From Desulfocapsa sulfexigens DSM 10523 (GTDB lineage: Bacteria > Desulfobacterota > Desulfobulbia > Desulfobulbales > Desulfocapsaceae): a stretch of DNA of 32,000 nucleotides. The stretch's first letter is position 1, and every line of letters starts with the position of its first letter. The translations under genes and the position numbers were made by a program. Below are positions 1 to 32,000 of the stretch, in pieces. The stretch lies in NCBI RefSeq assembly GCF_000341395.1, contig NC_020304.1, forward strand, positions 1,830,001-1,862,000, read 5' to 3'. The notes under the pieces were generated by a model, which worked only from the letters and a program-made list of their open reading frames with translations, ran no database searches and was not told where the DNA came from.

Positions 1-1
1 T

Positions 2-1252
2 GATGCCGCGGTTATTCAGGTAAAAAGAGAACTTGCAAAGTTACAGGAATTTCTGGCAGAAATTGATAACGGCAAAATCAGAAATACTGCAGGAGAAACA
101 TTTACCAGTTTGATTCATGTGGGGATTGGTGGTTCTGATTTGGGCCCGCGATCAATCTATGAGGCCTTGAAGGCATATGGCCGAAAGGATCGAAAGGTGT
201 ATTTTGTCTCCAATGTTGACCCTGATGATTCCGCTGCAGTTCTTGACCGTGTTGATCTCTCAAAAACACTTGTTCTGGTGGTTTCAAAAAGTGGTTCGAC
301 TCTTGAAACCTTGTCGAATGAGAGTCTGGTGCGTAACGCCCTGAAAGAAGCAGGACTCGATCCGGCACGTCATTGCTTGGCGGTCACCGGAGAGTCAAGT
401 CCCATGGATAATCACGAGCGCTATCTTCGGTCTTTTTATATGTTTGATTATATAGGTGGACGATTCAGTTCCACCTCAATGGTTGGCGCGGTAACGCTCG
501 GTTTTGCACTCGGCTATAATCAGGTCTTGGAGTTTCTTAAGGGGGCCTGGTTGATGGATGAGGCAGCAGCAGAGAGAAATATCCGCGGCAATATACCCCT
601 GTTACTGGCCATGCTCGGGGTCTGGAATCACAACTTTCTTGCCATGGATACTGTGGCGATCCTACCATACAGCCAGGGCCTGCATCGTTTTCCTGCACAT
701 CTGCAACAGTGCGACATGGAGTCCAATGGGAAATCTGTTCAGCGTAACGGAGAGCCCGTGCGATACAAAAGCGGTCCCATTGTATGGGGAGAGCCAGGAA
801 CCAATGGCCAGCACGCCTTTTATCAGTTGCTTCATCAGGGGACCGAGAAGGTTGCCGTTGAGTTCATCGGCTTCAGGAAAAGTCAACGAAACAGAGATAT
901 GTGTATCCAGGGAAGTAATTCGCAGCAGAAACTCCTGGCCAATCTTCTGGCCCAGTCTCTTGCTCTGGCAGTCGGAAGGGAAGATGAAAATCCCAATAAA
1001 AACTTTGCGGGAAATCGTTCAAACGTGATACTCATGGGGGAGAGGCTGACTCCAAAAAGTATGGGAGCACTCCTTGCCCTCTATGAGGCGAAGATTGTTT
1101 TTCAAGGGTTCTGCTGGAACGTGAACTCCTTTGACCAGGAGGGGGTTCAACTCGGTAAGGTCCTTGCCGATGAAATACTTGGAGCCATGGCTGAAAAAAG
1201 AAATGGAAAAACCCTTGCAGAGGCCCTTCTGGCAGTGGCAGGAATAAGCTGA
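2..1252 (+). CDS. pgi: glucose-6-phosphate isomerase (5' end cut by window edge)
   Basis: Frame 2 is open from nt 2 (DAAVIQVKRELAKLQEFLAEIDNGKIRNTAGETFTSLIHVGIGGSDLGP...), so the Met at 110 in the ORF track is internal. PGI-family motifs are present: GIGGSDLGP, MESNGK, GTNGQHAFYQL. Confidence 0.9.
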   Translation, partial: DAAVIQVKRELAKLQEFLAEIDNGKIRNTAGETFTSLIHVGIGGSDLGPRSIYEALKAYGRKDRKVYFVSNVDPDDSAAVLDRVDLSKTLVLVVSKSGSTLETLSNESLVRNALKEAGLDPARHCLAVTGESSPMDNHERYLRSFYMFDYIGGRFSSTSMVGAVTLGFALGYNQVLEFLKGAWLMDEAAAERNIRGNIPLLLAMLGVWNHNFLAMDTVAILPYSQGLHRFPAHLQQCDMESNGKSVQRNGEPVRYKSGPIVWGEPGTNGQHAFYQLLHQGTEKVAVEFIGFRKSQRNRDMCIQGSNSQQKLLANLLAQSLALAVGREDENPNKNFAGNRSNVILMGERLTPKSMGALLALYEAKIVFQGFCWNVNSFDQEGVQLGKVLADEILGAMAEKRNGKTLAEALLAVAGIS

Positions 1253-1267
1253 CAGGGTGCTATTAGT

Positions 1268-1293
1268 AAAAACTGAATATTCATTCAGTTTTC
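1268..1293 (+). terminator. weak intrinsic terminator after pgi
   Basis: 7-bp stem ACTGAAT (1272-1278) / ATTCAGT (1283-1289), 4-nt loop, followed by TTTT. The stem is AT-rich and therefore weak. Confidence 0.4.
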
Positions 1294-1316
1294 CATCGCG
1301 GCAGTTCCGTTTTTTG

Positions 1317-1345
1317 TTGACAAAGGAGACGTTCAGAGATATTCT
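1317..1345 (+). promoter_or_regulatory. candidate sigma70-type promoter for dsrABD
   Basis: TTGACA (1317-1322), 17-nt spacer, TATTCT (1340-1345). This would give a ~180-nt 5' UTR before dsrA. It is a sequence match only. Confidence 0.35.
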
Positions 1346-1534
1346 CCCACGCTGAATGACTATTCAATAGTGTATGTTTCATAGTCTGCTGTTTCTATCA
1401 TTAGCGTTGGAAAAAAAAAAGGTAGCAGAGGGAAGTGGTTTTGTTCTCAGGCTGTCAGTTTTTGAAGCAACGCTTTTGATGTGTATATTCTGGTAAAGGT
1501 TGAAGTATAACAGTAATTTTAAGGAGGAAAATTC

Positions 1535-2815
1535 ATGGCAAAGCATGATACACCCCTGTTGGACGAGCTTGAAAAAGGCCCGTGGCCGAGCTTCGTTACC
1601 GACATTAAGCGCCAGGCAGAGAAGAACCCAGATTGTTGGGATATTCTCGGTCAGGTTGAACTGTCTTATAAGGATAAAATCACCCATTGGAAACACGGCG
1701 GAATCGTTGGTGTATTCGGATATGGTGGTGGTATCGTTGGTCGTTATTCTGACGTTCCTGCACAGTTTCCAGGTGTTGAGCACTTTCATACCGTTCGTGT
1801 GAATCAGCCAGCATCCAAGTACTACTCCACTGAGAACCTTCGTGCTCTTATGGCGCTCTGGGACAAGCATGGATCCGGTATGACCAATATGCACGGTTCC
1901 ACTGGTGATATCATCCTTCTTGGTTGTCGTACTGAAGCTCTTGAACCCTTCTTCTATGACCTGACCCACGAAATGGGACAGGATCTTGGTGGATCCGGAT
2001 CTAACCTTCGTACTCCTGCCAACTGTCTTGGACAGTCTCGCTGTGAATGGGCTTGCTACGATACAGAGGAAGCGTGTCATCATCTGACAATGCATTATCA
2101 GGATGAGATTCATCGTCCTGCCTTCCCTTATAAGTTCAAATTCAAATTCTCCGGCTGTGCCAACGATTGTGTTGCTGCTCTTGCCCGTTCTGATTTTGCT
2201 GTTATAGGAACCTGGAGAGACAATATCCGCATCGATCAGGCTGCAGTAAAAGAGTATATTGCCGGTAATATCGCTTCCAATGGTGGTGCTCATTCTGGTA
2301 AAGACTGGGGTGCGTTTGATATCCAGAAAGAAGTTATTAATCTCTGTCCCACCGAATGTATGTGGATGGAAGGCGATGAATTGAAAATCGATGATTCAGA
2401 GTGTACCCGTTGTATGCATTGTATCAACGTAATGCCTCGTGCACTGCGTCCTGGTGCAGAGCAAGGTGCCTCCATCTGTATGGGTGCCAAGGCTCCTATC
2501 CTTGATGGCGCTCAGTTTGCTACTCTGATTATTCCTTTTATTAAAGTTTCTGCTGACAACGAGTTCGAGAACGTTATCGAGATTATCGAAAATGTCTGGG
2601 ACTGGTGGATGGAAGTTGGTAAAAACCGTGAGCGTGTTGGTGAAACCATGCAGCGCGTTGGACTGCCTACCTTTATTAAGGTAATGGGTCTTGATCCGAT
2701 TCCACAGCATGTTAAAGAGCCCCGTTCTAACCCATATGTTTTCTGGGATGAAGAGGAAGTTGAGGGTGGTTTTGAGCGCGACGTTGATGAGTTCCGTGCA
2801 CGTCACGCGGCGTAA
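1535..2815 (+). CDS. dsrA: dissimilatory sulfite reductase alpha subunit
   Basis: 426-aa ORF with AGGAGG (1522-1527) 7 nt upstream of the ATG. It shows N-terminal DsrA hallmarks (TPLLDELEKGPWPSFV), a siroheme/[4Fe-4S] Cys cluster and a ferredoxin-like insert (CTRCMHCIN). It is followed directly by dsrB and dsrD. Confidence 0.95.
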   Translation: MAKHDTPLLDELEKGPWPSFVTDIKRQAEKNPDCWDILGQVELSYKDKITHWKHGGIVGVFGYGGGIVGRYSDVPAQFPGVEHFHTVRVNQPASKYYSTENLRALMALWDKHGSGMTNMHGSTGDIILLGCRTEALEPFFYDLTHEMGQDLGGSGSNLRTPANCLGQSRCEWACYDTEEACHHLTMHYQDEIHRPAFPYKFKFKFSGCANDCVAALARSDFAVIGTWRDNIRIDQAAVKEYIAGNIASNGGAHSGKDWGAFDIQKEVINLCPTECMWMEGDELKIDDSECTRCMHCINVMPRALRPGAEQGASICMGAKAPILDGAQFATLIIPFIKVSADNEFENVIEIIENVWDWWMEVGKNRERVGETMQRVGLPTFIKVMGLDPIPQHVKEPRSNPYVFWDEEEVEGGFERDVDEFRARHAA

Positions 2816-2871
2816 ATAAAATAAATCGAGCTGTTCTTTGGCTCGGGTACCTATTCTAGGAGGGTATAAAT

Positions 2872-3999
2872 ATGGGTTACGATCCCGCAAATCCCATGGC
2901 GGACAGGATTACAGACATTGGTCCCCCACATTATTCAAAGTTTCATCCCCCAGTTGTTGCTAAAAACAAGGGGAAATGGCTCTGGCATGAGATCACCCAG
3001 CCGGGTGTTCTCGTTCATAAAGCTGAGTCAGGAGATGAGTGTTGGACCGTGCGTGTTGGTGCTGCCCGTCTTATTTCAACAGAACTGATTTATGAGATGT
3101 GTGATATCGCAGATGCACATTGTGACGGTTTCCTTCGCTTCACCACCAGAAATAACGTTGAGTTCATGGTTGATGACAAAGCAAAGGTTCAGCCTCTTCT
3201 TGACGATCTTGCTTCACGTGGTAATAAGTTCCCAGTAGGTGGAACCGGAGCCGGTGTAACCAATATCGTTCATACTCAGGGTTGGGTACATTGTCACACT
3301 CCTGCAACTGACGCTTCCGGTGTTGTTAAAGCGGTAATGGATGAGCTGTTTGATTACTTCACTTCCATGAAACTTCCTGCACAGGTTCGTATTGCGCTTG
3401 CCTGTTGTCTGAACATGTGTGGAGCTGTACATGCTTCCGATATCGCCATTCTTGGTGTACATCGTAAGCCACCCATGATCGATCACAGTCGTATCACCGG
3501 TGTGTGTGAGCTTCCACTTGCTATCTCCGCGTGTCCTCTCGGAGCCGTTAAACCTGCCAAAGCAACGGTAGATGGTAAAGAGATCAAAACTGTTAAGGTT
3601 AACAACGAACGTTGTATGTTCTGTGGTAACTGTTACACCATGTGTCCTGCAATGCCTCTTGCTGATCCTGATGGTGACGGCATTGCAATCCTTGTTGGTG
3701 GAAAAGTTTCCAATGCCAGGTCGGCCCCTAAATTCTCCAAACTGGTTATTCCATTCCTGCCAAACACTCCGCCACGCTGGCCGGAGACCGTTGCTGCAGT
3801 GAAGAATATCCTGGAGACTTATGCGGGAGACGCAAAAAAATACGAGCGTATCGGTGAGTGGGCCGAGCGTATCGGTTGGGAGAAGTTCTTTGAAAAATGC
3901 AACATCCCATTCACTATCAAGTCTGTCGATGATTATCGTCTGGCTTATGATACCTGGCGTACAACTACTCAGTTTAAGTACACCAACGCTATCAAGTAA
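2872..3999 (+). CDS. dsrB: dissimilatory sulfite reductase beta subunit
   Basis: 375-aa ORF with AGGAGG (2858-2863) upstream. DsrB-type Cys motifs are present ([31 protein letters not shown]). It has the canonical position after dsrA. Confidence 0.95.
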
Positions 4000-4013
4000 T
4001 TGACCTTATAGCT

Positions 4014-4048
4014 GCAGTCGGAAACTTCTGTCTCCGACTGCACTTTTT
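4014..4048 (+). terminator. intra-operon hairpin / partial terminator between dsrB and dsrD
   Basis: 9-bp GC-containing stem GCAGTCGGA (4014-4022) / TCCGACTGC (4033-4041), 10-nt loop, then ACTTTTTGG. Confidence 0.5.
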
Positions 4049-4086
4049 GGTCGCTTGCCTGAAACACTTTTATAGGAGTATGTGTT

Positions 4087-4332
4087 ATGGGAATGAGTGA
4101 CGAAGAAATCAAAGCAGCTATGATTGAAAAGGCTATTAAAGCCCCTAAACCACAGTTGTATGTTAAAGATTTTTATAAGTGTGATCCTGAAGCAAAACCA
4201 CGTGTAATCAAGAATTTGGCAAATCAGTTGGTTAAAGAGGGAGAACTGATGTTCTGGTCCTCCGGTTCCACCACCATGTATGCCCGTCCTGATCGTATCA
4301 AAAATGAAGAGGGAGATGAGGGTGTAAACTAA
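4087..4332 (+). CDS. dsrD: DsrD (small winged-helix protein of reductive dsr operons)
   Basis: 81-aa ORF with AGGAG at 4074-4078. It carries the typical DsrD C-terminal block (LMFWSSGSTTMYA) and sits immediately after dsrAB. Confidence 0.9.
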   Translation: MGMSDEEIKAAMIEKAIKAPKPQLYVKDFYKCDPEAKPRVIKNLANQLVKEGELMFWSSGSTTMYARPDRIKNEEGDEGVN

Positions 4333-4361
4333 ACCTTTGTTTTTCACCGTTTTTTTTGAGG

Positions 4362-4399
4362 AAAGGTACATAACTCTCTTGAGTTATGTACCTTTTTTT
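4362..4399 (+). terminator. strong rho-independent terminator of the dsr operon
   Basis: Perfect 12-bp stem GGTACATAACTC (4365-4376) / GAGTTATGTACC (4381-4392), TCTT loop, then a T7 run (4393-4399). Confidence 0.85.
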
Positions 4400-4403
4400 A
4401 TTT

Positions 4404-5150
4404 ATGGATAATCTGCTTCGTGTTTCAAGTACTCTTTCCACAAATGATGATGCTTATCAGCTGGCTCAGGATGGGGCTGAACATGGTTTCGGCGTTCTTG
4501 CTGAAACACAGCTGGGCGGGAAAGGACGATTGGGAAAAACATGGGCCTCTCCAGCGCGGAGTGGTCTGTATTGTTCAATAATCCTTCGACCACAATTAGC
4601 TTTTTCAGAATTCCCTAAACTTACACTGACAGCAGGCCTGGCGCTTTGCTCAGCCGTTGAGGTATTGCTCCCAGATGTTGCTTTTGGGCTGAAATGGCCC
4701 AATGATTTGTTCAGTGGAGGACAAAAATGTGGAGGAATTCTGGTCGAATCTTCTTCAAACGTTACAAATGACGATCCTTTTGTGGTTGTTGGCATAGGGT
4801 TGAATGTCAATACAACGCCAGATATGTTTCCGTATGAAATTAAACAAAAAGCAACCTCTCTGCATATATTATCCGGCCAGGTTTTTAATCTAGCTCATCT
4901 TTATAACTCCATCCACGATGAACTGCTTACTCGCGTCAATATTCACGAGAAACAAGGGTTTGAAATTATTTTGGGAGAATGGCGTCGAAGGGACATCCTT
5001 TTTGGAAAGGAGATGCAATGGGTAACGCGTGAAAAAAAAATCATTACAGCATGTGGTATGGGGCCAAATGAAAATGGAGAACTGCTGGCAAAAGACAGGA
5101 ATGGGAGGATTTATGAAATTCTATCCGGGGACGTCAAATTGGCTGAATAA
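4404..5150 (+). CDS. birA: biotin--[acetyl-CoA-carboxylase] ligase (group I, no N-terminal HTH)
   Basis: BirA signature GGKGRLGKTWASP (GxGRxGRxW) and the KWPND block are present. The ORF-track start at 4386 lies inside the terminator 3' arm. The next in-frame ATG at 4404 is taken as the start, but it has no obvious SD. Confidence 0.8.
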   Translation: MDNLLRVSSTLSTNDDAYQLAQDGAEHGFGVLAETQLGGKGRLGKTWASPARSGLYCSIILRPQLAFSEFPKLTLTAGLALCSAVEVLLPDVAFGLKWPNDLFSGGQKCGGILVESSSNVTNDDPFVVVGIGLNVNTTPDMFPYEIKQKATSLHILSGQVFNLAHLYNSIHDELLTRVNIHEKQGFEIILGEWRRRDILFGKEMQWVTREKKIITACGMGPNENGELLAKDRNGRIYEILSGDVKLAE

Positions 5151-5171
5151 GGAAAGCAACGTAAGGCAACA

Positions 5172-5218
5172 AACTGAAAGAAAGGCAACCATGGAAGAAG
5201 TAGTATCCTCCATGGTTG
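5172..5218 (-). terminator. candidate terminator after ahcY (between convergent birA and ahcY)
   Basis: 10-bp stem CAACCATGGA (5186-5195) / TCCATGGTTG (5209-5218) with a 13-nt loop. On the minus strand it is followed by the T-rich CCTTTCTTTCAGTTT. There is no T-run on the plus strand. Confidence 0.5.
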
Positions 5219-5252
5219 GGTACTTTAGGCGTACTGGCTGTTTACTACGGTA

Positions 5253-6539
5253 TTAGTATCTGTAGTACTCAGGTTTGTATGGACCTTCAACGGGCACACC
5301 GATATAATCAGCCTGTTCTTTGCTCATTGTAGTGAGGTGGACACCAATCTTTTCAAGATGGAGTCTAGCGACTTTCTCATCTAGATATTTTGGCAGAAAA
5401 TACACTTTATTTTCATACTTTTCAGAATGGTTCCATAGCTCGATCTGAGCAAGTACCTGGTTAGTAAAAGAGTTACTCATAACGAAACTTGGGTGACCGG
5501 TGGCACATCCAAGGTTGACCAATCGGCCTTCAGCAAGAACAATAATTTTCTTTCCATCGGGGAAAATCACATGATCAACCTGCGGCTTGATGTTTTCCCA
5601 GGGAAGATCTCTAATACCAGCAATATCAATTTCAGAGTCAAAATGACCGATATTACAAACTATGGCCTCATTTGGCATCCGCTCCATATGAGCACGCGTA
5701 ATCACATTAAGGTTTCCGGTACAGGTAACATATATATCACCAACTGAGGAAATCTCGTCCATCGTGACAACCTGATAGCCCTCCATGGCAGCCTGCAGGG
5801 CACAGATTGGGTCAACTTCAGTAACATATACGGTTGCTCCCATCCCACGAAGGGCCTGGGCGCAGCCCTTACCAACATCTCCGTATCCTACGACAACTGC
5901 TTTTTTACCTGCTATCATCACATCGGTAGCACGTTTGATTCCATCAAGCAGTGATTCGCGGCAACCGTATAAATTGTCAAATTTAGATTTTGTAACGGAA
6001 TCATTGACATTAAAGGATGGACACATAAGTTTCCCGTCCCTTGCCATTTCATTGAGTCGATGAACTCCGGTGGTGGTTTCCTCAGAAATACCTTTCACGT
6101 TTTTCATATCATCTTTGTACTTATCGTGCATGATAAGGGTGAGGTCGCCGCCATCGTCAAGAATCATGTTTGGACGCCAGCCATCGGGGCCGAAAATGGT
6201 TTGATCAATACACCACCAGAACTCTTCTTCACTTTCTCCCTTCCAGGCAAAAGTAGGAATACCTGCGTCAGCCATGGCAGCAGCAGCATGATCTTGAGTT
6301 GAAAAAATATTGCATGAGGACCAGCGAATCTCAGCCCCAAGGTCGATAAGTGTTTCCATCAGTACGGCTGTTTGAATGGTCATATGGAGACATCCAGCAA
6401 TCCTGGCACCTTTTAAAGGCTGGGCGTCGTGGTATTCGGATCGCAAAGCCATTAATCCAGGCATTTCAATTTCAGCTATTTTTATTTCTTCACGTCCCCA
6501 TTTGGCCAGGGACATATCAGCTACTTTATAATCACTCAT
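5253..6539 (-). CDS. ahcY: adenosylhomocysteinase (S-adenosyl-L-homocysteine hydrolase)
   Basis: 428-aa ORF with full-length AhcY hallmarks: [27 protein letters not shown], NAD-binding [10 protein letters not shown], and C-terminal KPxxYRY. Confidence 0.95.
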
Positions 6540-6586
6540 CAGCTATTGTTTCCTTATTAATTAAGTTTGATAAAAACCAGTGTGAA

Positions 6587-7750
6587 CTAAATGCCAGCAT
6601 CACTTTTCAGGATTTCCGCCTTATCGGTGCGTTCCCATGTGAAAGTGTCAAGTTCACGGCCAAAGTGGCCATAAGCAGCGGTTGCCTGGTATATGGGACG
6701 CAAAAGTTTAAGTTGCTGGACGATTGCTTTAGGTCGGAGGTCGAAGTGACGGCCAATTAAGGCGATTATAGCATCATCATCAATTTTCCCTGTGCCAAAG
6801 CTGTTGACGTTGATTGATACAGGTTGTGAAATACCTATGGCATAGGCAATCTGAACTTCGAGTTCAGAGGCTATCCCGGCGGCGACAATATTTTTAGCTA
6901 CATACCGTCCCATATAGGCAGAAGATCTGTCAACTTTTGAGGGATCTTTTCCTGAAAAAGCACCGCCACCATGGGAGCCTTTACCACCATAAGTATCAAC
7001 AATGATTTTTCTCCCTGTAAGGCCACAATCACCGACGGGGCCACCAATTACAAAACGTCCCGTTGGGTTAATAAAGTATTTGGTGTTTTCATCTACCATG
7101 TCGGGGGGCAGAGTGGGTTTGATAATCAACTCCATTACTCCTTCCTGAAGATCCTTGTGGCTGACGGATTCATCGTGTTGAGTGGAAAGAACAATGGCCT
7201 CTATTCGTTTAGGTTTGCTGTTTTCATATTCAATGGTAACCTGGCTTTTTGCATCGGGACGAAGCCAGGAGAGTTTTCCAGCTTTGCGGATATCTGCCTG
7301 ACATTTAACAAGTCTATGGGCATAGGTAATAGGCATGGGCATGAGAACCCTGGTTTCATCACAGGCGTAACCGAACATCAGTCCCTGATCACCAGCTCCC
7401 TGGTCAAGATCCATGCCACTGCCTTCGTTGACACCCATTGCAATGTCGGTAGACTGTTTGTCAATGGAAGTAAGTACGGCGCATGACTGGCCGTCAAAAC
7501 CCATGTCTGAAGAGTTATACCCGATTGCGCGGATGGTCTGCCTTACAACTTCTGGCATATCTACCCAGGCACTGGTCGTAATTTCACCGGCTATAATGGC
7601 CATGCCAGTTGTGACCATTGTTTCACAGGCAACACGACCAGCGGGGTCTAGCTTAAGTATGGCATCAAGAATTGCATCGGATATCTGATCGGCAACTTTA
7701 TCTGGGTGTCCTTCTGAAACAGATTCAGAGGTAAACATGTGATTGGACAT
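6587..7750 (-). CDS. metK: methionine adenosyltransferase (SAM synthetase)
   Basis: 387-aa ORF with MetK motifs [25 protein letters not shown] and [16 protein letters not shown]. It lies 47 nt upstream of ahcY on the same strand. Confidence 0.95.
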
Positions 7751-7847
7751 TGAGGTCTCCGCTAAGGTTTACTATTGTAGAGCTGCAAAAAAAATAGATT
7801 TGTAACTATTTAGTATTCAATTTAGATGATGTAAATATTAACCGAAC

Positions 7848-7876
7848 ACTATGACGCTGATACCCTATGTTGTCAA
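7848..7876 (-). promoter_or_regulatory. candidate sigma70-type promoter for metK-ahcY
   Basis: On the minus strand: TTGACA (7876-7871), 17-nt spacer, CATAGT (7853-7848). The leader would be ~95 nt and AT-rich. Confidence 0.35.
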
Positions 7877-8016
7877 GGCATAAGGCGGTGTTTGTTTTTA
7901 ATTTTATGGAAAGTGCGATTGCTGTTTTAGTAACAGTGATTACTTTTGAAAAAGTTTTCTGCTAAAGCAAAGTTTTACAAACAACCCAATTAATTTTTCC
8001 AGGAGAATGGATAACA

Positions 8017-8988
8017 ATGTCTATAGAGGAAGCAAGAGAAGTTCTTGCCATTGAAGAGCAGGGTCTTGCTGCTGTCAGAGAAGGTATTGGAGAGGAATTT
8101 AATCAGGCCGTGGAACGTATTCTTGAATGTCCAAGCAGGGTTGTCATTACCGGGATAGGAAAATCAGGAATTATCGGTCAGAAAATATCTGCCACCCTTA
8201 ACTCCACCGGTACACCTTCATTCTTTCTCCATCCGGTTGAAGCTATGCACGGTGATCTGGGAATGGTTGCCGCATCTGATGTTGTGATCGCTATATCCTA
8301 TTCTGGTGAAACTACAGAGCTTAATGCACTCCTGGTGAGTCTGAAAAAACGAGGTACTTCAATTATTGCAATGACAGGTGGCAGGGAATCTACTCTTGCC
8401 AGGGCAAGTGATATTGTACTTGATATTCAGATTCCAATGGAAGCCTGTCCCCTTGGTCTGGCGCCAACGGCAAGTACGACAGCAACTCTTGCTATGGGAG
8501 ATGCCTTAGCCGTTGTTTTATTGAGACGTAATCGTTTTAAAGCTGAGGATTTTCGTGAGAATCATCCCGGAGGAAGTCTTGGTGAGCGTTTGAAGGTGAG
8601 TGTCAGTAAAGTTATGTTGAAAGGAGAGGCTGTTCCGAGTGTATTGTCGGGGGTAACCGTCGCTGAGTCTGTTATTGTGCTGAATCGTGAAAATCTGGGT
8701 GCTGTTTTAATTATAGATGAAAAACTAAAAGTCCTTGGTATCATAACAGATGGAGATGTAAGGCGTGCTGTTGCCGAGGGGGTTGATCTTAAAAATGTCA
8801 GGGTCGGCAAACTCATGACTGCAAGTCCAATCACCATTAGGGAAAAGATGCAGGCGGTTGATGCTTTGAGTATTATGCAGCAGCATGAGATAACTATCCT
8901 GCCGATTGTTGGAGATCAAGGTGAGATGATCGGCATCCTGCATCTTCATGACTTGCTGGGAAAGGGCGAGTTCAGGTTTTTGGTTTAA
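8017..8988 (+). CDS. kdsD: KpsF/GutQ-family arabinose-5-phosphate isomerase (SIS + tandem CBS domains)
   Basis: SIS motif VVITGIGKSG, the HPGGSLG linker and two C-terminal CBS repeats are present. AGGAG lies at 8001-8005. Confidence 0.9.
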   Translation: MSIEEAREVLAIEEQGLAAVREGIGEEFNQAVERILECPSRVVITGIGKSGIIGQKISATLNSTGTPSFFLHPVEAMHGDLGMVAASDVVIAISYSGETTELNALLVSLKKRGTSIIAMTGGRESTLARASDIVLDIQIPMEACPLGLAPTASTTATLAMGDALAVVLLRRNRFKAEDFRENHPGGSLGERLKVSVSKVMLKGEAVPSVLSGVTVAESVIVLNRENLGAVLIIDEKLKVLGIITDGDVRRAVAEGVDLKNVRVGKLMTASPITIREKMQAVDALSIMQQHEITILPIVGDQGEMIGILHLHDLLGKGEFRFLV

Positions 8989-8999
8989 GGAGAAAATAC

Positions 9000-9197
9000 A
9001 TGTGTCAGATGAGCGTATTGGTGAAAGGGCCTGAGAAGGAAGAGCTCGTAATGGAAAGTGTCACAAGATTAGAGGTAAGGGATGGTGGCGTCGAGGTGAG
9101 TACTTTTTTTGAAGAGCCGAGATTTGTATCTGATGTAGAAGTACAGACCATCGATTTTCTGGGTGGAAAAGTGTTACTGAAACAAACTGCAAAATAA
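9000..9197 (+). CDS. CooT-family small nickel-binding protein
   Basis: 65-aa ORF beginning MC (the Cys2 typical of CooT). Its length and beta-rich pattern (VxxLEVxxxGVxVxxFFEEP...V) match the CooT family. AAGGAG lies 7 nt upstream of the ATG. Confidence 0.65.
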   Translation: MCQMSVLVKGPEKEELVMESVTRLEVRDGGVEVSTFFEEPRFVSDVEVQTIDFLGGKVLLKQTAK

Positions 9198-9210
9198 TAA
9201 GGAGGACTTT

Positions 9211-9453
9211 GTGGATCAGTTAGAAAAAATACGAGTGTTGCTGCCTCACTGGATTGAGCATAATAAGGGGCACGCTGAAGAGTGCCGTAAATGGGCTGCT
9301 CAAGCTGAAGATAAAGATGTGAATTTACATCTGAATGCAGCTCTTACAGCTATGGAAGTTGTGACAAATCATCTGGAGAGAGCACTTGCTGCAGCAGGTG
9401 GAGCGAAAACGGATGATCATCATGACCACCATCATCATCACCACAAGCATTAA
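9211..9453 (+). CDS. small helical protein with poly-His tail (putative metal-binding/metallochaperone-like)
   Basis: 80-aa ORF with a GTG start preceded by AAGGAGG. The C-terminus is DDHHDHHHHHHKH (nt ~9414-9450). It lies 13 nt after the CooT-like gene. Confidence 0.6.
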   Translation: MDQLEKIRVLLPHWIEHNKGHAEECRKWAAQAEDKDVNLHLNAALTAMEVVTNHLERALAAAGGAKTDDHHDHHHHHHKH

Positions 9454-9483
9454 TGGCGGTAACCGGGGGGAGGTCTAAGTGTA

Positions 9484-11946
9484 TTATTCCTCGGTGTAAA
9501 AACTCCATGTTTTAGTGGATGGTGAATACAGGTAATCCATCTGCAGACGCAGTGGTCTCCCTCCTGAAGTTTCAGTGCATTGCATTCTGAATAACATTTT
9601 GTCATCAATGTTTCTAAGGTATTCAACAGCAGGAGCACTGAGAGCAGACCGGGTTGCCGCTGGATAGTGTTTTAGGAATAATTTCTCGTAGTTGTCTGTC
9701 AGGTAGCTGATTTGTTCAATGAGAAGTACTTGTTTTTCTGCTTCTTCTATCTGGTTTGCAATTTCCTTGAGGATGGTTGTGAATTCTGCCTGGTCTGTAA
9801 ACTGACTCCTGGTGATGGCTTTTTGTATGGCTTCAAGTTTACCAATGGCCAATGCAAAATCATCAGACTTAAGGTGTTTTGCCACATCCTGTTTGTTTTT
9901 TATTATTTCCGCATGAAGCATGATTCTGGAAAGTTTGATGCGGCTTTCTTCGGTATCTATCCGACTGAGTAACTTGGAGTTCTCTTCAAGGAGAATAATA
10001 GCTTTTTCATACTGGGCAATAACTTCATCCCATTTTGAGGCTGCAAAAGCCTTCTTTCCCTTTTCGATGGTCATATATATCTTTGTCTTCGCAATATTTT
10101 CGTGAAGATTGGATATCGTATCTGATTTTGAAAGATTAAGCTTCTGAACAAGATCGAGGGCTAACTGATAGCTGCTGAGGGCTTTGTCCCACTCCCCGGC
10201 GTTGAAAAATTCATGGCCCTGATCTCGGAGGGTATTAAATTTTGCCTGATTAGAGAGAAGTTCTAGTTGGGTGATGTCTTCCGGCAGTACGTTTGGGTTT
10301 GCTTTTGCCAGCTGCAGAGCTTTGCCAAAATGGGTTGTAGCGCCATTCCAGTCAGAGATGCTTAGAGATTTTTCGCCAGCATGCATCATACTGTTAAATT
10401 GGGCGCGGGAGTGTTTCTGGTTGACCTCGGCAAGCATTGCGTCATCTATTGCTTCTGTCTTTTTTGCTATTTCTAATGCCTTAGCGTAGCTGCTTACCGC
10501 GTCAGCCCAACGTTCCTGGGTGAAAAAAGAATCACCATTCTTTTTGGTCTCCTGGAAAGTGAGCAAAAACTCTTTAGTCGTTTCTGTGATATATTGGCCA
10601 TCAAAAAGAATTTTCCCAGCCAGTCCTTGACGAAATTTAGGTGAAGCGAGGAGGTTCTCTATCTTTTTTGCAAGTTCGTCTTTTTCGTTCTGCTTGACTA
10701 GCTGTATCTCAGTAGTAAGGCGTAATGCTTCATTGCATTTTTTTTCAGCTCCCTGAAAATTGTTTGCAGTTAGAAGGTTTTGACATTCGTCGAACTGTTT
10801 CCTTGCTTTTTTCAGGTTTGATCCCAATGAAAGATAACTGAGAGTCACGGTGACAATAAGAGCAATGGAACCGCATGCTAATGCAAAGAAAAATAACTTT
10901 TTGCTAACTGCTTTAGAATCTTCGAAAAAGGTTCTTTTGGCCGATGATGGTGCATTAGAGTCTTGATCAGGAACGGAAGTTTCTGAGTCCTCAGCCGTGT
11001 CGTTGGAGTCCTGCTCGTCTGATACATTATTTACCCAGTCACCAAGAAGATCAAAGGCCTGTTGTACCCTGTCCTTCGCTTCTTGAAGATTTGGATAATC
11101 GGAGACCAGTTTCTCTATGGAAGTGTATTTTTCGAGTGCCTCCTTTTGCTTTCCCTGGTGCTCAAGCTTGTCAGCCTCGTGATAGATTGCCATGGCTTGA
11201 TCCATGGCTGTGCGAGTCTGTTCTTCAAAACCTTCACGACCTTCAAAAGGTTCATGGATTGACTGAAGTTCGCGAGAGAGAGCCTGGAAACGTTTCTGCT
11301 TGGCAATCACGCGCAAGCGGTCAGTATCTATTTTTACGGGTGGTGTAGATTCTTTGAGGGGTGCAAAGGAAGTACCGAAGTCATCGTCGTCAAGAGTGTC
11401 AATACCTTTCTGGTCGTCATCTGAAACGTCCCAGTCAATGCCTTCCTCAATGTCTTCCTCTATGGGAGTCGGAGTAATTTTTTCTAAATCAGGTGTGTCG
11501 AAGGGGAGCTGATCCCTGTTGTCTCTATACCAGTCGGCGGCTTCTTCATTGAAGGCATTGCTATTAGAGTATATTTCCCCGGAAATCATGCGGGCAATAT
11601 GAATAATAAGGGTGATTATAGACTTGTCGGCTTCCCAAACATCCCCGATACAAATTGCGGATGAGTCAAAATCTGGATGGAATGTAGGACTTTCCGGGAT
11701 ACAGTTAGGAGGAAAATGAGGAAAGCCAAATGGTAGGGAAATAGAAATGACATGATTGTCGCAACTGTAGACCTCACCGCTGTTTTCTCTGCACATTCCA
11801 GTTATCCTGAAACTGACAGTATATTGATCAGGAGGATTGCCTTCTCCAGGCATCACAGTTATAGCTGGGATGTCTGCAAAGTATTCGTTTACTTCCTGGA
11901 ACACTGTATCGAGTTGATTACTGGTTTTGTTCATAGCGGATGACAA
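9484..11946 (-). CDS. E2/UBC-like domain - acidic linker - single TM helix - TPR-like repeat array protein
   Basis: 820-aa ORF (numbering as in the ORF track; TTG at 11946, first ATG at 11934). The N-terminal ~145 aa match the UBC core: FPHFPP, HPD (11671-11679) and AICIG Cys99 (11650-11652). The TM segment LFFFALACGSIALIVTVTLSYL is aa 351-372 (10831-10896). aa ~375-740 form amphipathic helix pairs of TPR type. Confidence 0.8.
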   Translation of the reverse strand: MSSAMNKTSNQLDTVFQEVNEYFADIPAITVMPGEGNPPDQYTVSFRITGMCRENSGEVYSCDNHVISISLPFGFPHFPPNCIPESPTFHPDFDSSAICIGDVWEADKSIITLIIHIARMISGEIYSNSNAFNEEAADWYRDNRDQLPFDTPDLEKITPTPIEEDIEEGIDWDVSDDDQKGIDTLDDDDFGTSFAPLKESTPPVKIDTDRLRVIAKQKRFQALSRELQSIHEPFEGREGFEEQTRTAMDQAMAIYHEADKLEHQGKQKEALEKYTSIEKLVSDYPNLQEAKDRVQQAFDLLGDWVNNVSDEQDSNDTAEDSETSVPDQDSNAPSSAKRTFFEDSKAVSKKLFFFALACGSIALIVTVTLSYLSLGSNLKKARKQFDECQNLLTANNFQGAEKKCNEALRLTTEIQLVKQNEKDELAKKIENLLASPKFRQGLAGKILFDGQYITETTKEFLLTFQETKKNGDSFFTQERWADAVSSYAKALEIAKKTEAIDDAMLAEVNQKHSRAQFNSMMHAGEKSLSISDWNGATTHFGKALQLAKANPNVLPEDITQLELLSNQAKFNTLRDQGHEFFNAGEWDKALSSYQLALDLVQKLNLSKSDTISNLHENIAKTKIYMTIEKGKKAFAASKWDEVIAQYEKAIILLEENSKLLSRIDTEESRIKLSRIMLHAEIIKNKQDVAKHLKSDDFALAIGKLEAIQKAITRSQFTDQAEFTTILKEIANQIEEAEKQVLLIEQISYLTDNYEKLFLKHYPAATRSALSAPAVEYLRNIDDKMLFRMQCTETSGGRPLRLQMDYLYSPSTKTWSFYTEE

Positions 11947-12130
11947 GCCTGTAAAGTAAGAAAGCAGAACAACCCTGCTGAATTATGAATCATTAATGTT
12001 TTTATATTAAACCCACAGATATCATAAGTATAGCAGTAAGTTCTTGTAAAACAAAAATATTTGTTATAAGAGCTGAAAAAAAGCATATTTTTATCATTAA
12101 GATGGAGTGTCTGTGGTAAAATAGGAAGGA

Positions 12131-13192
12131 ATGAAGCCACCGAAAATACATTTTAGAATTGTAACCGACAATAATTGTCCGTTATATAATGAAGGTGATT
12201 TACTGTCACTTTCAGCGAAAACTCTTACTTGTCCCGAAAACAAGGAGACTTGTCTGATTCTTGTACGGGAGATGACTAAGCTTCTCTTTGAACTGCTGGA
12301 CAGATCTCCAGAAGAAGAGGCAAGTACTAAGGTCTACAGCTGTAGTGGCTGTTCTGGACTTATTAAATTTCAACGTATTCCAGACGAACTTGCCAGGCAG
12401 GATGATCCAGTTTCCCCGGAGCAACCGCTTGACCCTGAAGGTGAGGCACTGCTGACAGAAATTTCTGATTTTCCAATAATTTGTGCTGTGCCGGATGTTG
12501 AGCTTGCTAATGTGATTCGCTGTTTTCGTAAAGAGCAACTTCCTGCAAATTTTACCTTTATCAACAAGGGAAGGCAGGGCATCTATCTCTATCTTATTCT
12601 TTCCGGCGACATTGTCGTCAGTGATAACGCACTTGCTATTGCCCACCTCGGAAGAGGAGACATTTGTGGAGAAATGAGCTATCTCGGGGGCGATGTTGCT
12701 GGTGCTGATGTGAAAACTGTTACGAAATCTGAAGTTCTTTCTATTACCGGTGATGCCTTCAGTCAACTTCTGGATCGTATCCCGGAACTACAACTCTTTA
12801 TGGCAAAAATACTGGTTCAGCGCCTGGCGAAATCCAATGCCAGTCATTTTAATGTCTTTGACGCCTGCATGAGTGGCTGGATTCGTGAAATGCCTCCGGC
12901 TGAATTGTTCCAGGTATTTCATATGCACCAGAAGACAGGAGTTCTTTCTCTTGATCTGCCTTTGGGTGTGGCGAAGGTCTCTTTTCGGGAGGGTTGTGTT
13001 ATTAATGCCCAATATAGAGATATGACCAGTCAGGAGGCTATTTTTGCCATGCTTAAGGAGCGAGAGGGAAGGTATACATTTACCAGCGGGCTTTCTCCCG
13101 AAGAGATGAAGGCTGCTGAGATTGGCGATTTTATGATGTTGCTTATGGAAGGAATAAAAAGAGTGGATGAGTCTGCTGAAGAAGGTAAATGA
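12131..13192 (+). CDS. Cys-rich N-domain + cyclic-nucleotide-binding (CAP_ED) + DUF4388/PATAN-like domain protein
   Basis: 353 aa. The cNMP-binding beta-barrel signature is GDICGEMSYLGG within aa ~110-230. The C-terminal block (PPAELFQVFHMHQKTGVLSLD...EGRYTF) resembles DUF4388. The N-terminal ~80 aa carry the Cys residues NCP...CP...C...CSGC. No DNA-binding HTH was recognised. Confidence 0.75.
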   Translation: MKPPKIHFRIVTDNNCPLYNEGDLLSLSAKTLTCPENKETCLILVREMTKLLFELLDRSPEEEASTKVYSCSGCSGLIKFQRIPDELARQDDPVSPEQPLDPEGEALLTEISDFPIICAVPDVELANVIRCFRKEQLPANFTFINKGRQGIYLYLILSGDIVVSDNALAIAHLGRGDICGEMSYLGGDVAGADVKTVTKSEVLSITGDAFSQLLDRIPELQLFMAKILVQRLAKSNASHFNVFDACMSGWIREMPPAELFQVFHMHQKTGVLSLDLPLGVAKVSFREGCVINAQYRDMTSQEAIFAMLKEREGRYTFTSGLSPEEMKAAEIGDFMMLLMEGIKRVDESAEEGK

Positions 13193-13193
13193 G

Positions 13194-13820
13194 CTACTGT
13201 TGAAACGGTGGGAGCTTGAGGATTTCCATAAAGTTGTTTACGTGATATTCCGCGGCAAGTTTTTTATTCTTAAAACCGATCAGGCGCATTCCACATCCTG
13301 CAGAATGTTCGCGGTCAATTACAGAGTCGCCAATATATATGGCTTCGTCTACTTCACAGTTACAATGTTCCAAAATTTCCAGCAATGCATCTGGGGCAGG
13401 TTTGGGACGTCTGGCATTTTCCGCAGTCATCACTTTGACAAAATAGTCCTTGAGTTTGAAAATCTCAAGAATCGGTTCCATGGTGTTGGTCCGGTTGGTG
13501 GAAACAGCTAACTGGTAACGCGGTGCACAGGTATCTAAAAATTGAATCAGATCATCTTCCATTCTCATGTACTGTAAAAAAGGGGCATAACCTATCTCTT
13601 GACGGAAGGTATCAACATCCTGGATATTCTGGTCAGGATAATGACGGAAAATGTGGCGGATTGATTCGTGTACATTATGAATATGGACGAATTCCAGTTC
13701 TTCTTCGTTCATGGCTGGATAACCAAAATGGTCGAGCAGGTGGTTGTAATAGGTCTGGTTTGCAAATTTAGAGTCAAACATCACCCCATCACAATCAAAT
13801 ATCACGAGTTTAAGCTTCAT
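13194..13820 (-). CDS. HAD-superfamily hydrolase (subfamily IA, phosphatase-like)
   Basis: DxD motif VIFDCDGVMFDS, motif II (AVSTNR) and C-terminal GDSxxD are present. The preferred start ATG at 13820 overlaps the upstream stop as ATGA (13820-13817). Confidence 0.85.
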   Translation of the reverse strand: MKLKLVIFDCDGVMFDSKFANQTYYNHLLDHFGYPAMNEEELEFVHIHNVHESIRHIFRHYPDQNIQDVDTFRQEIGYAPFLQYMRMEDDLIQFLDTCAPRYQLAVSTNRTNTMEPILEIFKLKDYFVKVMTAENARRPKPAPDALLEILEHCNCEVDEAIYIGDSVIDREHSAGCGMRLIGFKNKKLAAEYHVNNFMEILKLPPFQQ

Positions 13821-14548
13821 TGTTGAAAAAGTACTCCATGCAGCCATTCAATTCCAAAAAGAAGAAGCTGTTCATCGTCTTTACAGGCTTCCTTCTTGTG
13901 AAGATACTGGTTTTGTTGTGGTAACCTGCCTTCATCCAGCTGTTTGCGGAATGAATCCAGGTTGTACAGTGCAAGAACAAAGAATTCTGTCTGTTCCAGG
14001 GTAAGTTGCAGGCCCTGCCTGATCTTTTCATGCTGGAGCAGAGTGGCAACTTTGTCGTTAAGCCTATTGTAGCGCTCCAGGCACTGGCCCTCGCTGTAGC
14101 GTTTTGGTGTTTGTTCTTCTTTCTCCTGAAAGCCATGGCAGTGCGGTTCGTTTAAGAGTACAAAAAATTCCTCCATACGGTTGTCATCACGGCGCATGGC
14201 TGCTCTGCCCATGGGGTAGGCTCTGCAGGCTCCGGGTCTGCCGGGGTAGACCGTGCAACCAGTGTCGGAAACAAAGACACAGGACGCCTGTCCATCATCT
14301 ACCATGGTAAGATAAAAACGTGGAAAGACATCTTCGGTTTCCTGTTCCTGAATCACATAGCGTTCCAGAAAAATACTGGAATGGAGGTTTGTTTCATGTT
14401 TCAGACGTAGAACGTCATATGGCGTGAGGGCGAGCTCAAGTTGTCTGCAGCAGTCCGTGAAACAGTTAACATCAGGATGGCAGGAGAAGCAGAATGTTTC
14501 ACCTGAGTCAAGCCTGCGGACATTTTCTGGTAATTGTGGCTGGTCCAT
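13817..14548 (-). CDS. YkgJ-family (UPF0153) cysteine-cluster protein
   Basis: Motifs CFSCHPDVNCFTDCC and C...GCTVYPGRPGACRAYP are present. The start at MDQPQ (14548) avoids overlapping the secDF 3' end. Confidence 0.8.
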   Translation of the reverse strand: MDQPQLPENVRRLDSGETFCFSCHPDVNCFTDCCRQLELALTPYDVLRLKHETNLHSSIFLERYVIQEQETEDVFPRFYLTMVDDGQASCVFVSDTGCTVYPGRPGACRAYPMGRAAMRRDDNRMEEFFVLLNEPHCHGFQEKEEQTPKRYSEGQCLERYNRLNDKVATLLQHEKIRQGLQLTLEQTEFFVLALYNLDSFRKQLDEGRLPQQNQYLHKKEACKDDEQLLLFGIEWLHGVLFQQ

Positions 14549-14552
14549 TTTT

Positions 14553-17129
14553 CTAATTTTTCTTTTCCGGCCACAGAGTAAGCACAGGGCTGGCAATAAA
14601 TATTGATGAATAGGTGCCTACCATAACGCCAAGAAGAAGGGCAAGGGCAAAATCGTGGATGACAGATCCACCGAAGAAAAAGAGAGCAAGAAGCACCATA
14701 GCAGTGGTTAATGATGTCACAAAGGTACGGCTCATAACCTCATTAATACTTCTGTTTATCTGCTGCAGGAGGGAGTGATCCTCTGACTTTTGCATATTTT
14801 CTCTGATACGGTCAAATACAACAACCGAATCATTAAGTGAATATCCGGCAAGTGTCAGAAGGGCTGTTACGATGAGCAGGGTTATTTCAACATTGAGGAG
14901 CCAGCAGAGACCAAGTACCACAATTACATCGTGGAAGGTTGCAACGGCGGCCGCAAGCCCAAAGCGGATATCAAAACGCATAGCCAGGTAGGCGATGACC
15001 CCAAGCAGCGAAATAAATATTGCCTGAATGGCCTTGTTTCTGAGAACAGCACTGACAGAGGAACCGATTTCAGATTGACTTTCGAGGACAAATCCTTTCT
15101 CTGCCATATTGTTTTCAAGAATCGCAGTGATCTGCTCACTGAAATCTCCAACCACTTCTTCGGATTTCTTAATTTTGACGATCAGGCGGTGCTCTCCTTC
15201 AACCTCCTGAAGGTTGGCGTTCTTGAGATCATTGGCTTCAAAAACCGTTCGTACTTCATCCATTGTGAAATCAGTCGTTGCTTTGTACTGAAGTAAAGAG
15301 CCGCCGGAGAAATCAACACCCATGTTGGCATTGCCCCTTGCGATCTGGATAAAGGAAAAGAGGCCAATGGCTATAAGGACTCCAGAGATTGCAAAGGTGA
15401 TATTCCGTATACCCATGAAGTTAATATTTGATTTTTTCACAAACTGCATGAAATGAAGCTTCTTCAAAGAGCGGAAGGAGTAAAGGGTATCGAACAGTAA
15501 TCTGGAACAGAAAAGAGCTGTGAAAAGGTTAAAAATAATACCAAGTGACAGGGTGATTGCAAATCCCTTGATCGGTCCGGTTCCAAACATAAATAGAGCC
15601 ATGGCAGTGATCAGTGTTGTTACCTGGGAGTCGACAATGGTCGAGAAGGCCTTGCCGAAACCTCCATCCACACTGGACTTGACAGATTTTCCTAGATTGT
15701 ACTCTTCACGCATTCGTTCAAATATAAGGACATTTGCATCAACCGCCATTCCGATGGAAAGAATGATACCGGCGATACCGGGGAGCGTGAGCGTTGCATT
15801 CAGAATGGCAAGACCTGTAAAGAGGAAAAGAATATTCAAGACAAGAGCTGTGTTGGCGATGATACCTGACAGCCTGTAATAAATAACCATAAAGGCAAAA
15901 ACGATCAGTGTGCCAAAGACACCGGATGTCAATCCTTTGCTGATGGAGTCCTGACCAAGACTTGCGCCAACGGTCATGTTCTGGATAATGTCAACGGGAG
16001 CTGGCAGTGCACCAACACGAAGGACAATGGCAAGATCCGCTGCTTCTTCATGGGTAAAGCTGCCACTGATCTGGGCGGAGCCACCAAGGATTTTCTCGCG
16101 AATAACAGGAGCAGAACGCACGACATCATCGAGGACAATGGCCATCCGTTTCCCAACGTTTTCTTCTGTGAGCTTGGCGAAGACCCTGCCGCCCTTTGCC
16201 GTGAAATCGATTGAGACATAGGGCTCATTGAACTGGTTTGAAATCCGCACTTGAGCATTCTTGACCATTTCTCCTGTCATTAAGATTTGCTCATCAAGAA
16301 GAATGGGGCGAACGATCTCTTTTCCGGTCGTTGCGTCCACCTCCTTTTCTATGTAAATCTTTGTGTCTGTAGGAAGTCTGTTTTGCAGGGCCTGATTGAG
16401 TTTTTCAAGTTCCTCGTGGTTGGACCAGGTACCGTCCCACAGGCCAGCAGTGCGTGTTTCTTCTGCAAGAAGGCCTATGTTGATTCCAGCTGCATCGGCA
16501 ACTTTTTTAAATTCAAGCTGGGCGGTGTCACCCAGGAGTTTCAGGGCGCGTTTGGGGTCTTTTACGCCGGGGAGCTGGACAACAAGTTCTGCCTCCCCCT
16601 GTCGGATGATGACCGGTTCTGCCACACCAAACTGATCAATTCTGTTTCGAATAATTTCAAGGGATTGTTCCACAGCGTGGGTGCGGATAAAATCAATTTC
16701 CGAACTTTTGAGTGTTACTGTTATTTTGGGAAATGATCCTTCCTTTGCATCTACCTTGATATTTATTTCGGGAAAACTGTCTTGAACCACTTTGTTTACA
16801 GTATCAACAGCACTGGAGTTAGGTAGAGTGAAAAGAACAACATTTGTTTCTGATTTTGTCCGTACAGCACTTATGCCCTGCTCTTTCAGGAGGTCTTTCA
16901 GCTCATTGGCAGCAAGTTCGAGCGAATCTTCTTCAGCCTTATCCAGATTGACTTTGAGAACAAGATGCATCCCACCCTGAAGATCCAGGCCGAGTCGTAA
17001 TCCCTCTGGGGACATGTATTTTTTCCACCAGTCTGGAGTAGAACTGTAAAAGGAAGGAATAATAGTCACAACGGAAAGGGCAATGACAAAAATGAGCGCA
17101 GAAATTTTTAACTTTAATGATGTGTTCAT
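14553..17129 (-). CDS. secDF: fused protein-export membrane protein SecDF
   Basis: 858-aa single ORF. The SecD part carries LGLDLQGGMHLVL, a periplasmic P1 domain and 6 TM segments. A SecF part follows (INFMGIRNITFAISG..., GVDFSGGSLLQY, a second set of TM segments). Confidence 0.95.
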   Translation of the reverse strand: MNTSLKLKISALIFVIALSVVTIIPSFYSSTPDWWKKYMSPEGLRLGLDLQGGMHLVLKVNLDKAEEDSLELAANELKDLLKEQGISAVRTKSETNVVLFTLPNSSAVDTVNKVVQDSFPEINIKVDAKEGSFPKITVTLKSSEIDFIRTHAVEQSLEIIRNRIDQFGVAEPVIIRQGEAELVVQLPGVKDPKRALKLLGDTAQLEFKKVADAAGINIGLLAEETRTAGLWDGTWSNHEELEKLNQALQNRLPTDTKIYIEKEVDATTGKEIVRPILLDEQILMTGEMVKNAQVRISNQFNEPYVSIDFTAKGGRVFAKLTEENVGKRMAIVLDDVVRSAPVIREKILGGSAQISGSFTHEEAADLAIVLRVGALPAPVDIIQNMTVGASLGQDSISKGLTSGVFGTLIVFAFMVIYYRLSGIIANTALVLNILFLFTGLAILNATLTLPGIAGIILSIGMAVDANVLIFERMREEYNLGKSVKSSVDGGFGKAFSTIVDSQVTTLITAMALFMFGTGPIKGFAITLSLGIIFNLFTALFCSRLLFDTLYSFRSLKKLHFMQFVKKSNINFMGIRNITFAISGVLIAIGLFSFIQIARGNANMGVDFSGGSLLQYKATTDFTMDEVRTVFEANDLKNANLQEVEGEHRLIVKIKKSEEVVGDFSEQITAILENNMAEKGFVLESQSEIGSSVSAVLRNKAIQAIFISLLGVIAYLAMRFDIRFGLAAAVATFHDVIVVLGLCWLLNVEITLLIVTALLTLAGYSLNDSVVVFDRIRENMQKSEDHSLLQQINRSINEVMSRTFVTSLTTAMVLLALFFFGGSVIHDFALALLLGVMVGTYSSIFIASPVLTLWPEKKN

Positions 17130-17198
17130 TCAGAATCCTGAAAAAATAGTGCTGATTGATTTGTTAGAAAACAATTGAATCGGACAAAAATTAAGAGA

Positions 17199-17996
17199 TT
17201 ATACTGTACTGCCCGAATCTTGCAAGGATTCAGGCCTGTTTTTTCTATTAATGGCTGATGCGTGACAGGCTGCACCGAATCCATTGTCGATATTAACAAC
17301 GGCAAGACCAGGAGCACAGCTGTTAAGCATCCCGAGAAGAGCAGTGATTCCACCAAAACTGGTTCCGTAACCTATGGATGTTGGTACTGCCACCACTGGG
17401 CAGCTGCATATTCCACTCACCACACTGGGGAGAGCTCCCTCCATTCCGGCCACCACAATGATCACAGAGGCTGCAGTAATTGCCTCCTGTTGGCTGAACA
17501 GGCGATGAAGGCCGGCAACTCCTGCGTCGTAATGGGTGCTGACAGGGTTGCCAAGGGCCTGGGCGGTTATTTTAGCCTCTTCTGCCACTGGTATGTCAGA
17601 TGTCCCGGCGCAGAGAATAAGTATGTTTCCGTGTACACGCGTCGGGTCAGGTTCCTGCAGGTTGCAGGAGAGCATTCTGGCCCTGGTGTGATAGGTTATT
17701 TCGGGACAGGATTTCCTGATATGATTAGCTTTCTCAGGGTCGATGCGGGTGGCAAGAAAGAGAGCTTGCTGCTGTAGGAATGTTTTTGCAATAGCAACGA
17801 TTTGCGCAGCACTTTTTGACTCCCCGTAAATGACTTCAGGGATACCGGTTCGAAGGCTTCGATGGTGGTCGATACAGGCGTCTTTGATGAATTGTCCCGG
17901 CATATGGCGGAGTGCGTGTACAGCCTGTTCAACCGAGCAATTCCCCTGCTGCACGTCAGTGAAGAGTTTTTCTATACCGTCTTGATTCATTGGCAT
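17199..17996 (-). CDS. larB: LarB-type NCAIR-mutase (PurE)-like protein, nickel-pincer cofactor biosynthesis carboxylase/hydrolase
   Basis: 265 aa with a C-terminal PurE-like fold: ILCAGTSDIPVAEEA, VAGLHRL, VVAGMEGALPSVV, VVAVPTSIGYG. It has the N-terminal extension typical of LarB. Confidence 0.8.
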   Translation of the reverse strand: MPMNQDGIEKLFTDVQQGNCSVEQAVHALRHMPGQFIKDACIDHHRSLRTGIPEVIYGESKSAAQIVAIAKTFLQQQALFLATRIDPEKANHIRKSCPEITYHTRARMLSCNLQEPDPTRVHGNILILCAGTSDIPVAEEAKITAQALGNPVSTHYDAGVAGLHRLFSQQEAITAASVIIVVAGMEGALPSVVSGICSCPVVAVPTSIGYGTSFGGITALLGMLNSCAPGLAVVNIDNGFGAACHASAINRKNRPESLQDSGSTV

Positions 17997-18100
17997 TACT
18001 TTTAGGGTGGAAAGTTAAATGTGAAAAGTTTAAGGTACCACCATAATAAACTAAGGTGAATTTTCGTACTAAAATAATTTATGTTCTAAGGAGTTTTTGA

Positions 18101-19114
18101 ATGAGTGATGTGACGCTTCCCTCTTATATTCAATTTTTGCAGCAGGAAAACAGTTATACGCACGCAGCAGCTGATATCCGACTGGTGCAGACCCATATCT
18201 CTTTTGTTCTCCTTGCAGGAGATTTTGTCTATAAGTGGAAAAAGCCTGTTGATTTTGGTTTCCTGGATTTTTCCACCCTTGAGAAACGGAAGTACTATTG
18301 TCAACAGGAGTTGCTGTTAAACAGAAGGCTCTGTCCCGATCTCTATGAGGCATTGGTTACTGTTAACAGGGACGGGGACGGTTTTTGTCTGAATGGCAGT
18401 GGTGAGGTTGTAGAATATGGCATCAGAATGGCTCGAATGCCTGAAGAGCAAATGATGGGACGGGTAATGGCAAGAGGTGAGTTGACCAGGGCCCATCTTG
18501 ACGATATTATCAATCGGTTGGTTCCTTTTTATGAGGCAGCAGCGGGAGACGGAGAGGTTAAGCAATTTGGAAAAGCAGATGCTGTTGCAGTGAATGTCCT
18601 TGAGAATTTTGATCAAACCGAGGATTTTGTGGATAAGGGAGCCCTAACCAGAGCCCAGTTTGATACGATTGTAAGTTATTCTAAGGAATTCTTGACCCAT
18701 GAAGATCGCTTTCAGGCACGGATAGATGCTGGCAGGATCAGGGACTGTCATGGGGATCTGCATTCAGCAAACATTTGTCTTTCGGATCCTGTTTACATTT
18801 TTGATTGCATTGAGTTTAACGAGCGCTTTCGTTACACCGATGTAGCAGCTGATGTTGCCTTTCTGGCCATGGATCTGGATTTTCATGGAGCTGCTGAGTT
18901 TTCAAATTATTTTATCGAACAATTTGTGGAAAAATCAGGGGATTCGGACCTTATGGGGATGCTAAATTTTTATAAGTGTTATCGAACCTATGTGCGTGCA
19001 AAAATTGCCCTGTTTACAGCGAGTGACCCGGCGGTGGATGCAGAAGCAAGGACTGCACTGATAGAGCAGGCAAGAAAACACTTCCTTCTGGCAGAACAGT
19101 ATGCCACAGCCTGA
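18101..19114 (+). CDS. aminoglycoside-phosphotransferase (APH)/protein-kinase-like fold protein
   Basis: Kinase catalytic loop CHGDLHSANI and downstream FDCIEFN...D are present. AAGGAG lies upstream of the ATG. Confidence 0.75.
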   Translation: MSDVTLPSYIQFLQQENSYTHAAADIRLVQTHISFVLLAGDFVYKWKKPVDFGFLDFSTLEKRKYYCQQELLLNRRLCPDLYEALVTVNRDGDGFCLNGSGEVVEYGIRMARMPEEQMMGRVMARGELTRAHLDDIINRLVPFYEAAAGDGEVKQFGKADAVAVNVLENFDQTEDFVDKGALTRAQFDTIVSYSKEFLTHEDRFQARIDAGRIRDCHGDLHSANICLSDPVYIFDCIEFNERFRYTDVAADVAFLAMDLDFHGAAEFSNYFIEQFVEKSGDSDLMGMLNFYKCYRTYVRAKIALFTASDPAVDAEARTALIEQARKHFLLAEQYATA

Positions 19115-19664
19115 GAACGTTCTGGTCGTTTTTTTTGGAATGATCGCCACCGGAAAAAGCTATCTTGCCTCCACCTGGGCACGCCAGCATGACCTGCCTT
19201 ATTATAATTCGGATAGAGTTCGCAAGGAGCTGGCGGGGCTGTCTCCCACGGTCGAACAACCTGAAAAGATGGGGCAGGGAATTTACACACCTGCGTTCAG
19301 CAGACGTACCTATGATGCCTTGATCGAACGAGCTGCGCAGCATTTTGATACTGATAAACAGGCCTGTGTTGTACTTGACGGATCCTATCAATCTCTGGAA
19401 GAACGGGATCTGTTGCGAAAACGTTTTGCAAATCAGGCGCGACTGGTTTTTGTCCACTGTTTTTGCGCGGAAAATGTGATACGGAAGCGTTTGGAAATAC
19501 GTGCTTCAGATCCTGATGCTGTATCAGATGGAAGCTGGGAGATATATCTTTCCCAGAAAAAACGCTTTCAGCCTGTGACGGAAGCGGAACAGGTAATCGA
19601 ACTGGACACTGATGCCCCCATAGAGGATCTGGTGAGGAAAGTAACAACTGAGATAAGTTTCTAA
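19101..19664 (+). CDS. P-loop kinase-like ATPase (AAA_33/gluconokinase-like)
   Basis: Walker A motif GMIATGKS lies near the N-terminus. The product is 187 aa. Its start overlaps the previous gene by 14 nt. Confidence 0.75.
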   Translation: MPQPENVLVVFFGMIATGKSYLASTWARQHDLPYYNSDRVRKELAGLSPTVEQPEKMGQGIYTPAFSRRTYDALIERAAQHFDTDKQACVVLDGSYQSLEERDLLRKRFANQARLVFVHCFCAENVIRKRLEIRASDPDAVSDGSWEIYLSQKKRFQPVTEAEQVIELDTDAPIEDLVRKVTTEISF

Positions 19665-19697
19665 GGAAATCCTTGGATGATTAGATAGAGGTGCAAA

Positions 19698-20147
19698 ATG
19701 ACAACAAAGATTTATGTATTACGTTTTCCTAAGGAAACCAGCAACGAGCCCATTATATACCAGCTGGTAAAACAGTATGACGTTGAATTTAATATTTTAA
19801 AGGCAGATATTCTTCCCCAGCGTGAGGGGGTGATGATTCTTGAGCTGAAGGGAACACGGGAGAAAGTTAAAAACGGTTTGGATTATCTAAAGTCTTTTGG
19901 GGTGCAGGCAGAGCGTCTTGCGGCAGCCATAAAGAGAGATGATGATAAATGTTTCCAGTGTGGCGCCTGCACAGGTATCTGTCCCGTAGGAGCATTGTAT
20001 ATTAAACGGCCTTCCATGGAAGTTATATTTGATGCTGATAAGTGTACGGGCTGTTCGCTCTGTGTTCCAATCTGTCCTGTGAGAGCAATGGAAGTGTCGC
20101 CTCTTTCAGAGGCCTTTGTCGAGGCAGAGGAGAAAATTGTTACCTGA
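19698..20147 (+). CDS. NIL-domain protein fused to 2x[4Fe-4S] ferredoxin
   Basis: N-terminal NIL-type domain (EPIIYQLVKQYDVEFNILKADI...GVMILEL) plus two CxxCxxCxxxCP motifs (CFQCGACTGICP, CTGCSLCVPICP). Confidence 0.8.
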   Translation: MTTKIYVLRFPKETSNEPIIYQLVKQYDVEFNILKADILPQREGVMILELKGTREKVKNGLDYLKSFGVQAERLAAAIKRDDDKCFQCGACTGICPVGALYIKRPSMEVIFDADKCTGCSLCVPICPVRAMEVSPLSEAFVEAEEKIVT

Positions 20148-20159
20148 TACTAGCGACAA

Positions 20160-20651
20160 GTGAAGGTGAAAGTATGGGTCGATGCGGATGCCTGCCCTGT
20201 GGTCATCAAGGAGATTTTATTTAAAGCGGCCGAACGGACCGGAGTCCAGATCACCTTTGTTGCAAATCAGCTGGTTCGGGTGCCCGTTTCTTCCTGTATT
20301 ACATTTGTGCAGGTAGGGGCAGGCCCGGATGTTGCTGATAAGGAAATAGTTAAGAGGCTGGATCCGGGTGATCTTGTGATTACCGCGGATATTCCCCTTG
20401 CGGCAGATGTTATCGAAAAAGGGGGCCACGCTTTGAATCCTCGCGGTGAATTGTATAGTATTGATACTATAGGATCGCGGCTTAGTATGAGAAATTTTAT
20501 GGACACTCTCCGGGCCGATGGTATTGACACGGGGGGGCCACCGGCATTGGATAAGGGAGATCGGCAGGCTTTTGCCAACCAACTGGACAGGTTTTTAGCC
20601 AAGTTTTCCATAAAATCAACGCGTCGTAAACACAGTCCGCCTCCATGGTAG
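20160..20651 (+). CDS. yaiI: YaiI/YqxD family protein (UPF0178/DUF188)
   Basis: The N-terminal [14 protein letters not shown] block is typical of the family. The product is 163 aa with a GTG start. Confidence 0.8.
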
Positions 20652-20690
20652 TTCAGTATGGTGGTATCTTAAAAGAGCATAAAAACAGAT

Positions 20691-21410
20691 GTGAGTTACT
20701 TGAATACAATAAAGAAATTCAAAAGCCCGCCTGAACGATTTCAGCCCAAAGGACTGCCTATTCTCTATGAAGATCATGACATTCTGGTTGTGGATAAAAA
20801 ACACGGTCTGCTTACCATAAGTGACGGAAAAGACACCGAAAATACAGCCTATTTCAAGCTTACAGACTACGTCAGGAGGGGGAATAAAAAGTCAAATAAC
20901 CGGGTATTTATTGTCCACCGTCTGGATAAGGACACCTCTGGTGTGATTGTGTTTGCTAAGAATGAAAAGGCAAAACGTTTTCTTCAGGAGCAGTGGCAAA
21001 CATTTTCAAAAACCTATTGTGCAGTGGTCAAAGGAATACTCTCAGAGAAAGAGGGAGTTATTACGTCATATCTTGCCGAGAACAGTATCCATAAGATGTA
21101 TTCAGTGAAAGACCCGGAAAAAGGGAAACTCGCAAGGACTGGGTATAAAGTCATGAAAGAATCAGCACAGTACAGTCTTCTTGAGGTCGATTTACTGACC
21201 GGGCGAAAAAATCAAATCCGTGTCCATTTTGCTGAAAAGGGGCATCCCGTAGCCGGTGATAAAAAATATGGCGAAAAAGACAAAAACATTAAACGATTAG
21301 CCCTTCACGCAGCCTCTCTTACATTGGTGCATCCCTTTTCAAATATCGAAATGACCTTTGAAGCGAAGGTTCCTGGTTATTTTTATTCTCTGGTTTCTTC
21401 TCGTGGATAA
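20691..21410 (+). CDS. RluA-family pseudouridine synthase
   Basis: The catalytic motif [15 protein letters not shown] and GRKNQIRVH are present. There is no S4 domain. The product is 239 aa. Confidence 0.9.
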
Positions 21411-21645
21411 GCAACAGCCTAATAACCCTCTGCATGGGGTGACACTTGAGAAAATTGTAACCACGCTGGTTGAGTGGTATGGATGGGAGAAATTGGGAAA
21501 ATGGATACCGATCAAGTGTTTTACCAGCAATCCTTCCGTGAAGTCCAGCCTGAAGTTTCTCCGTAAGACGCCATGGGCTCGTACAAAAGTTGAAAATCTA
21601 TATCTTGTTACTTTGAGAAAAAAACAACCTGAATTCAAGTCATAA
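21403..21645 (+). CDS. VF530/DUF2132 family small DNA-binding protein
   Basis: Family core: [25 protein letters not shown]...[19 protein letters not shown]. The ORF-track start (TTG 21358) overlaps the RluA-family gene (20691-21410) by 53 nt. An in-frame GTG at 21403 gives an ~80-aa product of typical size. The start is uncertain. Confidence 0.7.
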
Positions 21646-21697
21646 ATGGTAAACAAATTCTATTTCTGAACGCCAATATATCTCAAATATCTCTTGA

Positions 21698-24600
21698 CTA
21701 CGTGATCTTTTGAATTTTTATCGCACATAGTTTGTACTCCGGTGTCCTTGAAAGCCTATCCAAGGCATCCAGGGTCAGGAAATTCACCAGTGCCTCAGTG
21801 TGGTTATAGGTTGCAAAGAGAGTTCCCTCCTGAGAACGATCGGTGAGAGTTGCCTTCATTTCCACCTTTCCTCGCCGGGAGGCCAAGCGCACCATATCTC
21901 CCTCCTTAATTTTATATCGTTTTGCATCGAGCGGATTTATTTCGACTTTTGCCTCAGGACTGATGGCATCAATCTCAGGGGTTTTCCCTGTCATGGAACT
22001 AAAATTATATCGGGCAAGATCACGGCCTGTGGTAAAATATAAAGGATACTCCTCGTCTACTTTTTCAACTGGAGGAATGTATTCTTCAGGAATAAAAAGT
22101 CCCTTACCTCGCGTAAATTCCTTGGTGTGAAGAACTGGGGTGCCCGGATGATCTACATCAGGAACAGGCCATTGCAAGCCCATTTTTTCAAGGCGTTCAT
22201 AGGTGATCCCTCTGTACTGGGGAAGCATTTTCCGAATCTCTTCAAAAATATCTTTAGGAGATTCGTAGTGCATATCATAACCCATCTTGTCGGACAGATC
22301 GCAGAATATTTTCCAATCAGGCCTGGCTTCTCCGGGTGGATCCACTGCCTTACGTACACGTTGCACTCTACGTTCAGTATTGGTAAAAGTACCATCTTTT
22401 TCTGCATAACATGCTGCTGGAAAAACTACATCAGCAGCTTTAGCTGTCTCGGTAAGAAAAATATCCTGAACGATCATAAAGTCCACCACGTCCAAGGCTT
22501 TGTGGACATGGGCAATATTAGGATCAGCAATAGCCGGGTCTTCTCCAAAGATGTAAAGTCCTTTGATTTCACCGGAAAGGACATTATCCCAGACCTCAGT
22601 TGCTGGTTTTCCCGGTATCCGTGGCAGTTTGACTTTCCACTCCTCTTCATAGCGATCAAAGAGGTTGATATCTTCAAAGCTGGTATATCCTGGGAGGGTG
22701 TTAAAAAGAGCTCCCATGTCACAGGCCCCCTGCACATTGTTCTGTCCTCGCAAGGGGTTGCAGCCACCGCCTGCAACACCGACTTTTCCACAAAGCATGG
22801 CCAGGTTGGCAATACTTTTGACACGATCCGTACCAGTCACGTAATGGGTGATTCCCATCCCATGATAGATGGCATGTCTTCCTGCTGCAGCATACATCCT
22901 GGCAACGGTGTAGAGTTGTTTTATAGGCAACCCTGTGATCCCTGATACATATTCGGGATTATATTTCGTAACTACTTCTTTTAAATAATTGAAATCTTCA
23001 GTGCGTTCTTCAACAAAATATTTATCCCAGAGAGTTTCCTCAAGAATGATGTGCATCAAACCATTCAGGAAAGCTACATCTGTACCTGGCTTTATTCTCA
23101 ACCAGTGATCTGCACGTTCTGCAAGCCTGGTCCTGCGAGGATCAACAACGATAAGCTTTGCCCCTTTGTCAACGGCCTGATGGATGCGCATTCCAATGGT
23201 TGGATGTCCGGTATCAGGGTTGGAACCGATCATAAGGAAAAGGTCTGTATTCTTTGAATCCATAATTGAGTTTGTCATTGCACCACTGCCAAATGTGAGG
23301 GCCAGACTGGCCACCGTTGGAGCGTGTCAGAGCCTGGCGCAATGGTCAATATTATTTGTCCCTATCGAGGTGCGCATGAATTTTTGCATGAGGTAGTTTT
23401 CCTCATTGGTTGCCCTGGCGCAGGAGAAAGCGGCTATTGAATCTGCTCCGTACATGGCCTTGAGGTCAAAAAACCTTTTTGCTGTATACTCCAGAGCCTC
23501 ATCCCACCCTACCTCAACAAGAATGCCATTTTTGCGAATGAGTGGTTTTTTCAATCTCTCTTTGTGCTGAACAAATTCATGTGCCAAGCGACCTTTGACG
23601 CAGAGAGCACCGTAGTTAGGAGCAAGGTCTTTCTCGGAGTTGACTTCAATGATAGTGTTGCCCTTCACCCGAAGAAGCATCTGACAACCTGCGCCACAGT
23701 AAGGACAGGTTGTACGTACTTCCCTGACAGCTTCTGCTTGAATAGGAATAGTCTGAGCCTTTTTATTCAATGCACCAGTTGAACAGCTGTCAATACAAGC
23801 TCCGCAAGAGACGCAGTTGTCTTTGAAGTTGATGGTCAGTCCTGTTATCTGACCAGCGCCATCCATGGATTCGATACCGAGTTCCAGGGCATCATACTCA
23901 CAGGATCTCTCACAGCGTCTGCAATAAATACATTTATCACGATCTATAATAAAAGCGGGATGACTGTAATCCTTTCCATAGATAGGGGTGATCCCCATGC
24001 CAGTTTTGTTGATATTGATGGTATGTTCTATTAACATCTTTTTCAGGTCACAACGATCAAAGGCCGTGCAACCGCACGAAAGACAGCGATCCGCTTCACG
24101 CCTGGCCATTTTTTCTGTGAAACCCAGTTTGACTTCGTCGAAGTCCTTGTTGCAAATTTCAGGAGGTCTGGTGGGCATTCTTTCGCGGAGCGTTATTTTG
24201 ATATCGCTAAAATTCTTGAAATCAACATCGTCAAAAGTTTTGCCACGTGTAAAATTAAAACGACTGTCAGCAGGTTCTTTATCCTCTCCCATGATGTAAG
24301 CATGAATATTTGTTGCAGCACGTCGTGCAGACACCACAGCCTGAATTACCGATTTTGGCCCTGAAACGGCATCTCCTCCGGCAAATATCCCATCAATATT
24401 CGTTTGCGATGTTCTCGTGTTGGAATTAATGGTTTCACGTGGGGAAAGTTCGATAGATTCTTCAATGTCACCACCTTCGAAATTTCCAGAAACAGCGGAC
24501 TGGCCAAGAGATGCAATGATAGAATCAACCTGTAAAATGTTGCTGGTGCCGGGAATAGGCTCTGGTTCACGCTTCCCTTTTGAGTTTTGTTTGCCAAGTT

Positions 24601-25816
24601 TCATCCTGATAAGCTTCAGTTCTAAACGTGAACGTTTGTTTTCTCGCTGGATGATTTCATAGGGAGACGCCATGAGCAGGAACTGAATGCCCTCATTCTC
24701 AGCCTCTTTAATGTTTCGTTGATGAGCAGTCATTTCCAGACGGGCACGAGGGTAAACAACTGTAACTTCGTCCACATCCTGACGAAGTAGGGTTCTGGCC
24801 ACTTCCATGGCTATATTGTTGCCGCCGATAACGGCCACACGTTTTCCAATATCTGTTTTTTTGCCTTCAGCTACTTTTCTCAAGTAGTTCATAGCAGTGT
24901 AAACATGAGGCCCAATACCACCCGGGATATCAAGAGAGTTATCAATTCCTGCGCCGGAAGCTATAAATACAGCATCATATCCCTGTTCTTTGAGAGACTG
25001 GATATTAAAATCACGTCCCCATTTTTGACTCAGCTTGACTGAGATGCCTAGGCGTAAAATGGTGTTAATTTCATAATCAAGTACTTCTCTTGGAATACGA
25101 TATTCGAGGAAGCCATATCGTAAAGCACCCCCAAGTTTGGGGGCTGCTTCAAAAATAGTGACTTCATGTCCTTTACGCGTTAAAAAATATGCAGCAGTGA
25201 GACCAGCAGGCCCTCCACCGATTATCGCAACCCGCTTTCCAGTTGGTTTGTCCTTTGTAATTTTCAGGTCGATCTCATGAGTCATGCACCAGTCAGCTAC
25301 AAAACGTTTAAGGTGATTGATTGAGACAGGTTCATCCACTAGAATGCGACGGCACCTTGTCTCACAAAAACGGGGGCAAACGCGACCAACGGAAAAGGGC
25401 ATAGGATTCCGTTCCATTATCAGACGCAGGGCCTCTTCGTATTGTCCCTTAGCAACATGGGCAATATAGCCTTGGACATTAATCTGTCCCGGACAGGTGA
25501 GATTACATGGAGCCTTACAATCCCCAAAATGGGTTTTGGCCAGTTTGCTCAATAGGTGCTGACGGTGTTTTGAGAGAGCATCTGAGTGAGTGATAACCAC
25601 CATTCCTTTCTGAACAGGGGTCACACAGGATTGCATAAAGTTACTCTGTCCTTCCACTTCAACGACACAGAGGTTGCAGGGAGTATCGGATGGTTTACCA
25701 TCCACATGGCATAGAGTCGGGATTATAATTCCAATTTGTCGCGCTGCCTCTAGTACTGTGGTGTTTTGGGGAACGGAAACATATCGTGAGTCAATTGAAA
25801 TGGTTATTAGATTCAT
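21698..25816 (-). CDS. fdhA: selenocysteine-containing formate dehydrogenase alpha subunit fused to N-terminal 2Fe-2S ferredoxin, GltD-like NAD(P)H/FAD module and 4Fe-4S domains
   Basis: The two ORF-track entries (23327..25858 and 21698..23314) are in the same frame, separated only by TGA at 23327-23329. Read-through gives ...[30 protein letters not shown], the FDH active-site Sec context. The upstream part has the 2Fe-2S fold (ITISIDSRYVSVPQNTTVLEAA...LCH) and two Rossmann motifs (VAIIGGGPAGLTAAYFL, VAVIGGNNIAMEVA). It also has CxxCxxCxxxC clusters and the Mo/W-bisPGD 4Fe-4S site CPYCGAGC. The start is ATG 25816 (preferred) or TTG 25858. Confidence 0.9.
23286..23326 (-). promoter_or_regulatory. 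SECIS-like stem-loop immediately 3' of the in-frame UGA
   Basis: mRNA sequence: UGA CACGCUCCAACGGU GGCCA-GUC-UGGCC CUCACAUUUGG. The 5-bp apical stem (plus-strand 23300-23312) has a GUC loop and starts 14 nt after the UGA. CCAA/UUGG could form a lower stem. It resembles the E. coli fdhF SECIS apex (UGCA-GGUC-UGCA). Confidence 0.6.
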
Positions 25817-26077
25817 AAGATATCGTTTACTCTTGAGTGCGCTAAATTTGACAGACAAATCAAATTTTCAAATTGTTTTGTCAGGTCGGGTAGATTGACT
25901 CCATGCTCTAGCTGAGAGTCTAGTGAAAAAACAATATATATCTTCCTCGACCACATATGTCAAGATTGGCATAGTTTAAAACAAACACAATGTAAAAGGT
26001 CTATGAAAAATTTGTGATACATTGAAGATAACAATGGGCAACAGTTGTGGGCCTGTCCTAATAAAAAATAAAATCTT

Positions 26078-26419
26078 ATGAAGAAAAAATTTACTATCAA
26101 ATCAAAGGTATGGATCGAAGATCAGAATGGAAATGTGGTTTTCGGGTTGGGGAGGTATAGAATTCTTGACGCTATTAAACGACATAATTCGTTACAGGCA
26201 GCAGCCAGAGAATTAAAAATGGGTTACAGAGCGTTGTGGGGGAGAATTAAGGCATCGGAGGATAGATTAGGAGAACGATTAGTTGTAAGGGATGGGCGAG
26301 GGTCAAAACTTACGCCGTATGCAATGGACTTGATGGATCGTTTTAATGAAATGCATATTCATATTCTTGATGATTCAAATAGCTCTTTTTCAAAACTCCT
26401 AACAAAGTCTCTGAAATAA
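26078..26419 (+). CDS. ModE-N-terminal-like winged-helix regulator (no Mop domains)
   Basis: 113 aa. GRYRILDAIKRHNSLQAAARELKMGYRALWGRIKASEDRLG matches the ModE/LysR-type HTH N-domain. It is divergent from the FDH gene. Confidence 0.8.
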   Translation: MKKKFTIKSKVWIEDQNGNVVFGLGRYRILDAIKRHNSLQAAARELKMGYRALWGRIKASEDRLGERLVVRDGRGSKLTPYAMDLMDRFNEMHIHILDDSNSSFSKLLTKSLK

Positions 26420-26462
26420 GATCATGTTTTGCCTCAACACTTTTAGTTGGAACTGGATATTT

Positions 26463-26600
26463 CAAAAGGGGATGTAGTAAACGCCAGCGGGATACCGTAA
26501 TTGTAGGTAAAGCCGGGAAACGGAACTGCAGATATGCCGAGGAAGCAAGTAGCCTTTTCTCAACATCCGCTGCCAAAAAGCGGAGCGGTGTTTTTTTTAT
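26463..26600 (+). ncRNA. candidate structured RNA / riboswitch-like leader ending in an intrinsic terminator (class unassigned)
   Basis: An AAAAGG (26464-26469) / CCTTTT (26553-26558) helix encloses ~85 nt with small GNRA-like hairpins (CGG-GATA-CCG, CCG-GGAAA-CGG). Then come hairpin CCGCT (26567-26571) / AGCGG (26583-26587) and a T8 run (26591-26598). CAGCGG (26485-26490) could pair alternatively with CCGCTG (26567-26572). Confidence 0.3.
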
Positions 26601-26667
26601 GGGTTTTGTTGGCATGATTGGTCAATGTTCCAGTAGTACCAGACTCAAGGACGGGGGGAGATCCGGT

Positions 26668-26709
26668 AGGTAATTCCTATGATTGTATAGTTACATATAG
26701 GAATTACCT
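26668..26709. repeat. perfect 13-bp inverted repeat (candidate operator) abutting the -35 of the downstream operon
   Basis: AGGTAATTCCTAT (26668-26680), 16-nt spacer, ATAGGAATTACCT (26697-26709). No T-run follows, so a terminator is unlikely. Confidence 0.55.
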
Positions 26710-26711
26710 GT

Positions 26712-26740
26712 TTGACGTATAGGTAGTCGTAATATATATG
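26712..26740 (+). promoter_or_regulatory. candidate sigma70-type promoter for the dehydratase-family/activase operon
   Basis: TTGACG (26712-26717), 17-nt spacer, TATATG (26735-26740). It is consistent with a translation start at 26778 preceded by GGAGG (26768-26772). Confidence 0.35.
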
Positions 26741-26777
26741 TTCTGCTATGAAATTATACAAAAAAGTGGAGGACACT

Positions 26778-28073
26778 ATGACTGCTGGGAAATTTGAAAT
26801 AAAGGCCTATCCCGAGATGTGGAAAGACCTGGATATGGATGTGGAACGTTTTGACAAAATGCGGTTAATGCTGGGAGATATATATGAAAAGACCTATCTG
26901 TCCCAGAAAAACCGACCATCGGGTATGGCCTACTTTGACAACATGATAGCAGAAATCCATGGTGGCCGGATCAAGGAATTGCTGGCTGCCAAAAAAGAGG
27001 GTAAACCGGTGATCGGAACCTTCTGTGTTTATATCCCTGAGGAGATCGTACTGGCTGCTGGCGGTGTCTGTGTAGGTCTATGCGGCGGTTCGCAGGGATC
27101 CGTGCCCGATGCTGAAAAGATTCTACCCCGCAATATTTGCCCCATGGTGAAGTCTGCCTTTGGTTTTAAGGCGGGTCGTATATGCCCCTATTTTCAGGCA
27201 GTTGATCTTGTGTACGGGGAGACCACTTGTGACGCTAAGAAAAAAACCTGGGAGATTCTGGATAACATGGTTTCGACCTATGTTATGGAGATACCGCAGA
27301 TGAAAAAACAGACCGACCAGGATATGTGGTTGGCTGAGGTGAAAGAATTCAAGACCAAGGTTGAGTCACTTGCAGGCAAAGAAGTGATGCTTGAGGAACT
27401 GAATCGTGCCGTCAAAACAATGAATAACAAACGTAAAGCCCTGCAGCGGATTAATATGCTACGCCATACTAATCCAACGCCGATCTCAGGGAAAGATGTC
27501 CTGCTCATTGAGCAGATTGCCTTCTACGATGAACCGGTCCGGTTTACCGAAAAGGTCGGTGAATTGTGTGATGAACTTGAACAACGTATTCAGGATGGTG
27601 TTGCCGTGCCTGGTAAAAATGCTGCCAGAGTGATGGTTGCTGGAGTTCCCATGGCTCTACCCAATTGGAAGCTGCATAACCTCGTCGAAGGAGCCGGGGC
27701 GGTTATTGTCAATGAGGAAAGCTGTATTGGTACCCGCTATTATAAGGATCTGATGGACGAGGACGGAGAAGATATTGAGACTATTCTTCAGAACCTTACC
27801 CGTCGATACATGCAGATCGATTGTTCCTGTTTTACCCCTAACAACGAACGGATTGATCAGGTCCTCAAGGAGTACAGAGAATCGGATGCTCATGGTATCA
27901 TTCACTATTCTTTGCAGTTCTGTCATACCTACAATGTCGAAGAAATCCGTATCAGGGAGGCATGTGAAAAGGAAAATATTCCATACATGTTTATTGAATC
28001 CGACTACTCGCCTGAGGATGTGGGGCAACTGCAGACCAGGGTGGAGGCCTTCCTGGAACAGATCAGCGGATGA
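26778..28073 (+). CDS. 2-hydroxyacyl-CoA dehydratase / BcrCD-family protein, single-subunit type (double-cubane-cluster-protein-like)
   Basis: Family-typical Cys-containing blocks: GTFCVYIPEE, RNICPMVKS, GETTCDAKKK, EESCIGTRY, QIDCSCF, LQFCHTY. An activase gene follows. The ORF-track start is 26748; Met11 (26778) has the better SD. Confidence 0.85.
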   Translation: MTAGKFEIKAYPEMWKDLDMDVERFDKMRLMLGDIYEKTYLSQKNRPSGMAYFDNMIAEIHGGRIKELLAAKKEGKPVIGTFCVYIPEEIVLAAGGVCVGLCGGSQGSVPDAEKILPRNICPMVKSAFGFKAGRICPYFQAVDLVYGETTCDAKKKTWEILDNMVSTYVMEIPQMKKQTDQDMWLAEVKEFKTKVESLAGKEVMLEELNRAVKTMNNKRKALQRINMLRHTNPTPISGKDVLLIEQIAFYDEPVRFTEKVGELCDELEQRIQDGVAVPGKNAARVMVAGVPMALPNWKLHNLVEGAGAVIVNEESCIGTRYYKDLMDEDGEDIETILQNLTRRYMQIDCSCFTPNNERIDQVLKEYRESDAHGIIHYSLQFCHTYNVEEIRIREACEKENIPYMFIESDYSPEDVGQLQTRVEAFLEQISG

Positions 28074-28109
28074 CTCTGGTGGGTGTAATCATAGGAAATG
28101 GAGGACAAT

Positions 28110-28871
28110 ATGTACGTGGGGGTTGATCTGGGTTCACGGACGATCAAAGTGGTAGCATTCCAAGACGGCAGGATGGTTGATTATAAAATTGAAGAAAGCG
28201 GTTTTGCACCACATGAACAAGCCAGGGAAATGTTAACGGATTATAAGGCAGACCAAATCGTTGCCACGGGATATGGCCGCCATCTCGCTCGAGAGCACTT
28301 TGCTGATGATGTCATTACCGAAATTAAAGCCCACGGTATTGGTATTCATGCGGTGTTGCCACAGGTTACCACGATTGTGGATGTCGGAGGGCAGGACTCC
28401 AAGGTCATAACTCTCAATGGCAAAGGACAGGTTAGCAATTTTCAAATGAACGACAAATGTGCGGCCGGTACAGGCAGGTTTTTGGAAATAATGGCTGCGT
28501 CACTGGCTTATCCACTTGTCGAGTTTGGTCCGGCCGCTCTTGATTCGGACCAGGAAGTACAGATAAACTCCATGTGTACGGTATTTGCCGAATCCGAAGT
28601 GATTTCAATGAAAAACAGAGGTGCTCCGCGACAGCACATTGCCAGAGCCGTGCATTCTTCTGTAGCAGACCGTATACTCGCCATGCTGAACCGTATTGGT
28701 TTTGACAAGTATGTGGCCTTCTCCGGTGGGGTTGCTAATAATCCATGTATTGTTAGTATGATACGGGGTAAATTGGTGGGGGTGCAGGTGGCAGTGCCTG
28801 AAAATCCGAGTATCATTGGAGCACTTGGTGCATCAATTGAGGCAGCCAAATTAGGTGAATCTCAGGCATGA
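28110..28871 (+). CDS. acyl-CoA dehydratase activase (BcrA/BadF/HgdC-type ATPase, [4Fe-4S]-bridged)
   Basis: ASKHA-fold motifs: GVDLGSRTIK, DVGGQDSKVI, NDKCAAGTGRFLE (cluster Cys), CTVFAESEVIS, SGGVANN. GGAGGA (28100-28105) precedes ATG 28110. An alternative ATG lies at 28098. Confidence 0.9.
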   Translation: MYVGVDLGSRTIKVVAFQDGRMVDYKIEESGFAPHEQAREMLTDYKADQIVATGYGRHLAREHFADDVITEIKAHGIGIHAVLPQVTTIVDVGGQDSKVITLNGKGQVSNFQMNDKCAAGTGRFLEIMAASLAYPLVEFGPAALDSDQEVQINSMCTVFAESEVISMKNRGAPRQHIARAVHSSVADRILAMLNRIGFDKYVAFSGGVANNPCIVSMIRGKLVGVQVAVPENPSIIGALGASIEAAKLGESQA

Positions 28872-28996
28872 AATAGAAGCAACAAGTATTAGTGGAAGGT
28901 CCGAGATGTACAGGTATTTGGAATCAACTGGCAAGAACATGCAGTCTGCTTTCGGCAGTAAAAGGATAGCTTGACTGTTTCGATCTGGCAACAATA

Positions 28997-29509
28997 GTGA
29001 AGAGTAAGGGGATGGATATTTACCAAACTAAAATCTTTTCCAGACAATTGAGCAGATTGGAAAAATCTGATAAAAAAGGCGCCTCTGCCTCCAGGCAGGC
29101 CGGAAAAATTATAGCATCATTGCGCCACCGCAATGATGCCTTTCAAGAATTCAGATATAAACAGACCAAACATGGTGAACATCGTCTTGATAACGTAATA
29201 AAATATGATTTGGGAAGTGGCTATCGTCTGATTACCGTCTGGGAAGAAGAGTGTGTTCTTCTGGCATATGTCGGCAGCCATGATGATTGCCATATGTGGC
29301 TGGAAAATAACAAAAATACTTCGTTGGATAAGAGTTCATTCAGAATTTCCTGCACATTGATTCCGCCCTCTCCCCCCTGTAAAGATCAGACTAGTGAGAT
29401 TCCGTCAGCTCCAAGCACCAAAGAAGATCCATACGAAGAAGAGCTACTCCAGAGAATCGATGACAAGACATTACGCTCTATTTTTCGGGGACTGTGCCGA
29501 AACACATGA
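28997..29509 (+). CDS. hypothetical protein with RelE/ParE-toxin-like N-terminal domain and Pro/Ser-rich + acidic C-terminal extension
   Basis: aa ~6-105: IYQTKIFSRQL...KYDLGSGYRLITVWEEECVLLAYVGSHDDCHMWL. This follows the RelE/ParE beta-sheet pattern (xYRlIyxxxxxxvxlLxvGxHdd). No adjacent antitoxin ORF was found. The start is GTG 28997 or ATG 29012. Confidence 0.5.
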   Translation: MKSKGMDIYQTKIFSRQLSRLEKSDKKGASASRQAGKIIASLRHRNDAFQEFRYKQTKHGEHRLDNVIKYDLGSGYRLITVWEEECVLLAYVGSHDDCHMWLENNKNTSLDKSSFRISCTLIPPSPPCKDQTSEIPSAPSTKEDPYEEELLQRIDDKTLRSIFRGLCRNT

Positions 29510-29741
29510 TTTGCTTTTTTTCTCTTTTTTTTACCATTCAGGGCAACTAAACAAAACAGAAACCCTTTATCGTGGGGGAGGGGTTCTGGGTTAGTTCCGG
29601 CTCCCATTTCAAGAGCATAGCAATAGTGCTCACACCTGTAATGCCCATACTTGTTTTCTTGCAGTAGTCTCCACTAATGGAACCCAGATATCTACGAAGG
29701 GTATGCACCTGCTATACGAATCAAGACAACATAAAAAAAAA

Positions 29742-29918
29742 CTGATTACCACTAATCCTCAGCCTACCCGCATGAGGAGGAGTTGCTTCGTGTCGATTAT
29801 ATGGGCATCTGCGGCCTGGACGGCCGCAGCAGAGCCCCCAGGGATGGGTTTATGGCGTCCCATATAATCGATACGGAACAGTTCCGGGTTTGCAAAGCTG
29901 AGTTTTGATGGTAATCAG
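29742..29918. ncRNA. ~180-nt rod-shaped structured element (6S-RNA-like architecture; alternatively a MITE or giant bidirectional terminator)
   Basis: Closing helices: CTGATTACC (29742-29750) / GGTAATCAG (29910-29918) and CTCAGC (29758-29763) / GCTGAG (29897-29902). A large internal loop (27 nt / 20 nt) follows. Next is a 19-bp helix, 29787-29805 / 29859-29877, with a perfect 13-bp core TCGATTATATGGG / CCCATATAATCGA. The apical hairpin is CTGCGGCC-TGGAC-GGCCGCAG (29809-29829). It is flanked by an A9 run (left) and a T7 run (right). Confidence 0.4.
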
Positions 29919-29965
29919 GTTAAAAAATGTTTTTTTGGTAGAAGCTGCTATTCCAATAGCTAATA

Positions 29966-30805
29966 TCAATATCTGGTATTTAGAGGTTCGACCTCATTGA
30001 GAGAGCTTGGCACGCCGCTATCCTCCTCAGATTTAAACTGAGCCCAGTCTGGTAATAGCGTTTTTTTGAACCATGATGAAAGATTGAATCCTGGTGGATC
30101 ACCAGCCTCAAGGCGTTTTAACAGTTTTGTGGCTTTAGGTGTAATTGTCGCGTCCGGATAGGTGTTGATAAGATATTGTAGCCGCGTTTGAGCCTCTTTA
30201 TATTTTTCAGTTCTGAGATAAAATTCAACGACAAAATATTCATGGTTAACCAGGAATTCATTTGCGGCCCTGATCCTGGCTCTGGCTTCGTTTCTATAGG
30301 GGGAGTCAGGGAAGGCGCGAAGAAGTTTTGAGAATTCCCTGATGGCATTTTCTGCGCCATTTGTATCACGATCGATACGGTCTATCTGCTGGTAATGAGA
30401 CATGGCGATCTGATACATTACATAGGGAATTGCCTCATTGGTCGGGTGACGCTCTTCAAATTCATGATAGAGCATGAGCGCTTCCTGATAATTTTCCATG
30501 TAGTAGTTGCAGTCGGCACCTTTTAACTGGGCAAGCATGGCCTCAGGGCTAAATGGGTAGTAGTCCAGAATTTCATCAAATATTTTTCGTGCCTTGTAAT
30601 AGCGTCCGTTTGAGAATTCCTCCATCCCCTCTCCAGCCAGAGTCTGTGCTGAGAGTCGAACATCTTTTTCTTTGCCATCGCCTCCAAAGAGTCCACTGAT
30701 CTGGGCACACCCTCCAAGAGAAAGGAGCAGTGTGCTGATAAAAACAATATTCAGCGTGAATCGGACAAACGATAATGGGCGGATAAGTGGGCTGACACAG
30801 GGCAT
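29966..30805 (-). CDS. bamD: outer membrane protein assembly factor BamD (TPR lipoprotein)
   Basis: Lipobox LLSLGGC follows a hydrophobic signal. BamD-type TPR blocks are present (YYKARKIFDEILDYYPFSPEA..., RDTNGAENAIREFSKLLRAFPDSPY, EYFVVEFYLRTEKYKEA). The start at ATG 30805 avoids a 65-nt overlap with trxB. Confidence 0.85.
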   Translation of the reverse strand: MPCVSPLIRPLSFVRFTLNIVFISTLLLSLGGCAQISGLFGGDGKEKDVRLSAQTLAGEGMEEFSNGRYYKARKIFDEILDYYPFSPEAMLAQLKGADCNYYMENYQEALMLYHEFEERHPTNEAIPYVMYQIAMSHYQQIDRIDRDTNGAENAIREFSKLLRAFPDSPYRNEARARIRAANEFLVNHEYFVVEFYLRTEKYKEAQTRLQYLINTYPDATITPKATKLLKRLEAGDPPGFNLSSWFKKTLLPDWAQFKSEEDSGVPSSLNEVEPLNTRY

Positions 30806-30818
30806 AATATAATTAAGC

Positions 30819-31763
30819 TCAGCTGAGATTGGTGAGATAGTGTTCGGCGGCAAGTACTGCAGTAGCACCTTCGCCTGCGGCATTGATTACCTGTCGTACT
30901 TCCTTACTGCGAATATCCCCGGCGGCCATGACACCAACTACACTAGTCCGGGTTTCAAGATCCGTTGGGATAAACCCACCGGCATCGGCTTTTAAAACAT
31001 CCAATGGTAACATTTCATTGTTGGGTAACACACCAATAAGAACGAAGACGCCATCAACCTTTACTGTCGATTCTTTTCCGGAATTGTCAAGGAGATGGAG
31101 TTCTTCGACACCTTCAGTTCCGGAAACTCTTGTCACGGTACTGTTCCAGATAAAATTAATCTTCGGATTGTCAAAGGCTTTTTCCTGAAGAATTTTTGTG
31201 GCTCGCAGTTTATCTCGTCGATGGATGAGGGTTACTTTTTTGGCAAATTTAGTGAGATGTGATGCCTCCTGAACGGCGGTGTTTCCACCTCCAATCACGG
31301 CCACGTGCATATTGCGGTAGAAAGGGCCATCACAAGTGGCACAGTAGGAAACGCCTTTCCCGATAAATTCTTTTTCCCCAGGAATGCCGAGAGGACGAGG
31401 ATGAGCACCGGTGCATATGATCAACGTGTCACAGCTTAGCGAAGAACCATCTTCAAGGGCAAGGCGCTTGACTGGTTCAGTGAGATCCATGGAGACTACA
31501 TTGGCGAAAATGGAGTTCAGGTCAAAGCGTTTTGCGTGGACTGTCATTTTCTCTGCCAGATCAAATCCTGAAATACCATCCGGGAAGCCGGGATAATTGT
31601 CGATCCAGTCAGTGAGAAGAATCTGCCCGCCCTCAGCACCTTTCTCAATGAGCAGATGATCCATTCTGGCTCGTGCTGCATAGAGTCCTGCAGTCAGCCC
31701 GGCCGGACCGGCGCCTAAAATGATCAAATTATAATGCGTTTTAGCCATGGAATTCAAAGACAT
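30819..31763 (-). CDS. trxB: thioredoxin-disulfide reductase
   Basis: FAD motif ILGAGPAGLTAGLYAAR, redox-active CATCDG and NADPH motif VIGGGNTAVQEA are present. The product is 314 aa. Confidence 0.95.
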   Translation of the reverse strand: MSLNSMAKTHYNLIILGAGPAGLTAGLYAARARMDHLLIEKGAEGGQILLTDWIDNYPGFPDGISGFDLAEKMTVHAKRFDLNSIFANVVSMDLTEPVKRLALEDGSSLSCDTLIICTGAHPRPLGIPGEKEFIGKGVSYCATCDGPFYRNMHVAVIGGGNTAVQEASHLTKFAKKVTLIHRRDKLRATKILQEKAFDNPKINFIWNSTVTRVSGTEGVEELHLLDNSGKESTVKVDGVFVLIGVLPNNEMLPLDVLKADAGGFIPTDLETRTSVVGVMAAGDIRSKEVRQVINAAGEGATAVLAAEHYLTNLS

Positions 31764-31821
31764 TCTGGTAAAAAAGCTGGACAGGCTTCATGCAAAAGAA
31801 CCAGCAGAAAGCCTGTGTTAT

Positions 31822-32000
31822 TTATAAGGCTTTTTCGATAAGCTCAATGAGTTGGGCTTTGCCGACGGCACCAGTTACCTGGTCAACTTTTTCGCCACTC
31901 TTAAAAAGAATTAGAGTTGGAATGGCACGGATTCCAAATTTGCCAGGGGTTTCGGGATTGTCATCAACATTCATTTTCACGATAGTTACCTTTCCCTCAT
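31822..32000 (-). CDS. trxA: thioredoxin (only the C-terminal ~59 codons are inside the window)
   Basis: Manual minus-strand translation from the window edge gives EGKVTIVKMNVDDNPETPGKFGIRAIPTLILFKSGEKVDQVTGAVGKAQLIELIEKAL, with stop TAA at 31824-31822. This is a classic thioredoxin C-terminal half. It is not in the ORF track because no start codon lies in the window. Confidence 0.9.
   Translation of the reverse strand, partial: EGKVTIVKMNVDDNPETPGKFGIRAIPTLILFKSGEKVDQVTGAVGKAQLIELIEKAL

Follow-up and report, generated by a model that had tools for sequence, protein, structure and literature searches.

An orphan E2-fold domain on a predicted transmembrane TPR protein encoded beside dsrAB in Desulfobulbales

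To our knowledge, nearly all known bacterial E2-like proteins come from patchily distributed operons with E1, JAB and ubiquitin-like (Ubl) partners, and many of these operons have links to phage defence. The gene described here, E2-TPR, raises the question of what an E2-like domain does where such partners are missing. It lies in a stretch of 32,000 nucleotides of the Desulfocapsa sulfexigens DSM 10523 chromosome (the window). In contrast to the operon-encoded proteins, it is a core gene fixed beside dsrAB across an order of sulfate reducers, and its UBC fold is predicted to face the cytoplasm, attached to a TPR scaffold that spans the membrane. The original prediction, made from the DNA letters, was of a stand-alone protein that could be a conjugation or thioester-relay enzyme or, as a fallback, a UEV-like binding module. 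As it had supposed, no characterised bacterial example was found: a description of the E2-TM-TPR architecture was not found in the searchable literature, and comparative-genomics surveys may mention it. The protein is uncharacterised; the fold family itself is known.

Domain composition and membrane topology

Translation confirmed the 820-aa open reading frame, and the positions predicted for the frame, the HPD triad, Cys99 and the transmembrane (TM) helix were all correct by arithmetic on the translation (Table 1). Translation probably begins at the ATG of nt 11934, which gives a protein of 816 aa, because most homologues in the alignment begin at the residue aligned to this codon and because P0001, a protein 97% identical to that of the window, is 816 aa long. 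A scan for promoter and terminator signals around the gene yielded nothing above shuffle expectation.

Table 1. Positions of the E2-TPR gene, its parts and two neighbouring genes in the window
Feature	Position (nt)	Strand	Remarks
Whole open reading frame	9484..11946	minus	820 aa from TTG 11946; E2 fold, acidic/helical cytoplasmic region, TM helix, TPR array, C-terminal alpha+beta domain (compartments predicted)
UBC/E2-fold domain, predicted cytoplasmic (aa 5-150)	11497..11934	minus	Pfam UQ_con, PDB sequence matches, AF2 and Foldseek
Cys82 in 'PPNC' of the flap/beta4	11701..11703	minus	Invariant in Cys type; Val/Ala/Ile in Arg type
HPD triad (H90-P91-D92)	11671..11679	minus	H and P invariant in 180/180 non-redundant relatives
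Cys99, aligned to the E2 catalytic Cys	11650..11652	minus	Retained in the window's lineage; replaced by Arg in Desulfobulbaceae orthologues
Acidic, weakly conserved linker (aa 151-215)	11302..11496	minus	20 D/E in 65 aa; conserved 'IDTLDDxDF' motif
Conserved helical module, predicted cytoplasmic (aa 216-305)	11032..11301	minus	'EHQG...AL.KY...VSDYP...RVQQA.DLLGDW'; weak MIT/TPR-like matches
Single transmembrane helix (aa 351-372)	10831..10896	minus	Predicted N-in/C-out from flanking charge
Juxtamembrane Cys pair C388...C404, predicted extracytoplasmic	10735..10785	minus	In 159/166 Cys-type and 2/146 Arg-type proteins
Predicted periplasmic helical-repeat region with TPR motifs	9742..10830	minus	Pfam TPR_2/TPR_11/TPR_1 at ~aa 464-602
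C-terminal alpha+beta domain with conserved C790	9487..9741	minus	Modelled as helices packed on a 4-stranded antiparallel sheet; duplicated in some homologues
cNMP-binding + PatA_N (PATAN/DUF4388) protein	12131..13192	plus	Divergently transcribed; most persistent non-housekeeping neighbour
His-rich 80-aa protein, homologues with Pfam DUF8180	9211..9453	plus	Convergent; adjoins CooT (9000-9197)

The N-terminal ~146 aa form a genuine UBC/E2 fold, as predicted, with a resemblance far above chance. Pfam UQ_con (PF00179) matched aa 1-167 with 28.6 bits (E=1.2e-6), above its gathering threshold of 27; the full-length protein scored 25.3 bits, slightly under this cut-off, and its relatives scored 24-45 bits. 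A phmmer search of the PDB gave 61 matches at E<=10, nearly all of them E2 enzymes, with clam E2-C as the best (E=6e-5) and C99 aligned to the clam catalytic Cys. The family profile matched 62 PDB sequences at E<=1e-3, and 60/60 among the matches listed were E2s. The AF2 model of the domain (pLDDT 88.6, pTM 0.84) contains an N-terminal helix (3-23), five short strands (aa 29-70), a flap strand (81-84) and helices at 101-107, 110-122 and 134-142. It thus shows the N-terminal helix, 4-stranded meander, active-site loop, crossover helix and C-terminal helices of the UBC fold. Foldseek retrieved 346 PDB matches to this model at E<=1e-3, the best 50 of which were all E2s or E2-fold variants.

Canonical eukaryotic E2s (such as E2-C/UbcH10, Ube2N and UbcH5) were the best sequence and structure matches of the domain and share its fold and the motif order of P-x-x-P-P flap, H-P-x, Cys, Trp and crossover helix, yet the identity is ~17-22%. 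A recent transfer of a eukaryotic E2 was rejected, as the nearest relatives are prokaryote-type operon E2s with 33-40% identity compared to ~20% for eukaryotic E2s. Unlike the canonical enzymes, the window protein continues into a TM helix and a 450-aa region predicted to be periplasmic, lacks an E1/Ubl context, and belongs to a family in which the Cys varies among orthologues.

The region between the E2 domain and the membrane had been described as a highly acidic linker of ~190 aa. It is acidic (49 D/E versus 24 K/R in aa 151-350), but it also holds the conserved helical module. A relationship of the linker motif 'IDTLDDxDF' to the tag 'DDKIRIxWDDL', which is N-terminal in several operon proteins, was unsupported, the strict tag being absent from all family members. 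The TM segment, correctly predicted as the one clear membrane helix, is the sole hydrophobic segment in 116/119 homologues. Homologues lack an N-terminal signal, and the mean number of K+R flanking the TM segment is 4.4 on the N side versus 2.0 on the C side, which argues for an N-in/C-out topology. The E2 domain is hence predicted to be cytoplasmic, and the TPR array and C-terminal domain periplasmic. Tail-anchored ER E2s (Ubc6/UBE2J), to which the protein had been likened, also hold a cytosolic E2 domain by one TM helix. This orientation agrees, but their TM helix lies at the extreme C-terminus, while here 448 residues follow it.

The TPR-like helix pairs had been proposed to span ~370 aa. 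Within this region TPR profiles passed their cut-offs at about aa 464-602 (TPR_2, 43.4 bits, cut-off 27; TPR_11, 36.3, cut-off 26.8; TPR_1, 28.1, cut-off 27.8), and an NCBIfam scan of the protein returned only TPR-driven matches. The C-terminal ~85 aa were modelled with confidence as an alpha+beta domain (pLDDT 92). Foldseek of this domain gave no significant match; the best (E=0.033) were SnoaL/NTF2/cystatin-like cones, so the modelled domain is at best NTF2/cystatin-like.

Active-site residues and their variation

The active-site motifs had been described as in register with eukaryotic E2s. This held for Cys99, which aligns to the catalytic Cys, but the HPD-to-Cys spacing is 1 residue and the Cys-to-Trp spacing 3 residues shorter than in canonical E2s, and the SPA and PxxxP loop motifs of these enzymes are absent. 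HPD replaces their HPN: the third triad residue is Asp across the orphan group, including the window protein and 118/118 close homologues, and Asn in operon-encoded relatives. The Asn of HPN helps to position the thioester for transfer (PMC11354881).

A lack of conservation of Cys99 or HPD among orthologues had been named beforehand as a result that would tell against the prediction and point to a degenerate, non-catalytic fold. HPD was invariant in the orthologous group; for Cys99 the adverse result was obtained at the level of the orthologous family, across which it varied. In the Desulfocapsaceae, the type to which the window protein belongs, Cys99 is retained. It was found in 111/118 close homologues and, among non-redundant sequences with the C82+HPD background, in 101/120. 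In the sister family, the nucleophile is replaced by a conserved Arg: the Desulfobulbaceae orthologues retrieved carry Arg (110/111) or His (1/111) at position 99, together with the exchange of Cys82. Carriers of the Cys type include Desulfosediminicola flagellatus (NZ_CP050698), Desulfopila sp. IMCC35008 (NZ_CP050700) and Desulfofustis glycolicus DSM 9705, and carriers of the Arg type include Desulfolithobacter dissulfuricans and Desulfobulbus spp. Arg is unable to form an ester. Conserved Ser, Thr or Cys residues that might serve as substitute nucleophile were looked for throughout the Arg-type E2 domains, and none was found. Alignments of the Arg-type proteins to the window protein run from end to end. 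The Arg-type proteins have the full-length architecture and, in two of the three cases whose context was examined, are encoded in the same dsrAB-adjacent slot. Tandem Cys-less paralogues with T, F or N at position 99 exist as well. A UBC fold devoid of the catalytic Cys, as in pseudo-E2 or UEV proteins, is therefore seen in the Arg-type orthologues and the tandem paralogues and not in the window protein.

On a neighbour-joining tree of 180 non-redundant sequences, with an assumed root and no support values, Cys99 changed state ~14 times independently, more often than any other of the 11 motif residues followed; on the same tree, 0 changes were counted for H90, P91, P76, P80 and A136 and 1 for W104. 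The stand-alone conjugation or thioester-relay enzyme originally put forward was not supported in that form, and the fallback of a UEV-like binding module is the better-supported reading.

Chromosomal slot and operon-encoded relatives

E2-TPR is a vertically inherited, single-copy core gene of the order Desulfobulbales. Across this order it occupies a fixed chromosomal slot between dsrAB and secDF, and the block SecDF-CxxC-HAD-[PATAN]-E2TPR-[DUF8180-CooT]-KpsF-MetK-AhcY-BPL-DsrBA-PGI was conserved in 79 reference-genome loci, with identities from 70% down to 31%. The flanks are housekeeping-like, as had been noted. The divergently transcribed PATAN gene was present in 63/86 loci, persisting even where the upstream flank is otherwise different, and was genuinely missing at ~13. 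Synteny as deep as that of the PATAN/E2-TPR block can come from inheritance alone. The His-rich DUF8180-type gene similarly remains adjacent even where the opposite flank differs; any link to E2-TPR is putative.

The predicted absence of E1, Ubl and JAB partners within ~10 kb extends to the whole window, in which none was found. Furthermore, tblastn searches for Ubl, E1, JAB, RING, FHA and VWA gave zero matches in 1.53 Mb comprising the window and 85 related loci, so that a cognate E1 or Ubl is lacking across the neighbourhoods covered. Of the families to which a bacterial E2 might be assigned (Prok-E2_A-E, Bil, Bub, Cap2), neither the models nor the E1/JAB/Ubl operon were found, and the Prok-E2 Pfam families, proposed as a check, gave zero matches to the protein even at E<=10.

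The nearest canonical relatives, with HPN and Cys, have E2 domains 33-40% identical to that of the window (104-127 bits, BLASTP), and profile matches to operon-type E2s reached E values down to about 1e-31. These relatives sit in YukD-Ubl/ThiF-E1/FHA/Prok-RING operons or adjoin Prok-RING genes; one operon, L081, additionally has JAB and VWA. Such Ubl-E1-E2-RING operons (Prok-RING_1 systems predicted by comparative genomics; L081, L089, L084/85, L088) likewise encode large proteins with an N-terminal E2, many with a TM helix. They differ in having HPN and Cys, a Gly-ending YukD-like Ubl, a ThiF E1, and FHA and RING(-RDD) genes; the window gene shares the E2 homology and has no adjacent Prok-RING, ThiF or YukD-type Ubl gene. 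Among the operon relatives only P0232 (HPN and Cys, beside a RING-RDD gene) has part of the C-terminal region of the window protein, namely the TM helix and the first TPR stretch.

UEV (Mms2/Uev1a/Tsg101), RWD and FTS/AKTIP proteins use the UBC fold as a binding module without thioester chemistry, as the Arg-type orthologues must. RWD and UEV are non-catalytic UBC members (PMC6601020). The FTS-Hook3-FHIP1B structure 8qat_D was among the top fold matches of the window E2 domain, and a tandem pair at L090, consisting of a Cys-less and a Cys-bearing copy, resembles the Mms2-Ubc13 pairing. In contrast to UEV and RWD proteins, the window protein keeps its Cys, is membrane-anchored and occurs in a host devoid of ubiquitin; its sequence showed no specific affinity to the UEV or RWD families.

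Scaffold or enzyme

The nearest HPN+Cys relatives are found in Ubl/E1/RING operons, which suggests that E2-TPR is an orphaned descendant of such E2s, and the exchange of the catalytic Cys for Arg in the sister family makes a binding scaffold, rather than an enzyme, its most likely present form. Taken together, a pseudo-E2-like transmembrane scaffold in the manner of UEV and RWD proteins, acting as an adaptor or signal transducer, seems somewhat probable. The protein would be a bitopic inner-membrane descendant of the membrane-anchored E2s of Ubl-E1-E2-RING operons that has lost the cascade, and the common function of the family would be independent of thioester chemistry. Its E2 domain may serve as a UEV/RWD-like protein-binding module, with the former active-site face (HPD, position 99 and Trp104) still the functional surface. 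By tethering a cytoplasmic partner to the periplasmic TPR/alpha+beta scaffold, it would join the two compartments. The best candidate partner would be the cNMP-binding PATAN protein of the divergent gene; it is documented that PATAN domains serve as modules for protein interaction (bioRxiv 10.1101/2021.06.11.447907).

In the Desulfocapsaceae lineage, where Cys99 and Cys82 persist, an additional thiol-dependent role may exist. Several points run against the pseudo-E2 reading: the good retention of Cys99 in the window's own clade fits a chemical role there, and arguments from a missing Cys have failed before, since Bub E2s, earlier called inactive, use a Ser oxyester and Cys-less E2s can thus be enzymes (PMC11601596).

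The family offers a natural experiment with three states, namely operon-encoded HPN+Cys, orphan HPD+Cys (Desulfocapsaceae) and orphan HPD+Arg (Desulfobulbaceae). It could reveal the route from an E2 to a pseudo-enzyme, the binding partners of the former active-site face after the chemistry is gone, and the role that a ubiquitin-fold module plays in ordinary bacterial physiology.

An active stand-alone E2 is an unlikely alternative. Here, Cys99 of the Desulfocapsaceae would form a thioester with a Ubl or a MoaD/ThiS-type beta-grasp protein, activated by an E1-like enzyme encoded elsewhere, and pass it on to membrane-proximal targets, the Arg type being a later, separate loss. The alignment and frequent retention of Cys99, the intact His, Pro, Trp and fold, and the complete cascades around the nearest canonical relatives are all consistent with it. 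It has to be reconciled, however, with 86 neighbourhoods devoid of E1, Ubl, JAB and RING genes, with the replacement of HPN by HPD throughout the orphan group, with full-length Arg orthologues in the same slot, and with the lability of Cys99, which tandem copies lose. Decidedly improbable is a divided outcome, in which the Desulfocapsaceae protein continues to function at the membrane as an E2 or Cys-relay enzyme, an E1-like enzyme from an unlinked gene charging it, possibly with a sulfur-carrier-type beta-grasp protein, and the Desulfobulbaceae protein is the same scaffold after pseudo-enzyme conversion. If true, this outcome would mean that inner-membrane housekeeping in sulfate reducers includes a ubiquitin-like (or thiocarboxylate/persulfide) transfer reaction, and it would provide a natural, order-wide transition from E2 to pseudo-E2 in bacteria, parallel to the origin of eukaryotic UEV and RWD domains.

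We consider it very unlikely that the protein is a thiol/redox or metal sensor in the membrane, with C82/C99 (cytoplasm) and C388/C404 (periplasm) of the Desulfocapsaceae as switches on an E2-fold scaffold. Cys99 never occurred without Cys82 (199 sequences with both, 0 with Cys99 alone), all four cysteines disappeared jointly in the Desulfobulbaceae lineage, which kept C790, and a CooT homologue and the His-rich DUF8180 protein are among the conserved neighbours. Yet the joint loss is essentially one lineage-level event, and 13/18 sporadic Cys99 losers keep the periplasmic pair. Cys82 is also present in operon-type E2s and is therefore ancestral and not a new sensor residue. Its equivalent in canonical E2s we take to be a buried beta4 residue, and Ubc9 also carries 'PPKC'.

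It is extremely improbable that the protein belongs to a ubiquitin-like defence system, anti-phage or mobile (Bil, Bub or CBASS-Cap2-like), with partners beyond the window. Such systems are the best-known source of bacterial E2-like proteins (PMC10557695, PMC11601596), and the relative P0232 lies in an integrase-bearing region. Synteny and PADLOC nevertheless led to the rejection of this reading: PADLOC gave no E2 or defence-system match to the protein (only a weak JukB match, E=0.01, in the helical-repeat region outside the E2 domain), Prok-E2 models did not match, the GC content is unremarkable, and one slot order-wide is the opposite of a patchy defence-island distribution. Compared with Bil, Bub and CBASS-Cap2 E2-like proteins, the gene is core-chromosomal and outside mobile or defence loci, has no operon partners and has Arg-type orthologues that carry no substitute nucleophile.

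In the related operons, a membrane-anchored E2 is encoded together with a membrane RING-RDD protein, and these operons may be of interest for work on the origin of membrane-associated ubiquitination.

Fold, domain layout and membrane topology

The 820-aa ORF on the minus strand was present in the window, and in translation its HPD triad, Cys99 and transmembrane (TM) helix fell where the original prediction had placed them. The resemblance to E2 (UBC) enzymes goes beyond a chance motif, with Pfam UQ_con, phmmer, a family profile, AlphaFold2 and Foldseek all in agreement. Scanned alone, the N-terminus matched UQ_con over aa 47-146 (E=1.2e-6, 28.6 bits); within the full-length protein the score was 25.3 bits, the gathering cut-off being 27 bits. 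A single-sequence phmmer search of the PDB returned 61 sequences at E<=10, E2 enzymes almost throughout, with clam E2-C on top (E=6e-5) and its catalytic Cys aligned to Cys99. With a 22-sequence family profile, 62 sequences were found at E<=1e-3, and all 60 listed were E2s. The AlphaFold2 model of aa 1-167 (pLDDT 88.6, pTM 0.84) follows the UBC order of secondary structure, and Foldseek gave 346 PDB matches for the E2-domain model at E<=1e-3, the best 50 all being E2s or E2-fold variants such as FTS. At fold level, judged from sequence and model, the E2-TPR protein belongs to the UBC/E2 superfamily.

TPR_2, TPR_11 and TPR_1 exceeded their Pfam thresholds at aa ~464-602. The region originally described as an acidic linker is indeed acidic, but aa ~216-305 within it form a conserved helical module. 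The C-terminal ~85 aa were modelled confidently as an alpha+beta domain (pLDDT 92), for which Foldseek found no significant match among known structures (top E=0.033, NTF2/SnoaL/cystatin-like cones). Given a single hydrophobic segment in 116 of 119 homologues, a mean of 4.4 K+R on its N-terminal side versus 2.0 on its C-terminal side, and no N-terminal signal sequence, the E2 domain should be cytoplasmic and the TPR array and C-terminal domain periplasmic.

Features of the E2-TPR locus and of related loci (nt; window coordinates unless a locus is named)
Feature	Position	Strand	Remark
E2-TPR ORF	9484-11946	minus	820 aa
ATG	11934		probably the true start of the ORF
HPD	11671-11679	minus	from translation
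Cys99	11650-11652	minus	from translation
TM helix	10831-10896	minus	from translation
C388/C404 pair	10735-10785	minus	C-x(14-17)-C
CooT homologue and His-rich protein	9000-9453	plus	65 aa and 80 aa
Oxidoreductase gene	21698-25858	minus	ORFs 23327-25858 and 21698-23314
In-frame TGA	23327-23329		...DHCARL-TGA-HAPTVASL
Tandem E2-TPR copies, locus L090	10001-14509		Desulfocapsa
Tandem E2-TPR copies, locus L024	1080-4373		Desulfocapsa
DDKIRIxWDDL starts, type 3 locus L081	2737, 3286, 5107	plus
DDKIRIxWDDL start, type 3 locus L089	2631	plus

Distribution, motif types and origin

The window is ordinary sulfate-reducer chromosome (PGI, DsrA/B, biotin/lipoate ligase, AhcY, MetK, KpsF-like SIS-CBS, CooT, SecDF and others) and also encodes a selenocysteine-type molybdopterin oxidoreductase. 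Genes for E1, Ubl, JAB and RING proteins are all absent from the 32 kb, which bears out the earlier remark that E1, Ubl and JAB partners are missing nearby. When one genome per species was scanned, 183 relatives turned up. Nearly all of the 80 top loci are labelled Desulfocapsa, Desulfofustis, Desulfopila, Desulforhopalus, Desulfosediminicola or Desulfocapsaceae/Desulfobulbaceae MAGs, and 79 of the 80 keep one block around the E2-TPR gene while protein identity drops from 70% to 31%. The block runs SecDF, CxxCxxCC, HAD, [cNMP-PATAN, divergent], E2-TPR, [DUF8180, CooT], KpsF, MetK, AhcY, BPL, DsrB, DsrA, PGI. The E2-TPR gene is a core gene, inherited vertically, and not part of an island.

With only the E2 domain as query, an exhaustive profile search reached 1198 cluster representatives at E<=1e-3; of these, 601 had E<=1e-10 and 148 had E<=1e-30. 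Motif typing, which covered 145 newly listed representatives and five retrieved before, distinguished three types. Type 1, the window's own (PPxC...FHPD...AIC...W), comprises proteins of ~800-900 aa with the TM near residue 350, and type 2 (PPTV...FHPD...AIR...W) agrees with it in size and TM position. Type 3 (PPQC...FHPN...AIC...W) has the canonical Asn, varies in length, often has no TM and reaches the top UQ_con scores (38-45 bits). The HPN Asn positions the thioester for transfer (review PMC11354881); it is replaced by Asp throughout the orphan group, the HPD-bearing proteins without partners.

A homology search identified type 2 as the form found in Desulfobulbaceae, among them Desulfobulbus spp. 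and Desulfolithobacter dissulfuricans. In BLASTP these proteins match the window protein over residues 5 to ~818 (e.g., homologue P0189, 2e-96), and some are named 'ubiquitin-conjugating enzyme E2' or 'UBC core domain-containing protein' in NCBI/UniRef. P0189 and P0196 occupy the slot of the window gene, with a divergent PatA_N gene upstream and DUF8180, CooT, SIS-CBS, BPL, DsrD, DsrBA and PGI downstream; in the P0189 locus the DUF8180 position is an unannotated 82-aa gene.

Type 3 proteins are part of genuine cascades. The contig of P0252 encodes, all in one orientation, a YukD-like Ubl (ending ...TAG), a ThiF E1, a JAB peptidase, a 175-aa protein, a VWA-FHA protein, a pair of Prok-RING_1 proteins, one of which has an RDD fusion, and a pair of large UQ_con proteins. 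The P0251 operon comprises Ubl/ThiF/FHA/Prok-RING/UQ_con/trypsin, a Prok-RING gene lies near P0262, and P0232 (HPN+Cys, TM at residue 525) is directly downstream of a Prok-RING-RDD gene. By BLASTP, type 3 proteins have the E2 domain alone in common with the window protein (33-40% identity), except for P0232, in which the TM and first TPR stretch also match (27% over 142 aa, E=4e-9), making it an architectural intermediate. From this homology and the intermediate, the window protein is best seen as a descendant of the membrane-anchored E2s of bacterial Ubl-E1-E2-RING systems, a clear evolutionary link to uncharacterised operons. No homologues of the type 3 partner proteins were found in the window and 85 related loci (1.53 Mb in total).

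At loci L084/L085, a Prok-RING_1+RDD membrane protein is followed by P0232, a 1036-aa HPN+Cys E2 with a TM and TPR-like stretch, in a region that also has an integrase, a Y-family polymerase and part of a replication protein; the two genes may form a minimal membrane E2/E3 module that is mobile. Furthermore, several type 3 operon proteins (175-aa protein, VWA-FHA, RING-RDD, FHA) have an N-terminal DDKIRIxWDDL peptide in common, which looks like a recognition or docking tag and is absent from the E2-TPR family itself.

Loss of the nucleophile and proposed function

In the Desulfobulbaceae proteins the catalytic-Cys position is Arg in 110 of 111 and His in one, with HPD and Trp invariant. The Bub E2 works around a missing Cys by an oxyester (PMC11601596); in the type 2 E2 domain no Ser, Thr or Cys position reaches 90% conservation, leaving no obvious nucleophile for such a route. 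An approximate NJ tree built from 180 non-redundant domains shows ~14 switches between Cys and non-Cys at position 99, as against no change at H90, P91, P76, P80 and A136 and one at W104. Some Desulfocapsa genomes carry tandem duplicates that recall an inactive/active E2 pair: the upstream copy (~690 aa) has lost Cys99 (F/T/N) and ~110 aa of the TPR region, and the downstream copy (~804 aa) keeps Cys99.

The function shared by this order-wide family probably does not depend on thioester chemistry. We lean towards reading E2-TPR as a transmembrane adaptor with a pseudo-E2-like binding module, for whose family function that chemistry would be dispensable. The former active-site face (HPD, position 99, Trp104) is nevertheless strongly constrained, and the Arg itself is conserved in Desulfobulbaceae, which argues for an enzyme fold turned binding surface, a use of the UBC fold known from UEV, RWD and FTS proteins (PMC6601020). 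The cytoplasmic module would be followed by the acidic tail and helical module, and the single TM helix would couple these to a periplasmic TPR solenoid capped by the small alpha+beta domain. The divergent PATAN (PatA_N/DUF4388) gene is the most persistent non-housekeeping neighbour (63 of 86 loci; genuinely missing from ~13), and still adjoins E2-TPR in Desulfobulbaceae loci with an otherwise different upstream flank. PATAN domains are known to mediate protein interactions, docking regulators onto the type IV pilus motor (bioRxiv 10.1101/2021.06.11.447907). The window's PATAN protein, fused to a cNMP-binding domain, is a candidate partner.

That E2-TPR is still a catalytic E2 seems unlikely, even with Cys99 well kept within the window's own clade (111 of 118 close homologues, and 101 of 120 non-redundant sequences on a C82+HPD background): of the marks of a canonical catalytic E2, HPN and a nearby partner are missing, and the nucleophile varies among orthologues. 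A thiol or metal switch appears rather improbable. Cys99 never occurs without Cys82, and the juxtamembrane periplasmic pair C388/C404 is present in 159 of 166 Cys99-type versus 2 of 146 Arg-type proteins (compare homologues P0271-P0381), C790 of the C-terminal domain being kept in both. Four cysteines on both membrane sides were lost together in Desulfobulbaceae; this, however, is essentially one evolutionary event, the periplasmic pair is mostly kept in sporadic Cys99 losers, and Cys82 is ancestral, being found in type 3 too. A defence system was rejected on the PADLOC result and the conserved chromosomal slot.

By their membership tests, E2-TPR falls outside the Prok-E2, Bil, Bub and Cap2 families and the tail-anchored E2s, and the window protein is formally no pseudo-E2 because Cys99 is kept. 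The domain is already tagged in public databases; no description of the architecture was found in the searchable literature, where coverage of comparative genomics is incomplete. This E2-fold protein spans the membrane, is orphaned and order-wide, and shows a natural dichotomy between Cys and Arg.

Further observations at the locus

In three complete Desulfocapsaceae chromosomes (L065, L069, L079) 55-112 kb separate the dsrAB/E2-TPR/secDF block from the beginning of the deposited sequence, and the block's chromosomal position may also be conserved. The CooT homologue and the His-rich protein (ending ...DDHHDHHHHHHKH), homologues of which carry Pfam DUF8180, form a conserved pair convergent with E2-TPR that looks like a nickel/metal-chaperone pair. 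The DUF8180 gene adjoins E2-TPR in at least three distinct upstream contexts and at times overlaps its 3' end. The two oxidoreductase ORFs are a single gene broken by an in-frame TGA, at the site where molybdopterin enzymes of the formate-dehydrogenase type classically have selenocysteine, and the product carries fused 2Fe-2S, Fer4_20 and pyridine-nucleotide-disulphide oxidoreductase domains.
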